Shown in pieces: positions 1-64,000 of a stretch of 64,000 nucleotides of DNA (positions within the stretch are counted from its first letter, which is position 1; each line of letters begins with the position of its first letter). The DNA is taken from assembly GCA_021793315.1 (NCBI GenBank), contig JAJYSZ010000006.1, positions 459 through 64,458 on the forward strand. The letters run 5' to 3'. Both the position numbers and the translations under genes were made by a program. The notes beneath the pieces are model-generated. The model did no database searches, was not told the origin of the DNA, and saw nothing but the letters and a program-made list of their open reading frames with translations. This DNA is from Bacillota bacterium. GTDB lineage: Bacteria > Bacillota > Sulfobacillia > JAJZYS01 > JAJYTV01.

Positions 1-1495
1 CGGCAGACTCGAGCCGCACCGCGGCGAAGAGATCCTGGCCGCGCATCTTCTGGGCGATGAAGCTGAGGCCGTCCGCGCCCTGGCTGAGATATGGGCTGTC
101 GATCTCGTTCGGGTCGCCGATCAGCACCACCTTCGTCCCCTTGCCCGCGCGCTTCACCGTGATCGCCGCCTGGTGCGGCGTGACGTTCTGCGCCTCGTCG
201 AGGATCAGAAAGCGTTGCGAGAAGCTCCTGCCGCGGAAGAACGACATGGACTTGAACTCGATGAGCCCCTGGCGCTTCAGGTAGTCCACCCGGTCCTCGA
301 GCGTCTCCCGCTCGGTCCGGTTGCCGTGGGTAGCTCGCCTCGGTCGCTCGAACAGCGTCTCGAGGGCATCGTAGGCGGGCATCACCCACTCGCGCATCTT
401 CTCCTCCTCGGTGCCCGGCAAGGCGCCGAGGTCCCGGCCCATCGGGACGATCTCGCGGGTGTAGACGACCTTCTCCATCTCCTGGCGCTCCGCGAACTCC
501 ATGCCGACCGCCATGGCGAGCAGTGTCTTGCCGGACCCCTGCGGTCCCAGGATGACGGCGAGCGCCTTGCGGGGATTCAGGAGAGCGTCGAGCGCGAACA
601 CCTGCTCGTCGTTCCTGGCCTCGAGGCTGCCGTACACCTTCTGCCCCGGGTGGTAGCTCGAGAGCGGCCGGACGACGGAATCCGCCACCTCCCAGTACCC
701 CTTCTCCTGCAGCGCCACATGGCCGACCCCGAAGCCGAGTTCCTCCTTCGGCCGTCCCCGGTAGAACCGGTCGATCTCGTCCGCCCCGAGCTTGGGCGCC
801 CCGTGGCCGAGGCAGTTGGCGCAAAGCCAGGCCGTGCGGGGCGGGTCCGTGTAGTACACCACCTCGCGCGCGTCCTTGGCGCCGCAGCCCTCGCAGGGCT
901 CGGCCACCGTCGCGAGGATGTAGTCGCTCTCCACCAGCGGCGAGCCTGGCGGGGCGAGGCGCGCCGCCAGGGCTCCCCTCTCCTCCACCTCGCGGAAGAT
1001 CGCTCGGTCGACGGAAACACGGACGATGCCGGAATGCTCCACCGGCCCCGCCTGATCGTTCAGGTAGGCCTCGGCCCTGACGCCTATGGAGCGCGCCTTC
1101 ACCCTGAGGTTGAAGTCGTTCGAGACGAGGACGACCTGCTCGTCCGGGTGGAGCTGCCGCAAGGCGGCGGCCACCGCCAGAATGCGGTGATCCGCCTTCT
1201 CGATGTCGAGGGCCTTCGGCAGGACACCCGGTTCCTGGTGGTTCAGCTCGATGCGCAGCGTGCCACCCGTCGGCAGAGCCACACCGGCGACGATGTCGCC
1301 CTCAGCGGAAAGCTGATCGAGAAGGCGTATCGCCTGCCTCGCGTTCGCACCCATGGCATCCAGATGCGTCTTGAAGCGATCCAGTTCCTCGATCGTGACG
1401 ATCGGGACGATCACAGCGTTGTCTTCTCCAAACATGAGCAGGGACTGGGGATTGTGCAGCAGCACGTTGGTGTCGAGGACGAACTGTTTGCCCAA
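1..1495 (-). CDS. PIN-PhoH (PhoH2/YlaK-type) protein, 3' end runs off the window edge
   Basis: Hand translation from TTG 1495 (SD GAGGGG): MGKQFVLDTNVLLHNP (PIN), SNDFNLRVKARSIG, Walker A GPQGSGKT, LILDEAQN, VVLIGDPNEID. Not in the ORF track because the stop lies outside the window. Confidence 0.93.
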   Translation of the reverse strand, partial: MGKQFVLDTNVLLHNPQSLLMFGEDNAVIVPIVTIEELDRFKTHLDAMGANARQAIRLLDQLSAEGDIVAGVALPTGGTLRIELNHQEPGVLPKALDIEKADHRILAVAAALRQLHPDEQVVLVSNDFNLRVKARSIGVRAEAYLNDQAGPVEHSGIVRVSVDRAIFREVEERGALAARLAPPGSPLVESDYILATVAEPCEGCGAKDAREVVYYTDPPRTAWLCANCLGHGAPKLGADEIDRFYRGRPKEELGFGVGHVALQEKGYWEVADSVVRPLSSYHPGQKVYGSLEARNDEQVFALDALLNPRKALAVILGPQGSGKTLLAMAVGMEFAERQEMEKVVYTREIVPMGRDLGALPGTEEEKMREWVMPAYDALETLFERPRRATHGNRTERETLEDRVDYLKRQGLIEFKSMSFFRGRSFSQRFLILDEAQNVTPHQAAITVKRAGKGTKVVLIGDPNEIDSPYLSQGADGLSFIAQKMRGQDLFAAVRLESA

Positions 1496-1797
1496 GCGAG
1501 CATCCCCCTCGCCGACTGGAGCCTGGTGAACAATTGGCTGTGGTGGCCCGTACATCCTGGCGCGTCGCACCGTAAACCATGGCGGCATCATCTTGGGAGC
1601 CGGGCTGGAACCGGCCGGGAACTGTGCTGCGGGCCTGAGCGCGGCGGCGCCATGTGGTCAGCGCGCCAAATGCGCCGCCACCTTTTGGCACTCGCAGGCG
1701 GTCAGTTTCGCGGCCGCCCAGCCGAAGCGTTAAAGGACGGGACAAACGCGAATGGTAGGACACGCTACCGTCCACCCAACGACGAGGGGGGATTCTC

Positions 1798-2106
1798 ATG
1801 CGTTTTTCGCGTCAGTCGAGCGGCCAGCGAGTGGCGGCGAGAGTGATTCGCTACGTCGACCGGGTCCTGCTGGTGCTCCTTGCCTTCCGATTCGTTCTGG
1901 CGCTCCTCGGGGCCAACCCTCTGAACGCCTTTGCGCATCTGATCTACAGTTGGTCCCTGCCGCTCGTGAGCCCATTCTTCACGTTGTTCGGCTACAACGT
2001 GATGTACGGCATCTCGCGCTTCGAGCTCTTCACCCTGGTCGCCATGGCGGTCTACTGGCTGATCGGCGAGGGCCTCGTGCGCCTCGTGACCATCACCCGA
2101 CCGTAG
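1798..2106 (+). CDS. YggT-family membrane protein
   Basis: SD GAGGGGG before ATG 1798; LLAFRFVLALLGANP..FAHLIY.WS.PLV.PF pattern typical of YggT. Confidence 0.75.
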   Translation: MRFSRQSSGQRVAARVIRYVDRVLLVLLAFRFVLALLGANPLNAFAHLIYSWSLPLVSPFFTLFGYNVMYGISRFELFTLVAMAVYWLIGEGLVRLVTITRP

Positions 2107-2121
2107 CGGAAGGATGAGCCG

Positions 2122-2147
2122 AGCGGCGGAGCGCTTGCTCCGCCGCT
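2122..2147. terminator. Hairpin between convergent yggT and capA remnant
   Basis: AGCGGCGGAGC-gctt-GCTCCGCCGCT, 11-bp stem. Confidence 0.65.
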
Positions 2148-2153
2148 GCTCGT

Positions 2154-2505
2154 TTACTGCCCCTTGGCGCCATGCACACCTAGGGGCCTGATGTCGAGCG
2201 CAGGGTTTCGCTTCAGAGCGGTCGTGTCGGTCCAGGCCTGGAGCATCCGACTTCTCTCGCTACGGCTCAAGGAGCTGTCCGCGACGACCGCCGCCGCGGA
2301 CAGCAACGGCAGCACCCTGAACCTGAAGGTTTCGCCGGCCGGCTTCTTTTCCACCCAGACCGGGAGGTAGCGCACCTGCGCCACCTTCGTGCCGGCCTTG
2401 TCCTTGACGATGTCGAGATACAGGATGACGCCGCCATCGGTGTAGCGCTGCTGCTGGTCGGCGATGAAGTTGCCGAGCGAGTAGGCGACGAGGCATCTGT
2501 GCCGG
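2154..2505 (-). pseudogene. C-terminal remnant of a CapA/PgsA-family metallophosphatase-like gene
   Basis: Frame reads CLVAYSLGNFIADQQQRYTDGGVILYLDI...VRYLPVWV; YSLGNF is the CapA C-terminal motif; N-terminal part and start absent. Confidence 0.75.
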
Positions 2506-2510
2506 GATCC

Positions 2511-2633
2511 GTTCGCCTCGGTGGCATCAAGCTCGCCTGGCTCAACTACACGGCTGTCACCAACGGACTGCCCCTTCCGCCCGGCAAGCGGTTCGCCCTA
2601 GATGTGTGGAACCCCCGGGCCGCCGCCATCCGC
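2511..2633 (+). pseudogene. Inverted internal fragment of a capA-like gene
   Basis: Plus strand reads VRLGGIKLAWLNYTAVTNGLPLPPGKRFALDVWNP, resembling the CapA internal GIKIAFLxYTxxTNG segment, in opposite orientation to the C-terminal remnant. Confidence 0.6.
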
Positions 2634-2746
2634 TGTTGTTCCTACCGGGAGCAAGTCTCCAACTTTACAAACCAGTCCTCGACTTTATGCCCTAGTCCCC
2701 CACTTTGTTGCGAGCTCACACAACAATGTCACAACCATTGTCGGTT

Positions 2747-5700
2747 TTAGGAGCACCCGATGCTATTGCCGCAGTTTAGGCACTTGTAGCACGAGCCGTT
2801 GCGAACCGTGATGTGGCCACACTGGTCACAGATCGGTGCGTCGCCCATAAGCTGCGAGAGCTGCTCGTCCATCGCATCGCGGGGACGGATCTCAAGCGCC
2901 GGCTGCGGGATGACCAGCGGCCTTTCGGCAGGATGCTCGGCTTCCATGGGCTTTGCCTGCACCCTGGCCTCCGCTGCCGGGTGATGCTCAGGTTCGTGCT
3001 CGTTGCCGTCATCGATCGGCTTCACCTGCACAAAGTCGGTTCGGCCGAGGTACTCCATGCCGAGCACACGGAAGACGAAGTCGATGACGGAGGTTGCGAG
3101 CTTGATGTTCGGGTGGCCCTCCACGATGCCTTGCGGCTCGAAACGCGTGAAGGTGAAAGTATCGACGAATTCGTCGAGCGGCACCCCATACTGCAGACCC
3201 TTCGAGACCGCGATCGCGAACATGTTGACGAGACTCCGGAAGGAGGCGCCTTCCTTGTGCATGTCTATGAAGATCTCGCCCAAGGCACCGTCCTCATACT
3301 CGCCGGTGCGCAGATAGAGTTTGTGGCCGGCAATGCGGGCCTCCTGCGTAAAGCCGAAGCGCTTTGCTGGTAGCGGGCGCCGCTTGCGTACCGCCACCGC
3401 CGCTGCGCGTGCCGTAGATGCCACGGCAGCCGTGGCCGGCTTCGGCTCCTCCTTCTTCTCCTCGCTCTGCTCGGCCGTCGACGTGGAGAGGGGCTGCGAG
3501 AGCTTCGAACCGTCCCGGTAGATCGCGATCGCCTTGAGGCCAAGCTGCCAGCTCTCCCAGTAGGCCTGCTTGACGTCGTCCACCGAAGCCTCGTGCGGCA
3601 TGTTGATGGTCTTCGAGATGCCACCCGAGAGGAACGGCTGCACGGCGCCCATCATGCGGATGTGACCGAGGTAGTGGATGAATCGCTGGCCGATGGTGCC
3701 GCAGCGGTTCGCGCAGTCGAAGACCGGGAGATCCTCCACGCGCAGGTGCGGTGCGCCCTCGATGGTCTGGAGGCCGCAGGCGTAGTCGGATGTCTTCTGG
3801 ATGTCCGCGGGACTGAAGCCGAGACGCCGCGCGAGGTCGAAACCAGGCTTGTGCAACTCCTCGGGCTTGATGCCGAGCCGGCTGAGGGCTGCCTCGCCGA
3901 GCACCCACGGTGAAAGCGCGTAGCTGAGTTCAAAGACGCCAGGCAGGGCGTCCTCCACCTTCGCGATCTCCTCGTCGGTCAGGCCCTTTGCCTTGAGTGC
4001 CTCGCGCGAGACGCCAGGGGCCCCCTTGAGCGTCATGCTGCCGACCACATAGCGGAGGATCTCCTCGATCTCCTCTGGCTTGTGGCCGAGGTGTTGAAGC
4101 GCCGGCTTCACGGACTGGTTGACGATCTTGAAGTAGCCGCCGCCCGCCAGCTTCTTGAACTTGACGAGCGCGAAATCCGGCTCGACGCCCGTGGTGTCGC
4201 AGTCCATCAGGAGGCCGATGGTACCCGTCGGGGCGAGCAGGGATACCTGCGCGTTGCGGTAGCCCCACTCCTCGCCGAGCGCGAGCGCACGGTCCCAGGC
4301 GCTGTGCGCGCCCTCGAGGATATTCGCGGGGCACAGGGACTGGTCAAGGCCTTGCGGCGGCACCTCGAGTCCCTCGTACTCGGTGCCCGGGACGCCGTAG
4401 GCAGCCCTACGATGGTTGCGCATGACCCGAAGCATGTCGGCGCGGTTCAGCTCGAAGCCGTGGAAAGCTCCGAGCGCCCTCGCCATCTCGGCGGAGGTGC
4501 CGTAGGCCTCCCCGGTCATCAGGGCGGTGACGCCTGCGGCCACCGCGCGGCCCTCATCCGAGTCGTAAGGAAGGCCCGAGACCATGAGAAGAGCTCCAAG
4601 GTTCGCGTAGCCGAGGCCGAGGGTGCGGAAGTCGTAGCTGACCTGCGCGATCTCCGCGCTCGGGAACTGGCTCATCAGCACGGAAATCTCGAGCACGATC
4701 GTCCAGATCCTCGTCGCGTGGCGGAACGTCTCCACATCGAAGTGGGCCGTCTCCACGTCGAAGAACTTCATCAGGTTAAGAGACGCCAGGTTGCAGGCGG
4801 AGTCGTCCAGGAAGAGGTATTCGCTGCAGGGATTGGACGCGTTGATCCGCCCGGACTGGGGTACGGTGTGCCACTCGTTGGTGGTGGTGTCGTATTGGAT
4901 TCCCGGGTCGGCGCAGGCCCAGGCGGCACGCGCGATCTTGTCCCAGAGGTCGCGCGCCTTGAGTGTCTTCTTGACCTCTCCCGTGGTGCGCCAGGTCAGG
5001 TGCCAGTCCTTGTCCTGCGCGATAGCCTGAAGGAAGTCGTTCGTCACCCGCACCGAGTTGTTCGAGTTCTGGCCGGACACCGTCGCATAGGCCTCGCCGT
5101 TGAAGTCGCTCGAATAGCCGGCTGCGATCAGGGCCGCAACCTTGCGCTCCTCGGCCACCTTCCAGTCGATGAACTGCTCGATGTCCGGGTGGTCGACGTT
5201 GACGACGACCATCTTGGCGGCCCTGCGTGTGGTGCCGCCGGACTTGATCGCACCGGCCGCGCGGTCGCCGATGCGCAGGAAAGACATGAGGCCTGAGGAT
5301 GTACCGCCACCGGAGAGCGTCTCACCCTCGCCGCGGATGTTCGAGAAGTTGGTGCCAGTCCCCGAGCCGTACTTGAAGATGCGGCTCTCGCGCAGCCAAA
5401 GTTCCATGATGCCGCCCCGTCCCACGAGGTCGTCATCGACCGACTGGATGAAGCAGGCCGAGGTCTGCGGCCGCGAATAGGCGTCCTCGGACTCCCTCAG
5501 GACGCCGTCGTCGGGGTCGACGTAGAAGTGGCCCTGCGCGGGGCCGGTGATGCCGTACGCCCAGTTGAGACCGGTATTAAACCATTGCGGCGAGTTCGGC
5601 GCCGCGATCTGGTGGAGGAGCATGTAGACAAGCTCGTCATAGAACGCCTGGGCGTCGTCCGGCGTGGCGAAGTAGCCGTAACGCTCGGCATGGTGGCGCC

Positions 5701-6034
5701 AGGTGCCAGCCAGCCGATGCACCACCTGACGCACGCTCGTCTCGCCGCCCAGGACCGGCTGGCCGTCCTTGCCGATCACCGGGTTGCCGTCGGCGTCGAG
5801 CTGTGGCACCCCGGCCTTGCGGAAGTATTTGGAGACCATGATGTCCACCGCGACCTGGGACCAAGCGGCGGGGATCTCGGCATCCTTGAGCTCGAAAATC
5901 ACCTTGCCGTTCGGGTCCGTGATGCGCGAGGTCCGGCGGGCCCACGCTGTAAGCGTGTATGGGTCTTCGCCCTTGCGGGTGTACACGCGCTGAATGCTAA
6001 GTCCCTGGCGCCCCAGGTTCTTCTCGGTCCGCAA
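2747..6034 (-). CDS. nrdJ: Class II (adenosylcobalamin-dependent) ribonucleotide reductase with C-terminal TSCPD domain and Zn ribbon
   Basis: [44 protein letters not shown], terminal CDQC..CLNC; start re-called to TTG 6034 behind SD GAGGAGG (the ORF-track start at 6352 would run across the NrdR boxes). Confidence 0.96.
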
Positions 6035-6112
6035 TGCGTCGCCTCCTCGACCAATATCGGCAGGACGCCCCCCCAGGCCCCGCCCCGCTGCTTTGCCTAC
6101 ACCGCCGCCGTG

Positions 6113-6160
6113 CCACAACATCTTGTGGCCCAAGGTCGGACAGTGAACAACATCTAGTAG
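6113..6160. promoter_or_regulatory. Tandem NrdR boxes upstream of nrdJ
   Basis: CCACAACATCTTGTGG (6113-6128) and GAACAACATCTAGTAG (6145-6160), 32 bp start to start; both match the acaCwAtATaTwGtg consensus. Confidence 0.88.
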
Positions 6161-6271
6161 CACGAGCGTATTCGGCACTTCCGCCTCGGTTCCTGCCGAC
6201 ATAGCGTTCTGTTCGTTCGACACGTGGACCATGCACAAAGGCCCACTCTGCGGTATGCTGCACAGAGGGAG

Positions 6272-7555
6272 GTGTCCATCCTGCGGCGCGTGCGCTGGCT
6301 GGCCACGGTCGTTCCGGTGGTGGGCCTGATCCTTCTGGGCCTGTTCCGCCATCTGGTCATCGACCGCATGCTACCCGGGCAGTCGGGGTGGATCGTTGAA
6401 ACAGCGATCCTCGTCGTGCTTGCGCTGGTCTTCTCGACGTTTGTGGTAGGTGTGTTCGACCGCCTCCAGCGTGACCTCTCGAAACTGTACGCAGACGCCT
6501 CGGCAGGGCGCGATCGCCTGCAGGCCGTACAGGAAGCTGGTCTCGCCCTGGCCTCGGACCTCGCCCTGGACCGTCTGCTGCAACGGGTCGTGGACCTGTC
6601 GCGTCAGATCATCCAGGCGCGCTACGCGGCGCTCGGCGTCTTCGGCGAGGACGGCGAAACGCAGCGCTTCATCTACAGCAGGCAGGACCAGAGCTACGGT
6701 GCGGCGACTCTGCCGCTCGACCGCAAGGACGGCAACTTCCTCTCGGTGCCGGTTACCTACCAGGGCAAGGCCATCGGCCACTTGTACATCGCCGACAAGG
6801 AATCCGGACACGCATTTGATGAGGCCGATCGGGAGATGGCCGAGCTGTTCGCCGCCCATGCAGCCGTGGCGCTAACGAACGCCCGCCTCTACCAGCAAGT
6901 GCAGCGCCTGGCAGTCGTCGAGGAACGCCAGCGGATTGGCATGGACCTGCACGACGGCACTATCCAGCAGTTGTACGCCATCGGCCTGATGCTGGAGTCC
7001 GTGATCGTCATGCTCGGAGAGCAACCGTCAAACGCCGCGGCGCGCGACCGCCTCGACCGGGTAGCCGATCAGCTGAATCAGACGATCGACAACATCCGCC
7101 ACTACATCTTCGATTTGCGATCCGAGACACCTGGACTGATGTTGCCCGAAGCCCTGATGCAGATCGCGACGCAGATCGGCGTGCAGCCGATCACCCGCGT
7201 CGACATGCAGACGGACGCCTGGCAGCGGCTGTCCCGAGATCAAACGGCTGCACTCTGGCACATCGCACGCGAGGTATTCTCCAACGCCGCCCGGCACGCC
7301 CACCCGCACAAGATCCTGGTAACCGTCGGCAACGAACCGGGTGGAAGCGTCCTGATCCAGTTCCGCGACGACGGCGAGGGCTTTGACGCCCAACAGGAGT
7401 TTGACGAGTCCCACCACGGGCTGCGCAACATGCGCATCCGAGCACGCCAGCAGCACGGCGATCTGCAGATCCTCTCGGCGCGTGGCAAGGGAACGACAGT
7501 GCAGGTGCGATTCAAGCCGGAGGAGAATTCCCTCGTAGAGGAGGACGCGGAGTAG
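6272..7555 (+). CDS. Membrane sensor histidine kinase, GAF + HisKA_3 + HATPase (DevS/NarX-like)
   Basis: Two N-terminal TM segments, GAF region, H-box [41 protein letters not shown]; start uncertain (6224, 6272 or 6281). Confidence 0.9.
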
Positions 7556-8227
7556 ATGGCTCAAGAGATCCGATTGGTGATCGTAGACGATCACGAAGTT
7601 GTCCGGATGGGGCTTAGCTCCCTCTTTGAAAGTCACCCCGAGGTCAAGGTGGTCGGTCAGGCAGGCAGTGTCGCAGAGGCCCTGGAGGTCGTGCGCCAGG
7701 AGCTGCCGGACGTCGTCGTGATGGATGTCCGCCTGGGTGACGGCAGCGGCGTCGAGGCATGCCGCGAGATCCGCTCCGAACTGCCCGACACCCGTGTCAT
7801 CATGCTCACGTCGTACTCCGACGACGAGGCGCTGTTCGCTTCGATCATGGCAGGCGCGTCAGGCTACATCCTCAAGCAGACGCGCGGTCGGGTCGTCGTG
7901 GAAGCCGTGACGACCGTGGCGCGTGGCGGCTCGCTGTTCGACCCGCTGGTGGCGGGCCGTGTGCTTGAGCGCCTGCGCGGCCAGACGACGACGCGACCGG
8001 ACGACCCCATCTCGTCGCTTACCCCACAGGAACGCCGCATTCTCCACCTGATCGCGGACGGCAAGACGAACAAGGAAATCGCGAAGGAAGTCTACCTGAG
8101 CGACAAGACCGTCAAGCACTACGTCTCGAACATCCTGCAAAAGCTCGGCCTGGCCCGGCGCTCGGAGGCGGCCGCCTTCATCGCCCGCTTCGAGGCCGAA
8201 CACGGCGGTGACGAGTCTCAAAGCTGA
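7556..8227 (+). CDS. NarL/DevR-family response regulator
   Basis: IVDDHEVVRMG, PDVVVMDVRL, LuxR HTH LTPQERRIL..GKTNKEIA..LSDKTVKHYVSNILQKL. Confidence 0.95.
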   Translation: MAQEIRLVIVDDHEVVRMGLSSLFESHPEVKVVGQAGSVAEALEVVRQELPDVVVMDVRLGDGSGVEACREIRSELPDTRVIMLTSYSDDEALFASIMAGASGYILKQTRGRVVVEAVTTVARGGSLFDPLVAGRVLERLRGQTTTRPDDPISSLTPQERRILHLIADGKTNKEIAKEVYLSDKTVKHYVSNILQKLGLARRSEAAAFIARFEAEHGGDESQS

Positions 8228-8262
8228 CCCGCGGCAGCACCGCGCGCCATCATGTCATATAT

Positions 8263-8298
8263 GGAGCGATCCATCGGCCTAAGGCCGTGGATCGCTCC
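8263..8298. terminator. Long hairpin between convergent response regulator and leucine dehydrogenase
   Basis: GGAGCGATCCA-t-CGGCC-taa-GGCCG-TGGATCGCTCC followed by TTT. Confidence 0.8.
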
Positions 8299-8343
8299 TT
8301 TCCGTCTTAGGGACTACACCCGCGAGGCCTGGGGCGGCAACCT

Positions 8344-9414
8344 TCAGTCGCGTCTCGGCACGAAGTGCCGCTGCTGCTGCGCAAGGGCGGCGATGCGGTC
8401 CTCCGCGATCCGCTCCGCCGCCACCTCGGTCGTGACGCCCTCGGCCTCGGCTCGCAGGTAGACCTGGCGCAACCGCTCGCCGATCCGCTCGACGCGCGCG
8501 AAGGCGCGTTCATGGTTGTAGCCGCCATCCTCGAACTCGTCCGCGATGTTGACGATGCCGCCACCGTTCACGATGAAGTCCGGCGCATAGAGGATACCGC
8601 GGCGCCTGAGCTCCTCGGCCATCTCAGGAACCGCGAGTTGGTTGTTGGCCGATCCGCAGATGATCCGCGTCTTGAACCGGTCGATCGTGTCCCGGTGGAC
8701 CGACAGGCCTAAAGCACAGGGCGAGAAGACGTCGCACTCCACGTCGTAGATGGCGTCTGGCTCGACCACCGTGGCGCCCGTGGCCGCGGCGGTGCGCTCC
8801 GCGCGTTCAGGCCGGACGTCGGAGACGAAGAGTTCGGCGCCGTCCGCCGCCAGACGCCTGGCGAGGTCCGAACCGACATTGCCAGCTCCCTGGATCGCGA
8901 TGCGCCGGCCCCGGGGGTCCGGGCTACCGAAGACCTGCTGCAGGCTGGCACGGATCGAGGCGTAGGTGCCGAGCGCCGCCGCCTTCGAGGGGTCGCCGCT
9001 TTTGTGCGGACGGCCAACGAGATAGCGCGTCGACTGCGCCATCACCTCGACATCGTCCGGTGTCAGCCCGACGTCCTCACCTGTGTAGATGCGTCCGCCC
9101 AGCATCTCGACGAAGCGGCCGGCGGCACGCAGCAGGATGTCGTTCTTGTCCTCCGGATCATTGAAGATGACGCACTTGGAACCGCCGAAGTCGATGCCGG
9201 CGAAGGCGTTTTTGTAGGTCATGCCGCGCGACAGCCGGAGCGCGTCGGCGATCGCCTCGTCCTCGCTCGCGTAATGCCAGTTGCGCATGCCGCCAAGTGC
9301 AGGGCCGAGCGTCGTGTCGTGCAGGGCGATGATCATTCTCAGGCCAGACGTCTTGTCATAATTGAAAATCAGCTGTTCGTGGCCGTTCTCCGCCATAGCT
9401 CGGAAGATGTCCAT
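8344..9414 (-). CDS. ldh: Glu/Leu/Phe/Val dehydrogenase (leucine dehydrogenase type)
   Basis: IALHDTTLGPALGG, LSRGMTYK, QGAGNVG, FSPCALG, GSANNQL, YAPDFIVNGGG. Confidence 0.9.
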   Translation of the reverse strand: MDIFRAMAENGHEQLIFNYDKTSGLRMIIALHDTTLGPALGGMRNWHYASEDEAIADALRLSRGMTYKNAFAGIDFGGSKCVIFNDPEDKNDILLRAAGRFVEMLGGRIYTGEDVGLTPDDVEVMAQSTRYLVGRPHKSGDPSKAAALGTYASIRASLQQVFGSPDPRGRRIAIQGAGNVGSDLARRLAADGAELFVSDVRPERAERTAAATGATVVEPDAIYDVECDVFSPCALGLSVHRDTIDRFKTRIICGSANNQLAVPEMAEELRRRGILYAPDFIVNGGGIVNIADEFEDGGYNHERAFARVERIGERLRQVYLRAEAEGVTTEVAAERIAEDRIAALAQQQRHFVPRRD

Positions 9415-9530
9415 GAAAGGGCCTCCTTCATCGTTTCAGACACCGAACGGAACCGGCGTCTCCCCCCGAAGCAGAACCCACCCTTCCCCGGCATACCCCC
9501 CGTCCCCGCTCCGCCGGCCCGCCAGCCGCT

Positions 9531-10322
9531 CTAGCCGTGCATGCCGGACCCCGCGTAGGTGTAGAAGCCCCTGCCCTGCCACCGCCCAGTGAATCCCGCC
9601 TGCACCAGGCGGCGAAGCGCCGGTGCGGGCCGGTAACGATTCTCGCCGTAGTGGTCGTAGAGCGCCAGGAGGCCGCCAAGCACCTCGTCCAGTCCGATGC
9701 GGTCGCCCCAGGCCAACGGCCCTTCAGGGTAGTTGACGCCTAGCAGCATGGCGCGGTCGATGTCCGGCGCCTGGGCCACGCCCTCACCCAGGGCGAAGGC
9801 GGCCTCGTTCACCAGGGTCACGACGACGCGCGGCAAGGTCATGCCTGGTGCGTCGGGCCCAGGGTAACTCTGGCCGAACAGGTCCTGCGCGAGGGAGAGT
9901 ACGCGGTCATAGGTGCGCTCATGACTCAGGAGCCCCCTGGCCACGGCGACGCCGCGCATGCGCTCGAGCGGAGGTACCGCACCGATCGAGAACACGCGGC
10001 CCGGATGGCGCAGATAGGCACCGAGCGAGGTCGGCCCCGCTGCGAAGCCCGACACCACGATCGCCGCCTCGGGAGAGATCTGCGTTTCGAGGAACTGCAG
10101 ACCCGCGATGAAGGAGCGCCTGGGGTGGACGGAGGTCACGATGACAGTTTCGGTGTCGGCCGCCTCGGAAGGGTCCCGCAGCACGCGCATGCCTGGGGGC
10201 AGGAGAGGCGCGATGCGGCCCGGCCGCAGGTAACGGACGCTCAGGCCCCGCTCCTGGGCGAGCGTCGCCAGCTCAAGCCCGAGGACGGACTCGCCGGAGA
10301 CCACGAACTCAGGGCTGCTCAT
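9531..10322 (-). CDS. 3-hydroxyacyl-CoA dehydrogenase C-terminal-type subunit with degenerate Rossmann domain (second half of a split PaaH-like enzyme)
   Basis: LVNEAAFALGEGVA..DIDRAMLLGVNYPEGPLAWGDRIGLD..Y...RYRPAP.L; start ATG 10322 overlaps the upstream gene's stop; no GxGxxG motif. Confidence 0.8.
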   Translation of the reverse strand: MSSPEFVVSGESVLGLELATLAQERGLSVRYLRPGRIAPLLPPGMRVLRDPSEAADTETVIVTSVHPRRSFIAGLQFLETQISPEAAIVVSGFAAGPTSLGAYLRHPGRVFSIGAVPPLERMRGVAVARGLLSHERTYDRVLSLAQDLFGQSYPGPDAPGMTLPRVVVTLVNEAAFALGEGVAQAPDIDRAMLLGVNYPEGPLAWGDRIGLDEVLGGLLALYDHYGENRYRPAPALRRLVQAGFTGRWQGRGFYTYAGSGMHG

Positions 10323-11175
10323 AAGTGTAGAACCCCCTGCCTGTCTTGCGGCCAAGCCGGCCCGCCGCCACCATCCGCGCCTGCAGCGGGTGCGGACGGT
10401 AGCGCGGTTCGCCGTAATAGGCCTGGAACATGGCTTCCGTGACGTGCAGGTTGACGTCGAGGCCAATGAGGTCCATCAGCTCGCACGGCCCCATCGGGAA
10501 GCCGCCGTCGCGCAGCGCCCGGTCCAGGTCGGCCGGCTCCTCGAGGCGCTCACCCAGCATGCGCAGGGCTTCACCGTAGAAGGGCCGCGCGACGCGGTTG
10601 ACGACGAAGCCGGGCGTGTCCTGGCAGAGGGCGGCCTCCTTGCCGAGCTCGCCGACGAAGCCGAGCGCCTGCCGGAGCACCCGCTCGTCCAGGTCGTCGT
10701 GACGCACCACCTCGACGAGCCGCATCGCAGGCACCGGGTTGAAAAAGTGCATGCCGAGCACGCGCTGGGCCGCACCTGACGCGGCGGCCAGGGCAGTGAT
10801 GGAAAGCGAGCTCGTATTGCTTGCGAGGACGGCAGGCGTGATATCGCGCAGCTCACGGAAGATCTGCTGCTTGACGCCCATGTTCTCGATCGCAGCCTCG
10901 ATCACGAGCGCCGATGACGCCAGATCCTGCAGGGACTCGACGGGCATCAGGCGCTTGTGGGCCTCGGCGGCGTCTTCTTCGCTCAGGCGGCCTTTCTGCA
11001 CCTGGCGTTCGATCCCGGCCGAAGCCTGCTTGGCCGCCTCCTGGGCCCGGCCAGGAATCTTATCGTAGATGCGCACAGGCACGCCCGCCTGCGCGACGAT
11101 CTGTGCGATGCCCTGCCCCATGGTGCCAGCACCGACAATGCCGACGCTCGCGAAGCTCGGGTTCGGGAGCACCAA
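10309..11175 (-). CDS. 3-hydroxyacyl-CoA dehydrogenase (PaaH/Hbd-like)
   Basis: GIVGAGTMGQGIA, VIEAAIEN, LASNTSSLSIT, GMHFFNPVP, DTPGFVVNR; TTG start behind GGAGGAGG. Confidence 0.92.
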   Translation of the reverse strand: MVLPNPSFASVGIVGAGTMGQGIAQIVAQAGVPVRIYDKIPGRAQEAAKQASAGIERQVQKGRLSEEDAAEAHKRLMPVESLQDLASSALVIEAAIENMGVKQQIFRELRDITPAVLASNTSSLSITALAAASGAAQRVLGMHFFNPVPAMRLVEVVRHDDLDERVLRQALGFVGELGKEAALCQDTPGFVVNRVARPFYGEALRMLGERLEEPADLDRALRDGGFPMGPCELMDLIGLDVNLHVTEAMFQAYYGEPRYRPHPLQARMVAAGRLGRKTGRGFYTYEQP

Positions 11176-11206
11176 CCGCGAGGACCTCCTCCGTAACGGG
11201 CTTGCC

Positions 11207-11992
11207 CTAAGCCTTCCAGTATATCGGTCTGCGCTTCTCCTTGAACGCGGCCACCCCTTCAACGTATTCCCCTGCGTGGCCCGCCTGTTCCTGCAACGCT
11301 GCCTCGTACGCCAACGCCTCCCGGATGGGCAGCTCGGCGCCGCGCCGCAGGGCCTTCTTCGTCAGTCCGAGCGCCTGGGCCGGCCCGTCCGCCAGCCGCC
11401 TGCAGAAATCCCAGGCAGCCGTATCGAGTTCGGCATCCGGATGGACGTGGTTGCACAGGCCCAGGGCAAGCGCCTGTGGGGCGTCGATCGGCTCCGCGAG
11501 CATCGCGAGCTCCATCGCGCGCCCGAGGCCGACAAGGCGCGGCAGCATGTAGGAGAGTCCGGAGTCCGGCACCAGCCCGATGCGGGAGAACGCGGCCACC
11601 AGCCGGCCGGACGCGCCCATCAGGCGCATGTCGGCCGCCAGCGCGAGGCTCATGCCCGCCCCCGCCGCAACGCCCTGCACCTTGGCCACGATCGGCTTCG
11701 GCATGCCGAGCATCGCCTCGATCAGCGGATTGTAAAGCGTCTTCAGCGACTCGCCGATCGACCGCCTGCCGTCTGTCTCCTCATCAAAGAGGTCCTGCCC
11801 GGAGCAGAAGCCCCTGCCCTCTGCCGACAAAAGCACGACCCGCACCTCGCGGCGCCGGCTCGCTGCCTTCATGGCCGCCTGCAGCTCGAGCTTGAGCGTG
11901 CGGTTGAGCGCGTTGAGGACCTGCGGCCGGTTCATGCGGATCTCCTGGACGCCTTCCTCTTCGCGCACGAGCAATGTCTCGTAACTGTCCAT
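11207..11992 (-). CDS. Enoyl-CoA hydratase/isomerase, PaaG-like
   Basis: NRPQVLNAL, RGFCSGQDL, GVAAGAGMSLALAAD, RIGLVPDSG, EGVAAFKEKR; start re-called to ATG 11992. Confidence 0.88.
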   Translation of the reverse strand: MDSYETLLVREEEGVQEIRMNRPQVLNALNRTLKLELQAAMKAASRRREVRVVLLSAEGRGFCSGQDLFDEETDGRRSIGESLKTLYNPLIEAMLGMPKPIVAKVQGVAAGAGMSLALAADMRLMGASGRLVAAFSRIGLVPDSGLSYMLPRLVGLGRAMELAMLAEPIDAPQALALGLCNHVHPDAELDTAAWDFCRRLADGPAQALGLTKKALRRGAELPIREALAYEAALQEQAGHAGEYVEGVAAFKEKRRPIYWKA

Positions 11993-11994
11993 GC

Positions 11995-12789
11995 CTACCT
12001 GCCCTGCCAGCGGGCGTCGCGCTTCTCGAGAAACGCCCGCATCCCTTCTTGCCGATCTTGCGTGCCGAACAGCAGGTAGAAGTTCTTGCGTTCCATGGCA
12101 AGTCCCTCCTCGAGCCCCGCCATGAAAGCGGCCTGCACCGACTCCTTCGCAAGCTGCGCCGCTACCGGGGCCATCCCCGCGACCTCCCTGGCCAGGCGCT
12201 CCGCCTCCGGCAGGGCCTGGCTGTCGGGCACCACGCGCGTGACGAGGCCCGCCTCGTAGAGTTCGCGACCGCTCAGGAGCCTTCCCGTCAGCACCATCTC
12301 CATCGCGCGCCACTTGCCGAGGGCCCGCGTGAGAAGCTGCGTGCCGCCGGCGCCCGGCATCACGCCCAGGCGGATCTCCGGCTGGCCGAAGCGCGCTCCC
12401 TCTCCGGCGACGATCAGGTCGGCCAGCATGGCGAGTTCCATGCCGCCACCGAGCGCCAGGCCCTCCACGGCTGCGACGATCGGCCGCTTCGTCGCGCGGA
12501 GCCGCTGCCAGAGGGCGAGGCGATCCTCCAAGATGAGGTCCACGGGCCCAGCCTCCGCCAGTTCCGCGATGTCCGCCCCTGCGGCGAACACCCCCCCTTG
12601 GCCGGTCAGGACGATCGCCCGCACCTCGGGGTCGCGGTCAAGCTGCGAGAGGGCTTGGGCAAGCGCCTCCATCAGCGCGAAGGAAAGTGCGTTGCGCACC
12701 TCGGGACGGTTCAGCGTGACGATGGCGACCGACAGCCGCCGCTCCACCAGGACGAGCGGCTGGCCCTCGTGCTCCGCGGCCTCCGTCAT
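11995..12789 (-). CDS. Enoyl-CoA hydratase, PaaF-like
   Basis: FAAGADI, ALGGGMELA, FGQPEIRLGVMPGAGGTQ, DRQEGMRAFLEKR. Confidence 0.9.
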   Translation of the reverse strand: MTEAAEHEGQPLVLVERRLSVAIVTLNRPEVRNALSFALMEALAQALSQLDRDPEVRAIVLTGQGGVFAAGADIAELAEAGPVDLILEDRLALWQRLRATKRPIVAAVEGLALGGGMELAMLADLIVAGEGARFGQPEIRLGVMPGAGGTQLLTRALGKWRAMEMVLTGRLLSGRELYEAGLVTRVVPDSQALPEAERLAREVAGMAPVAAQLAKESVQAAFMAGLEEGLAMERKNFYLLFGTQDRQEGMRAFLEKRDARWQGR

Positions 12790-13085
12790 GCCTCGACCTC
12801 CCGCACGGCGAAGTCGACGAGGCCCTGGGCAAACGCCATGAGGGCCCGCAGGGCCGCCCGGCTCTCAGGCGAGCGCTGGCTCGCCATGAGCGTGTCGCGG
12901 TCCGGGAAGTCGAGCGTGGCCATGTACCAGTAGGGCAGTTCCAGCCCGAGCCCCTCGACCGGCCCGGCCGAGATGCCCAGAAGTCCCGGCATCCTGGCCG
13001 CAAGCGGCAGATGTTCCGTGCGGTAGCGGTGCAGGAATACCTCCCTGTCCGCCGGCGGCCTGTAGAGTGCGATCAGCTGCACCAA
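12786..13085 (-). CDS. EthD-family protein
   Basis: LIALYRPPAD...F..RY..EH.PLA.RMPGL pattern; overlaps the next gene's start. Confidence 0.8.
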   Translation of the reverse strand: MVQLIALYRPPADREVFLHRYRTEHLPLAARMPGLLGISAGPVEGLGLELPYWYMATLDFPDRDTLMASQRSPESRAALRALMAFAQGLVDFAVREVEA

Positions 13086-13267
13086 GCGAATCTGCTCCCT
13101 TCCTCTTCCACCGTCCGACCGCAGTCTTCCTCCGAAGCAAACGCCGCGGGGCTGCGGCCCCGGTCATACGGACCTACCTCAGTGTCCATGTGGCCATCGC
13201 CTGCGCCGCAGGTCTTCGCCGCACAAGTGCGAATCCCTGGCTCAAAGAATCGCGGGAGGTGGCTGCG

Positions 13268-14863
13268 GTGGCGGGCTACAAGGAGGACTACGAGGCCTTT
13301 CGCTGGGACATCCCGGAGTACTACAACTTTGGCACCGATGTGGTAGATCGGCTGGCGGCCGATGAGCGACGGGCCCTGCGCTTCATGGCGCAGGACGGCA
13401 CGGTGCGCGAGTACTCCTTCCGGCAGATGGCCGAAGCCTCGGACGCCATCGGCCACGTGCTGCGCCGGGACGGCGTCGGGCGCGGCGACGGCGTGCTGAT
13501 CGTCCTGCCAAAGCTCCCCGCCTGGCACCAGACGATGGTCGCGGCGCTCAAGATCGGCGCGCTTGCGATCCCATGCTCGGAGATGCTGCGTCCGCGCGAC
13601 CTCCTGTACCGCACCACGCACTCCAGAGCCAAGGCGATCGTCACCACGCCAGAGCTGGCAGGGGTCGTCGAAGCGCTCTCGAACGACGCGCCGCCGCTGC
13701 GCTATGTGGTCGGCGGCGACCGGCCAGGTTTCCGCTCGCTGGACGCGGAGATGCAGACGGTCCCGTCAGGCTCTCCCGCCGTGCGCACCCGCAGCGACGA
13801 TCCCGCCCTCTGCTACTACACCTCCGGCACCACCGGCGAGCCGAAGGCCGTGCTGCACCTGCACCGCTACCCGATCGGTCACCGCGTGACCGCCCGCCAC
13901 TGGATAGGCATCACGCCCCAGGACCTCTTCTGGTCCACCTCCGCCACCGGCTGGGCCAAGGCCGCCTGGTCGGTGCTGTTCGGACCGTGGGAACTGGGCG
14001 TGCCGACGTTCATGTACGAAGGGCGCTTTGAGCCTCGGCGCCACCTCGAGATCCTCGCGGAACAGGGCATCACGGCGCTCTGCGCGCCCCCGACGGAGTT
14101 CCGCCTGCTCGTGAAGGAGGACCTCTCGCGCTACGACCTCAGCCATGTCCGCACGGCGGTCGCCGCCGGCGAGCCGCTGAATCCCGAGGTGATCCGGCTC
14201 TGGCGCGACGCCACGGGTGTGACGGTCCGCGACGGCTACGGCCAGACCGAGACGGTCTGCATCGTCGCGAACCACCCCGAGCTGCCTGTGCGCCTCGGGT
14301 CCATGGGCCTGCCGACACCGGGCCACGATGTGCGGGTGCTGGACCAGTCCGGTGCCGAGACGGAGCCGGGCGAGGTCGGCGACGTCGCCGTGCGCGACGA
14401 CGCACCGTCGATCTTCGCCGGCTACTGGCACGCCGAAGAGGCGACGCGGGCCACGAGGCGCGGCCGCTACTATGTCACCGGCGACCGCGCCTACCGCGAC
14501 GACGACGGCTACTTCTGGTTCGTCGGCCGGGCCGACGACATCATCATCTCCTCCGGGTACCGGATTGGTCCCTTCGAGGTGGAAAGTGCGCTCGTGGAGC
14601 ATCCCGCCGTGCTTGAGGCGGCGGTCGTCAGCTCGCCCGATCCTGACCGCGGAGAAGTCGTAAAGGCGTTCGTCACCTTGCGCCAGGGCTATGAGCCCAC
14701 CGCCGAGTTGGCCCGCGAGCTCCAGGAGCACTGCAAGCGCGTGACGGCGCCGTACAAGTACCCGCGCAAGATCGACTTCGTCGCGTCGCTGCCGAAGACG
14801 AGCTCGGGGAAGATCCGGCGCGTCGAGCTGCGCCAGCAGGAGTGGGCGGCGAAGGACGCCTGA
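13268..14863 (+). CDS. Acyl-CoA synthetase (short/medium-chain, ACSM-like)
   Basis: YYTSGTTGEPK, AGEPLNPE, DGYGQTET, TGDRAYRDDDGYFWFVGRADDII, RIGPFEVE, LPKTSSGKI; GTG 13268 behind GGGAGG. Confidence 0.92.
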   Translation: MAGYKEDYEAFRWDIPEYYNFGTDVVDRLAADERRALRFMAQDGTVREYSFRQMAEASDAIGHVLRRDGVGRGDGVLIVLPKLPAWHQTMVAALKIGALAIPCSEMLRPRDLLYRTTHSRAKAIVTTPELAGVVEALSNDAPPLRYVVGGDRPGFRSLDAEMQTVPSGSPAVRTRSDDPALCYYTSGTTGEPKAVLHLHRYPIGHRVTARHWIGITPQDLFWSTSATGWAKAAWSVLFGPWELGVPTFMYEGRFEPRRHLEILAEQGITALCAPPTEFRLLVKEDLSRYDLSHVRTAVAAGEPLNPEVIRLWRDATGVTVRDGYGQTETVCIVANHPELPVRLGSMGLPTPGHDVRVLDQSGAETEPGEVGDVAVRDDAPSIFAGYWHAEEATRATRRGRYYVTGDRAYRDDDGYFWFVGRADDIIISSGYRIGPFEVESALVEHPAVLEAAVVSSPDPDRGEVVKAFVTLRQGYEPTAELARELQEHCKRVTAPYKYPRKIDFVASLPKTSSGKIRRVELRQQEWAAKDA

Positions 14864-15044
14864 ATTCGTGCGCGCGTGGCGGCGGCAGGAAGGTATGCAG
14901 GCGAATCTCTAGGCCCGGGCCTTCGCCGTCTTCCCGACGGGACGTGCCGCTCTTTGGGGGCGCGTCCTTATGCCCGCCGCGGCTGCGAGCGTTCCACCTC
15001 ATGTCATGTCCCATGAGGGAACTGCCGTAGAGGAGCATGACCAA

Positions 15045-15072
15045 GGAGGACGCGCCCTTTGGCGCGCCCTCC
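15045..15072 (-). terminator. Hairpin downstream of spoVT
   Basis: GGAGG-a-CGCGCC-cttt-GGCGCG-c-CCTCC; weak U tract. Confidence 0.45.
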
Positions 15073-15091
15073 CGTGTTCAGGCGGCTGCTC

Positions 15092-15649
15092 TTACTGCTC
15101 CATCTGCTTTCCGAGGAAGCCCGCGGCCGTTTCCGCCAGCTTGCGCTCGATGTCGCCCATCTGCACGCCTGGTTCCTTCGTGCAGAGGATGACCGCGCCA
15201 ATCGGGTCGCCCTCAGCAATGATCGGGGCCACCACCATGGACGTGAAGCGCGTCTCGTCCTCGTCGTCGCCGATGAGGGCGCCCTTCGGCTTTTCGCCAG
15301 GTCGCGGTCCGATGTAGACCTGCCGATCTTCCATGCAGCGCTCCGTCAGGGATCCTACCGCCTTGTTGAGGAACTCCTTCTTCGGAGCACCGGCGACGGC
15401 AATGACTGCGTCGCGATCGGCGATCACGGCGATATGCCCGACCGCCTCGTTCAGAGAGTCTGCGTACTCCTTGGCGAACTCGCCGAGCTCACCGATCGGT
15501 GAGTACTTCTTGAGGATCACTTCGCCGTCCCGATCCACGAAGATCTCGAGCGGGTCGCCATCCCTGATCCGCAAGGTACGACGGATCTCCTTGGGAATTA
15601 CCACACGGCCGAGATCGTCGATACGGCGAACGATTCCGGTAGCCTTCAC
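15092..15649 (-). CDS. spoVT: Stage V sporulation protein T (AbrB-fold + GAF)
   Basis: MKATGIVRRIDDLGRVVIPKEIRRTLRIRDGDPLEIFVD..VILKKYSPIGEL; downstream of mfd as in other spore formers. Confidence 0.97.
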   Translation of the reverse strand: MKATGIVRRIDDLGRVVIPKEIRRTLRIRDGDPLEIFVDRDGEVILKKYSPIGELGEFAKEYADSLNEAVGHIAVIADRDAVIAVAGAPKKEFLNKAVGSLTERCMEDRQVYIGPRPGEKPKGALIGDDEDETRFTSMVVAPIIAEGDPIGAVILCTKEPGVQMGDIERKLAETAAGFLGKQMEQ

Positions 15650-15684
15650 CCTGCTCCCCCCTCGGCCGGTAGTTTTGCCAACCG

Positions 15685-15714
15685 TAGTATATTTAGCCCC
15701 TCTGCGCCCTATGC
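15685..15714 (-). promoter_or_regulatory. Forespore sigmaG/sigmaF-type promoter for spoVT
   Basis: Minus strand GCATA-N17-ATATACTA; spoVT is sigmaG-dependent in Bacillus subtilis. Confidence 0.6.
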
Positions 15715-15850
15715 AGGATTTTTCCAGTTCCTGCAGGCAGCACCGAAAGCCCGTCCTCCTCGACCGGGAGGCCGGTTGGCAGGCTCATTACAGGCTTCGT
15801 GGCTAAGAGAGCATTTCTGGGGGTGCTTGGGCCAGCGTTCGACAGGATTC

Positions 15851-18800
15851 TCAGGCGGTGGCTTGGCTCGGTTTGAGGAAATCGAAGAGCTCCTCGATCG
15901 CGGTCAGCATCTCGGGCCCCGACGCTCCCGGCAGACGCAGGGCGACGTAGGGGCTCTGCCCGGCGAAGACCGTCGCGCGCCCGCGATAGCGGATCGGCAG
16001 TTCCTTGAGGCGCTCACGCGACACGGCGCCCAGGCTGCGCATGCTCAGCACCACTTCGCCGCGCTCGCGGCGGATGCCGCTCACGCCGAGCTCCTCGCCG
16101 CGCAGCCGGATGCTCGCGACGCGGAAGAGGCTGTCGATCGGCTGGGGAAGCTCGCCGAAGCGGTCCTCCACCTCCTCGTACAGATCCTGGACCTCCGCCC
16201 CGTCCTGGGCAGCCGCCAGACGCTTGTAGATCTCGATCTTCTGGCGGGGATCCTGCACGTAATCGCCTGGCACGAAGGCATCCACCGGCAGGTCCAGCGA
16301 CGGCAGGTGGTGCTCCACCTGCACCTCCCCCTTGAGCTCGCGCACGGCTTCCTCGAGCATCTGGCTGTAGAGGTCGAAACCGACGTCGACGATGAACCCA
16401 TGCTGCTCCGCGCCGAGGATGTTGCCGGCTCCGCGGATCTCGAGGTCTCGCATGGCAAGCTTGAAACCGGCACCGAACTCGGTGAATTCGCGGATCGCCT
16501 CAAGCCGCTTCTCGGCCACCTCACTCAGGACCTGGTCGCGGCGGTAGGTGAAGTAGGCGTAGGCAAGCCGGTTCGAGCGGCCGATGCGGCCGCGCAGCTG
16601 ATAGAGCTGCGAGAGCCCGAGCCTGTCCGCATCCTCGACGATCAGGGTGTTCACCCGGGGCATGTCAAGACCGGACTCGATGATCGTCGTGGAGAGCAGC
16701 ACATCATACTCCCCGTCCAGGAAGTGCTGCATCGTCTGCTCGAGCACGTGCTCCGGCATCTGGCCATGCCCGATGGCGATCCTCGCCTCCGGCACGAGGC
16801 GCTGCAGCATCAGCTGCGCGGCCTCGATCGTCTGCACGCGGTTATGGACGTAGAACACCTGCCCGCCGCGGCCGATCTCGCGCCGCAGCGCGTCCTGGAC
16901 GAGCTCCTCCCCCCACTCGGCGACATACGTCTGCACGGGGAAGCGGTCCTCGGGCGGCGTGTCGATCGTGGAGAGGTCGCGCAGGCCGACAAGGCCCATG
17001 TGCAGGGTGCGGGGGATCGGCGTCGCCGTGAGGGTCAGCACGTCGACGCTGGCGCGCAGCGCCTTCAGGCGCTCTTTGTGGCGCACGCCGAAGCGCTGCT
17101 CCTCGTCGACCACGACGAGGCCGAGGTCGTGGAACTGCACGTCCTGCGCCAGCAGGCGGTGCGTGCCGATCAGCACGTCGATGCTGCCGCGCCGCAGGCG
17201 CCGCAGCACGTCGGCCTGCTCCTTCGCGCTGCGGAACCGCGACAGCAGCTCCACCTCGACCGGGAAGCCCGCGAAGCGCTGCTGGAAGGTGTTGAAGTGC
17301 TGCTGCGCCAGGATCGTGGTGGGCACCAGAATGGCCACCTGCCGCCCGTCCAGCGCCGCCTTGAAGGCCGCGCGCACCGCCACCTCCGTCTTGCCGTAAC
17401 CGACGTCGCCGCAGAGCAGCCTGTCCATCGGCCGCGGGCGCTCGAGGTCCCGCTTGACCTCCTCGATCGCCCGGCGCTGATCCGGCGTCTCCTCGTAGGG
17501 GAAGGCATCCTCAAGCTTCTGCATCCATTCGCCGTCCGGCGAGAAGGCATGCCCCGGCGTGGCCTCGCGGCGTGCGTAGATCTCCAGGAGCTCCACCGCC
17601 ATCTCGCGTACCGAGGTTTGGACGCGCGCCTTCACCTTGTGCCAATCGTTGCCGCCTAACCGGTAGAGGCGGGGCTCCTGCCCCTCCTGGCCGACATACT
17701 TCTGCACGAGGTCGATCTGCTCCACAGGTACGTAAAGCTTGTCTCCCTGGGCGTAACTGAGGTGGAGGTACTCCTTGCGGACGCCCTCGATCTCCATCGC
17801 GCGCATGCCGAGGTAGCGGCCGATGCCGTGGTGGACATGGACGACGTAATCGCCGGGTCTCAGCTCCGCCGTGCTCCTGAGGCGCTTCTGGCCCTCCTCG
17901 GCGGCGCGTGGCCGGATGGCCCGCCGCTTCTCGCGGCCGAAGACCTCGCCGTCGCTCAGGAGCCAGAGCGCGATGCCGGGCAGGTGAAAGCCGCTCTGCA
18001 GAGCGGCGGGTACCAGCAGCACCTCGCCAGGCTCGGGGGCGTCGCGCAGCGTGCCCTCGCGCGGCTGCACGCCGTTCTTCACGAGTTCCTGGCGCAGGCG
18101 CTCCTGGCGCTCGGGCGTGGCGGCGAGTAGCACGACGCGATAGCCGCCGTCGCGGTGGCGCTCGAGTTCCTTCAGGAAGAGCGGCCACTGGCCCTGGAAG
18201 TTCTCCACGGGGCGGGACGCGATCGAGACGACGCTGCCGAGCGTGGAGTGCCCGATGCGCCGCGCCAGGATGGTGAAGGCAACGCGGTGGCGCCGTCGCA
18301 GGGCCGCCTCGGCTTCCGCCTCCGGCACGAGCACCTCGCCCTGACGCGGCAGGATCGCTCCCTCGCCGAGCAGGGCCAGCGAGCGATCCTGCGCCAGGCG
18401 ATGCGCAGCGCGGGCGGCCTCCCAGGCACGGTCAGGGTCGGACAGCAGCACGAGGCCGTCCTCCGGCAGGTAGTCGATCAGGCTCGCGCCGGTACTGTAG
18501 AAGAAGGCATGGAAGCGCTCCGCGCCTTGTCCGGCCGGCATGCCATCCCAGCCCTCGACAACGTGGCCGATGCGCTCCTCCAGGCGCTCGGCGATGTCCA
18601 GGCGCTCGGCGCGGCGCAGGCGCGCGATCTGCAAGGCAAGTTCGCGCCGGATCAGCGTCATGCCCTGTTGGGCCAACGCCTCCGACAGGACGAGTTCGCT
18701 CGCCGGGCCGATGGAGATCTCCGTCAGGCTGGAGAGGGAGCGCTGCGTCTCGGGATCGAAGCTGCGCAGGCTCTCGATCTCGTCGTCGAACAGGTCGACG

Positions 18801-19402
18801 CGCACCGGGGCGTCCTCCCCCAGGCCGAAGACGTCGAGAATGCTGCCGCGCACCGCGAACTGGCCAGGCGCGTCCACCCGTTCCTCACGCGCATAGCCGA
18901 GGCGCGCCAGCGCTGCCTCGGTGCGCCGCAGGTCCAGGCGCTGGCCGGTCCTCAGGTCCAGAGCCGCCGCAGCGGCCACGTCGGGCGGCGTCAGGCGCGA
19001 GATGGCCGCCTCGAGCGACGCCACCACCACCACGTCGCGTCCCGCCAGCAGCCGGGATTGGGCGTGCAGGCGTGCGGCGATGCGCCCCTTGGACTCGGCG
19101 ATCACCTCGAAGGGCAGGACCTCGCGCTCCGGGTAGTAGAGCACCTCGCGTTCGGGCAGCAGGGTGCTGAGGTCCGCCTGCAGGCGCTCGGCCGCCTGCG
19201 GGGTGGGCAGGAGCCAGAGAGCGGGGCCCGGACGGTCACGCAAAAGCGCAGCCACCAGGTAGGCGCGCTCCGCCCCCTGCAGGCCGACCACCAGTTGTTC
19301 CGTCGGAGCGCCGCTGAGGCTCTGGCGCAAGGCCCGATACTCAGGGGCACTGTGCCACAGTGCCGTGAGCTCCAATCGCGTCCCCCCAAACGCAGCGTCC
19401 AA
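15851..19402 (-). CDS. mfd: Transcription-repair coupling factor
   Basis: CarD-like GDYVVHVHHGIGRY, CGDVGYGKT, DEEQRFGV, TATPIPRTL, QLRGRIGRS, DLEIRGAGNILG. Confidence 0.98.
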   Translation of the reverse strand: MDAAFGGTRLELTALWHSAPEYRALRQSLSGAPTEQLVVGLQGAERAYLVAALLRDRPGPALWLLPTPQAAERLQADLSTLLPEREVLYYPEREVLPFEVIAESKGRIAARLHAQSRLLAGRDVVVVASLEAAISRLTPPDVAAAAALDLRTGQRLDLRRTEAALARLGYAREERVDAPGQFAVRGSILDVFGLGEDAPVRVDLFDDEIESLRSFDPETQRSLSSLTEISIGPASELVLSEALAQQGMTLIRRELALQIARLRRAERLDIAERLEERIGHVVEGWDGMPAGQGAERFHAFFYSTGASLIDYLPEDGLVLLSDPDRAWEAARAAHRLAQDRSLALLGEGAILPRQGEVLVPEAEAEAALRRRHRVAFTILARRIGHSTLGSVVSIASRPVENFQGQWPLFLKELERHRDGGYRVVLLAATPERQERLRQELVKNGVQPREGTLRDAPEPGEVLLVPAALQSGFHLPGIALWLLSDGEVFGREKRRAIRPRAAEEGQKRLRSTAELRPGDYVVHVHHGIGRYLGMRAMEIEGVRKEYLHLSYAQGDKLYVPVEQIDLVQKYVGQEGQEPRLYRLGGNDWHKVKARVQTSVREMAVELLEIYARREATPGHAFSPDGEWMQKLEDAFPYEETPDQRRAIEEVKRDLERPRPMDRLLCGDVGYGKTEVAVRAAFKAALDGRQVAILVPTTILAQQHFNTFQQRFAGFPVEVELLSRFRSAKEQADVLRRLRRGSIDVLIGTHRLLAQDVQFHDLGLVVVDEEQRFGVRHKERLKALRASVDVLTLTATPIPRTLHMGLVGLRDLSTIDTPPEDRFPVQTYVAEWGEELVQDALRREIGRGGQVFYVHNRVQTIEAAQLMLQRLVPEARIAIGHGQMPEHVLEQTMQHFLDGEYDVLLSTTIIESGLDMPRVNTLIVEDADRLGLSQLYQLRGRIGRSNRLAYAYFTYRRDQVLSEVAEKRLEAIREFTEFGAGFKLAMRDLEIRGAGNILGAEQHGFIVDVGFDLYSQMLEEAVRELKGEVQVEHHLPSLDLPVDAFVPGDYVQDPRQKIEIYKRLAAAQDGAEVQDLYEEVEDRFGELPQPIDSLFRVASIRLRGEELGVSGIRRERGEVVLSMRSLGAVSRERLKELPIRYRGRATVFAGQSPYVALRLPGASGPEMLTAIEELFDFLKPSQATA

Positions 19403-19423
19403 GGGCGCTGTCTCTCTCTCTAC

Positions 19424-20005
19424 CTATGCCGGATAGCTGCGGCCGTTGAATGTGTTCATGGCCGCCTCGATGCCGTCCTCCACCGCGGTGCGCAGGCACT
19501 GCACGGCGAGTTCGACGGCCCAGGCAAGGCGCACGGCGTCCTCGCCGCGTGCCGCCCCAAGCACGAAGCGTACCACATCGTCGTCCGGCGGCCTGCCGAT
19601 GCCGACCCGCAGGCGCGCAAAGCGCTGGGTGCCGAGCTCCGCAATGATGGACTTGAGACCATTGTGCCCGCCTGCGCTGCCTTCGGCGCGCAGCCTGAGC
19701 TGACCCGCGGACAGGTCAAGATCGTCGCACACGCAAAGGACGTCCTCCGGCGCGATGCCCAGGGCACGGGCCGCCTGGCTCACCGACCTGCCGGAAAGGT
19801 TCATGAACGTCGTGGGCTTGAGCAGGTAGAGCGGCGACGGGCCGCTGCCCTTCGCGAGGTAGCCCTGGTACGGGCTGCGGCGGAACGAAAGGCGCTGTTC
19901 GCGCGCAAAGGTATCGAGCACGCGAAAGCCGATGTTGTGCCTTGTGCCGTGGTATTCAAGTCCCGGGTTGCCGAGCCCGCAGAGGAGCCGCGGCGTCTGG
20001 CTCAT
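19424..20005 (-). CDS. pth: Peptidyl-tRNA hydrolase
   Basis: GLGNPG.EY..TRHNIGF, KPTTFMNLSG, GGHNGLKSII, RLRVGIGRP. Confidence 0.97.
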   Translation of the reverse strand: MSQTPRLLCGLGNPGLEYHGTRHNIGFRVLDTFAREQRLSFRRSPYQGYLAKGSGPSPLYLLKPTTFMNLSGRSVSQAARALGIAPEDVLCVCDDLDLSAGQLRLRAEGSAGGHNGLKSIIAELGTQRFARLRVGIGRPPDDDVVRFVLGAARGEDAVRLAWAVELAVQCLRTAVEDGIEAAMNTFNGRSYPA

Positions 20006-20946
20006 TGGAAGAGCAGCGAAACCGACTCGTCCTCGTGGATGCGCGTGATCGCCTCGCCCAGGAGAGGAGCGATCGAAAGCACGCGGAAGCGCTCGCCCGC
20101 GTCGCTGCGCAGGGGAATCGAGTCCGTCACGACCACCTCACGGATCGGCGCCGCCTGCAGGCGCGCCATCCCAGGGCCCGAGAGCACAGGGTGGGTGCAG
20201 GCGACGTAGATCTCGCGTGCCCCGTGCTCCAGGAGGGCCACCGCCGCGGCGGCGATCGTGCCGCCGGTGTCGATCATGTCGTCCACCATGATACAGGTAC
20301 GGTCCCGCACCTTGCCGATGACGTGGGTCACCTCGCTGACGCCCGGTTCGGGGCGACGCTTGTCGATGAAGCCGATGGGCATGTCCAGCCTCTCGGCAAG
20401 ATCGCGCGCGCGGTTGCCGCCGCCGGCGTCCGGTGCCACGACGATGCCGTCGCGGATACTGAGGTCGTGGAAGTATTGGGCGAGAATCGGCACACCTGTC
20501 AGATGGTCGAGCGGGATGTCGAAGAAGCCCTGGATCTGCGGTGCATGCAGGTCCATCGTCAGGATGCGGTCCGCGCCGGCGGTCGTCAGCAGGTTCGCTA
20601 CCAGCTTGGCCGTGATCGGCTCGCGCCCAGACGTTTTGCGGTCCTGCCGCGCGTAGCCGTAGAACGGGATGACCGCGGTCACGCGCTGCGGCGAGGCGCG
20701 CCGAAAGGCGTCCAGCATCACCAGTAGCTCCATCATATTCTCGTTCACGGGATCGCAGGTCGGCTGGATGACGAAGACGTCGCATCCGCGCACGTTGTCG
20801 CGGATCATGACGCGCACTTCGCCGTTCGAGAAGCGGCCGATCTGCATGTCCCCCAGCGGCACCCCGATCTGCTGCGCGATCGCTTCGGCCAGCGCCGGAT
20901 TGGCCCTGCCGGAGAAGATCTTGAGTTCACCGTCGCGGTATCCCAC
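20002..20946 (-). CDS. prs: Ribose-phosphate pyrophosphokinase
   Basis: RFSNGE, PFYGYARQDRK, DLHAPQIQGFF, VDDMIDTGGT. Confidence 0.98.
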   Translation of the reverse strand: MGYRDGELKIFSGRANPALAEAIAQQIGVPLGDMQIGRFSNGEVRVMIRDNVRGCDVFVIQPTCDPVNENMMELLVMLDAFRRASPQRVTAVIPFYGYARQDRKTSGREPITAKLVANLLTTAGADRILTMDLHAPQIQGFFDIPLDHLTGVPILAQYFHDLSIRDGIVVAPDAGGGNRARDLAERLDMPIGFIDKRRPEPGVSEVTHVIGKVRDRTCIMVDDMIDTGGTIAAAAVALLEHGAREIYVACTHPVLSGPGMARLQAAPIREVVVTDSIPLRSDAGERFRVLSIAPLLGEAITRIHEDESVSLLFQ

Positions 20947-20951
20947 TGCGC

Positions 20952-22316
20952 TTACTCCTCCCGCGATCTACGCCGGGCGACCCAGCCCTCGATGTTGCGC
21001 TGACGTTCGCGCGCCACCGCAAGGGCCTCGTCCGGCACATTCTGGGTAATGGTCGAACCGGCGGCGACATAACCTTCGCGGCCGATCTCCACGGGGGAGA
21101 TCAGGTTCGCATTGCAGCCGATGAACGCTCCGTCGCTGATGCGCGTGAAGTGCTTGCGGCGCCCGTCGTAGTTGACGATCACCGTACCGGCTCCGATGTT
21201 CACCCGCCGCCCGATCGCTGCGTTGCCGAGGTAGCTGTGGTGACGGACCTTGGTCTGGTCACCGACCTCGACGCCCTTCATTTCGACAAAATTCCCGATC
21301 GACACCTGCCTGCCTGTCCGCGTTCCTGGACGAAGATGCGTGAACGGCCCGCAGGACGTGCCATCGCCCAGTTCTGTCTCCTCCAGCACCGAGAAAGAAA
21401 CCTTGCAGGCGTCGCCGAGCACGGAGTCCAGGAGCCGCGTCTGCGGCCCAAGCTCGCAGCCCTCGCCCACCCTGGTCTCACCCTCGAGAAACGTGAAGGG
21501 GTGCAGGATGGTGTCACGGCCGACCACCACCGTTGCGTCGACATAGGTCGTGGCGGGGTCGAGCACCGTCACTCCGCCGTCCATCAGACGCTCCACCTGG
21601 CGGCGCCTGAGGGCTGCCTCCGCCAGGGCTAGCTCGCGCCGGTCGTTCACCTGCGCCGCCTCGGCCGCGGGGACCATGACCACCTTGAGTCGGTCCCGGG
21701 CGGCGAGGTCCGTGACGGCGTCGACAAAGTAGATCTCCCCCTGCGCGTTCTGCGTGCCCACGCGGGCGATCGCCTCGCGCAGCGGCGCCAAAGGCAGCAG
21801 ATAGGCCCCGACGTTGACCTCGCGGATGGCCCGCTCGCGCTCGTCGCAGTCGGCATCCTCGATGATCCGCTGCAGGCCATCCGTCTGGCTGCGTTCGACC
21901 CGCCCGAAGCCGCTCGGATCCGGGACCTCAGCCACGAGCAAGCCGCCCATCGGGCCGCGCTCGGCAACGAGGGCGTTCAGGGTCTCACCCTGGAGCAGCG
22001 GCAGGTCGCCGTTCACCACAAGGATCCACTCGGTGTCCTCGCCGATCGCCTCCAGGGCCGTGAGCACCGCATCGCCGGTGCCAAGCTGCTCCTTCTGCCA
22101 GACGACATCGGCACGCTCGCCGAGGTACTCCTCGATCAGTTCCCCGCCGTAGCCCACGACGCAGAGCGGCTTGTCGAGGCTGGCGGCCTCGATGGCCGCC
22201 AGCACGTGACCGAGCATCGGCCGACCGGCCAGCCGATGCAGGGCCTTGGGCAGCTCGGAGCGCATCCGGGTTCCTTTCCCGGCTGCCAGGACGACGGGGC
22301 GAATCCCCTCAGGCAT
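20952..22316 (-). CDS. glmU: Bifunctional GlcNAc-1-P uridyltransferase/acetyltransferase
   Basis: LAAGKGTRM, QLGTGDAV, hexapeptide repeats, IGNFVEMK, IGAGTVIVNYDG. Confidence 0.97.
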   Translation of the reverse strand: MPEGIRPVVLAAGKGTRMRSELPKALHRLAGRPMLGHVLAAIEAASLDKPLCVVGYGGELIEEYLGERADVVWQKEQLGTGDAVLTALEAIGEDTEWILVVNGDLPLLQGETLNALVAERGPMGGLLVAEVPDPSGFGRVERSQTDGLQRIIEDADCDERERAIREVNVGAYLLPLAPLREAIARVGTQNAQGEIYFVDAVTDLAARDRLKVVMVPAAEAAQVNDRRELALAEAALRRRQVERLMDGGVTVLDPATTYVDATVVVGRDTILHPFTFLEGETRVGEGCELGPQTRLLDSVLGDACKVSFSVLEETELGDGTSCGPFTHLRPGTRTGRQVSIGNFVEMKGVEVGDQTKVRHHSYLGNAAIGRRVNIGAGTVIVNYDGRRKHFTRISDGAFIGCNANLISPVEIGREGYVAAGSTITQNVPDEALAVARERQRNIEGWVARRRSREE

Positions 22317-23163
22317 GATGACGTGCCTCCTCGAGATAGAGCTGGAAAGACTCCGATGGACCGAGCTGCACGCGCCTCAGGTGCTCATCCACCGCGTCGA
22401 GCCTCAGCACGCTGAACTGCGGCGCGGGCAGGTACTTGTCTTCGGACGGCGTCTCGCAGAGCGAGGCGATGCCCACGCAGGTGGTCCGAAGTTCCTGGCA
22501 GAGTTCCACGAGTCCGCGCACGGTGCTGCCGCCTTTGAGGAAGTCGTCCACCACAAGCACCCGACTGCCGGCCGGCAGGGCCCGTCGAGGCAGCGACATG
22601 GTGCCGATGCGGCCGGAAGACGATACATAGTTGATGCCGATCGCCGGCCCTTCGGTGACGCGGCTCTCGCGCCTGGCCACCGCCAGTGGCACCCCGAGCG
22701 AGCGCGCCGTCATCAGCGCGAGGGGGATGCCCTTGGTCTCCATGGTCAGCACCATCTCGGGCGCCTCCGGCTGAAAGCGTCCGGCGAAGAGCGCGCCGAT
22801 GCGTTCGGACCAGTGAGGGGAAAAGATGACGTCGGTCATGTAGAGGAAGCCGCCCTGAATGATCCGTTCGGGATCCGACAGCTCCACGGAGAGAGCTTGA
22901 GCCAAGTCTTCCGCGTGAGAGGCCGAGAAACCCGTGCGGTAACGCATGCCGCCGGCCGCTCCGGTTACGGTCTCGATGACGCCGAGGCCTTTCTCCTGCA
23001 GAACGTCGTCGATGAGGGCAATATCCTCGGAGAGGGTCGAACGCGCGGCGCCGGTGGCGACCGAGAGTTCCGCCAGGGAATACAGGCGCCCCGGCGCGGA
23101 TGCGATGCGCCGGGTCAGTTCAATGATGCGCCGCAGCCTTGCGTAACGCGCTTCCCTAGCCAC
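22309..23163 (-). CDS. purR: Pur operon repressor
   Basis: STLSEDI, TVTGAAGGMRY, GGFLYMTD, TMETKGIPLA, VVDDFLKGGST; start re-called to GTG 23163. Confidence 0.92.
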   Translation of the reverse strand: MAREARYARLRRIIELTRRIASAPGRLYSLAELSVATGAARSTLSEDIALIDDVLQEKGLGVIETVTGAAGGMRYRTGFSASHAEDLAQALSVELSDPERIIQGGFLYMTDVIFSPHWSERIGALFAGRFQPEAPEMVLTMETKGIPLALMTARSLGVPLAVARRESRVTEGPAIGINYVSSSGRIGTMSLPRRALPAGSRVLVVDDFLKGGSTVRGLVELCQELRTTCVGIASLCETPSEDKYLPAPQFSVLRLDAVDEHLRRVQLGPSESFQLYLEEARHHA

Positions 23164-23926
23164 CGCTTGCCCCCGTTTCCGTGCTGCGCAGCTCCTTCTC
23201 GCAGAACGGAATGTCGCCGGGATGGTCGACATCGACTCCGATCTCCGCATACGGCAACGGCACAGCGCGGGACAACACGCCGAGAAGCCGGGAGAAGCGC
23301 TCCTCGGCCTCGGCGACGGTCGCCCGCCCAAGAAGCAATCGTAGCATGAAAGAGGGCCCCACTTTAAGGGCCAGGCGCCAAGGTTTCTTGCGCAAGGCGA
23401 CAAGTTCCTCGGCGACACTGATCGCACGCGGTGCCGCCTGCGGGTCCAAAAGGATGATGTTGCCGCCGGTGAATACGCCGTCCTTGAGCCGGACATAGGT
23501 GCGCTTGTTGCCAGGGAAGCGCCGCTCGACGTCCGCGCGACTCACGACGGGGTAATGGAACTCTGCCGGTTTCTGCGCCGCGGCGCTGACGAACGCCTCG
23601 ACGGACCCGGCCGTCAGCATCGGAATGTCGGACGTAGCCACCAAAAGCGGCTGCTCCAGGCTCATGGCGTGCGCGCCGCGGCGCACGTTCTCGATGAGGT
23701 CGTCCGAAGGCGGCATCACGGCGTCCTCCGGGCGCAGGTAGACCCGCAGTTCCTCAGGGCCCACGACCACGATCCGCTTGGCCACCCCGGACGCCTTGAG
23801 CGCCTCGATCACCCAGGCTGCCATCGGCTTGCCTGCGATCGGCACAAGCGCCTCCCACTGGACATCCGCGACGGACCGCAGCTCGCCTTCGTTGCGTCGG
23901 CCAGCCAGGACCACGACATCGACCAC
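23156..23926 (-). CDS. Nucleotidyltransferase-family protein (MobA/NTP_transf_3-like)
   Basis: VVLAG, ALVPIAGKPM, VATSDIP, RTYVRLKDG.FTGGN, EIGVDVD. Confidence 0.8.
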   Translation of the reverse strand: MVDVVVLAGRRNEGELRSVADVQWEALVPIAGKPMAAWVIEALKASGVAKRIVVVGPEELRVYLRPEDAVMPPSDDLIENVRRGAHAMSLEQPLLVATSDIPMLTAGSVEAFVSAAAQKPAEFHYPVVSRADVERRFPGNKRTYVRLKDGVFTGGNIILLDPQAAPRAISVAEELVALRKKPWRLALKVGPSFMLRLLLGRATVAEAEERFSRLLGVLSRAVPLPYAEIGVDVDHPGDIPFCEKELRSTETGASGG

Positions 23927-24100
23927 CTGGACATTCCTCCCGGACCGTCTCCCGCGCGCTCAGGCGCCGCGTCATCCGTGACCGCCGGTCCCGCCATCTA
24001 GCTCTGCCCAGCCTATGTCGGTCTGACGCCGTCGGCCGGGCGCAAAGCTGCCCCATGGCGGTCCTTCGCCGCCGATTGGCCAAATCCTGGCGCTGTCCGG

Positions 24101-24973
24101 CTAGGCCAGGCTTCCACCCCGCGTGGGACGCCGTCCCGAGAGGCGGTCGGGGCTTTGGGCCCGCCACGGCCAGGCATCGAGCGTCTGGCAGAGCAGCACC
24201 CGCGGCGCCAGGGGCCTCAAGGCCTGCAGGGCGCAAGCGGCCGACTGCGAGTCGGCGTGAAGGCTGAAGGCGGCGCTGCCGCTCCCGGTCACCTGCAGCC
24301 TGACGCCCTTGGCCGCGGCTTGGAACACCAGTTCCTTGAGTGCGGGACAGAGCCGCAGCGCTGCCGGCGCGAGGTCGTTTGCCGCCTGCTCGGCGCCCGC
24401 CAGAACCGCTTCGGTGGCGTTGCCGGGGCCAGGGCTGCTGACCCGGTAGACCTCCTGGGTCCGCAGCCCGACGCCAGGCCAAGCGATCACCGCAAACCGG
24501 GGCGGGGCCGGTGGCAGCGGCGTGAGGATCTCGCCGCGCCCGACGGCCAGCGCACGCGGTGCCCCACCCAGGAAGAAAGGGACATCGCTGCCGATCTGCC
24601 GCGCCATCGCAAGAAGCCGGTCGGCCGGCAGCTCCGGCAGCAGGATGTCGCGCAGGGCCCGCAGGATGCAGGCGGCATCGCTCGACCCGCCGCCGAGACC
24701 TGCCCCGATCGGGATGCGCTTTTGCACCCTGACGGAAACGGCCGCGCGGATTCCGGTGGTCGCCTCGAAAATCTCTGCCGCCTGCGTCACGAGATCCCCC
24801 GCCGGAACCTGCGGGTTCTCGACGCGAAAGCGCGCTGCCGGCACGACGTGCAGGCGGTCTCCGAGGGAGACCGCCTGCATCACCGAGCGGATCTCGTGGT
24901 ACCCGTCCGCCCGGGCGGGGCCCAGGTCCAGGCTCAGGTTGAGCTTGGCCGGCGCGAAAAAGCGCACGGACAC
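24101..24973 (-). CDS. ispE: 4-diphosphocytidyl-2-C-methyl-D-erythritol kinase
   Basis: APAKLNLSL, DGYHEI, KRIPIGAGLGGGSSDAA, GSDVPFF, TGSGSA. Confidence 0.97.
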   Translation of the reverse strand: MSVRFFAPAKLNLSLDLGPARADGYHEIRSVMQAVSLGDRLHVVPAARFRVENPQVPAGDLVTQAAEIFEATTGIRAAVSVRVQKRIPIGAGLGGGSSDAACILRALRDILLPELPADRLLAMARQIGSDVPFFLGGAPRALAVGRGEILTPLPPAPPRFAVIAWPGVGLRTQEVYRVSSPGPGNATEAVLAGAEQAANDLAPAALRLCPALKELVFQAAAKGVRLQVTGSGSAAFSLHADSQSAACALQALRPLAPRVLLCQTLDAWPWRAQSPDRLSGRRPTRGGSLA

Positions 24974-24988
24974 ACCCCCGACCTGAGG

Positions 24989-27628
24989 TTAGCCTGCGCC
25001 TCCCCGCCGCGCAAGCGAAGCGAGCCTCTCGGCGCCGGGCACCATGCCGGCCCGCCAAAGGTCGATCTCCTCGAGGATCGGCGTGAGCTTTTCGAAGAAG
25101 ACGCTCACCACGTCGCCGGGCGCCGCCTGCCGCAGCGCATCGCGCAGGGCATCGCGCTCGGAAAGCACGAGAAACGGCCGACCGCCCCCGAGACGCACGC
25201 CCTGCGCCACTCTTTGGGCCATCTCCCCGATTGCCCGGCCCCGGCGATCCTGATCCTCCTTGCAGTACACGACGTCGAACGCGGCCGCCGCCGTGCGCCC
25301 GAGCGCCAGGGCGTCCTCGTCCCGGCGGTCGCCGGGCAGGCCGACAACGCCCAGGAGGCGCCCCTGCGCCATCGCCCTGAGGCCCGGCGCGACGGCGGAG
25401 AGGGCCGCGGCGTTGTGGCCGTAATCCACCACGACGCGCACGTCGCCGATCTCGTGCACGTTGAGCCGGCCCGGATTCTGGCCGGAGTCGCTGCGGAAGC
25501 TGCGAAGCGCTGTCGCGATCGCGGACGGCGGCAGACCGAGCCCAACGGCACAGGCCGCCGCGGCCAGGGCGTTCTCGAGCATGGGCCTCCACGCCCCTCC
25601 CCCGGCGACGGCGATCTCCGCGATCGGCAGGATCGCCTCCGCCCTGCCGCCGCGCACCCAGGCCAGCTGCCCTTCGGCCGCCACCACCGCCTCGCCGCCC
25701 GCCGCCACGTGGCGGCGGAGCACGATGCCATCCGCCCGCGCGGCGAACAGGATGACCGGTGCGGCCGCGCGCTGCTGAAGGCGCGGCGTGCCAGGGTCGT
25801 CGGCGTTGAGCACGACGCGACCCTGGGGCCGCACGGCCTCGATCACGAGCGCCTTCAAAAGCTGCAGCTGCTCGATCGTCTCGACGCCGTCCTGCCCGAG
25901 GTGATCGCCCGTCACATTCAGGATGCAGCCGACGTCGGCACGGTCGTAGCCGAGCCCGCCACGCGCGATGCCGCCGCGGGCAACCTCGAGCACCGCGGCC
26001 TGCACCCGCGGATCTCTCAGCACCGCCCGCGCCGAACGCGGTCCCGCATCGTCGCCGCGTCCGAGCGAGTCGTCGCCTACCCCGTGTCCGTCGGTACAGG
26101 CGTAGCCGACGGTGAGCCCCGTCTGCTCGAGCATCTGCCGCACCAGGCGCACGGTGGTCGTCTTGCCGTTCGAGCCGGTGATGGCCACGAGCGGGGTGCG
26201 AGTGGGGCTACCGGGCGGGTAGAGCGAGTCCACGATGGCTCCTGCCGCATCGCGCGGCTCTCCGAGCGTTGGATGGTGATGCATGCGGATGCCGGGCGCG
26301 GCGTTGACCTCCAGCACCCATGCGGGACTCTCGGGATCCGCGATGTCCCGCGCGACCATGTCCACCCCCGCGACGTCGAGTCCGATCGCGAGAGCTGCCC
26401 GCTCGGCCAGCAACCGGTGCGGTGCCGCCACCTCGTCGGTCACGTCGACGGCACTGCCGCCGGTGGAAAGATTGGCCGCCTCGCGCAGCAGGACGGTCCG
26501 CCCGAGCGGCGGCACGTCCTCCGCGGTGAGGCCCTGACGGGAAAGACAGCGCAGCGCGATCACGTCGAGCGGCACCTGCGTCAGGGGCTTCTCATGACCG
26601 CTGCCGCGGCGCGGGTCGAGGTTCAGCTGCGCCACCAGCTCCGCGACGCTGCTGCGGCCGTCCCCCGTCACCTGGGCCTGCAGGCGCTGGGCTGCGGCCA
26701 CCAGCCGGCCAGCGACCACCAGGAGGCGGTATTGCCTGCCCTGCACCTGCTCCTCCACGAGCACCTCAGGCATCACTTCCTGCGCCACCTCGACCGCCGC
26801 GCGGATCTCGTCGGGCTCGGTCAGCCCCAGCGTGACGCCGCGCCCCTGGCAGCCGGCCAGGGGTTTGACAGCCACCTGGCAGCCGAGTGCGGCCTGGGCC
26901 GCGATCGCTTCCGGGGTGCTCTCCACGACGTAGCCGCGCGGCACCGGGATGCCCTGCGCCGCGAGGGTCTCCTTGCACTGCTGCTTGTCGCCCGCGAGAT
27001 CGACGGCGATCGCCGAAGAGCGGTCCGTGAGTGTCGCCTGCAGGCGTCGCATGTAGCGGCCGTGACCGAGTTCGAGCATGCTGGTCGCCCCGATGCGGCG
27101 CACAGGGATGTCGCGCCGCAGGGCAGCCTGCACGATCGCCGCCGTGCTCGGGCCGAGACAGCGCCGGGCATAGAGCTCCCTAAGCCGGCGGTGCTCCGGC
27201 TCGAGGACGAACGTCCGCCTCTCCGCGAGCGCCGCGATGTACCGCCGCGCGAGGTCCGCCGCCGCATGGCCCACCTCGGCCTCGGGGGATTCGAACGCGA
27301 TGCGGAAGCGGCTGCTGCGCCCGATCTGGCGCGTCTTGCCGTAGACGCCCTCGGCGCCGCAACCATGCAGCAACTCAAGCGCCAGGTGCTCGAGCACGTG
27401 GCCGAGCAGCGTCCCTTCGCGCAACCGCAGCACGAAGCCGCCGGCGTAGCCGAGGCTGCAATGGTGATCGCTCAGTCCTGGGACATCCCGCAGAAGGGTG
27501 TCCGTGAAGCCGGGAAACTCCCGTGTCGTCTGTTCGGCCAGCCGGCCGAGTTCCAGTTCCAATTCCAGCATGGGCCTGTGGCAGTGCGGGTTTGGTCCCT
27601 CGAAATACCGCCAGGCGAGGATCTGCAC
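24989..27628 (-). CDS. cphA: Cyanophycin synthetase
   Basis: GTLLGHVLEH, GPSTAAIV, ELGHG, KPLAGCQGRGVT, EVNAAPGIRMH, TGSNGKTTT, PGRLN, VDYGHN; GTG 27628 behind GAGGAGGAG. Confidence 0.96.
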   Translation of the reverse strand: MQILAWRYFEGPNPHCHRPMLELELELGRLAEQTTREFPGFTDTLLRDVPGLSDHHCSLGYAGGFVLRLREGTLLGHVLEHLALELLHGCGAEGVYGKTRQIGRSSRFRIAFESPEAEVGHAAADLARRYIAALAERRTFVLEPEHRRLRELYARRCLGPSTAAIVQAALRRDIPVRRIGATSMLELGHGRYMRRLQATLTDRSSAIAVDLAGDKQQCKETLAAQGIPVPRGYVVESTPEAIAAQAALGCQVAVKPLAGCQGRGVTLGLTEPDEIRAAVEVAQEVMPEVLVEEQVQGRQYRLLVVAGRLVAAAQRLQAQVTGDGRSSVAELVAQLNLDPRRGSGHEKPLTQVPLDVIALRCLSRQGLTAEDVPPLGRTVLLREAANLSTGGSAVDVTDEVAAPHRLLAERAALAIGLDVAGVDMVARDIADPESPAWVLEVNAAPGIRMHHHPTLGEPRDAAGAIVDSLYPPGSPTRTPLVAITGSNGKTTTVRLVRQMLEQTGLTVGYACTDGHGVGDDSLGRGDDAGPRSARAVLRDPRVQAAVLEVARGGIARGGLGYDRADVGCILNVTGDHLGQDGVETIEQLQLLKALVIEAVRPQGRVVLNADDPGTPRLQQRAAAPVILFAARADGIVLRRHVAAGGEAVVAAEGQLAWVRGGRAEAILPIAEIAVAGGGAWRPMLENALAAAACAVGLGLPPSAIATALRSFRSDSGQNPGRLNVHEIGDVRVVVDYGHNAAALSAVAPGLRAMAQGRLLGVVGLPGDRRDEDALALGRTAAAAFDVVYCKEDQDRRGRAIGEMAQRVAQGVRLGGGRPFLVLSERDALRDALRQAAPGDVVSVFFEKLTPILEEIDLWRAGMVPGAERLASLARRGGAG

Positions 27629-27641
27629 GAAGGGCTCCTCC

Positions 27642-28472
27642 TCAGCGCGATGCAGGCACTTCGCTATGGTCTCCCGCCCGAGCCCGATTATGCGTCGCCA
27701 TGCGGCGCGCAAGATCGAAAGAAGACCCCTGCGGCAACACCCACAGGGCCACAGGGCCAAGCCGCATGGGTGCGTCGACGGCAGCCTCGGAGGCATCGCC
27801 GACATAGGCGCCGCGGGCGTCAAGCACGGTCACCGTGCCGCTGCCCAGCACCTCCATCTCCTCACCAGGGTGCACGAGCACGGCCGTGTTCTCGTCGATG
27901 CCGATGCCGAGCGTGCCGGGATTCTGCGCCAAGGCTGCGAGGAGACGGTTGATGCGGCCGCGCTGGGCGAAGTGCTGGTCGACCACCGCGTCGGGCAACA
28001 GGCCGAGGCCCGGACACATCCGCACTGTGCCCCGCCGCGCGGACTCTTCGTCCGCACCTCCGACCAGCATGGTGGAACTCATCGCGGAGGCGCCGGCCGA
28101 CGTGCCGCCGATCACCGCTCCCCTCAGGTGGGCCCGGCGCAGGGCATCCTCGTACGGCGTGCCGCCGAGGACGCTTGTGATGCGCAACTGGTCCCCGCCC
28201 GTGAAGAAGATGCCATTCGCATCCTCGAGGAGGCCGATCCCTCTCTCGTCCGCGCAATCTTCGCGCGTGCGGGCATCGAGGTGGTGAACCGCCGTGACGC
28301 CGAGGTCCTTGAAGCTCTCGCGGTAGCGCTTGAGCGCCGCCAGGGGCTCGACAGTCGCCAGGGTGACGAGGGTGATCGCGCCCGAGTCGCCCGCGATCTC
28401 GCGGAAGCGACGCAGGATCTCGCCGCGCGGCTCCTCGTGCCCGCCGATCAGCAGGAGCGCTCCTCTTGGCAT
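27642..28472 (-). CDS. cphB: Cyanophycinase
   Basis: LLIGGHEE, FFTGGDQLRI, GTSAGA (catalytic Ser), DQHFAQRGR, GIDENT. Confidence 0.95.
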   Translation of the reverse strand: MPRGALLLIGGHEEPRGEILRRFREIAGDSGAITLVTLATVEPLAALKRYRESFKDLGVTAVHHLDARTREDCADERGIGLLEDANGIFFTGGDQLRITSVLGGTPYEDALRRAHLRGAVIGGTSAGASAMSSTMLVGGADEESARRGTVRMCPGLGLLPDAVVDQHFAQRGRINRLLAALAQNPGTLGIGIDENTAVLVHPGEEMEVLGSGTVTVLDARGAYVGDASEAAVDAPMRLGPVALWVLPQGSSFDLARRMATHNRARAGDHSEVPASR

Positions 28473-28646
28473 GCCGCCACCCCCGTTTGCCGTTTTCGGC
28501 CTTGCTCGCAAGCGGTCTGCACTCCGAGGAGGCTACCCCTACAAGAGCGACGGCATGCGGATCAAGGCGGCAGGAGACGCGGCCTCCGGGCGCAGAACGC
28601 ATAGCCAGCCCAGGCAGCCCGGATGCCGGGCCGGAGGTCTCGATCG

Positions 28647-29336
28647 ATGAAAGCCATCCTGTTCGACGCCGGCAACACGCTTCTCCACCTGGATTACCCT
28701 TGGCTTGCGAGCCTCGCGCGGAGTCTCGGCTCCAAGGCCCTGGCGGACGACGTCGGCTTCGCGACCGCACAGGTCTCCCGCCGGGGCTGGCCGGCCCCCC
28801 GCGTCGACGACCGGCCGACGGCGTTCTTCGCCGGCTATTTCGGCGCGATCGGCGAGGCGGTCGGCCTTTCCGCGCGGGCCGCCGAAAGGTTTGCCCTGGC
28901 GGTGGAGACGGAACACCTGGGCGACCGCCGCGGCATCTGGCGCAGCCCTGCGCCCCAGGCGCTCGAGGTGCTGAGAGGCCTCAACGCCCGGGGAGTCCTG
29001 CTCGGCGTCGTCTCGAACGCCGACGGGCGCGTCGAGGAGCAGCTCGCCGCCGCAGGCCTGCGAGAGCCGCTTCGGACGGTGGTCGACTCGTACGCCGTAG
29101 GCGTCGACAAGCCCGATCCGCGCATCTTCCGCATCGCGCTCGGGCTGCTACAGGTGGACGCCGCGGACGCCTGCTACGTCGGCGATCTCTTCGACGTCGA
29201 CGTCAAGGGTGCCAGGGCCGCCGGCCTCGAAGCGCTTCTCTACGACCGCTGGAACGCCTACCCCGAGCTGAGGGAAGGGCGCATCCGCTCGCTCGGCGAG
29301 CTCCTGAACCTGCCGCACGCGGACGGTGCGGCGTGA
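28647..29336 (+). CDS. HAD-family hydrolase
   Basis: MKAILFDAGNTL, VVSNADG, KPDPRIF, YVGDLFDVDVKGA. Confidence 0.9.
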   Translation: MKAILFDAGNTLLHLDYPWLASLARSLGSKALADDVGFATAQVSRRGWPAPRVDDRPTAFFAGYFGAIGEAVGLSARAAERFALAVETEHLGDRRGIWRSPAPQALEVLRGLNARGVLLGVVSNADGRVEEQLAAAGLREPLRTVVDSYAVGVDKPDPRIFRIALGLLQVDAADACYVGDLFDVDVKGARAAGLEALLYDRWNAYPELREGRIRSLGELLNLPHADGAA

Positions 29337-29340
29337 CCTC

Positions 29341-30033
29341 TTAGGCAAGCAGGGTCTTGATCTCGGCACAACCCTCGATCCTGGGCCCGTCCCAGTGGGG
29401 CACCGGCCTCCTGCGCCGGGCGGGATCGGGTCTCGTGGCGATGAGCACCGCCTGCATCCCGACCGCCTGGGCGCCCTGAAGTTCGTCGTCGCTGCCGTCT
29501 CCCACGTACAGGCAATCCTTCGGCTGCACCTCGAGCCGGTTGCAGGCGAGCTCGTAGATCCGCGGGTCCGGCTTGGCCAGGTGCACCGCCGCCGAAAGCA
29601 CGGAGACGTCGAGCCCTCTGGCGAGTTCGGTTTCGTCCCACAAAGGCACCAGCTCCATCGCGCAGTTGCTGATGAGGCCCAGGCGCAAGCCGCGTCCGTG
29701 CAGCCAGTCGAAGGTCGGCAGGACATCGTCGAAGGGCGTCAGGAGCGAGCGCTCGTAATCGAGCCGGCGCTTGAGCGCCCGCTCCACCGCGTCCCACGCC
29801 GGGTGGGCATCGATGGCGTGGCAGGCCTTCGCAATGCTCTCCTGGGCGTCGGCGAAACGCCCCATCACGCGGTCTTCCCAGAGCTGCCCGTTCCAGACCC
29901 TGCGAAAAGACGCGAGCGGCACGCTGAGATCAGCCGCCATGGCCGTGAGACACGGCTCGTAGGCGTTTGTCGAGAAGCTCGGCACCAGAGTCCCGAAAAG
30001 ATCGAACACGACCGCCTCTGCCTTCAGTCCCAT
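29341..30033 (-). CDS. HAD-family hydrolase
   Basis: VVFDLFGTLV, LISNC, KPDPRIY, YVGDGSDDELQGA. Confidence 0.9.
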   Translation of the reverse strand: MGLKAEAVVFDLFGTLVPSFSTNAYEPCLTAMAADLSVPLASFRRVWNGQLWEDRVMGRFADAQESIAKACHAIDAHPAWDAVERALKRRLDYERSLLTPFDDVLPTFDWLHGRGLRLGLISNCAMELVPLWDETELARGLDVSVLSAAVHLAKPDPRIYELACNRLEVQPKDCLYVGDGSDDELQGAQAVGMQAVLIATRPDPARRRRPVPHWDGPRIEGCAEIKTLLA

Positions 30034-30168
30034 CCCTCCGCGCTGCTCGGTGTGGAGCACGCTTCTGCACGGCCGCGCGGTGCTCCTGCGCCGCGTCCGG
30101 CAGCTCCTGCGGCCAGCGCGTAGGACCTGCCGCCGAAAGAGCGTATTCCCTGCTGGGGAGGCGATGAT

Positions 30169-30672
30169 GTGGGGGAGCAGATCGCTGCGCGCAGGAACGA
30201 GGCCGAGGTGGCGTGGGAGCCCGATCGGTCGCCGAAGGGGCGCTACGCATGCGAGTACCGCCAGATGTCCCAGCAACTTGAGGTCGCGCCGAAGCCCTCC
30301 GGCCAGACAGGCCCGGGGCAAAGTTCCCGGCCCTTTGAGGTGGACCTCGTGCGCATCCCGCCCGGCAAGCGGCTCTGCCCACGGCACCGCCACAGCGTCG
30401 AATGGGAGTACTATATCGTGCTGGCCGGCCGTGGGCAGATGGTGCAAGGCGACGGCGACGCACCGATCCCCATGGCGCCAGGCGACCACCTGCTGCAGCC
30501 ACCGGGCTGGGTCCATACCGTCGAGAACAATGGGCAGGAGGATCTTCTCTATTACGTCATCGCCAACAACGCTCTCGACGAGACCTGCTTCTATCCGGAC
30601 TCCGGCAAGTGGGCCGCGGGAGGCAAGGTCTTCCGTATGGCCGAGTTCGACTACTACGACGGCGAGGAATAG
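30169..30672 (+). CDS. Cupin-domain protein
   Basis: CPRHRHSVEWEYYIVLAGRG, PPGWVHTVEN, YPDSGK. Confidence 0.88.
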   Translation: MGEQIAARRNEAEVAWEPDRSPKGRYACEYRQMSQQLEVAPKPSGQTGPGQSSRPFEVDLVRIPPGKRLCPRHRHSVEWEYYIVLAGRGQMVQGDGDAPIPMAPGDHLLQPPGWVHTVENNGQEDLLYYVIANNALDETCFYPDSGKWAAGGKVFRMAEFDYYDGEE

Positions 30673-30702
30673 CAGCCGTGCCCACTGCGGCCCAAAAGAA
30701 AA

Positions 30703-30728
30703 CCGGAGGCACCGCAAAGTGCCTCCGG
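30703..30728. terminator. Bidirectional terminator between cupin and veg
   Basis: CCGGAGGCAC-cgcaaa-GTGCCTCCGG flanked by A-rich and T-rich tracts. Confidence 0.8.
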
Positions 30729-30742
30729 ACATCTTTTCAGTT

Positions 30743-31015
30743 CTAGTTCACGCTGACCCTATGAAAGACGCCATCAGACGCCACTTCAAGTTCAACAGTC
30801 TCCGTTAGAATATCGGCATAGCTGAACGAAACGCGTCTGGCACCGGACGGCTCATCGTCGATCTTCACCACGAAGATGTACGGATAAGTCCGCTCCAGTA
30901 CGCCTTCCCGCTCGTCCACCTTACGGCGTCCGCGGTTCGCCTTGAGGCGAATCCTTTCGCCGATCATGCCGTCCAAGTCGCGCTTGATATCCGACAAGAC
31001 GCGCTTAGCCGCCAA
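30743..31015 (-). CDS. veg: Veg-family protein
   Basis: IGERIRLKANRGRRKVDEREGVLERTYPYIFVV..RVSFSYADILTETVEL; start 31015 or 31024. Confidence 0.95.
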   Translation of the reverse strand: MAAKRVLSDIKRDLDGMIGERIRLKANRGRRKVDEREGVLERTYPYIFVVKIDDEPSGARRVSFSYADILTETVELEVASDGVFHRVSVN

Positions 31016-31053
31016 ACGCCCCACTTCCTTCCTGAACGGAGCGGTACGCTCTG

Positions 31054-31121
31054 ATACTACCAGAAAGAAAGCGCGGGGTCAAGATCGAAGCATTTTAGCA
31101 GAGCCTTTGAAACGGTGTCAA
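31054..31121 (-). promoter_or_regulatory. Tandem sigmaA promoters upstream of veg
   Basis: TTGACC-N17-TAGTAT (31082-31054) and TTGACA-N18-TAAAAT (31121-31092), both with a TG extension. Confidence 0.75.
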
Positions 31122-31269
31122 GCGTCATTGTGTCACCAAGCGTAGGCTTCCCGGGTGGTCCGAAAGGTCGCCAGAGCGGGAGCGACCGGGTGCCCAGGAG
31201 CCCGATCGGAGCCGCGCCCGTCACCCTCTGCAGGGCCTTTCACCCTAGGGGGAGACGCTGAGGACGGTC

Positions 31270-31740
31270 TCACTTCGTGTACTTGTCGGCGACGGTCGAC
31301 GCACCGAACGAGTCGGGCTTGATCTTCGCGTCGAAGCCGCTGCCGGAGACCATGCCGACGATCTCGCGGATCAGGTCGCGCGTATCGCCGTTCTGGCCGA
31401 TGTCCAGGTGGATCTCGATGTCGAAGCCCTGTTGGCCGCGCCGCGAGAGCATTTCGGTGAGGCGGCTGGCGACGCCAAGGCTGAGGGACGTCTCGAGCAG
31501 GATGCGCTGGCGCAGGCTCGGCAGGCGCCGGTGCACCTCGCGGTGATAGTAGTAGCGCGCGCCCTTGCCAAGGCGATGGATTACGATGGCCGTGACGAAA
31601 GTGACTTCGTCCCGTGCCTGGGAGTCGGTGCCGATGATCAGCTTGTGCTCTGCCTGCGGCGCATCGCGGACGAAGGCGACGATGTCCTGGAACACCTGCT
31701 CAAGGTCCATCACGCCGCGACTCGGACTGTGATAGAGCAC
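31270..31740 (-). CDS. RNase H-like YkuK-family protein
   Basis: LIIGTDSQ, FVTAIVIHR.GKG.RYYY, EIHLDIG.NG.T, IKPDSFGASTVADKYTK. Confidence 0.88.
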   Translation of the reverse strand: MLYHSPSRGVMDLEQVFQDIVAFVRDAPQAEHKLIIGTDSQARDEVTFVTAIVIHRLGKGARYYYHREVHRRLPSLRQRILLETSLSLGVASRLTEMLSRRGQQGFDIEIHLDIGQNGDTRDLIREIVGMVSGSGFDAKIKPDSFGASTVADKYTK

Positions 31741-31761
31741 TGACCTCTCCCTCCACCGCGC

Positions 31762-32631
31762 TCAGTTCGGAGCGTCGTCGGGGTCGTCCTGCGCAGGAAG
31801 GCTGCCGCGGTCGGCAAGACACGCGGCCAGGCGGCCGAACTCTGCGAGCGACAGCGTCTCTCCCCGGCGCTGCGGGGCGATCTCCGCCGCCTCGAGCGCT
31901 GACGTCGCGTCTTGCAACGTCAGCCCCAGTCCTTCCCGAAGGGCACGGGCAAGCGTCTTGCGCCGGTAGCGGAATGCCACCGCCACCACCGGGCGTATCG
32001 CGTCCCAGGACAGAGCGACGGGACTGGGATGCGGCAGCAGCCGGATAACCTGCGACGAGACCTTGGGCGGCGGGTAGAACTGCCCGGGGCTCGCCTTGGC
32101 CCACGCCTCGACGTCGGCCGCGTACTCCGCCAGTAGCGTAAGCGCTCCGCGGGCGGATGATCCGGGTGGTGCCTGGAGCCGATCAGCCACCTCGCTCTGC
32201 AGCATCAGGACGGCGACCGCCGGCCTGGCCTGCAGCACGGCTGCGATCAAGGGCGTGGAGATGTAGTAGGGCAAGTTGCCCACCAGCTTCCCCGCTGGGC
32301 CCAGGAGGGACTTGAGGTCCGTCTCGAGCGCGTCCGCCTCGTAGACGTGCAGCCGCGGGCCGAAGAAGCTGCGGAGGTGTCCGACGAGGGCGCGGTCGAT
32401 CTCGATCGCGTGCACGTCCTCGGACCACTCGAGCAGGCCCTGGGTGATCGCGCCCACTCCCGGCCCGATCTCCACGATCCGGTCGCCGGGATTGATCTCG
32501 AGACCGGAGACGATGCGCTCGCGCAGATTGTAATCCACGAGAAAGTTCTGCCCAAGGCGCTTCAGCGGCCGGATTCCGAGACCGGCGAGCACCTCCCGAA
32601 CCACGCTCGGAGAGGTCAGTTTCGACTCCAT
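31762..32631 (-). CDS. rsmA: 16S rRNA m6,2A methyltransferase
   Basis: KRLGQNFL, EIGPGVG.IT, EIDR, VGNLPYYIST, F.PPPKV.S. Confidence 0.97.
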   Translation of the reverse strand: MESKLTSPSVVREVLAGLGIRPLKRLGQNFLVDYNLRERIVSGLEINPGDRIVEIGPGVGAITQGLLEWSEDVHAIEIDRALVGHLRSFFGPRLHVYEADALETDLKSLLGPAGKLVGNLPYYISTPLIAAVLQARPAVAVLMLQSEVADRLQAPPGSSARGALTLLAEYAADVEAWAKASPGQFYPPPKVSSQVIRLLPHPSPVALSWDAIRPVVAVAFRYRRKTLARALREGLGLTLQDATSALEAAEIAPQRRGETLSLAEFGRLAACLADRGSLPAQDDPDDAPN

Positions 32632-32671
32632 TTCCGATATTGTAGCATGCCGCCGCAAAAGGCGCGCAAAA

Positions 32672-32696
32672 CGGCGCCCCCGCCTGGGGGGCGCCG
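32672..32696 (-). terminator. Intrinsic terminator after the 3D/G5 gene
   Basis: CGGCGCCCCC/GGGGGCGCCG stem followed by TTTT on the minus strand. Confidence 0.75.
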
Positions 32697-32706
32697 CCTG
32701 CTGGTG

Positions 32707-33522
32707 CTAGTTGCTTGCGAGTTCGTAGACGGAAACGGTCTGGCGACCGTAGTCCAGGGCCTGCTGCCCCGTATCGAAGCAGAGATCGATGCGGTCACCG
32801 ACGATGGCACCACCGGTGTCGGCGGCCACCGCGTAGCCGTAGCCGGGAATGTAGAGGCGCGTCCCGAGCGGGATGACGCTCGGATCCACGGCCGCGACGC
32901 CGTAACGCGCAGGCACTCCTGTGGCCGTTCTGCCGTTCGACCAGCTGGGATCCGCCCAGTAAGCGGTGGCAACCATGTTCAAGGTTGCCGTCACCCGCCC
33001 GACGAAGCTACCGCGGGAAACCTCGGGAAGCTTCGCGCCGATGTGGACGAGCTCGGGACGGGCTGCCTTCACGACCTTCTCGCCGACGATCGCGACGGAT
33101 ACGACGCGGGCACCTTGGTAGATCCGGCGCACAGTCTCGACCGCCACACCGGGCGCGCCGTCCTGGGCGACCACTTCGCGCCCGAGCGCCAGGGTCGGGT
33201 CGTAGACGGTGCGCACACCGTACGAAACAGGAACCGATACATCGCTCAGCCGCGCGGCGACGATCGTGGCCGTATCCTGCGCGGCGCCGCTCCAGAGAGC
33301 ATTCTGGTAACCGGGAGCCGGGTCGGCGCCGTCAAGCGTCGCGCCGTAAGTGGGCAGTGGGAGCGGCTTTTTGGTGAGCGTCTTGTGCGCCTTCGCAGCG
33401 GCCTGTAGAGGCCGGACGCTGCGCAGGGTGGTTGCCCTTGCGGCGTAACCCGCAAGCAGGACGAGCAGAGCGCCAGATATCAGCGCGATGCTGCGCCATC
33501 CTGCCTGCCGTAGCTTTGGCAA
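32707..33522 (-). CDS. G5 + 3D domain cell-wall protein (YabE-like)
   Basis: N-terminal TM, G5-like YDPTLALGREVVAQDG.PG, 3D domain ATAY..TATG..AVDP.VIPLGT..Y.VA.DTGGAI...IDL; TTG 33522 behind AAGGAGG. Confidence 0.88.
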   Translation of the reverse strand: MPKLRQAGWRSIALISGALLVLLAGYAARATTLRSVRPLQAAAKAHKTLTKKPLPLPTYGATLDGADPAPGYQNALWSGAAQDTATIVAARLSDVSVPVSYGVRTVYDPTLALGREVVAQDGAPGVAVETVRRIYQGARVVSVAIVGEKVVKAARPELVHIGAKLPEVSRGSFVGRVTATLNMVATAYWADPSWSNGRTATGVPARYGVAAVDPSVIPLGTRLYIPGYGYAVAADTGGAIVGDRIDLCFDTGQQALDYGRQTVSVYELASN

Positions 33523-33578
33523 GACGGACCTCCTTCTTCCTACAACCTTCCATTCGGCAGAAGTTGTAGGACTGCCGT

Positions 33579-33607
33579 ATTCTATCACCCGCTTCCCCTG
33601 GCTTCAA
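33579..33607 (-). promoter_or_regulatory. sigmaA promoter for the yabE-like gene
   Basis: TTGAAG-N17-TAGAAT with a TG extension. Confidence 0.65.
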
Positions 33608-33638
33608 ACACGGAAATGATGAGAATTGTTCCGGACGC

Positions 33639-34415
33639 CTAAAACGCGGTGCGCAGCGGACGGAAGATTTCCTGGGCATTGCGGCTGGTCACAAGGGCAA
33701 GATCAGCGACTGGGACGCCCTGTGCAGCCGCCAGCGCAGAGAGTGTCTCCACGATGTAGGCAGGCTCATTGCGCCGGCCGCGATGCCCCTGCGGCGCGAG
33801 ATAGGGACTGTCGGTCTCGACGAGCAGGCGACCGGGCGGCACGCGGCCGGCCAGGCTCCTGAGCGTCTCGTTGCGCTTGTAGGTCAGGTTGCCTGCGAAC
33901 GAGATGAAGGCGCCGCGGGCTAGCACCTCCGTCAGCAGGGCCTCACCGCCGTCGAAGCAGTGAGCTACGGCCCTGACTTCGGGATATGCGTCGAGCAGCG
34001 GCAATATGTCGAGGCCTGTCTCCCTGAGATGCAGCACGACGGGCAGGCCGAGGTCGTCCGCCATGGCCATCTGGCGGCGCGCCAGCTCGATCTGAAGCGC
34101 TTTCGGCGCGTATTCCTCGCCGTGATAGTCGAGGCCGATCTCCCCGATCGCCGCGACCCTCGTCGAGGAGGCGAGCTCGGAAATGGCCCGGATGTCGTCC
34201 TCTGCGGCCCGTCCGGCCTCGTAGGGGTGGAGGCCGACGACCGCCGCGACCTGGGGCAGGCGCTCGGCGAGCTCCACCGCACGCTTGGACGAGGGCAGGT
34301 CGTAGCCGACGACCACCACCGCTGCCACCCCGGCCAGGGCGGCCCGCTGGAGGACGGCATCCGCCTCCTCCAGCAGGTCTTCGTGGTTGAGATGGGCGTG
34401 GCTGTCGACAATCAC
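33639..34415 (-). CDS. tatD: TatD-family nuclease
   Basis: DSHAHL, GLHP, AIGEIGLDY, VVLHLRE, HCF, LLVETDSPYLAP. Confidence 0.96.
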   Translation of the reverse strand: MIVDSHAHLNHEDLLEEADAVLQRAALAGVAAVVVVGYDLPSSKRAVELAERLPQVAAVVGLHPYEAGRAAEDDIRAISELASSTRVAAIGEIGLDYHGEEYAPKALQIELARRQMAMADDLGLPVVLHLRETGLDILPLLDAYPEVRAVAHCFDGGEALLTEVLARGAFISFAGNLTYKRNETLRSLAGRVPPGRLLVETDSPYLAPQGHRGRRNEPAYIVETLSALAAAQGVPVADLALVTSRNAQEIFRPLRTAF

Positions 34416-36337
34416 TTGATCTTGGTGCCCGCAGGCAGCCCCTCGCGCGGTGCGACGATCTGCAGCGTCTCGGACGTCTTGCCGGCCAGGATCATGCCAT
34501 GCGAGACGACCCCACGGATCTTCGCCGGCTGCAGGTTGGCAACGAGAACGATTTGCGTCCCGGCGAGCGCTTCCGGCTGGTAGTACTCCGCAATGCCGGA
34601 TACCACCGTGCGGGGCTCCTGCTCGCCGAGATCCACCTTGAGCTGCAGGAGGCGGTCCGCACCCTTGACGCGGCTGGCCTCGAGGATCGTGCCGACGCGC
34701 AGGTCGAGGCGCTGGAACTCGTCGATGGTGATCACGCCCGGCTCCTCCGCCGCGGGGGCGGGCGCCGCCTTCTCGACCTTCGGCGCCTTGGCGGCCGCGA
34801 CCGCCTCTCCTGCAGCCGCCTCCGCCTCGCGCTCCGTCTCGATGCGCGGGAAGATCGGTTCGCCCCGCTGCACCTTGGTGCCAGCGGGCAGACCGCCCCA
34901 GGCCGCCGCCGCGAACGTGGCGCCTTCGGCGCTGCCGAGGCCCAGTTGGCGGAAGATGGCGTCCGGCGCGTCGAGCAGGAAGGGCTTCAGCAGCACCGCA
35001 GTGATGCGCAGGGATTCCGCCAGGTCGTAGAGGACGTCCGACAGGCGCGCGTCACCGCTGCGGTGCAGTTGCCACGGCGCCTCCTCCTCGATGAACTTGT
35101 TGGCGCGCTTGACGAGCTCGAAGACGGCCGCAACCGCGTCCGACACCTGGAGCCTAGCAAGGCGCTCCTCGACGCGCCGCACCGTCTCCTCCGCCTGGCC
35201 GCGCAGGCTGCTGGCGCCAGGCTGCGGGATGATGCCGCCGGTGAAGCGCTCGATCATCGCCGTCGTGCGCGAGAGCAGGTTGCCGAGGTCGTTCGCGAGA
35301 TCGACGTTGGTCCTGAGGATCAGCGCGTCCTCCGTGTAGCTGCCGTCGGCGCCGAACGGCACCTCGCGCAGGAGGTAGTAGCGCACGGCGTCGCGGCCGT
35401 AGCGCTGCACGAGCTTGCGGGGGTCGATGACGTTGCCGCGCGACTTCGACATCTTCTGCTCGCCTAGCAGGAGCCAGCCATGGCCGTACACCACCTTGGG
35501 CAGCGGCAGGTCGAGCGAAAGCAGGAGAGCCGGCCAGATCACCGCATGGAAGCGCACGATCTCCTTGCCGACCAGGTGCACGTCGGCCGGCCAGTAGCGG
35601 CTGAAGCGCTCCGGATCCTGAAGGTAGCCGCAGGCCGTGATGTAGTTCGTCAGGGCATCCACCCAGACGTAGGCGATGTGACGCGGATCCTGCGGCAGCG
35701 GGATGCCCCAGCGGAAGCTCGTGCGCGACACGGAGAGGTCCTCGAGGCCCTGGCGGATGAACTGGATCATCTCGTTGCGGCGCGACACGGGCTGGATGAA
35801 GTCGGGGTGGCTTTCGATGTACGCGAGCAGGGGCTCCGCGTAGCGCGAGAGGCGGAAGAAGTAGCTCTCCTCGTTCAGGCGGGCCACCGGTCCGCCGCAG
35901 GTGGGGCAGTTGCCGTCGACGAGCTTGCCTTCCACCCAGAACGACTCGCACGGCGTGCAGTACCAGCCCTCGTACTGCGAAAGGTAGAGGTCGCCCTTGG
36001 CCTCGAGCCTGCGGAACACCTCCTGCACCACCCGCTCGTGGCGGCTCTCCGTCGTGCGGATGAAGTCGTCGTGCGAGATGCCGAGCACCTGCCAGAGGTC
36101 CCGGATGTCGGCCACGATCTCGTCCACGTACGCGAGCGGCGTCTTGCCCACCTTGCTGGCCCGATCCTCGATCTTCTGGCCGTGCTCGTCGGTGCCGGTG
36201 ACAAAAAAGACATCCTCGCCGCGCAGGCGGTGGAAGCGCGCGATGGCATCGGCCGCCACCGTCGTATATGCGTGACCGATGTGCAGGCGATCGTTCGGGT
36301 AGTAGATCGGGGTCGTAATCGTAAACCGTTCGGTCAT
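34412..36337 (-). CDS. metG: Methionyl-tRNA synthetase with C-terminal tRNA-binding domain
   Basis: TTPIYYPN..HIGH, KMSKS, Zn knuckle CTPC/CPTC, C-terminal DLRVG..ADRLLQL..SHGMIL. Confidence 0.98.
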   Translation of the reverse strand: MTERFTITTPIYYPNDRLHIGHAYTTVAADAIARFHRLRGEDVFFVTGTDEHGQKIEDRASKVGKTPLAYVDEIVADIRDLWQVLGISHDDFIRTTESRHERVVQEVFRRLEAKGDLYLSQYEGWYCTPCESFWVEGKLVDGNCPTCGGPVARLNEESYFFRLSRYAEPLLAYIESHPDFIQPVSRRNEMIQFIRQGLEDLSVSRTSFRWGIPLPQDPRHIAYVWVDALTNYITACGYLQDPERFSRYWPADVHLVGKEIVRFHAVIWPALLLSLDLPLPKVVYGHGWLLLGEQKMSKSRGNVIDPRKLVQRYGRDAVRYYLLREVPFGADGSYTEDALILRTNVDLANDLGNLLSRTTAMIERFTGGIIPQPGASSLRGQAEETVRRVEERLARLQVSDAVAAVFELVKRANKFIEEEAPWQLHRSGDARLSDVLYDLAESLRITAVLLKPFLLDAPDAIFRQLGLGSAEGATFAAAAWGGLPAGTKVQRGEPIFPRIETEREAEAAAGEAVAAAKAPKVEKAAPAPAAEEPGVITIDEFQRLDLRVGTILEASRVKGADRLLQLKVDLGEQEPRTVVSGIAEYYQPEALAGTQIVLVANLQPAKIRGVVSHGMILAGKTSETLQIVAPREGLPAGTKIK

Positions 36338-36354
36338 CTCGGCTACCTCCCCTG

Positions 36355-36590
36355 AAATAGAAAAACGCCGTCACCCTCAAGGGGCGACGGACCGCGGTAC
36401 CACCCTCATTCTCCAGCCAGGAGCGGCCGGACTCTCGCCGATCACGGTGGCACCGGCGCGCCCTTGGCCCAGGGGCTTCGTGCGCGCACTCCGGAGGCAT
36501 CACCCTGCGCGCAGTCCGCCGGCTTCCACCATCCCGGCTCGCTCTGGGACCGCTTCCCGCGGGCGCTCTCCATCGTCGTTTTCGCTTATT
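36355..36590 (-). ncRNA. T-box riboswitch (Met specifier) upstream of metG
   Basis: T-box AATGAGGGTGGTACCGCGG (36410-36392), terminator CGTCGCCCC-ttga-GGGTGACG-GCGTTTTT, Stem I motifs AGAG/GGTGGAA, candidate ATG specifier at 36500-36498. Confidence 0.93.
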
Positions 36591-36595
36591 CTAAG

Positions 36596-36624
36596 ACCAT
36601 AGCGACCCGCCCAGCGTTTGTCAA
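36596..36624 (-). promoter_or_regulatory. sigmaA promoter of the metG leader
   Basis: TTGACA-N17-TATGGT just upstream of the T-box leader. Confidence 0.8.
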
Positions 36625-36628
36625 TCGG

Positions 36629-36657
36629 AAGGGCACCGCCGCCAGGGCGGTGCCCTT
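36629..36657 (-). terminator. Hairpin after the O-methyltransferase gene
   Basis: AAGGGCACCGCC-gccag-GGCGGTGCCCTT, perfect 12-bp stem. Confidence 0.7.
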
Positions 36658-36672
36658 GACTCGCCTCGCGGC

Positions 36673-37353
36673 TCAGCTCGGGCTAGCGGGCGCCACGAGG
36701 GCGATCGCAAAGCCGTCGTAGCCCTTGGCGCCGACTGTCTGCACGGCCGTCGCCTGGACTCTCCGATCGCCCTTCAGGCCCTTGATGAAGCGCCGTACGC
36801 CCTGCACGTCCTCGCTCGGGCTCGACGCGTCCGCCACCGCTCCCCGCCGCACTACGTTGTCGACGATGATCAGGCTCCCCGGTCGCGTCAGGCGAAGCGC
36901 CCACTCGAAGTAGACGGGCGTACTCTTCTTGTCCGCGTCGATGAACACCAGATCGAAGGGATCACTGCCTTCGGCCGCGATGACAGGCAGGACATCCGCA
37001 GCCGATCCCTCTCGCAGGTCCACCCTGCCCGCCAGGTCTGCTCGCTCGAAGCTGCGCCTGGCCACCCCCGCGTGGCGGGGATTCGCCTCAATGGTCACGA
37101 GGCCTCCGGCCTCGGGCAGGGCACGTGCCAGCCAGATGCCGCTGTAGCCGCCAAGGGTGCCGATCTCGAGCACCCGGCGTGCCCCCTGCAGGCGTACCAG
37201 AAGGTGCAGAAGCATGCCCTGGTTCGGCGTTACTTGAATGTCCGGCAGCCCTGCCGCGGCCGACTCCGCCAGGACCGCCGCGAGCACCGGATCGTCGGGT
37301 ACCAGGTGGTCGCAGAAGAAGCGATCCACCGCAAACCACGTCTCCTCTGTCAC
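36673..37353 (-). CDS. Caffeoyl-CoA-type O-methyltransferase
   Basis: RVLEIGTLGGYS.IW, FDLVFIDADK, IVDNVVRRG, KGYDGF; start re-called to GTG 37353. Confidence 0.92.
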   Translation of the reverse strand: MTEETWFAVDRFFCDHLVPDDPVLAAVLAESAAAGLPDIQVTPNQGMLLHLLVRLQGARRVLEIGTLGGYSGIWLARALPEAGGLVTIEANPRHAGVARRSFERADLAGRVDLREGSAADVLPVIAAEGSDPFDLVFIDADKKSTPVYFEWALRLTRPGSLIIVDNVVRRGAVADASSPSEDVQGVRRFIKGLKGDRRVQATAVQTVGAKGYDGFAIALVAPASPS

Positions 37354-37406
37354 CAAAACTCCCCCTTTGGTCAGAGCCACGGTCCTCTCAATTCGCCATA
37401 GGTGGC

Positions 37407-37420
37407 CGAACATCCGTTGG
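37407..37420. promoter_or_regulatory. Candidate LexA/DinR (SOS) box upstream of ssb
   Basis: CGAACATCCGTTGG versus Firmicute consensus CGAACRNRYGTTYG (12 of 14 positions fit). Confidence 0.45.
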
Positions 37421-37428
37421 AAGGTGTG
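37417..37428 (+). repeat. 12-bp direct repeat, left copy (TTGGAAGGTGTG)
   Basis: Identical to 46446-46457; the two copies bracket the ssb-tadC cluster. Confidence 0.7.
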
Positions 37429-37449
37429 CCCAGTTCAAGGATCGAATGT
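37420..37449 (+). promoter_or_regulatory. sigmaH-like promoter for the ssb cluster
   Basis: GAAGGTGTG-N12-ATCGAATGT versus RNAGGAWWW-N11/12-RNNGAATWW. Confidence 0.4.
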
Positions 37450-37480
37450 AAACCATGGTCCAGGAAAGGGGATAGGTTCC

Positions 37481-37840
37481 ATGATCAACAGAGTTGTGCT
37501 TGTCGGACGCCTCGCCACGGATTCCGTCCTCAGATATTCCCGCGACGGCCTCGCGATCTCGGCGTTCTCGCTGGCGATCGGCCGCGCGGACAGCGCGGCG
37601 GACTTCCTTCCCGTCGTCGTGTTCCGCAGGCTTGCCGAAGCCACCTCCCGCTACCTGCTCAAAGGCAGGCTCGTCGGCATCGAGGGGCGCATCGCCAGCC
37701 GACCGCTCGACACGTCGGACGGCGAGCAGCGCCGCGTGATCGAGGTCGTGGCGGACCGCCTGCGCTTCCTGGATCCGCCGCTGGCCCTGGGCGAGGAAAC
37801 CCCCGCAGCCAAGGCGGCCGACTCGTCGGCACAGGATTAG
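37481..37840 (+). CDS. ssb: Short single-stranded DNA-binding protein (SsbB-like, no acidic tip)
   Basis: MINRVVLVGRL..D..LRY, DFLPVVVF..LAE, KGRLVGIEGRI, EVVAD..RFLD; 119 aa, no DDDIPF tail. Confidence 0.9.
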   Translation: MINRVVLVGRLATDSVLRYSRDGLAISAFSLAIGRADSAADFLPVVVFRRLAEATSRYLLKGRLVGIEGRIASRPLDTSDGEQRRVIEVVADRLRFLDPPLALGEETPAAKAADSSAQD

Positions 37841-37844
37841 CCTC

Positions 37845-38087
37845 ATGCCCATCCTGCAGTTCGTCCTCAATGCCATCACGACGCTGCAGAGCTGGTTTGC
37901 GGGTTTCGCGGTGCTCGCACTGCTGTACGGCGCCTACCTGCTCTGGACAAGCGGCGACAACCCCCAGAGCCGGACACGGGCCTGGGGCCACCTGTACTCG
38001 GTCGCGGCCGGGCTTGTGCTCGTGATCTTCGCCAAGGACATCGTGCGGGTGATCTTTCAATGGGCTGGACTTTCCGCGCCGCTTTGA
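37845..38087 (+). CDS. Small two-TM protein, TrbC/VirB2 pilin-like
   Basis: 80 aa; hydrophobic helix, polar loop TSGDNPQSRTRA, second helix AAGLVLVIFAKDIV; position beside VirB6- and PrgI-like genes. Confidence 0.6.
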   Translation: MPILQFVLNAITTLQSWFAGFAVLALLYGAYLLWTSGDNPQSRTRAWGHLYSVAAGLVLVIFAKDIVRVIFQWAGLSAPL

Positions 38088-38764
38088 GCCCCGCGCTGCA
38101 GCGTGCCTACGGCTGGGTGGGCGCTCTGCTCTGGGCGCACGGCTTCCCGCCATCCGGCCCGGTGGTGTCGGAGCTGGCGCACATCTCGCTGCTGGCGGGC
38201 GGCGCGCTCGCCGTGCCGCTCTTCATGCTGGAGGCAGGCGCAGGTCGCTCCCTGCATGCCTTTGCCCGCCTGGTGCTCGCAGTGGGGGGCGTCCTCGTGA
38301 GCCACACGATCTTCTCGTGGCTTTGGCAACTCAATGACGCCCTCGTCGCCACCATCGGCAAGGTGGCGGGATCGGTTGCCGTGCCTTCACCGGGCTTCGG
38401 CTCCACCCTGATCGACCTGCTCGTCTTCGGCCTCCCCTACCTGCTCATGCTCGTCTTCCTGGCCGGGCTCCTCCTGGCGCGTCTGGCGGCGCTCGCGCTG
38501 CTGTCCGCCATCGCTCCGCTCGCCTTTCTGCTCGGCATCCACGAACGCCTCGGACGTCTCACCATGCTCTGGCTCTGGCAGACGGCCGCCTGGTCGATCC
38601 TGCCCGCCGCCGAAGCTTTCATCCTGGTCGGTGTAAGGGGTCTGGCGGGAGAGCTCGCGATCGCGGTGCCGGCGTCGGATATGCTGCTGAGTCTCGTGCT
38701 GCTCTTCTTCATGCTGCGACTGCCTTTCACCCTGCTTGGCGCCTGGCGGCGCCTTCTGCCGTGA
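38060..38764 (+). CDS. Polytopic membrane protein, VirB6/TrbL-like
   Basis: About 5 TM segments with RLAALALLSAIAPLAFLL..HERLGRL..LWL pattern; start uncertain. Confidence 0.6.
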   Translation: MGWTFRAALSPALQRAYGWVGALLWAHGFPPSGPVVSELAHISLLAGGALAVPLFMLEAGAGRSLHAFARLVLAVGGVLVSHTIFSWLWQLNDALVATIGKVAGSVAVPSPGFGSTLIDLLVFGLPYLLMLVFLAGLLLARLAALALLSAIAPLAFLLGIHERLGRLTMLWLWQTAAWSILPAAEAFILVGVRGLAGELAIAVPASDMLLSLVLLFFMLRLPFTLLGAWRRLLP

Positions 38765-39126
38765 AGTGCCACGTGCCCGTCGACCTGCTGCAGGTGCAGC
38801 CGCGCATCTGGGGCGACCTCGAGACCGGTCAGGCGGTCTGCCTGTTCGCGGCAGGAGTCTTGGCTCTTGCGGCGCTTGCCGGCCAACTGCCGCCTGCGGG
38901 GGCGGTCCTGATGGCGGCTCCCTTTGGCGGATATGCCTTGCTGGAGGTGGATGGCCAGCCGCTGCGCCGCATCGCACCCCGCCTCTGGCGGCACGTCGCG
39001 TGGCGCCGTCCGCCGACGGTGGACCTGGACCTAACGCTCTGGCAGGACGCGGTGCGGGACGTGCCCTTGCATCAGATGCAGGCGGTCCTGCATTGTCTAG
39101 TGGGTAGGATGCGCCGCGGCAGGTGA
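38761..39126 (+). CDS. PrgI-family (VirB3-like) protein
   Basis: VPVDLLQVQPRIWGDLETGQAV, two TMs, VDGQPLRR..W; GTGA overlap with the upstream stop. Confidence 0.65.
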   Translation: MKCHVPVDLLQVQPRIWGDLETGQAVCLFAAGVLALAALAGQLPPAGAVLMAAPFGGYALLEVDGQPLRRIAPRLWRHVAWRRPPTVDLDLTLWQDAVRDVPLHQMQAVLHCLVGRMRRGR

Positions 39127-39198
39127 GACGGCGCCAGCAGGCGAACGTACCGCCAACGCCGCAACTTCGGCGGCATAATTGCCATGGAGCGGGTGACG

Positions 39199-39999
39199 AT
39201 GACCATTCGCGTTTGCGTGGCAGGAGCCACCGGCTGGACTGGCGGCGCCGTCGCGCGGCAGATCATCTCGTCGGAGGGCTTTCGCCTGACGGGTGCCGTG
39301 GCACGCCGGCAGGCTGGCGTCGATATCGGTACGGCGCTCGGTTTGCCTGCGGCCGGCCTCACGATAGCGTCCGATCTCGAGTCCGCGCTCTTGGAACCGA
39401 CGGACGTACTGATCGACTACACCGCGCCGGATACGGTCAAGCGGCATGCCACCACCGCGCTCGAGCACGGCGTGCGGGTCGTGATCGGCACATCCGGGCT
39501 GACGGCGCAGGACTATGAGGAGATCGCGGCCCTGGCGACGGCCAAGGGGCTCGGCGTCATCGCGGCGGGCAACTTCTCCATCACGGCTGCCTTGGCCAAG
39601 CATTTCGCCCTGCTCACGGCAAAGTACATCCCCTCGTGGGAGATCGTCGACTACGCGGGCGCAAACAAGGTGGATGCTCCGAGTGGCACGGTGCAGGAAC
39701 TGGCCGAGGAGCTCGGGCAGGTCGCAAGGCCTCGCCAGGATCTGCCGCCTGAAGCCTTGCATGGACGCCCGGAAGCACGCGGCGCCGAGATCGAGGGCAC
39801 GCACGTGCACTCCCTGCGCCTGCCGAGCTACGTGATCGCCTTTGAGACCATCTTCGGCCTTCCCAACGAGAGGCTGACCATACGCCACGATGCCGGGTCC
39901 GGGGCTGACCCCTATGTCGCCGGCACCCTGCTGGCAGCGAAAGAGGTCCTGCGAGTGCAGGGGCTGGTGCGCGGCCTCGACCGCCTGCTCTTCGCCTGA
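39199..39999 (+). CDS. DapB-like reductase with non-canonical active site
   Basis: VAGATGWTG, DVLIDYT, VIGTSG, AGNFSI, KVDAPSGT, HSLRLP, TIRHDA; HH of ExHHxxKxDAPSGT replaced (DYAGANKVDAPSGT). Confidence 0.85.
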   Translation: MTIRVCVAGATGWTGGAVARQIISSEGFRLTGAVARRQAGVDIGTALGLPAAGLTIASDLESALLEPTDVLIDYTAPDTVKRHATTALEHGVRVVIGTSGLTAQDYEEIAALATAKGLGVIAAGNFSITAALAKHFALLTAKYIPSWEIVDYAGANKVDAPSGTVQELAEELGQVARPRQDLPPEALHGRPEARGAEIEGTHVHSLRLPSYVIAFETIFGLPNERLTIRHDAGSGADPYVAGTLLAAKEVLRVQGLVRGLDRLLFA

Positions 40000-40027
40000 C
40001 CGCCCCCTCGTCCAATCCACGGTGCCT

Positions 40028-40061
40028 GGCGGCGCCCCATCGCGGGGCGCCGCCTTTCTTT
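40028..40061 (+). terminator. Intrinsic terminator after the dapB-like gene
   Basis: GGCGGCGCCCC-atcgc-GGGGCGCCGCC-TTTCTTT. Confidence 0.85.
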
Positions 40062-40121
40062 GCCCTCTTCCGGCCGGCACGGGGAGGCTTGGCGCCCCCG
40101 CACGGGTGACATCGCAACCGT

Positions 40122-40135
40122 AGGTTACATAACCT
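40122..40135. promoter_or_regulatory. Palindrome, possible operator
   Basis: AGGTTA-CA-TAACCT, 25 nt upstream of the 40161 ORF. Confidence 0.4.
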
Positions 40136-40160
40136 GCTGCAAGACCCTCGAAAGGAGCGC

Positions 40161-40505
40161 TTGCACGTGATTGTGACACGCGCGGGCAACCTGTGGATCT
40201 ACCCAAGCCTCGTCTGCGCTCCGACCGCGGCGTCGGTGGACGCAAGCGCCACCGCGGAGCCGCCCAGTCTCATCCTCGGCAGCGGGACCACGACCGTCGG
40301 CGCCGACGCCTATCAGCTGTCGTTCCACCAGGGAGAGCTAAAGGTCGAGACCCTGCGGTACTCAGACCCGTTCCCAACGTCCGCTCGGCCGAGGAGCCTG
40401 CCGCAGGCGCCACATTACGTCCTCTCTGGCGCTCCCGATTCGCCTCCCGACATGGTGTCCCAGGATGCGGGCCCGATGCGCTGGTGGGTGCCTCACCGAG
40501 ACTGA
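40161..40505 (+). CDS. Hypothetical protein (114 aa)
   Basis: SD AAAGGAG before TTG; no recognisable family. Confidence 0.45.
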   Translation: MHVIVTRAGNLWIYPSLVCAPTAASVDASATAEPPSLILGSGTTTVGADAYQLSFHQGELKVETLRYSDPFPTSARPRSLPQAPHYVLSGAPDSPPDMVSQDAGPMRWWVPHRD

Positions 40506-40773
40506 GCCGCAGGCAAACGAGAGATGGGGAGGCCTGCTAGGCGCAGGCGGCACCCATTGCCCACGTGCATCCGATGCGGCGCACCGCTTCGCCTGCCACC
40601 TGCTCCCAGCTCGGGGCAGACAATCTGTCCAGGGCTCCTCGCGCAGACTGGTTCACCCGGAACCCGAACAGTATTTTGAAGGAATCAATGTCAGCATCTG
40701 GAACTATGGCCTATCCTCCCTGGAAGGTCGTGGTTCCCTTGGCGTTGCGACGCTCCGGTCCCCGCGCTCGGCC

Positions 40774-42477
40774 ATGCGCCTGACGCATCACCCCGATGCC
40801 CCGCAGCCAAAGGGCATCGTCTACGAGCTCGGCCGCAGGGAGTATGCCTGGCTGCCGCCCGAGGAACGCGACGCCTATCAGGCAGCGCTGCGCAACTTCC
40901 TCCTTGCCGCGCAAGGGCCTCTGTTCTTCACGCTGTCTCTGCAGTCCGGCGAGAGACACCTTTACCTCTGGCTTGCGGACGGCGCGGGCAACCTGCAGGC
41001 GCTGCGAGACCTCGGCATCCGGGCGGACGCCCTGGGCCAGGAGGCACCGCCAGAGCTCCGCTGGGCCATCGCCAATCCCGCCCTACCCCCTTGGTACAGG
41101 AGCGTCGGGCGCACGGCCGCCGGACCGCGTGCTGCCAGTCCTACCTCAGGGCGCACCAGGCCTCGCCCCCACGTTCGCCTGCTCGAGGCGGGCACCGGCT
41201 ACCGCCAGCTCATGGGCGTGGAGGCCTACCCCGAGCAGTTGGACGAGCTCAGCCTCGAGCGCCTGTGGGCGCTCTCGCAGACTGCGATCGTCTCGCTGCG
41301 CCTCGCGCCGCTTTCCGCCGCCCAGGCCCGCATTCGCTTGGAACACCGCCTGCAGCACCTGCACGCGAGCTCCTTCCTGCGCCGCCAGCGCGGCCGCCTC
41401 CCGGATGCCGAGGCCGAGAAGGCCCAGGAGGACGCCCTGCGGTTGCGCGAGGTGATTGTGGAGGGCCGTGAGCGGCTCTTCGCGGCAGCCCTGCTGGTCG
41501 CGGCGGAAGGACCGGACCGCCACAGCTGCGAGGCACAGGCGGCGCTTCAGCGCACGACATTCGCCGAGATGGGCTTCCTGCTGCAGGTGCAGCTGGGGCT
41601 GCAGGCGGCCCAGCAGGAGTGGCTCCTGCCCCAGCCGAGCCCCCGCGAGCCGCCGGCACGCCTGCTCACGGCCTCTGCGCTCTCCTGCCTCGATCTGACG
41701 CCTGCCGCGGCCCCCGCCGCCGAGGGCGACCAGTTGGGCGAGCACCTGCGTGACCGCACCCCTGTGCGGCGCGACCGCCTGCGCGCGGCCAACCCGATGG
41801 CGGTCGTGCTGGGCAGCCCGGGCCACGGAAAGTCGGCCTTCGTCAAGGCGGAGCTCCTGCGCCAGCGGCCGGACTGCCTGCTGGTGGTGGATCCCGAAGG
41901 GGAATACGGACCCGTCGTGGACCATCTCGGCGGCGCCGCCTGCACGTCCCTGCCCTCGGCGCCGCAGGACCCGCTCCGACTGGCTCTCTCACTGCGCACA
42001 CTGCCCCAGCCGGCTTGGCCCGGGCTGCTGCGCGAGGCGGCCCGGTACGCCATCTCGTCGGCGGAGGCCATCGCCCTTCAGCGCCCGTTCTGGCTGACTC
42101 TTGACGAGGGCCATCTCTGGCTGGGTCCCGGCGGAGCCGAAGATGCCCTTGTCGATCTCGCCAAGCGGGCGCGCAAGCGCGGCCTGATCGTCACGATCGT
42201 CACTCAGAACGTGGGCGACTTCGTGCACTCCCAGGGCGGCCAGCTCGTCCTGGCCAACGCCGGCCGCCTGACGCTCTTTCATCAGCAGCCAAGCGACCTG
42301 CCTCGCCTCAAGGAAGTGCTGCACCTCTCCGACCGCGCCCTCGACTTCCTGCGCGCCTGCCGGCCAGGCGAGGCCCTGCTTCTCGATGAGTACGGCACCG
42401 TCCCGTTCCACGTGAGCCTCGCGGAGGAGGAGCTGCAACTTGTCGATACGCGTCCCGCGTTTGCGCGCGCTCGCTGA
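40774..42477 (+). CDS. VirB4/TraE-like ATPase
   Basis: Walker A GSPGHGKS, LVVDPEGEY, Walker B LTLDEGH, RARKRG..VTQ, FHQQ; N-terminal YAWLPPEERDAYQAALRNFL; ATG 40774 lacks an SD and the frame is open back to 40465. Confidence 0.85.
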   Translation: MRLTHHPDAPQPKGIVYELGRREYAWLPPEERDAYQAALRNFLLAAQGPLFFTLSLQSGERHLYLWLADGAGNLQALRDLGIRADALGQEAPPELRWAIANPALPPWYRSVGRTAAGPRAASPTSGRTRPRPHVRLLEAGTGYRQLMGVEAYPEQLDELSLERLWALSQTAIVSLRLAPLSAAQARIRLEHRLQHLHASSFLRRQRGRLPDAEAEKAQEDALRLREVIVEGRERLFAAALLVAAEGPDRHSCEAQAALQRTTFAEMGFLLQVQLGLQAAQQEWLLPQPSPREPPARLLTASALSCLDLTPAAAPAAEGDQLGEHLRDRTPVRRDRLRAANPMAVVLGSPGHGKSAFVKAELLRQRPDCLLVVDPEGEYGPVVDHLGGAACTSLPSAPQDPLRLALSLRTLPQPAWPGLLREAARYAISSAEAIALQRPFWLTLDEGHLWLGPGGAEDALVDLAKRARKRGLIVTIVTQNVGDFVHSQGGQLVLANAGRLTLFHQQPSDLPRLKEVLHLSDRALDFLRACRPGEALLLDEYGTVPFHVSLAEEELQLVDTRPAFARAR

Positions 42478-43006
42478 GCGCCTGCGCGACCCGCTCTGGC
42501 TGCCGGTGCTGAGTGCGCTCTTCGCCCTGCTGGCCTACGAGGCGGCCAGCCTCGGCTCGGGCCAGACCATCCTGGTCGCCGCGCGGAACCTCCCTGCCGG
42601 CGCCCAGTTGACGGCCGCCGAGGTGCGCCGGGCGCACTGGACGGGCAGCCTGCCCGGGCCCGTGCTGACGCGGCCGCAGGGACGCCTCGTTGCCCCGGTG
42701 GCCGCGGGCCTGCCTCTGCTGCGCAGCGCCGTCCGCCTGAGCTTCCCGCGGTCTCAGACCGAGCAGGTGGTGGGCATTCCGTCGGTCTCGCTCCTCAGCG
42801 CCCCGCCCCTCTCGGTGGGCGAGGCTGTCTCTGTCTACATCGCACAGGCAGGAGAGCCGCCGCAGCGCGTCGTGTCCTCCGCGCGCGTCGCCCAGAGCGG
42901 TACGGGCGGCGCGGTCGCGATCCAGGTGTCGGCCGCGAGTCTACCGGCGCTCCTGGCGGGCGTCGCCGCCGGCCACCTGATCATTACCGCAATGCCGCAA
43001 GAGTAG
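42440..43006 (+). CDS. SAF-domain protein, CpaB/RcpC-like
   Basis: N-terminal TM then ILVAARNLPAGAQLTAAEV (SAF); SVGEAVSVY. Confidence 0.75.
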   Translation: MSIRVPRLRALAERLRDPLWLPVLSALFALLAYEAASLGSGQTILVAARNLPAGAQLTAAEVRRAHWTGSLPGPVLTRPQGRLVAPVAAGLPLLRSAVRLSFPRSQTEQVVGIPSVSLLSAPPLSVGEAVSVYIAQAGEPPQRVVSSARVAQSGTGGAVAIQVSAASLPALLAGVAAGHLIITAMPQE

Positions 43007-43017
43007 GAGGGATCGCC

Positions 43018-43893
43018 ATGCGCTCGCTCTACGCCCTGCATCCAGAGACGGTGCTGCAGCTGCATGAGCGCGGTGCGGCCGTCTATGGGCAGCCGCTGAC
43101 CCTTTCGCTCGCCGAAACGGAGGACCGCATGCTGCACGAGGAGTACGCGCGCGTCGTCATCGACCCGGGACTTGTCCGCTCGAGCGAGGAGCAGCGAGCC
43201 CTGCGCCGCATCGAGGTGATCCATCCGGACGCGGAGATCGCCTGGCTGCGCGGGCGCTTCTCGGCCCGCGGCGACCTGGCCATCGCCGATCTCGCGGCGG
43301 AACTCCGCGGCGAGAGCCCCAGCGAGGAGCCGGCGCTCGCGGTGGTGGTGGCACCCGGCGACGCCGTCCAGGGCGCAGCTGTAGCCCTCGGCGTCGCCCA
43401 CTATCTGGCGCGCAGCCGCGACACCCTGCTCGTCGAGACGGACACGGCCGAACCCGTATACGCGCGGCGGCTGCAGTTAAGGCCGTGCCTCGCCGAGTAC
43501 ATGGCCGCCGGGCAGGCCCTGGCGCCTGAGGGCTATCCGCGACGGCTTCGGCTCGTGCCGGCACCGGTCCAGCCGGAACTGCTGCTGCAGGCCGGCATGC
43601 AGCCGCTCCTCGACCGGCTTGAGCATAACCTCAGCCAGGGCAACGTCATCGTGCGGGCCAGCGCGAATCTCGCAGACCGCGGCCTGATCGCCTCGCTGGC
43701 GCACGCGAGCGACATTCTGCTCGTCGCGGGTGGCGGCGAGCCCGACTACAGGCGCTGGCTGCAGGGGCTCGCACCGCATGCCCGCCTGACCCCGGTGGCT
43801 GCGGGTCGCCTCACCTTCCGCAGGCCGACCCTCGCGCGTCACGGGGAGCAGATCTGGCGACAGCGCGAGGAGACTCCGGACCATGGTCGCTGA
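43018..43893 (+). CDS. CpaE/MinD-like protein with degenerate P-loop
   Basis: Receiver-like N-terminus; VALGVAHYLAR..TLLVETD; deviant Walker A absent; position between cpaB and tadA. Confidence 0.55.
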   Translation: MRSLYALHPETVLQLHERGAAVYGQPLTLSLAETEDRMLHEEYARVVIDPGLVRSSEEQRALRRIEVIHPDAEIAWLRGRFSARGDLAIADLAAELRGESPSEEPALAVVVAPGDAVQGAAVALGVAHYLARSRDTLLVETDTAEPVYARRLQLRPCLAEYMAAGQALAPEGYPRRLRLVPAPVQPELLLQAGMQPLLDRLEHNLSQGNVIVRASANLADRGLIASLAHASDILLVAGGGEPDYRRWLQGLAPHARLTPVAAGRLTFRRPTLARHGEQIWRQREETPDHGR

Positions 43894-44818
43894 GACGCAC
43901 CTCGGGTACTGGCTGGGCCCGCTCGAGGCCGCGTTCCGGGACGAGCAGGTGAGCGAGATCATGGTTCTCGACTTCGACCGCGTGTTCGTCGAGCGGCGTG
44001 GCGCGATCGTGCCCGAGCCGATCGCGTTCCCAGACCGGCGTGCCTTGCAGGAGTTGATCGAACGGCTGCTGCTGCCGCTCGGACGCGAGCTGACGCAGGC
44101 CTCGCCCTACACCGACGGACGGCTCGGCGACGGCGTGCGCTTCACCGCCACGATGCCGCCCTTGACGCCCGCACCCACCCTGACGATCCGCAAGGTGGCC
44201 AAGGTCGACCTCGAGCGGGCATGGCTCGAGGCGCTGGAGGGCGATGAGCGGCCCATACGCATCCTGCGCTCCTGGGTGCGCAGCCGCCGAAACGTGGTGA
44301 TCGCGGGCGCGGCGGGCACCGGCAAGACGTCGCTCGTCCGCCTCCTCGCCGAGGTCATCGACCCGTCCGAACGCCTGCTGACCATCGAGGAGACGCGCGA
44401 GCTCGAGCTGGGCAGGGTCCACCCGCACGTGGTCGCCCTCGAGACGCGCTCCCCGAACCGCGCCGGACTCTATGCGATCGACCTCGAGGATCTCCTTCGA
44501 CTTGCGCTGCACATGCGTCCGGACCGCATCATCGTCGGTGAGATCCGCGGGCGCGAGACCGTGGCCTGGCTTTCTGCCCTCGACACGGGACACCGCGGCA
44601 GCCTGACGACCTTGCATGCCACCTCCGCCTGGGATGTCATCGACCGCCTGCTCTACGCGGCCGCCCCGGCGCGCAGCATGCCGCCGCGCCTGCTGCGGCA
44701 GCGCCTACGCCATCTCCTGGGCGGCGTCGTGCACCTGGAGCGCCTGCCGGGCGGCAGCCGCCAGCCCACCCTGCTGCTGCAGTACGAAGGCGGCCGCGCC
44801 GAGCAGGTGTGGCCATGA
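43883..44818 (+). CDS. tadA: CpaF/TadA (VirB11-family) secretion ATPase
   Basis: DEQVSEIMV, TIRK, GAAGTGKT, TIEETREL, MRPDRIIVGEIRG, TGHRGSLTTLHA. Confidence 0.9.
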   Translation: MVAETHLGYWLGPLEAAFRDEQVSEIMVLDFDRVFVERRGAIVPEPIAFPDRRALQELIERLLLPLGRELTQASPYTDGRLGDGVRFTATMPPLTPAPTLTIRKVAKVDLERAWLEALEGDERPIRILRSWVRSRRNVVIAGAAGTGKTSLVRLLAEVIDPSERLLTIEETRELELGRVHPHVVALETRSPNRAGLYAIDLEDLLRLALHMRPDRIIVGEIRGRETVAWLSALDTGHRGSLTTLHATSAWDVIDRLLYAAAPARSMPPRLLRQRLRHLLGGVVHLERLPGGSRQPTLLLQYEGGRAEQVWP

Positions 44819-45522
44819 CCGGCGCCCTCCTCCTGGCGTCCCTCGCGCTCCTCGGCACCAGTCTCGCGACGGCGGGGGCCAGAGCCGCCTTGCGCTGGCT
44901 CCCGCCCCTTGCGGCGCTCGCGGCCACCCTGACCTCAGGAGCCGCGGTGGGGCTGGCGGCCGCGGGATCCGTCGCCCTCTGGCAGGCCGCCCTCGCCCGC
45001 TACCTCCGACACATGCGCCGCCGGCGGCTGCAGGCTGCAGCAGAGGAGCCCATCCAGGCCATGTTCGAACAAGCCTCCCTCTACGGCAGCGCGGAACTCT
45101 GCGCCCTGGCCGCGTTGCCCGCCTGCAACGAAGCTTTGCGCCCGCTCTGGCAGGCTGCCCTCGCCGACTGGCTGCGCGGCGGCACGAGCGAGGCGGCGTT
45201 CGCCGCGGCCGGCCGCAGGGCTGGCATTCCGCTCCTGATCCGGCTGGCGCGGGCGCTGGCGCTCAGCCGGCACACCGGCTCGCCGCTCGACCGCCACCTC
45301 GCCGTCCTGCTCGAGGACGCCGCAGACGACCGCCGCGAGATGGCGAGTGTGGAAGGCGAGACCTTGCCGTACTTCGTGATCACCGCGCTGATGGCCACGG
45401 GCCTCCTCCTGGCCGGCCTCTTCCTCGCCGCCGAAGGGAGGGCTCCGCTGCCCTGGCTGGTGGCCCTTGCGCTCGCGACCGGCGGTGCCGTGCCCTGGCT
45501 CGCGTCGGCGCTCCTGCCATGA
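44815..45522 (+). CDS. TadB-like inner-membrane platform protein
   Basis: N-terminal TMs, T2SSF-like ..RLARALALSRHTGSPL..L..L; ATGA overlap with tadA. Confidence 0.65.
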   Translation: MTGALLLASLALLGTSLATAGARAALRWLPPLAALAATLTSGAAVGLAAAGSVALWQAALARYLRHMRRRRLQAAAEEPIQAMFEQASLYGSAELCALAALPACNEALRPLWQAALADWLRGGTSEAAFAAAGRRAGIPLLIRLARALALSRHTGSPLDRHLAVLLEDAADDRREMASVEGETLPYFVITALMATGLLLAGLFLAAEGRAPLPWLVALALATGGAVPWLASALLP

Positions 45523-46154
45523 TGCGCGCTCTCCTGTGGCTGCTCGCGGCCGCAGCAGTCTGGCGCGCCGGTCGCCAGCGCCTCCCGCTGCTGCCGATCT
45601 GGCTCATCCTGGCGCTCCTGGCGCCGTGGACGCTCATCGTGCTGGCACTGGCGGGTCCGGCCATCCGGCTCGGCCGGGGCCTGCGGGACTCCATCGCCCG
45701 CAGCGCGGCTCGCATTGAGGTGCGCCAGGCGGTGCCTGGGCTCCTCACAGACCTCGCGATGGCCGCCGCCGCGGGTCAGCCCCTGCACGCCGCCCTGCGC
45801 TACGCCGGGCTCTGGGCGGACGACCCTCTCGGCCCGGCCTTTGCCGCATTCCAGGACCAGGTGCAGAAGGGGCGCAGCGTGGCCGCGGCCCTCGAGTCCC
45901 TGCGCCTGGCTCTGCGGACGCCGGAGATGGACCGGCTCGTGGCGCTCCTTTCCCGCGACGCGCAGCTCGGGCTGCCGCTCAGCGACTCGATTGCGCGCTA
46001 CCGACGCAGCGCGCTGGGCGACGTGCGCAAAGAACTCCGCCGCAGCGCCGCCTACCTGCCCTACGTCTTCACGACGCTTGCGGGCATCGTGCTGCTCGAA
46101 GGCGTGGGGCTGATGGCCGTCCCCTGGCTTCTCTCGCTTTGGCAGTCCATCTGA
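45519..46154 (+). CDS. TadC-like inner-membrane platform protein
   Basis: PGLLTDLAMAAAAG.PL..AL, G.S...AL, Q.GLPLSDSI, C-terminal TM; ATGA overlap with tadB. Confidence 0.7.
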   Translation: MMRALLWLLAAAAVWRAGRQRLPLLPIWLILALLAPWTLIVLALAGPAIRLGRGLRDSIARSAARIEVRQAVPGLLTDLAMAAAAGQPLHAALRYAGLWADDPLGPAFAAFQDQVQKGRSVAAALESLRLALRTPEMDRLVALLSRDAQLGLPLSDSIARYRRSALGDVRKELRRSAAYLPYVFTTLAGIVLLEGVGLMAVPWLLSLWQSI

Positions 46155-46445
46155 CACAGGTCCAGCGGACCTCCGGACGCAGCAACTGGACGATGCGCCA
46201 GGGCGTCCCAGGCACTATGCTGGACTCTGCTGCGGGCGAACCTTCCCGTCGAGCCCTCCCGCCTCATGCATGCGGTCCCGCTCCACGCGACCCAGGTGGC
46301 GGCGGCGGCGAGAAGCGGACGGGATGCAATCGACGTCCTGTCCGGCGCGACGGCCACCATGGTCAGCCCCCAGCATGACGATCCAACCGATCCGGCTTGC
46401 GCGCGGCGCCGTGAGGCGACCGCGCGCAAGCGTGTCCTCTCGTCT

Positions 46446-46457
46446 TTGGAAGGTGTG
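46446..46457 (+). repeat. 12-bp direct repeat, right copy (TTGGAAGGTGTG)
   Basis: Identical to 37417-37428. Confidence 0.7.
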
Positions 46458-46497
46458 GCCCCCAGGTGTGGACAACTAAACGTCGGGGGGAGTTCTG

Positions 46498-47085
46498 GTG
46501 GATCGCTGCGCCTGGGTGCCAGAGGGCGATGCGCTCTATGTCGCGTACCACGACCAGGAGTGGGGCGTTCCCTTATACGACGACGTGCGGCTATTTGAAT
46601 TCCTCTGTCTCGAGGGCGCACAGGCGGGACTGAGATGGAGGACGATTCTGCGCCGTCGGGAACACTACCGCCAGGCGTTCCTGGGGTTTGTCCCCGAAAA
46701 AGTGGCAGCCTTCTCGAAGGAGGATATCGAGCGCCTGCTGCTGGACCCCGGCATCGTCCGCAACCGTCTCAAGGTGGAGGCGGTCGTCGAGAATGCGCGC
46801 CGGGTCCTGGCCATAGAGGAGCGCTCGGGATCGTTCTCTTCCTACCTCTGGTCGCTGGTCGGAGGGGAGCCGCAGGTGAACCACTGGCCCCGCGTGGAGG
46901 ACGTCCCCGCGGAGACCGAGGCCTCGCGGGCCTTGAGCCGAACCCTGCGCCGCGAAGGCCTGCGCTTCGTCGGTCCGACGATCTGCTATGCGTTCATGCA
47001 GGCCACCGGCATGGTCATGGACCATGTCGTCGGCTGCTTCCGCCATGACGAGCTTTCAAGCGTTCCCTACCAGAAAGAGAGGTAG
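46498..47085 (+). CDS. tag: DNA-3-methyladenine glycosylase I
   Basis: RCAW..YHDQEWG, LEGAQAGLRW, IVRNRLK, FVGPTICYAFMQATGMVMDH..C. Confidence 0.96.
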   Translation: MDRCAWVPEGDALYVAYHDQEWGVPLYDDVRLFEFLCLEGAQAGLRWRTILRRREHYRQAFLGFVPEKVAAFSKEDIERLLLDPGIVRNRLKVEAVVENARRVLAIEERSGSFSSYLWSLVGGEPQVNHWPRVEDVPAETEASRALSRTLRREGLRFVGPTICYAFMQATGMVMDHVVGCFRHDELSSVPYQKER

Positions 47086-47090
47086 CCGCC

Positions 47091-47897
47091 TTGCCGGACG
47101 GCACAGGAAACGATCCTTCGGTAGATATCGGTCACTTCAGCGACATCGACGCAAGCCACGACCCGAGTCAGTTCATCGCCTTCCTCGAACATATCGAGCA
47201 GCTCAGCTGGCTCGAGGCGGTCCGGGAGGAGTCCTTTACCCGCCTCGGGCTGTCGGCGGGCCAGCGCATGCTCGAAATCGGCTGCGGTCCGGGTACGGCG
47301 GTGCAGCTCCTGCGCACGCGCGGCATCGAGGCGGTCGGCGTCGACGCGAGCCGCAACATGGTGGAGCACGCCCGGCGCAAGGTACCGGACGCGGAGTTCT
47401 GTCAGGCCGCCGCCGCGGCGCTGCCCTTTGCCGAGGACAGTCAGGACGGATACCGCGCAGAGCGCGTCTACGAGCACCTGCACGACCCGGCGGCGGCTCT
47501 GCGCGAGGCCCTGCGCGTTCTGCGGCCAGGCGGCCGCATCGCCCTCCTCGACCTTGACTACGAGCTCTGGACAATCGACGCGGACGATGTCGAGTTCACG
47601 CGCAGGCTCAAGCTGGCCATGGCGGGCACCGTCGCGAACCCATGGATTGGCCGGCGCTTCTATGGCCTTTTGCACGACGCCGGTTTCCACGACGTCCGGA
47701 TTTCGGTGCTGACGCACGTCCTGACCGAATTCCGGGAGGCCCAGCCGATGCTGGCCGCAGCGACGCGCGCCGGCGTCGGCTCCGGCCTCGCAACAGAGGA
47801 GCAGGCAAGTGCGTGGCTCGCGGAGCAGCGCCAGCGCAGCGACGCAGGCCGCCTCTGCCTTGTGCTGCCGATGTTTCTCGCAAGCGGCGTGGCCTAG
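47091..47897 (+). CDS. Class I SAM-dependent methyltransferase
   Basis: LEIGCGPG, GVDAS, ALPFAEDS, LRPGGRI. Confidence 0.85.
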   Translation: MPDGTGNDPSVDIGHFSDIDASHDPSQFIAFLEHIEQLSWLEAVREESFTRLGLSAGQRMLEIGCGPGTAVQLLRTRGIEAVGVDASRNMVEHARRKVPDAEFCQAAAAALPFAEDSQDGYRAERVYEHLHDPAAALREALRVLRPGGRIALLDLDYELWTIDADDVEFTRRLKLAMAGTVANPWIGRRFYGLLHDAGFHDVRISVLTHVLTEFREAQPMLAAATRAGVGSGLATEEQASAWLAEQRQRSDAGRLCLVLPMFLASGVA

Positions 47898-48421
47898 GGT
47901 CTGGGTGACCCGGGGGTCCCAGGTGCCCCGGCACGCCGCCTGGGCAGGAGCAGGCGCCGCAGGACGTAATCGACGGGCCGTGCCGCCCGCACCAGGAAGT
48001 CCTCGTCGCGGCTGATGGGATCCACGAGGACCAGAGGCATGCCCTGGCGCAGGGCGCCCAGCCCGTCCGTGAGAAAGTGGTCTCCCACGGCGGCCACCTG
48101 ATGGCCGGGAAGCTGCAGCACCGCCAGACCCTTGCGGTAGGCACCGGCGAAGGGCTTCCTGGCCCGCGCGACGACCGGCACGCTCATGATCTGGCCGAGC
48201 CGCTCTGCGCGCGGCCTGCGGGCGTTCGAGACGATGACGGTCGCAAGGCCCAGCCGGCGTGCCTCCCGCAGGAAATCGGTCGTCGCGGCCGGCACCTCTT
48301 CGCTGTGCGCCGCGACGAGCGTGTTGTCGAGATCAAAGATGAGACCCCGCACGCCAAGGGCCACGAGCTCTTGGAGCGGCACCGCGTCGATCGTGGCCAC
48401 CGCCGTCAGGTAGCGCTTCAC
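47894..48421 (-). CDS. HAD IIIA (YqeG-like) phosphatase
   Basis: GLIFDLDNTL, IVSNA, ARKP, VGDHFLTDGLGA; GTGA overlap with the ubiA-type gene. Confidence 0.85.
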   Translation of the reverse strand: MKRYLTAVATIDAVPLQELVALGVRGLIFDLDNTLVAAHSEEVPAATTDFLREARRLGLATVIVSNARRPRAERLGQIMSVPVVARARKPFAGAYRKGLAVLQLPGHQVAAVGDHFLTDGLGALRQGMPLVLVDPISRDEDFLVRAARPVDYVLRRLLLPRRRAGAPGTPGSPRP

Positions 48422-49335
48422 ATGACACCCTGCCGGTTCAGAATCAGCATGACGACGACCGTGATCCCCCAGAGGCCGAGATTGACGAGCGTCGGCCAGT
48501 CGGTGACGAGCAGCTCGTCGGGGTTCTCACGGTCGTTCACCGCAAGCAGGTAGAGGTAGCGGAAGAGGCCATAGATGACGAAGGGGATCGTCAGCATGAA
48601 GGCGTGGGCGTGCAGGGGCTGGTCGAAGGAGTAGATCGCGTAGACGGCGATCATGCTCGAGACGAGCACGCCGAGGAGCTGGTCGAGGAGCGCGGCGGTG
48701 TAGCGCCCGAGCACCTGGCGGTGCTGCTCCGGCGCCAGGGAGGCGCGCAGCTCGCTGCGCCGCTTGCCGAAGGCCAGGAAGAGCGTCAGCAGGAGGACGA
48801 GCGCGAAAAGCCACGGGGAGAACGCGACGCCGATGGCGACGGCGCCCGCGAGGGCCCTAAGCATGAAGCCCGCGGAGATGCCGAAGGCGTCGAGGAAGAG
48901 CTGCGATTTCAAGACGTAGGTGTAGAGGACGTTCACGAGCAGGAACAGCACCGCGACGAGGAGCACCCAGGCTCCGCTCAGGAAGGCGAGCCCGAAGCCG
49001 ACCACCAGCAGCACGGCGAGGAGCGATCCCGCCGCCTGGAGCGAGACCTGGCCGCTTGCCAGGGGACGCGTCCGCTTCTTCGGATGCTGGCGGTCCTCCT
49101 CGCGGTCGCGCCAGTCGTTTGCGATGTAGACGGCGCTTGAGAGAAGGCAGAACGCAAGAAAGGCGTAGATGACCCGGGCCCAGTCCCCGGGGCTCAGGAA
49201 CTCCCCGGCGAAGATGAGCGGCGCGAACACGAGGAGGTTCTTGATCCACTGGCGCGGACGCATCAGGCGCCAGAGTCCCCTTGCCTGCCCGAGCTGGGCG
49301 GGGACTTCGCCGACGCCCGGACGCGGGTTCGCCAT
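48418..49335 (-). CDS. Polyprenyl-phosphate phosphoribosyltransferase (UbiA family, Rv3806c-like)
   Basis: RPRQWIKNLLVF, ND..DREEDRQHP.KRTRPLASG, FLAFGKRRSEL, TIPFVIYG.FRY. Confidence 0.9.
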   Translation of the reverse strand: MANPRPGVGEVPAQLGQARGLWRLMRPRQWIKNLLVFAPLIFAGEFLSPGDWARVIYAFLAFCLLSSAVYIANDWRDREEDRQHPKKRTRPLASGQVSLQAAGSLLAVLLVVGFGLAFLSGAWVLLVAVLFLLVNVLYTYVLKSQLFLDAFGISAGFMLRALAGAVAIGVAFSPWLFALVLLLTLFLAFGKRRSELRASLAPEQHRQVLGRYTAALLDQLLGVLVSSMIAVYAIYSFDQPLHAHAFMLTIPFVIYGLFRYLYLLAVNDRENPDELLVTDWPTLVNLGLWGITVVVMLILNRQGVM

Positions 49336-49349
49336 CGTCGCTCCCTCCT

Positions 49350-50078
49350 CTACACCTGCAGGCGGTTGAAGACGGGTTCCGGCAATAGGCGCAACAGGAG
49401 CATGATCGGCCCCCAGACGGCCGGCACGTGCACCCTGCCCCTCCCTGCCCGCACGGCCCGGATGATGGCCTTCGCCACCTTCTCCGGCGCGGCGCCCGAC
49501 GGGCCGCCCGCCATGCCCCAGGTCATCTGGCTGTCGACGACGCCGAGCTGCACCACCGTCACACGCGGCCCACGGCCCGCCAGCCGGTGGTTGAGCCCCT
49601 GGCCGTAGGTGGTGAGGGCCGCCTTCGCGGCGCCGTAGACGTAGTTCTTCCTGCGTCCGCGCTCCCCGGCCACCGAGGACAGCAGGACGATGAAGCCCTT
49701 GGCGTGCACGGCCGGCAGGAGCCCCTCGATCGCCGCCACGGCGGCGCCGAAGTTCACCCAGGTGGTCTGGCGGATGTCGTCCGGGCCCGCTTCCCCGGCG
49801 GCCGCCGACATCGTGCCGATCGCCCAGACGACGCCCTGGAGCGGCGGTCCGCCTTCGAGTCGCCAGAGCACCTGCGGGTAGTCGGGCAGGTCAGGGTCGA
49901 AAAGGCAGGCCTCGGCGGCGATGCCGTAGCGCAGGCTGAGGTCCTGCGCCACCTTCTCCGCCTCGGGAAGCGAGCGCCCGCAGAGCAGAAGGTCTTGTCC
50001 CTCCCTGGCGTAGCAGGCGGCCAGGGCCCGCGCGACGGTCGAGGTGGCGCCGAGGATGGCGATGCGGCCGGGAGCCAT
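49350..50078 (-). CDS. Short-chain dehydrogenase, DprE2-like
   Basis: ILGATS.VA, SSVAGERGRRKNYVYGAAKA, G.V...MT. Confidence 0.85.
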   Translation of the reverse strand: MAPGRIAILGATSTVARALAACYAREGQDLLLCGRSLPEAEKVAQDLSLRYGIAAEACLFDPDLPDYPQVLWRLEGGPPLQGVVWAIGTMSAAAGEAGPDDIRQTTWVNFGAAVAAIEGLLPAVHAKGFIVLLSSVAGERGRRKNYVYGAAKAALTTYGQGLNHRLAGRGPRVTVVQLGVVDSQMTWGMAGGPSGAAPEKVAKAIIRAVRAGRGRVHVPAVWGPIMLLLRLLPEPVFNRLQV

Positions 50079-51431
50079 CTAGCGCACCTCCCCGAGTCCG
50101 ATGCGTTCGGAGAGCAGCGAGCGGAACATGCCCCTCGGATCCACCTTGGCCTTGACGGCCATGAAAGCCTCCCAGTTCGGATACATGCGGCGGAACATCT
50201 CCCGGGTCAGGAAGGCGTCCTTCGCGAGATAGACCCGCCCGCCGTAGTCCGCCGTCATCGCGTAGAGATCGCGGAAGAGGCGCAGGGTCCCCTCACCCTG
50301 CACCGGCAGGTCCAGAGCGAGGGTGAGCCCCTCGCGGGGGAAGGAGAGCAGGCCGGGCGACGGAGGGCCCATCCGCTTGAGGACACCGAGGAAGTTCGCA
50401 TGATGTGCCGCGTGGATGCGGCGCAGCAAGGCCCGGATCTCGCCAAGGCCGATCTCCGGCGGATAGACTCCCTGGTACTGGGCGAAGCCGCGGCGCCCGT
50501 AAAGCCGGAACCATTCATCGGCCACGTCGAGCGGGTAGAAGAACTTCCACCACGGCTCGCGCACGTTCTCGCGCGGCTTGTGCATGCCGTAGTAGACGGC
50601 GTTGAACGCCCTCCCCACCGGCAGGCTGAGGCTGCCCGGCGGAAAGTCGAAGGGCACGCGCACGGCGCCGCGCGGCATCGGGTAACGGGCTTCGCCGGCC
50701 CCGAGTTCGCGGGACGCGGTCACCCGGCCCCCCATCAGTACGGCGCGGCCAAGGCCCTGGCCCTCTTTCAGGCCGTCGATCCAGGCGACGGTGTAGGGAT
50801 AGCGCCGGTCGTGGCCGGAGAACCACTCGAGCGTTTCCTCGAGGCCGCCGCTGCGGACGTAGTCGACGCTCAGATAGCCGGTCTCGGCCGGCGCAAGCTG
50901 GATCGTCACCTCGACGATGACACCGGTGAGCCCCATGCCGCCGACGGTGGCCCAGAAGATCTCGCTCTGGTGTTCGGGCGAGATGCGGCGCAGCTGCCCC
51001 TCGGCGGTCAGCAGCACGAGCTCCTTGACGTGCTGGCCGAAGGTGCCGGCGGCGTGGTGGTTCTTGCCGTGCACGTCCGAGGCCACGGCTCCGCCGAGGG
51101 TCACCCACTGCGTGCCGGGCGTCACGGGCAGGGTCCAGCCGCGCGGCAGGAAGGTGCGCACGATGTCCCCGAGCGAGACCCCGGCCTCGGCGGTGAGCAC
51201 CCCCTCGGGAGTCAGCGAAAGCATCCGCGTCAGGCGGGTCGTCTGCCACACCCGCCCTTCCGACAGGGCCGCGTCGCCGTACGCCCTGCCAAGGCCCCGC
51301 GCTATGCCGAAGCCCTCAAGCGCCTCGCTGAGGCGGCTCTGCTGCTCGGGTCGCAGAACCTCCGCCCGCCTGCGCATGGCATGTCCCCAACCCGCGATCT
51401 CGAGCGTTCGCCCGGCCTCATGCACCGCCAA
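50079..51431 (-). CDS. FAD-dependent oxidoreductase, DprE1-like
   Basis: IARGLGRAYGDAAL, VTPGTQWVTLGGAVASDVHGKNHH, GGMGLTG, SFP..G.TLALD, GGRVYLAKD. Confidence 0.9.
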   Translation of the reverse strand: MAVHEAGRTLEIAGWGHAMRRRAEVLRPEQQSRLSEALEGFGIARGLGRAYGDAALSEGRVWQTTRLTRMLSLTPEGVLTAEAGVSLGDIVRTFLPRGWTLPVTPGTQWVTLGGAVASDVHGKNHHAAGTFGQHVKELVLLTAEGQLRRISPEHQSEIFWATVGGMGLTGVIVEVTIQLAPAETGYLSVDYVRSGGLEETLEWFSGHDRRYPYTVAWIDGLKEGQGLGRAVLMGGRVTASRELGAGEARYPMPRGAVRVPFDFPPGSLSLPVGRAFNAVYYGMHKPRENVREPWWKFFYPLDVADEWFRLYGRRGFAQYQGVYPPEIGLGEIRALLRRIHAAHHANFLGVLKRMGPPSPGLLSFPREGLTLALDLPVQGEGTLRLFRDLYAMTADYGGRVYLAKDAFLTREMFRRMYPNWEAFMAVKAKVDPRGMFRSLLSERIGLGEVR

Positions 51432-51467
51432 GGCTCTGCACCGCTTTCCTTCCCATCCGCAAGGGCG

Positions 51468-53159
51468 TCAGGGTGTCGTCAGATAGAAGAAGTCCCGGGT
51501 GTCCGGCGTCAGGTAGCGATTCGCAGGGCGCTCGATCGCAGGCGTGAGCTTCGTGCCGACTAGGTACCCGCCGCTGCCCTGCGCTACCCATCGGTAGAAG
51601 TTGAACGTGATCCAGTAGGAGTTGATGTCGAGCTGCATGGCCCGCACCGCGCCCGCCGCCACCAGGGTGTGCGCCAGGGTGAAAGCGGAGAGCGGGTCGC
51701 CGGCCGCGTAGATCAGGTCGCCGCCCGGGGTGATGCCGAGGCCCGAGCGCCAGACGTAGGTGGAGTTCCCCACGACCACGCCCCACGCCTGCGGATCGCC
51801 GAGCAGCGGGCTGAGCTGGCCGTGGTCGACGATCAGCGGCAGGTTCTGCCGAAAGGACGCGAGCCCCTTCTGCGGCACCGCGCTACTCCCCCATGCGCCC
51901 AGGGCGACCTTGCCGCCCTGGTAGATGGCGAAGGTCGCCACACCCGCGACCGGCGGGTCGAGCATCTCCCCGTCCATCATGGCGCCGAAATTCGTGCTTG
52001 CGCTCTTGAAGCCAGCGTTGAAGGCGGCCACGACATGGCTCTCGACGGCCGGGTCGGCCGGTAGCGTGCCGCTGCCATGGACGCCGGACGCGCTGACCGG
52101 CTCACTCAAGCCTGTCTGGTAATGCACCTGCACGGCCGACGGGTCGATCCAGACAAGATACGACGTGGCCCATGGCCGCTGCGGGTCTGGATGGAGGAAC
52201 GTCTCCTCCATCGCGGGACGGCCGCCGACGAGCGGCCCGACTGCCTGCCAGACTCCTTCGCCAGGTGCCCTCGGCCAGCCCTGCGGCAACGCGATATCCT
52301 TTGGCAGAGTGGCGCGCTCCACGCTGGCCCCGATGGCCTTGGGGCGCACCACCGCCAGACTTGGTGTGACGGCGCGCTGTCCCGTGGCATGGTAGTAGAT
52401 GCGCTGCACGGTGTCCGCAAGATTGTAGTAGGCGTCTTCCATGGCCGCCACGATGCCGTTGCCGAAATACTGGCGCACGCCCTCGACGACGCGGATGAAC
52501 AGCGAGTTGCCGTTCTGAGCCTGGCTCGCGACGGCCGTCAAGGCCGGTGACGCGCTGCGCGGCCCGACCTGGCTCAACGCGATGACGCCCTGCCGCCAGT
52601 TGCCGTGGACCTGGAACGCCACCCAAAGGCGCGTCCCGCCCGGCGTGAGCCGAATCCGGCTGGCCGGCGCGCTCAGCGCAAACAGCCAGCGCCCGGTGCC
52701 GCCCTTCGTCAACGTCACCGTCTGAAACTGGCCCGCCACGGCGGTGGCGTAATAGGCGAAGCCGCCCGCGACGCCCAGGCCTACGTCGGACGCGCCCCGT
52801 GCCCCCTGGAGCGCCGTCCCGACAGCGGCAGAGGCAAGGCTGCCAGCCTGCCATCTCAGCGCGAGCGGGTAGATGCGAGGCTCGGCACCCTTGACGCTCG
52901 CGTCGATCAGCGCCGACGCTGGCTGCTTGCCTGCGCCCAGCGACACGACGAGGGGACGCCCGCTCGCACGCAGCGGGCGCACGTCCTTGGGAAGGACCCG
53001 CGCAACAGCCAGCGGCAGGTCCGGATCGAGAGTGGCCGCAACAGCCGTGGGCAGGGTCGGCCGAAGGAGCATGGCGCCCAGCACGGCGACAGCAGCCAAA
53101 GAGATGACAAGGCGCAGCGGCCGGATACGGCGCCTGCGCGGTTTGAGATGCCTTGGCAC
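51468..53159 (-). CDS. Membrane-anchored phosphodiester glycosidase-family (NAGPA-like) protein
   Basis: N-terminal basic stretch and TM; C-terminal AAFNAGF, RQN..LI, WRSGLG, RAMQLDIN; start GTG 53159. Confidence 0.7.
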   Translation of the reverse strand: MPRHLKPRRRRIRPLRLVISLAAVAVLGAMLLRPTLPTAVAATLDPDLPLAVARVLPKDVRPLRASGRPLVVSLGAGKQPASALIDASVKGAEPRIYPLALRWQAGSLASAAVGTALQGARGASDVGLGVAGGFAYYATAVAGQFQTVTLTKGGTGRWLFALSAPASRIRLTPGGTRLWVAFQVHGNWRQGVIALSQVGPRSASPALTAVASQAQNGNSLFIRVVEGVRQYFGNGIVAAMEDAYYNLADTVQRIYYHATGQRAVTPSLAVVRPKAIGASVERATLPKDIALPQGWPRAPGEGVWQAVGPLVGGRPAMEETFLHPDPQRPWATSYLVWIDPSAVQVHYQTGLSEPVSASGVHGSGTLPADPAVESHVVAAFNAGFKSASTNFGAMMDGEMLDPPVAGVATFAIYQGGKVALGAWGSSAVPQKGLASFRQNLPLIVDHGQLSPLLGDPQAWGVVVGNSTYVWRSGLGITPGGDLIYAAGDPLSAFTLAHTLVAAGAVRAMQLDINSYWITFNFYRWVAQGSGGYLVGTKLTPAIERPANRYLTPDTRDFFYLTTP

Positions 53160-53339
53160 CCATTTCCCGCCTTTTTGCGTATTGCCGCTAAGACGGCGCG
53201 TTGGTCGACTGCTGCTCATGCTATGTCACTTTTCCTAGGATCACATGAATCTTGATTCGCAGTATACAGTTTGTCCCTGATTATGGAAAGTGTCAGAAAG
53301 TGGAACTATACGCAAGAAGAGACGGGCGGGGCGGAAGCC

Positions 53340-55145
53340 TCAGCTTCCGCCCCTTGCCGCTGCAAGCTCGACCGCTGCAAGTATGATCCCGAGATGCGAG
53401 AAGGCTTGCGGGAAATTCCCACGTGGACTGCCAGACTCCATGTCGCAGTGCTCACCCAATAGGCCTAGGTCAGTCGCGCTCTGCACGAGCCCCTTGAGCA
53501 GCTCCTCGGCGCGCGCCAGCTCCCCCCTCAGGATGTGGACTCTGGCGAGGTGCGACGTGGAGAGCACGAACGGGAATGCGGCAGTACCCAGCATGTCGGA
53601 TCCGTAGCGGTAGACCCAGTGGCCGTGCACCAACTCGCGCTCGATCGCGGCCAGCGTCGCTGAAAAGCGCTCGTCCGTCGCCTCGCAGTAGCCGTAGAGC
53701 GGCAGCATGAGCAGAGCCGCGTCGAGCTTGCCGCCATCGTCGAAGGCTTGCGTATAGTGGCCCGTCTGGCGGTCGAACCCCCGCTGCTCGACGGCCTGGC
53801 GCACGTCCTCCGCTGCCGCCTGCCAGCGCTCCTGGTACGCCCCCTCACCCATGATAGCAGCGAGCTGTGCACCATAGTGCAGCGCGACCCAGCACATCAG
53901 CTTGGAGTGCGTGTACTGGGCATCCTTGCCGCGAAATTCCCACAGGCTCGCGTCGGTCGCCTGCCAGTTCTCCGCGACCCAAGCCACTATCGCCTTGATC
54001 ATCTGCCACCAGGAGGCGAGGCTTTCCTTGTCGTTCGTCGCCTGCACATAGCGATAGACCACCCAGAGGAAGTCGCCCTCGATGTCGAGCTGCAGCTGGC
54101 CTGTCGCGGCGTTGCCCTCGCGGCAGGGCCTGGAGTCCAGGAAGCCGCGCAGCCAGTCGAGGTCTCGCTCGCCGCGGATCAGCGTACCGTCCACATGGAA
54201 GAAGGGGGCCTGGAACGGCTTGCCCTGGAGGTCGACGCACTCCAGCATGAACTCGATGAAGCGCCGTGCGGCCACATGGTCGCCGGCCACGAGCAGGGCC
54301 TCCGCGCTGTAGGCTCCGTCGCGAACCCACGAAAAGCGGTAGTCCCACTGGCGGGTGCCGCCGGGAAGTTCGGGCAGGGACGTGGTCGGGGCGGCGATCA
54401 GGGCCCCTGTCGTGCGGTAGGTGAGCCCCCGCAGCACGAGGAGCGAGCGCTCCACCGCCTCTCGATAGGGGCCCCGGTAGGCACTGCGCAAGCTGTCGCG
54501 CCAGTACTGCACGTTGCGGCGGTAGGTGCGGTGCTCTTCCTCCGAAGCGATATCCCTTTCGGCCTGGAGGGCCTCCTCCGCGACGGCGGTCGCCGTCTCG
54601 GTGAGGTCCCGGCGGCTGTCGCCGACGTAGCGCAGGATGATGTCGTAGCGACCTTTCGGCAGGTGCCAGACCCCTGACAGGGGATCTTCCGCCAGCACCC
54701 CATCCTGGCCATGGCCGCCGATCGTGAAGAGCAGCGCCTCCTCGCCGAGCGGGTTGCGCATCAGCACACCCTTCCCGTCGGCCGAGATGGCCGGGGAGAC
54801 GAGCCCATAACCGAAGCGCGGCCTCAGGTGCACTTCGAACGGCAGATCGCTTCGCACGAGGCGCCGGAGCTCGGAACGGCCGATGGAGAGAAAGTCCGTG
54901 ATCTCAAGCTTTCCGTCTGCACAGGTCAGGGTGGTGCGCAGGATGTTGGTGCCTTCTTCGTAGGCCTGGCTGGCGCTGCACGGCACCTCCGGCACGATCG
55001 CGAACGATCCGGCCTCGTCGCCGCCCAGGATGCGCGTGAAGACGGACGGACTGTCGAAGCGCGGCAGCGGCAGCCAGTCCACCGAACCGGAAGGGTCGAT
55101 CAGGGCTGCCGTGCTGCCGTTCGAGATGAAGCCGTAAAACTTCAC
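53340..55145 (-). CDS. Glycoside hydrolase family 15 (trehalase/glucoamylase-like)
   Basis: SVDWLPLPRFDSPS.F, AAPTTSLPE..GG.RQWDYRF.W.RD, GLLGE..GNFPQAFSH. Confidence 0.92.
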   Translation of the reverse strand: MKFYGFISNGSTAALIDPSGSVDWLPLPRFDSPSVFTRILGGDEAGSFAIVPEVPCSASQAYEEGTNILRTTLTCADGKLEITDFLSIGRSELRRLVRSDLPFEVHLRPRFGYGLVSPAISADGKGVLMRNPLGEEALLFTIGGHGQDGVLAEDPLSGVWHLPKGRYDIILRYVGDSRRDLTETATAVAEEALQAERDIASEEEHRTYRRNVQYWRDSLRSAYRGPYREAVERSLLVLRGLTYRTTGALIAAPTTSLPELPGGTRQWDYRFSWVRDGAYSAEALLVAGDHVAARRFIEFMLECVDLQGKPFQAPFFHVDGTLIRGERDLDWLRGFLDSRPCREGNAATGQLQLDIEGDFLWVVYRYVQATNDKESLASWWQMIKAIVAWVAENWQATDASLWEFRGKDAQYTHSKLMCWVALHYGAQLAAIMGEGAYQERWQAAAEDVRQAVEQRGFDRQTGHYTQAFDDGGKLDAALLMLPLYGYCEATDERFSATLAAIERELVHGHWVYRYGSDMLGTAAFPFVLSTSHLARVHILRGELARAEELLKGLVQSATDLGLLGEHCDMESGSPRGNFPQAFSHLGIILAAVELAAARGGS

Positions 55146-56251
55146 CGCGCGGCCACCTCCACCACGGACTTGATGCCGTCGGGGTCCTTCGTCAGCGCGG
55201 CCTCGAACGACGCAAGCGGGTGGCGGGCCGTGATAAGCCGGGCGGCAAGCCCGGGAAAGGTCTGCTGCCATGCCATGAGGTCGCGCACGGCGGCCTCGTA
55301 GTGCTGGCGAGCGGCGTTGACCGATCCCACGAGGACCTGGTTCTCGAGCACCATCTCCTGGTTCAGGGCGTCGACATCGAGTTCGATCGTGTGGTGGCCC
55401 GCGGTGACGCCGGTCAGTACCATGGCGCCGTTGCGGCCCAGTCGGCGGAGCGCGCGGAATACGAGCGGGGCATAGCCGCTCGCCTCGAGCACGAGGTCGT
55501 AGAGCGTGCCCTCGGTCGCCTGCTCGAGCGGCTGCTTCGAGTCGTCGATGTAGCCGGCGCCGGCTGCGCGGGCGATCTCGGCCTTCGGGCTTCCCTCCGG
55601 CCGCTGGTCCAGCACATCCACGGCGAGGCCGCGGCTGCGCAGCGCAATTGCCGCCAGGAGGCCAATCGGGCCGGCCCCGGTGACAAGGGCGCGCCGCGGC
55701 GCAAGACCAGTGCGCCGCTGGATCAGCATGGTCTCGTCGATGGCCTTCTCCACGATGCTGAGCGGCTCCAAAAGCACACCGACGTCACGCAGATCCGGCG
55801 GCAGGAGGACGCAGTGCCCCGCGTCGTCGGTGAGACGCTCGCGCAGCATGCCGTGCAGCTTCGCGATGCCCCGCTCGGCATAGTTGCCTGTCAGGCACAT
55901 GTCCCAGCGGCCGCGGCTGCAAGGCTCGCAGTTCTCCGGGCATGGCCGCCGCACGATCGGCACGACGAGGTCGCCAGGGGCGAACCCAGTGACCCCTGTG
56001 CCCACCTCCTCCACCTCGCAGAGCGACTCGTGCCCTGGCACGAGGTGGTCTTCACCCGGAGGCGCCTCGCCATAAAGGCCTGCCTCGATCTCCGCGTCGG
56101 TGCCGCAGATTCCGCAGAGCAGCACCTTGAGCCCGATCTCGCCCTGGGTCGGCTTCGCGTAGGGCTCCTCACCAAGTCTCGCGCTGTGCGCTACGCCAGG
56201 CGTCACCTGAATGGCCCGGCAGCGTTCGGCTTTCGGCTCCCCCTTGGCCAC
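55142..56251 (-). CDS. Zn-dependent glucose 1-dehydrogenase (MDR family)
   Basis: GICGTD, GHES, VRRPC..C..C...DMC, ERGI..LHG, EPLSIVEKA, GAGPIG, GSVNA. Confidence 0.85.
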   Translation of the reverse strand: MAKGEPKAERCRAIQVTPGVAHSARLGEEPYAKPTQGEIGLKVLLCGICGTDAEIEAGLYGEAPPGEDHLVPGHESLCEVEEVGTGVTGFAPGDLVVPIVRRPCPENCEPCSRGRWDMCLTGNYAERGIAKLHGMLRERLTDDAGHCVLLPPDLRDVGVLLEPLSIVEKAIDETMLIQRRTGLAPRRALVTGAGPIGLLAAIALRSRGLAVDVLDQRPEGSPKAEIARAAGAGYIDDSKQPLEQATEGTLYDLVLEASGYAPLVFRALRRLGRNGAMVLTGVTAGHHTIELDVDALNQEMVLENQVLVGSVNAARQHYEAAVRDLMAWQQTFPGLAARLITARHPLASFEAALTKDPDGIKSVVEVAAR

Positions 56252-56346
56252 AAGAGTCCCTCCCCAATCGGCCGCCCGGCGGCCCCAAAAGTGTGTCTCT
56301 CCCTTACTCCTTTCGCATGATGTCCCGAAAACCTCCCGAGACGACA

Positions 56347-56373
56347 TCGGGGCGCCTCGTCCGGGCGCCCCGA
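56347..56373 (-). terminator. Hairpin after tldE/pmbA
   Basis: TCGGGGCGCC-tcgtccg-GGCGCCCCGA. Confidence 0.65.
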
Positions 56374-56378
56374 CCCCA

Positions 56379-57641
56379 TCAGGCTCCTGCCACCTGCAGT
56401 TCCTCGATGCGCACCTGCGCGGGCCCAAAATAGCCATTGCCCTCTTCCGTCTCGCGCGAGAGGCGACAGCGCCTGAGGGCCTCGAAGACGTTGCCCGTCA
56501 CGCTGCCCTGGGCGACCGGTATGCGCTCGCCGTTTCGGTGGAGGTAGCCCATCTTGATCTCTGCGGCGAAGGAACCTGTCATCGGATCGGGCATGTTGGC
56601 GGAGAACGCCAGCACTTCGAGGACCGGTCCGTCGGCGTAGAGATCGGCGCTGGCCGTCGTGCCCGGCGCCCAGACGAGGGTCCCGACGGGACCCGTGGGC
56701 GCGACCCCGAGATACGCGGCGAACTGGGGATCGGCGTGCATGTTCCGGATGACGCCACGGTCCAGGAGCTCGAGGCGACGCGCCGGCACCGTCGAGCTGT
56801 CGGTCGGGGCGGAGGCGACGGCGTACGGCAAGGTGGGATCGCAGGCGATCGTGATCGCGTCCCCCTCGGCGTCGATCAGCGTGTCGCCGACCTTCTTCTG
56901 CAGCATGCCCGAGACGAGATACTGACCGTTCGTGTGCACGTCGACCGACATCAGAAGCGTCGCGAGCTCGCTCGCCGGCAGCACGACCGGCATGCGGCCG
57001 GTGGGCGGCAGGGTGGCCCGGCTGCGATCCCGCACCGCCTGCAGGGCGCGCTCCAGCACGGCCTCTGGCAGGAGGCTCCCCAACAGCCTGGACTCGCGCA
57101 TCAGCCGGAACTCCGTGGAGTCGTCCCCTTCACCAGCCGCGACCACGAGATCGAGCAGGAAGCGATCGCTCTGCCACGCGTGGCTGCGCGCGTTGGACGC
57201 CTGGACCTCGGTCAGATGCCGGCCCGCGAACAGCTCCAGATGCGCCGCCTTTGCGCCTGCGCGCCCGATCTGCTTCAGCACCCCGGCCTGCCAGGCGATG
57301 AGCTCCTCGCGGTCCGGCATGCGTTCGGCACCCAGGGCGATCGCGGGATAGCCCGTGGAGCCCTGCGGGAGGCGGTAGGGGGGATTCAGGGCAAGCGAGG
57401 CCGCCGTCAGGGCCGTCTTCACGCGCTCGCCGTCATGCGCATCCCCTGCGAGGAAAGCGGATGCCGACCCACGCTGATCCGCAATGTCCCGGTACAGCAG
57501 CAGCTCGTGGTTCACGGTCTCGGCCGAACGCTCGGCGTGCAGCTCGCCAAGGCGCCAGTAAAGCTGCGTCTCGTCAGACTCCCGGCTTGTGAGCACCCAT
57601 TCGGAGGCCTCGCGCACCTCCCTGGGCAGTTGCAGCTTCAT
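56379..57641 (-). CDS. PmbA/TldE-family protein
   Basis: DPTLP....S.P.D, GSFAAEI..G, V.GNVFEAL; ATGA overlap with tldD. Confidence 0.8.
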   Translation of the reverse strand: MKLQLPREVREASEWVLTSRESDETQLYWRLGELHAERSAETVNHELLLYRDIADQRGSASAFLAGDAHDGERVKTALTAASLALNPPYRLPQGSTGYPAIALGAERMPDREELIAWQAGVLKQIGRAGAKAAHLELFAGRHLTEVQASNARSHAWQSDRFLLDLVVAAGEGDDSTEFRLMRESRLLGSLLPEAVLERALQAVRDRSRATLPPTGRMPVVLPASELATLLMSVDVHTNGQYLVSGMLQKKVGDTLIDAEGDAITIACDPTLPYAVASAPTDSSTVPARRLELLDRGVIRNMHADPQFAAYLGVAPTGPVGTLVWAPGTTASADLYADGPVLEVLAFSANMPDPMTGSFAAEIKMGYLHRNGERIPVAQGSVTGNVFEALRRCRLSRETEEGNGYFGPAQVRIEELQVAGA

Positions 57642-58939
57642 CCCAGCCTCGCCGTCATGCGCAGGTGCGGTCCGCCCGTCCCGTTGGTCACCCATTCCTT
57701 CCATCCCTTCCCGCAGTGGCCGGGCCACATGGCGAAGTCGTTCGCGGCCCCATCGATGCTCTGCAGCACGTCGGGCACGTATCCAGTCATGCCGAGCGTG
57801 CGATAGAGCTTGCCGGTCAGGCTACCGTCCCTGATCTCCTCGCCGTAGTGGCAGGTGATCTGCAGGCCCCAGTTGCGCGGATCCTCCATTCCCGACTCGA
57901 CCCGATGCAGATAGACGCCGTGCTCCACGCCCGCGATGAGCTCCTCCGGCGTACTCGTGCCGGGTTGGAAGTACGTGTTGGTCATCCGCGGATAGACCTT
58001 GCGGCTGTAGTCCTGGCGCCTGCCGTTGCCGCCGACGGCGTGCAGGGCCTGGGCCGCGTCGGCGTCTGCAAGGCCCCCCTTGAGGATGCCGTGGTCCAGG
58101 ATGACGTGCGGGCTTGCGAGCTCGCCGTCATCGTCGAAGGGGTAACCGCCGAAGCCGCCGGGCACGGCGGGGTCGTCGATGATCGTGGCGAAGTCGCTGC
58201 CTACCCGCTGGCCGATGTAGCGCTGCGAGCGGGCGCGATCCGAAAGGAAGAGGTCCATCTCGACACCATGGCCGAACGCTTCATGCGCAAGCACCCCGGA
58301 CACCTCGGGTGTCGTCACGACCTTGTAGCTGCCAGGCTCGATCGACGTGGCGTCAAGAAGGCGGACCGCGCGCTCCACCATGCGGTCGACGTCCTCGTCG
58401 TCGATCGAGGCGATCTCGAAGCCGCCGACGGCGCCCTGGCCCTGGTACTCGTACTCGCTGCGGCCGTCCTTGTGCACCACGATGTGCGCCATGAAGTGCA
58501 CCCGCCCGACGCGGCTGCGGCGGTCGAAGGCCTCGGTCGCGACGCGGTTCTCCTCGACGGACTCCTGGTAGCGCACCATGACCTGGACGATGCGGGGATC
58601 TCTCGCCTGCAGCCGTTCGCGCAGGCGGGTGACAACCTCGAGCTTTTCTTCGAGCGAGACGCCGTTGACCGGCCGGACGCCCGTCCAGTCGAAGTTCTCG
58701 ACGGGGGCGCCGGAAGGAGCCCAGTCGGTCTGCCAGCCCGGCACCGCCCACTCGCGCTGGATGCCTGCCTGCACCTCGCGCACCACGGTACCCTCACGCG
58801 GAGGATCCTGGCGGATCTCGACCGTCGGCCCCATCGCCATGATCGCGAGGCCGCTCGCGCGCGACATGGACACCCATCGGCTGCGCGCGGCTCCCTTGGC
58901 CGCCGCTTCAGCCAGGGCTCTGCTACCCTCCATCTGCAC
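57638..58939 (-). CDS. tldD: TldD-family metalloprotease
   Basis: HEAFGHGVEMD (HExxxH), GNGRRQDY, PRMTNTY, CGKG. Confidence 0.88.
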   Translation of the reverse strand: MQMEGSRALAEAAAKGAARSRWVSMSRASGLAIMAMGPTVEIRQDPPREGTVVREVQAGIQREWAVPGWQTDWAPSGAPVENFDWTGVRPVNGVSLEEKLEVVTRLRERLQARDPRIVQVMVRYQESVEENRVATEAFDRRSRVGRVHFMAHIVVHKDGRSEYEYQGQGAVGGFEIASIDDEDVDRMVERAVRLLDATSIEPGSYKVVTTPEVSGVLAHEAFGHGVEMDLFLSDRARSQRYIGQRVGSDFATIIDDPAVPGGFGGYPFDDDGELASPHVILDHGILKGGLADADAAQALHAVGGNGRRQDYSRKVYPRMTNTYFQPGTSTPEELIAGVEHGVYLHRVESGMEDPRNWGLQITCHYGEEIRDGSLTGKLYRTLGMTGYVPDVLQSIDGAANDFAMWPGHCGKGWKEWVTNGTGGPHLRMTARLG

Positions 58940-59172
58940 GTCACTCCTTGCTGCTGCAGCGAAGATCCCAGCGCGCTCCAATGGCGTTGCCGTTCAAGGA
59001 GCCTGTCGCCCTAGGGTCCCCCCGCAGCCAGAGCACTCTTCCCCACGGGTCGGGTCGGGGCCTGCCGACCTACCAAGGATTGGACTCCAGGCCAACCGGG
59101 AGCATCCGGTACGCCGCCTGCGTAGAACGGAAAAGGGACGGCATTGCGCCGCCCCTTGGAGGAGGTGCGGCG

Positions 59173-59493
59173 GTGGAGGCAGCCCCTGACTTCCTGCTGA
59201 CCTGCAACGGGGTAGAGAGCGCCTGCCGTCTCCTGGGACGAACGATCGCTCTCGGGCGGGACGACCTGCTGGTCGCCCAGGTGTCTCCGGCGATCCCCGC
59301 CCCGATCGGCGCCGCGGCGCTCGCAGAAGTGGTGCTGGCGCCGCGCCAGCCGGGACGGAGCCTGCTGCCCGTGCCTGCGTCGCCGACCCCGGTCTACGTT
59401 TGTCAGCTGCAGCAAAACCAGTCCGGCGCCTCCCAGCTGGTCGTCGTCGCATGGGGCGAGCTGCGGCGGCGTCCCGAAGCCTCGGGAGTCTAG
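59173..59493 (+). CDS. Hypothetical protein (106 aa)
   Basis: GTG behind SD GGAGGAGG; stop overlaps the convergent gene's stop. Confidence 0.55.
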   Translation: MEAAPDFLLTCNGVESACRLLGRTIALGRDDLLVAQVSPAIPAPIGAAALAEVVLAPRQPGRSLLPVPASPTPVYVCQLQQNQSGASQLVVVAWGELRRRPEASGV

Positions 59494-59648
59494 CTATCCC
59501 CCTGGGCATCCAGCCGCTGCCGGATCGTCTCCACAGCGCTCTGCAGGTCGTCGATCTGGGCCTGCATCTCGTGCATGCGTTCAGTGCGGATCCATAAGGT
59601 GACGACGGCCGCCACCGCAAGAGCCAGAATGAACGTGAAGAGAATCAT
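59490..59648 (-). CDS. Small TM + coiled-coil protein (52 aa)
   Basis: MILFTFILALAVAAVVTLWIRTERMHEMQAQIDDLQSAVETIRQRLDAQGDS; SD GGGGGG. Confidence 0.6.
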   Translation of the reverse strand: MILFTFILALAVAAVVTLWIRTERMHEMQAQIDDLQSAVETIRQRLDAQGDS

Positions 59649-59704
59649 GGTCTTCCCCCCGAAACCTTCTTCGCGCCTGTTCAGTATCCGCCTGCCCAAA
59701 AGGC

Positions 59705-61729
59705 TCAGTGGCTGGTCCACGCCCCGCCCTGGTAGCTCGCGTCGAAGACGCCGATGCCGGAAAGGGAGACGAGCGCTCGGTTCCGGCCGGGTACGACGCC
59801 CGCGGGCCCCAGGTCGCCCAGCGGCGGGACCGTCCCAGGCGAGGAGGTCCCGACCTCGACCGACCGCCACCCGATCCCCGGTACCAGAACCGCGAAACCT
59901 TCGTTGAAGACCCCTACCGCATAGCCGCCCGGCGCGGGATAGATGGCGCCGCCAAACCCGGACTGCGGCAGCCTCAGGCGCAGCTGCCGCCAGTGGATGC
60001 CGCCGTCCGTCGTCCGCCAGAGCGGTGTGCGAGGTCCGCACTTCCTCCCGACCGGGCAGAGGCCGAACGCGTAGCCGACACTCCGGCTGACAAATGCGAT
60101 GGACGAGAAGAAGACATCCTTCGGCAGCTCCGTGACCTCCGTGAACTGTCGTCCGCCGTCCCGCGTCACGACCACCTTGTCGTGGCAGGGCGCCGCGATG
60201 GGGCAGCCTTTGCCGCTCTGCGTGAGCACGTAGCCGAGGTCTGGCCCGAGGAAGGACATCGCCACGACTGCACTGCCCTTCACCGCTGGGACCGCCGACC
60301 AGTTCCGCCCGCCGTTCACGGTCCTGTAGAGGCCGTTCGGCAGGAGGAGATAGCCCTGGCGCGCCGAGGCGAACTGCAGCTTGCCCGCCGTCACGGTGGC
60401 CGCTGCGACTTCCGGTATCTCCCCGACCTTATGCCAGGTCCGCCCGTTTGAGCTCGCCAGGACCGCCCCGGGATCGAGCGCAGTGCCGATGCCGAAATAG
60501 GGCCCACCGGGGGCGCGGGCGACCGTGCCGAGCGGCTCCTGCGCCTGAAGGATGGGAGTCCACTGCAGCCCGCCGTCCGTCGTTCGGTAGACGAGCATGG
60601 GGCAGACGGATGTGTAGCACTGGGCACCAGTGCCGACCGCCCAACCGTCCTGCTGGTTCACGAATTGAACCGCGTCGATGCTGCCTTTGAAGGCGTAGGC
60701 AAGGTGGGTCGTCCGAAAGCCGTCGCTTGTGGCGAGGACGATATTGGAGGCCATGTCGATTCCGCCGCCCGGGCCACAGGCGGTCGTACCCATCAATACG
60801 AGCACGCCTGAGAGGGCGCTCTGCATATGCACCGCGGTCTGGTCGGTGCAGTAGCGCGACCAGACCGACTGGTAGGGGGCTGCGCCGCTTTGGGAGCGGT
60901 AGACGTAGTTCATGCAGCCGCCGTTCGCGGCGCCGCCATCGCAGGCCGTGATGTAGGTGGGGCCGCCGGGCAGCTGCTGCAGGGACCCTGAGACGGCGCT
61001 GATCGGCCCTTGATGGCCGCTTGGCAGTGTGGCTACCGGCGCGAAGGAACGCCCCCCGTCCGTGGTCTTGACGAGATCGCCGCCGAGGAGCCCATAACCC
61101 GTGCGGCCATCGGCGGTGGAGAGCACCGCGAAGCCCTGCGACGACATCTTCGTGAGGCTGGACCAGTGCAATCCACCATCCGACGTGCCGTAGAGCGTCG
61201 TCTCGGCGGCACAGGAGCCCATGCAGAGATTTGCGGCGCTGATCCAGCCGCCGGTCGCGCTCCAGGCGGCACTGGCGCCAAAGAGCGAATCCGGTGTGCG
61301 CAGCACCTCACGGAAGCTCCGGCCGCCGTCGCCCGTCCAGAAGACGGCGCCGAGGCAATTGGGCTGAACCATGCCGCAATTGGTGTTCTCACCGAACAGC
61401 ACGCCGTCCTCGGTGTTGAAAAACCGCATGCCCTGGTACATGAATCCCTTCGGCAGGGCGATCGTCTGCCATGTGCGCGCGCCGTCCGCGGTGCGCAGCA
61501 GGACCCCGCCGCCAACTTGGTAGTCGGCAGCCGGCCGCAGCACATACCCGACATCGCTTGAGGTGAACTGGATCGCCGCGGGAGCCGAGGTGAAAAGGTC
61601 GCTCGGCAGGGCAACCCGTGCGTGCGACGCGAGGACGGGAGTCTTCGGAGCGGCCGCGGGCCTGGCGCCGCAGGAAGCCACGGCGAGGGTGGACGCCGCC
61701 GCCAACGCGATCAAGGACCTGGACCGCAT
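59705..61729 (-). CDS. Lipoprotein with BNR/YCF48-like beta-propeller repeats
   Basis: Lipobox VASC at residue 20; about 10 repeats of (S/T).DGG.(T/S)W; SD AAGGAGGGAGG. Confidence 0.85.
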   Translation of the reverse strand: MRSRSLIALAAASTLAVASCGARPAAAPKTPVLASHARVALPSDLFTSAPAAIQFTSSDVGYVLRPAADYQVGGGVLLRTADGARTWQTIALPKGFMYQGMRFFNTEDGVLFGENTNCGMVQPNCLGAVFWTGDGGRSFREVLRTPDSLFGASAAWSATGGWISAANLCMGSCAAETTLYGTSDGGLHWSSLTKMSSQGFAVLSTADGRTGYGLLGGDLVKTTDGGRSFAPVATLPSGHQGPISAVSGSLQQLPGGPTYITACDGGAANGGCMNYVYRSQSGAAPYQSVWSRYCTDQTAVHMQSALSGVLVLMGTTACGPGGGIDMASNIVLATSDGFRTTHLAYAFKGSIDAVQFVNQQDGWAVGTGAQCYTSVCPMLVYRTTDGGLQWTPILQAQEPLGTVARAPGGPYFGIGTALDPGAVLASSNGRTWHKVGEIPEVAAATVTAGKLQFASARQGYLLLPNGLYRTVNGGRNWSAVPAVKGSAVVAMSFLGPDLGYVLTQSGKGCPIAAPCHDKVVVTRDGGRQFTEVTELPKDVFFSSIAFVSRSVGYAFGLCPVGRKCGPRTPLWRTTDGGIHWRQLRLRLPQSGFGGAIYPAPGGYAVGVFNEGFAVLVPGIGWRSVEVGTSSPGTVPPLGDLGPAGVVPGRNRALVSLSGIGVFDASYQGGAWTSH

Positions 61730-61969
61730 CAGGCCTCCCTCCTTCCGGCCGGATCTGCAAGTCGCTACCTCAGCCTCAGTGTAGCGCCTGGAAAGGCGGA
61801 CGCGCGCGCACGCCAAGGGTTCTGCTGATCGACGATGTGCGGCGGAGGACCCGCCGTACGGCAGGCCCTCCGCCTCGTGTTTGGCGCTTCGGAGAACACG
61901 ACTCGGGGGCGGGGACGCGGGCGTGCCACGCTCCAACCCGCCCCGGACAGATGCTTTGGTCCGCAGCCC

Positions 61970-62503
61970 TCAGTCCACCAAGGTCTTGGCCATAAAGAGG
62001 GCTACCTCGTCACCGGCGTCCGTATGCCTGTAGAGCTCGAGGTCCAGGCCGCATAGCTCGAAGCCGAGCGAACGATAGGCCGCGATCGCCGGAGCGTTGA
62101 CGTTCGACACCTCGAGCCAGACGGTGCGGGCGCCCAACGTGCTTCCGTGCCTGGCCGCCACGTCGAGAAGTGCGCGCGATACGCCCTGCCGGCGCGCGCC
62201 TCTATCCACGTAGAGGTGCCAGATCGCCAGCCGCCGGTTCCAGGACTCGTAGCGGGTGGCGGCAAAGCCTACGATCCGCTCCCCCTGGCAGGCAACCCAC
62301 GCCATGTCCCAGAGGCGCTGCTCCTCCTGCCAGTCATCCACCGTATAGGTCTTCGTGATGGGCGCCGTATTCGTCCGTCGAATGGTAAAGCCCTGATCAT
62401 GCCACACCACGACATAGATCTCGCTGGTGGTGAACGAGGTGTCCAAGCTGTTTATCGCATCCTGATCTTCGGGCAGCCGAAGCTCCCTGACAGCAGGCGG
62501 CAC
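61970..62503 (-). CDS. GNAT acetyltransferase, streptothricin/nourseothricin acetyltransferase-like
   Basis: LDTSFTT, SWNRRL, WLEVSNVNAPAIAAYR..GFELCGLD..LY..T..E.AL.M. Confidence 0.8.
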   Translation of the reverse strand: MPPAVRELRLPEDQDAINSLDTSFTTSEIYVVVWHDQGFTIRRTNTAPITKTYTVDDWQEEQRLWDMAWVACQGERIVGFAATRYESWNRRLAIWHLYVDRGARRQGVSRALLDVAARHGSTLGARTVWLEVSNVNAPAIAAYRSLGFELCGLDLELYRHTDAGDEVALFMAKTLVD

Positions 62504-62628
62504 CGATTCACCCTCCTCCACTGCACCCGACGGCGCCTGCCGAGGCAGCCTCTCTGCGCAGGATGAACCACCGTCCCGCCGCGCGACGGTGCGCCGGGAA
62601 ATCGCGGACTTGGACCGGCCAGCCGCTG

Positions 62629-63699
62629 CTACCCGACCGCGCCCACGATGGTCACGTGCTGGTGCCGTCTTTCCGCGAGATCGATCTCGTAGCACTCCGA
62701 GAGCCGCTTTCCTTGGGCGTCAGCGAAGACGCGAACGATAGGTCGCGACTTGATCGGCCCGCCAACCTCCTTGACGACCGCCTGCTCACCACTCGAGAGT
62801 TCCACTTCCGTGCCAATCGGATACGGCGGCACCAAGCGGTGAAACGTCGACACCAATTCGTAGTCGAAGAGCGTGTCTCCGCCGCCTACGATGAGTTCAA
62901 GTGCCTCCGCGGGCGTATACAGTCTGCGTCCTGGGCGCGTCAGGGTGACTGCGGTGTACACATCGCAAACGGCTAGGATCTGGCCGTTGCGATGGATTTC
63001 GCTTCCCTTTAGCCCTTTGGGATAGCCGCTCCCGTCAATACGCTCGTGGTGCTGCGTGACAGCAGTACGGGTCATCGCGCTCCAACCGTCCTGCGATGAG
63101 AGCAGGCGGAGCGTATTCTGCACGTGCTCCTCGACCACCGCCCGTTCCGAGACATCGAGATCTTTCTGCTTCTCAAGAATCTCGCTCGGCACAAACCACA
63201 TGCCCACGTCCGCGACAAGTCCCGCGAGGCCCAGGTCGAAGCGGTACCTTCGCATGTCTACCGCCATGGCGATGCGAACGACCAGACTGGCACGGTTGAT
63301 TGCATGGATGAGATCACGCTGAGCCTCGTTCTCGGGATACAGCATCAACGCTTGATCCAAGGAAACGTCGTCGACATCGCGTTCGATGGCCCTGACAAGT
63401 CTCGCGAAGGAACGGTAGTCGAGAGTCGCATTCGGATTCTGCGCAACGCCTGATCGCGTCTCCTGAAACAGCTTGGCCGCCATTTGCAGGGTTTCAGGCG
63501 AAACCGCCAGCTCATACGCCATGTCGTCGAAAGCCGGATCCGTGACATGAATGATCTCAACCCCGGCAGCGCGTAGGCGATCCAGCCACTCTGCCGTGAT
63601 CCGGGTTCCCGCGGGTGCGAGCACGGACCCGCTGCCGTCCAGCGGCGCCGCCGCCAGCTCCTGTCCGATCGCTTGGGGGCCCAGCCTCATTCGTCGCAT
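62629..63699 (-). CDS. HD-GYP domain protein (degenerate HD motif)
   Basis: HHERIDGSGYPKGLKG present; HD dyad reads AD (GLVADVGM); C-terminal PIG..VELSSGE..VV..RPIV. Confidence 0.85.
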   Translation of the reverse strand: MRRMRLGPQAIGQELAAAPLDGSGSVLAPAGTRITAEWLDRLRAAGVEIIHVTDPAFDDMAYELAVSPETLQMAAKLFQETRSGVAQNPNATLDYRSFARLVRAIERDVDDVSLDQALMLYPENEAQRDLIHAINRASLVVRIAMAVDMRRYRFDLGLAGLVADVGMWFVPSEILEKQKDLDVSERAVVEEHVQNTLRLLSSQDGWSAMTRTAVTQHHERIDGSGYPKGLKGSEIHRNGQILAVCDVYTAVTLTRPGRRLYTPAEALELIVGGGDTLFDYELVSTFHRLVPPYPIGTEVELSSGEQAVVKEVGGPIKSRPIVRVFADAQGKRLSECYEIDLAERRHQHVTIVGAVG

Positions 63700-64000
63700 G
63701 TCCGTCTTACCTCACATCGCATGAGTCGCACCAGCCCTACAGCAGACCCCACCTGCAACAGCGAGCGCTAGCCAGGGCTCATGCAAATGCGTCCAGATCG
63801 TCTAAGGTGCTCAAGTCCTCCGGGACTGGCCTCGGAGGATCGGTGGGTCCTCCCCTCATTCCCAACGGACCCCTACGATACCTGCAACAATGCTCCTCTG
63901 AACGACCGCGGATGCGGTCAGCCAGCCGCCCGAAGGCGATGTTGGCCAGTTAATGCGCACTCACGCACTGCGTGCCCAGCGCTTTCTTACTCGAGGCGGT

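Follow-up and report, generated by a model that had tools for sequence, protein, structure and literature searches.

The 64,000-nucleotide stretch of DNA analyzed here (the window) carries a plus-strand gene cluster, running from ssb to tadC, that we interpret as supplying the mating pore and pilus of a conjugation-type apparatus for DNA transfer, domesticated and vertically inherited, whose genes lie at three chromosomal loci; we put the probability of this reading at about one half. It draws on the anatomy of the cluster, its vertical inheritance and purifying selection, a motif common to two of the loci, the co-distribution of a coupling protein and relaxase, and the lack of both ComEC and DprA. 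From these we infer that the three loci work together and that DNA is the substrate, as well as the direction of transfer. If correct, the apparatus would provide a cell-to-cell DNA exchange route for a high-GC Bacillota lineage that has neither ComEC nor DprA, and, as cultured Sulfobacillus belongs to this lineage, its function is experimentally testable.

Anatomy of the cluster

Analysis of the window confirmed the gene set, strand, overlapping start and stop codons, and host-like GC (both GC and GC3) described in an earlier sequence-only reading. The first gene, ssb (37484-37840, 118 aa; PF00436, 2e-23), is preceded by a conserved 17-nt motif, GAACATCCGTTGGAAGG (37408..37424, plus strand). 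Its product is a short, SsbB-like SSB that lacks an acidic C-terminal tail; a canonical SSB with the tail DDEPVPF is encoded beside rpsR on contig C43. An operon-leading ssb (dN/dS 0.12-0.18) is confined to family f1, and f4 loci have none. The following gene encodes an 80-aa VirB2-like T4SS pilin with two TM helices (37845-38087; PF18895, 3.6e-9; TrbC, 3.5e-5), which is 98% identical among members of the genus at the amino-acid level and has the lowest dN/dS of the cluster (0.04-0.05). The 234-aa polytopic membrane protein (38060-38764) gave no direct HMM match in the profile search, and is assigned as VirB6/TrbL-like through its syntenic f4 ortholog (TrbL_4 PF19597, 1.3e-9; TrbL/VirB6, 1.8e-3). 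A 121-aa PrgI/VirB3-like protein (38761-39126; PF12666, 1.4e-6, above cut-off) and a compact 567-aa VirB4-like ATPase (40774-42477; NF045971 conju_CD1110, 8.9e-37; VirB4_CagE, 1e-7) complete the T4SS components. The VirB4 Walker A motif is GSPGHGKS, and the position of the virB4 start codon is kept among orthologs. Profile searches found no VirB8/TcpC-like protein, and an SLT peptidoglycan hydrolase is encoded solely beside the flp operon and solely in family f1.

The sequence-only reading, which lists virB4 after prgI, overlooked three plus-strand features between the two genes: dapB (39184-39999, 271 aa; TIGR00036, 5.7e-46), a strong intrinsic terminator (40028-40054) whose stem has 11 GC pairs, and a spacer of 720 nt (40055..40773). 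dapB is found at this locus in L023, L024, and L027 and is absent from genus g2 and family f4, in which prgI directly precedes virB4; dapB and the terminator are thus a g1-specific insertion that lies outside the machine. They divide the operon into two transcription units, of which the second, virB4-tadC, is presumably transcribed from a new promoter within the spacer. This spacer holds a non-conserved 114-aa ORF, which has no family match in the profile search and only a 46-aa match in two loci, and has short AT-rich blocks in common with L023.

The Tad-related genes begin with that of a 188-aa SAF/CpaB-like protein (42440-43006), which starts 38 nt inside virB4 and lies 3' of it in every case. 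This includes Sulfobacillus and family f3, where virB4-SAF-cpaE is kept and TadABC are not nearby. Its scores against SAF (E 0.0012) and CpaB TIGR03177 (E 0.002) are both under cut-off. The 291-aa CpaE/TadZ-like protein (43018-43893) has a degenerate P-loop and no HMM match; a profile search against the PDB returned VpsO at 0.011, and the best Foldseek matches of its AF2 model (pLDDT 55) were CapAB, MinD, and Wzc (E about 5e-3). These matches hint only tentatively at a MinD/ParA fold, and the f3 ortholog retains a GGSGVTT P-loop. The remaining genes encode a 311-aa TadA/VirB11-class secretion ATPase (43883-44818; TIGR03819, 6e-64; VirB11, 1.8e-43; T2SSE, 1.4e-36) and the platform proteins TadB-like (44809-45522, 237 aa; weak T2SSF match, E 0.008; synteny kept, dN/dS 0.17) and TadC-like (45519-46154, 211 aa; T2SSF, 1.7e-9). 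The Flp-like, TadE-like, SAF, and CpaE-like assignments in this study all fall below curated thresholds.

Unlinked loci and loss of transformation genes

As the sequence-only reading had stated, the 64-kb window contains no relaxase, T4CP, integrase, Flp pilin, or prepilin peptidase, but most of these are encoded at other loci of the genome. A Peptidase_A24 gene lies outside the window, and contig C167 carries genes for Flp-like and TadE-like pilins, with a common ERGDLS(T/A)Y motif, and a PKD-like protein, adjoining abrB. In f4, a sister family, tadC is followed by Flp-like, TadE-like, 152-aa, and 209-aa genes and then abrB; the C167 pilin locus probably adjoined tadC in the ancestor. The 17-nt motif has an invariant core among six orthologous loci and, allowing up to two mismatches, matches the 3.5-Mb genome at just two places, upstream of ssb and of the C167 Flp-like gene; likewise, GAACATYNGTTGGWAGG occurs upstream of ssb and flp only. 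Relatives within f1 have one to three sites per genome (reversed control: none), and all inspected sites head an ssb or flp operon; genomes of f2-f4 have no sites. The motif is a putative cis-element common to both operons, possibly a promoter or operator.

Contig C79 encodes a VirD4-like T4CP of about 500 aa (C79:21467-22975; PF02534 and TrwB_AAD_bind above cut-off; CD1115 VirD4-like, 3.8e-9), whose gene overlaps that of a Replic_Relax relaxase (C79:20787-21470; PF13814, 39.5 bits), a family corresponding to MOBC (PMC5357655). Genomes of f1-f4, f10 (among them the Sulfobacillus thermotolerans Kr1 chromosome), f22, f45, f48, and f49 carry one copy of the pair, which is under purifying selection (dN/dS 0.09 and 0.19). 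Among 210 genomes of the class its distribution approximates that of the short VirB4, and the pairwise similarities of the two correlate at r = 0.95 (7 genomes). The small f4 genomes G012 and G013 contain one VirB4 and one T4CP/MOBC pair each, and no full-length ICE-type T4CP. The premise of a genome devoid of relaxase and coupling protein is therefore not supported. A cognate pair close to the cluster, which the sequence-only reading had held would count against it, is nearly what was found: the pair is co-inherited clade-wide, but unlinked. As it is never beside virB4 in complete genomes and its locus lacks the 17-nt motif, the functional link rests on co-distribution, which is confounded by common ancestry and may represent only one to three independent events. 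Also telling against the proposed apparatus are the missing VirB8/TcpC-like protein, the lack of TadABC near virB4 in Sulfobacillus and f3, and the loss of ssb from f4 loci.

It is possible to sketch how such an apparatus might operate. The window locus would supply a minimal monoderm T4SS channel (the VirB2-like pilin, VirB6/TrbL-like, PrgI/VirB3-like, and compact VirB4 proteins), the SAF/CpaB-like and CpaE/TadZ-like proteins that always accompany VirB4, and the TadA, TadB, and TadC motor, with the operon in f1 headed by the tail-less SsbB-like SSB. The C167 locus would contribute the Flp-like pilin, TadE-like minor pilins, and PKD-like protein, and C79 the coupling ATPase and overlapping MOBC relaxase. 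Following induction via the common 17-nt motif, Tad pili would draw cells together, the relaxase would nick a chromosomal site, and the coupling ATPase would feed single-stranded DNA into the VirB4/VirB6 channel, the single strand then being coated by SSB.

ComEC is absent from 15/15 genomes of the order and from all class families with the short VirB4, and is present in 131/210 class genomes. DprA, which loads imported ssDNA, is absent from the same 15/15 and present in 20/26 others. Given this loss of the usual DNA-uptake genes, the cluster is probably the lineage's route for DNA exchange, and the broader notion of a domesticated machine that exchanges DNA on cell contact survives and is strengthened.

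The sequence-only reading proposed a Ced-like, relaxase-independent importer. In a Ced/ComB-like version of this, DNA from the medium or from touching cells would enter through the VirB2/VirB6/VirB3/VirB4 core with neither relaxase nor T4CP involved, the Tad pilus would give contact like Ups pili, SSB would shield the incoming strand, and the C79 pair would be unrelated. The Ced-like minimal component set and tail-less SSB heading the operon would fit, as would the unlinked, motif-free position of the pair; without ComEC any uptake would require another channel, and Tad pili reportedly support transformation in Micrococcus luteus. However, T4CP and MOBC are co-inherited in essentially every cluster genome, including those with no other conjugative element; DprA is also lost, f4 has no ssb, and similarity to CedB is insignificant (E 0.012, compared with 9e-37 for the ICE VirB4 family). 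The importer is not supported as stated and appears unlikely, and less probable than a conjugation-type apparatus.

We are similarly doubtful that the machine handles something other than DNA, combining a Tad-type pilus for adhesion or aggregation with a T4SS-like module for export of pilus or surface proteins, or for contact-dependent protein delivery, the loss of ComEC and DprA being coincidental. The SAF, CpaE-like, and PKD-like proteins do suggest surface assembly, and the ComEC correlation may stem from one ancestral loss. There are also parallels in the relaxase-less T4SSs of Patescibacteria, which are chromosomal, monoderm-type, without an adjacent relaxase, and described as co-opted to serve other functions (PMC12102498). 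This is difficult to reconcile with the SSB heading the operon in f1, or with the matching phyletic profile of T4CP and relaxase, both DNA-processing, and no candidate effector or immunity genes are present at any of the loci.

Inheritance and selection

In two of the order's families the whole cluster adjoins metG, as seen in genera g1 and g2 and in f4; f2 carries it at a different site. The VirB4 sequences of the order are monophyletic (support 100/99), follow taxonomy, and are set apart from the genome's own ICE copies. For every cluster gene dN/dS is 0.04-0.32, compared with 0.11-0.27 for flanking housekeeping genes. About 12 loci contain no stops or frameshifts, and the cluster has no integrase or conserved flanking direct repeats. 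The cluster is chromosomal, host-like, and vertically inherited, in line with what had been proposed. A decaying integrated conjugative element or plasmid remnant, previously the main alternative, could explain the homology to Firmicute ICE families CD1110 and CD1115 and the T4SS+Tad mobile elements of the same genome, but is effectively excluded, with only a very slim chance remaining, by the identical site in two families, housekeeping-level purifying selection, intact frames, lack of integrase and repeats, and taxonomy-congruent VirB4 tree.

Comparison with known systems

The cluster's protein families are those of the conjugative MPF_FATA T4SSs found on Firmicute ICEs and plasmids (C. difficile CD1110 VirB4 and CD1115 VirD4, PrgI, TrbL_4, T4SS_pilin), in the same order of pilin, VirB6, VirB3, and VirB4, and its genome also encodes a VirD4-like T4CP and relaxase. 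In contrast to these elements, the cluster is non-mobile, vertically inherited at a fixed site under housekeeping-like selection, and lacks an integrase, replication/partition genes, a VirB8-like protein, and a dedicated hydrolase; the system's genes are split among three unlinked loci, and its VirB4 (567 aa) and T4CP (about 500 aa) are compact. Contig C2 of the same genome carries the T4SS+Tad transfer module of a mobile element. The cluster shares just 32-38% identity with the resident ICE copies, and the relaxase of resident mobile elements is of MobL type, whereas the cluster-associated relaxase is MOBC. T4SS+Tad transfer modules are also carried by the Sulfobacillus plasmids pL15 and pY0017, with the same association of MinD/CpaE-like, TadA, TadB, TadC, and CpaB (PMC6803676). 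Such modules on mobile elements of the class offer a precedent for the proposed apparatus.

The T4SSs of Patescibacteria are likewise MPF_FATA-derived, with VirB2-like pilins, and chromosomally fixed lineage-wide near core genes; relaxases are mostly absent, ComEC is present, and there is a link to epibiotic lifestyle (PMC12102498). Here, relaxase and T4CP are kept, ComEC and DprA are gone, and the cluster is joined to a Tad pilus. The archaeal Ced system (CedA/A1/A2/B, with Ups pili) has a similarly reduced core of VirB2-, VirB6-, and VirB4-like proteins, is also chromosomal and vertically inherited, and makes cell contact through a partner type-IV-filament pilus; chromosomal DNA exchange is a probable function of both. 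It differs in that the cluster has pilus and channel in one operon, a VirB4 of bacterial ICE type (CedB similarity, E 0.012), and a co-inherited T4CP and MOBC relaxase, both of which Ced lacks.

The GGI T4SS of Neisseria gonorrhoeae secretes chromosomal ssDNA using the TraI relaxase and TraD T4CP. As in that system, the DNA handled here by a chromosomal T4SS, relaxase, and coupling protein would be that of the chromosome and not of a mobile element. The GGI, by contrast, is a diderm F-type island, horizontally acquired and strain-variable, and its released DNA is taken up by ComEC-dependent transformation.

With Tad/Flp pili, the cluster has in common TadB and TadC as T2SSF platform proteins, CpaB-like and CpaE-like genes, and a genome-encoded Peptidase_A24. 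The best-scoring family for its TadA is TIGR03819, a group of conjugal-transfer-associated TadA family ATPases that includes those of the actinobacterial 'helicase/secretion neighbourhood'. In contrast to those pili, the canonical Glu5 is missing from the C167 pilin motif, several cluster components are under family thresholds, and the Tad-type system is physically fused to a VirB4 module.

Architecture of the cluster

The window carries a tightly packed plus-strand cluster whose genes, called by GC3 and assigned to families by HMM scans, are all co-directional from ssb to tadC, as the sequence-only reading of this DNA had described. The first four genes encode an SSB (37484-37840; HMM scan), an 80-aa T4SS pilin (37845-38087; PF18895 above cut-off), a 234-aa polytopic membrane protein (38060-38764), for which the syntenic orthologue in f4, another family of the order, scores above cut-off for TrbL_4, and a PrgI/VirB3-like protein (38761-39126; PF12666 above cut-off). 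The earlier gene list overlooked what follows: a dapB gene on the same strand (39184-39999; TIGR00036, 5.7e-46), a strong intrinsic terminator 3' of it (40028-40054), and a 720-nt spacer between that terminator and virB4. The second part of the cluster encodes a VirB4-like protein of 567 aa (40774-42477), an SAF/CpaB-like protein (42440-43006; SAF, 19.8 bits, below the cut-off of 21), a 291-aa "CpaE-like" protein without family match (43018-43893), TadA (43883-44818; T2SSE 1.4e-36, TIGR03819 6e-64), TadB (44809-45522; T2SSF 0.008), and TadC (45519-46154; T2SSF 1.7e-9).

The VirB4-like protein matches NF045971 (8.9e-37) and TIGR00929 (1e-7) with partial coverage and under the equivalog cut-offs, and its Walker A and B motifs are conserved. 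It provides the VirB4 ATPase of an MPF_FATA conjugative T4SS, beside which lie VirB6/TrbL-like, VirB3/PrgI-like, and VirB2-like pilin components; the TadA ATPase and TadB/TadC platform are those of a Tad/Flp pilus. Neither a cell-wall hydrolase nor a VirB8/TcpC-like scaffold gene was found among the cluster genes or at their f4 counterparts. The window SSB has 118 residues and ends in ...SSAQD, whereas its paralogue on contig C43 ends in DDEPVPF; the position of ssb in the operon is compatible with an SsbB-type competence SSB (a short OB-fold without an acidic C-terminal tip). The "CpaE-like" protein has no HMM match, a low-confidence AlphaFold2 model, and weak matches to MinD-like folds (PDB profile search and Foldseek). 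Its assignment, like that of the SAF protein and of the Flp-like and TadE-like proteins encoded at a second locus, is sub-threshold or without a decisive match. The SAF and CpaE-like proteins belong with the VirB4 module, because their genes still lie 3' of virB4 in Sulfobacillaceae and in family f3, where TadABC is not nearby. The f3 locus (L019, genome G011) is reduced to virB4-SAF-cpaE-like only, and Sulfobacillaceae (L081/L022) keep pilin-virB6-prgI-virB4-SAF-cpaE-like. Genome G020 has insertion sequences 3' of the cpaE-like gene.

Only in the genus of the window's genome does a complete dapB, followed by a terminator of its own, separate prgI from virB4; in a second genus of the family and in f4, virB4 follows prgI directly. 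The idea that the insert divided a single ancestral prgI-virB4 gene was rejected, as the two genes overlap in different frames in the second genus and are separate in f4, and the insertion of dapB is the only part of it confirmed. The spacer before virB4 contains short AT-rich blocks conserved with locus L023 (GTTACATAACYTG... and CCCGAACAGTATTTTG...), which are predicted to form, probably, a new virB4 promoter. A possible gene in the spacer, orf114 (40161-40505), was dismissed, having no family match and no conservation. A second dapB paralogue, 37% identical, is located on contig C15.

The flanks of the cluster consist of core Bacillota genes: ksgA, yabE, tatD, metG, which has a T-box leader, and a gene for an O-methyltransferase on the 5' side, and tag and a methyltransferase gene on the 3' side. 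An Rfam scan of the region returned nothing beyond the T-box leader upstream of metG (36377-36585, minus strand), which is sub-threshold (44.8 bits against a gathering score of 93) with the full model length covered.

Inheritance and origin

Loci for comparison were fetched from public MAGs labelled "Bacillota bacterium" and compared by tblastn. VirB4 is encoded in all ten genomes of the family, with 59-82% identity, and is more distant across the order. The whole cluster lies beside metG with gene order unchanged in the window's genus, in a second genus of the family, and in f4, which bears out the chromosomal character first ascribed to it; family f2 also carries the cluster, at a different site. 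By simple Nei-Gojobori estimation, applied to a strongly GC3-biased genome and among genomes that are mostly MAGs, dN/dS is 0.04-0.32 for every cluster gene and 0.11-0.27 for flanking housekeeping genes. Within the cluster, constraint is strongest on the 80-aa pilin (dN/dS 0.04-0.05, 98% identity).

No frameshift, integrase, relaxase, or T4CP was found in any orthologous cluster locus examined, so that the reported lack of an integrase near the cluster holds beyond the window. Presence is clade-wide at a fixed site, and the cluster has none of the integrase or excisionase genes, att repeats, or patchy distribution of a mobile ICE. A 12-bp direct repeat bracketing it (TTGGAAGGTGTG) was considered as a pair of att sites and rejected as chance, its second copy (46446) being absent in four orthologous loci. 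In a VirB4 tree, whose deep nodes are without resolution, the copies of the order form one clade (100/99) with a topology that matches taxonomy, apart from two ICE-borne VirB4s of the window's genome. A decaying mobile element, formerly the main alternative, is effectively ruled out because of this tree, the synteny with metG, the housekeeping-like dN/dS, the unconserved repeat, and the lack of frameshifts and integrase. The next-nearest VirB4 relatives (L035-L064, 27-34% identity) belong to Dormibacterota, Chloroflexia, Binatia, Streptomycetaceae, and haloarchaea; TadA was not found within 10 kb of them, and near-identical copies occur in many Dormibacterota MAGs.

The same genome contains a true conjugative element on contig C2, encoding a MobL relaxase, ParM-like protein, T4CP, T4SS pilin, TrbL_4, and split VirB4, and also an SLT hydrolase, two ParA/CpaE-like proteins, TadA, TadB, TadC, a 1383-aa surface protein, and RcpC/CpaB. 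It is one of three resident conjugative elements of the pL15/pY0017 type (C2, 6.5-29 kb; C189; C104); the set from MobL relaxase to two-ORF VirB4 is common to all, and C2 carries a full Tad-like module in addition. A T4SS+T2SS-like backbone of the same kind as in the C2 element is known from the Sulfobacillus plasmids pL15 and pY0017 (PMC6803676). The chromosomal system is 32-38% identical to C2-type elements and, judged by sequence comparison, looks like an ancient domestication of a C2/pL15-type transfer module.

Candidate pilin and relaxase loci elsewhere in the genome

Past tadC, the f4 operon continues with genes for a 71-aa Flp-like protein, a TadE-like protein, a second pseudopilin-like protein, and a 209-aa PKD-like protein, the last followed directly by abrB-rsmI-holB. 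Homologues of all four are found on contig C167 of the window's genome, beside an SLT transglycosylase gene and abrB-rsmI-yaaT-holB. In the second genus, the pilin half and the cluster half lie ~20 kb apart on a single contig; inserted DNA has therefore split the ancestral locus. The Flp-like and TadE-like candidates of C167 and f4 have in common an ERGDLS(T/A)Y motif with a hydrophobic helix after it, HMM support being absent or weak (TadE E 0.048), and a Peptidase_A24 is encoded in the window's genome, unlinked to the cluster. The earlier statement that Flp pilin and prepilin peptidase are missing holds for the window; the genome encodes candidates for both elsewhere.

The two halves have a 17-nt motif, GAACATYNGTTGGWAGG, in common. 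It precedes ssb as a conserved element in six loci and, at ≤2 mismatches, has only two sites in the 3.5-Mb genome, one upstream of ssb and one upstream of the Flp-like gene. The other genomes of the family contain one to three sites each, the reversed control gave none, and the motif was not found outside the family. All sites inspected are at the head of the ssb or flp operon, and thus the two halves seem to be a single regulatory unit still. Although similar to GAAC-N4-GTTC, the motif was found upstream of neither recA nor lexA, and is therefore not called an SOS box; it is treated as a system-specific element. In one relative (locus L079, G002:C466:8825-11781), a second copy of the motif region that precedes the flp operon lies 1.8 kb from the first, and a Phd/YefM-VapC (PIN) toxin-antitoxin pair has been inserted between the two. 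The SLT gene of C167 (3812-4318, minus strand) encodes a 168-aa membrane-anchored lytic transglycosylase between the flp-tadE operon and abrB, and is absent there in f4. An SLT-domain gene beside the flp operon occurs in the window's genome only, and its product could be a candidate cell-wall hydrolase of the system.

A genome-wide profile search with PF02534 recovered the T4CPs of the three resident conjugative elements and, in nearly every genome of the order, a weak match in an ORF of ~500 aa. In the window's genome, this VirD4-like protein (C79:21467-22975) combines N-terminal TM helices with a P-loop domain and scores 31.4 bits for PF02534 (T4SS-DNA_transf; cut-off 20.1), with TrwB_AAD_bind also above cut-off. 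Its best NCBIfam match is the CD1115 VirD4-like family (3.8e-9), which partners the CD1110 VirB4 family in ICEs. Its stop codon overlaps by 4 nt the start of a gene for a 227-aa Replic_Relax protein (PF13814, 39.5 bits against a cut-off of 25.3), a predicted relaxase. Replic_Relax belongs to the MOBC relaxase superfamily, of which a VirD4-type T4CP is the typical partner (PMC5357655). The claim that relaxase and coupling protein are lacking therefore stands for the window and orthologous loci but fails for the genome. A 246-aa ORF upstream of the T4CP was rejected as a gene (dN/dS 1-2, wrong frame).

The T4CP/MOBC pair is syntenic within the family, evolves under purifying selection (dN/dS 0.09 and 0.19, respectively), and is conserved in the window's family (f1), f4, and Sulfobacillus, where the chromosome of S. 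thermotolerans Kr1 carries it. In S. thermotolerans and S. acidophilus, both cultured, it accompanies the pilin-virB6-prgI-virB4-SAF-cpaE core. One copy is present in each of ~60 of 210 genomes of the class, in families f1-f4, f10, f22, f45, f48, and f49, which are essentially those with the short VirB4, and the T4CP and the cluster agree in phyletic profile; family f46 has a short VirB4 with only weak and long T4CP matches. Pairwise similarities of the pair and of VirB4 correlate with r = 0.95, and the small f4 genomes G012 and G013 contain one VirB4, one T4CP/MOBC pair, and no full-length ICE-type T4CP. In complete genomes the pair is never adjacent to virB4, and neither the 17-nt motif nor another common motif was found upstream of the T4CP operon; its functional link to the cluster is therefore one that we infer from co-inheritance.

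Proposed transfer function and the loss of transformation genes

The best-supported reading, given a probability of about 0.5, takes the system for a host-owned apparatus of conjugation-type DNA transfer. In it, cell contact would be made by the Tad pilus, the MOBC relaxase and VirD4-like ATPase would process and deliver DNA, the channel would be built by VirB4, VirB6, VirB3, and VirB2, and the tail-less SSB would, in the window's family, handle the single strand. A non-DNA role in adhesion or secretion, like the one suggested for the T4SS of Patescibacteria (PMC12102498), is less likely. The relaxase-free, Ced-like importer of the sequence-only reading is also less likely, as the CedB model matches at E 0.012 against 9e-37 for bacterial VirB4, and a T4CP and relaxase are co-inherited in the genome, against Ced-like action without either.

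In the genome-wide comEC search that had been suggested, none of the 15 genomes of the order has the ComEC Competence domain, which 131 of 210 genomes of the class retain; control genomes came out as expected. The negative genomes include G000-G014 and families f10, f22, f39, f45, f46, f48, and f49, a large clade to which Sulfobacillus belongs, and ComEC is absent in every family of the class that carries the short VirB4. DprA is likewise missing from all 15 genomes of this order; 20 of 26 other genomes have it. Most other genomes of the class keep both genes; these absences are clade-level characters, with few independent events. Genome G020 (f10) is also without DprA.

Plasmids and ICEs normally carry conjugation genes as selfish cargo, and ComEC and DprA are universal transformation genes. 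Here, conjugation genes appear to have turned into host genes, fixed, chromosomally scattered, and conserved at family-to-class depth, in a lineage that lost the transformation genes. We tentatively suggest, at less than even odds, that a bacterial clade (the order, Sulfobacillaceae, and allied families) abandoned transformation and uses a host-owned, three-locus, relaxase-driven mating system for chromosomal DNA. ComEC would have been lost clade-wide and DprA at least in the order, and the pore with its Tad pilus, the pilins, and the T4CP/MOBC pair would act from three chromosomal loci outside any mobile element. Such a system would be analogous in role to archaeal Ups/Ced but, as proposed, relaxase-driven. 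If the three loci cooperate, they would constitute a host-owned bacterial system for cell-to-cell exchange of chromosomal DNA, which would bear on the maintenance of recombination in extremophile Bacillota. The core module and the T4CP/relaxase pair both occur in cultured Sulfobacillus species, which makes the idea testable.
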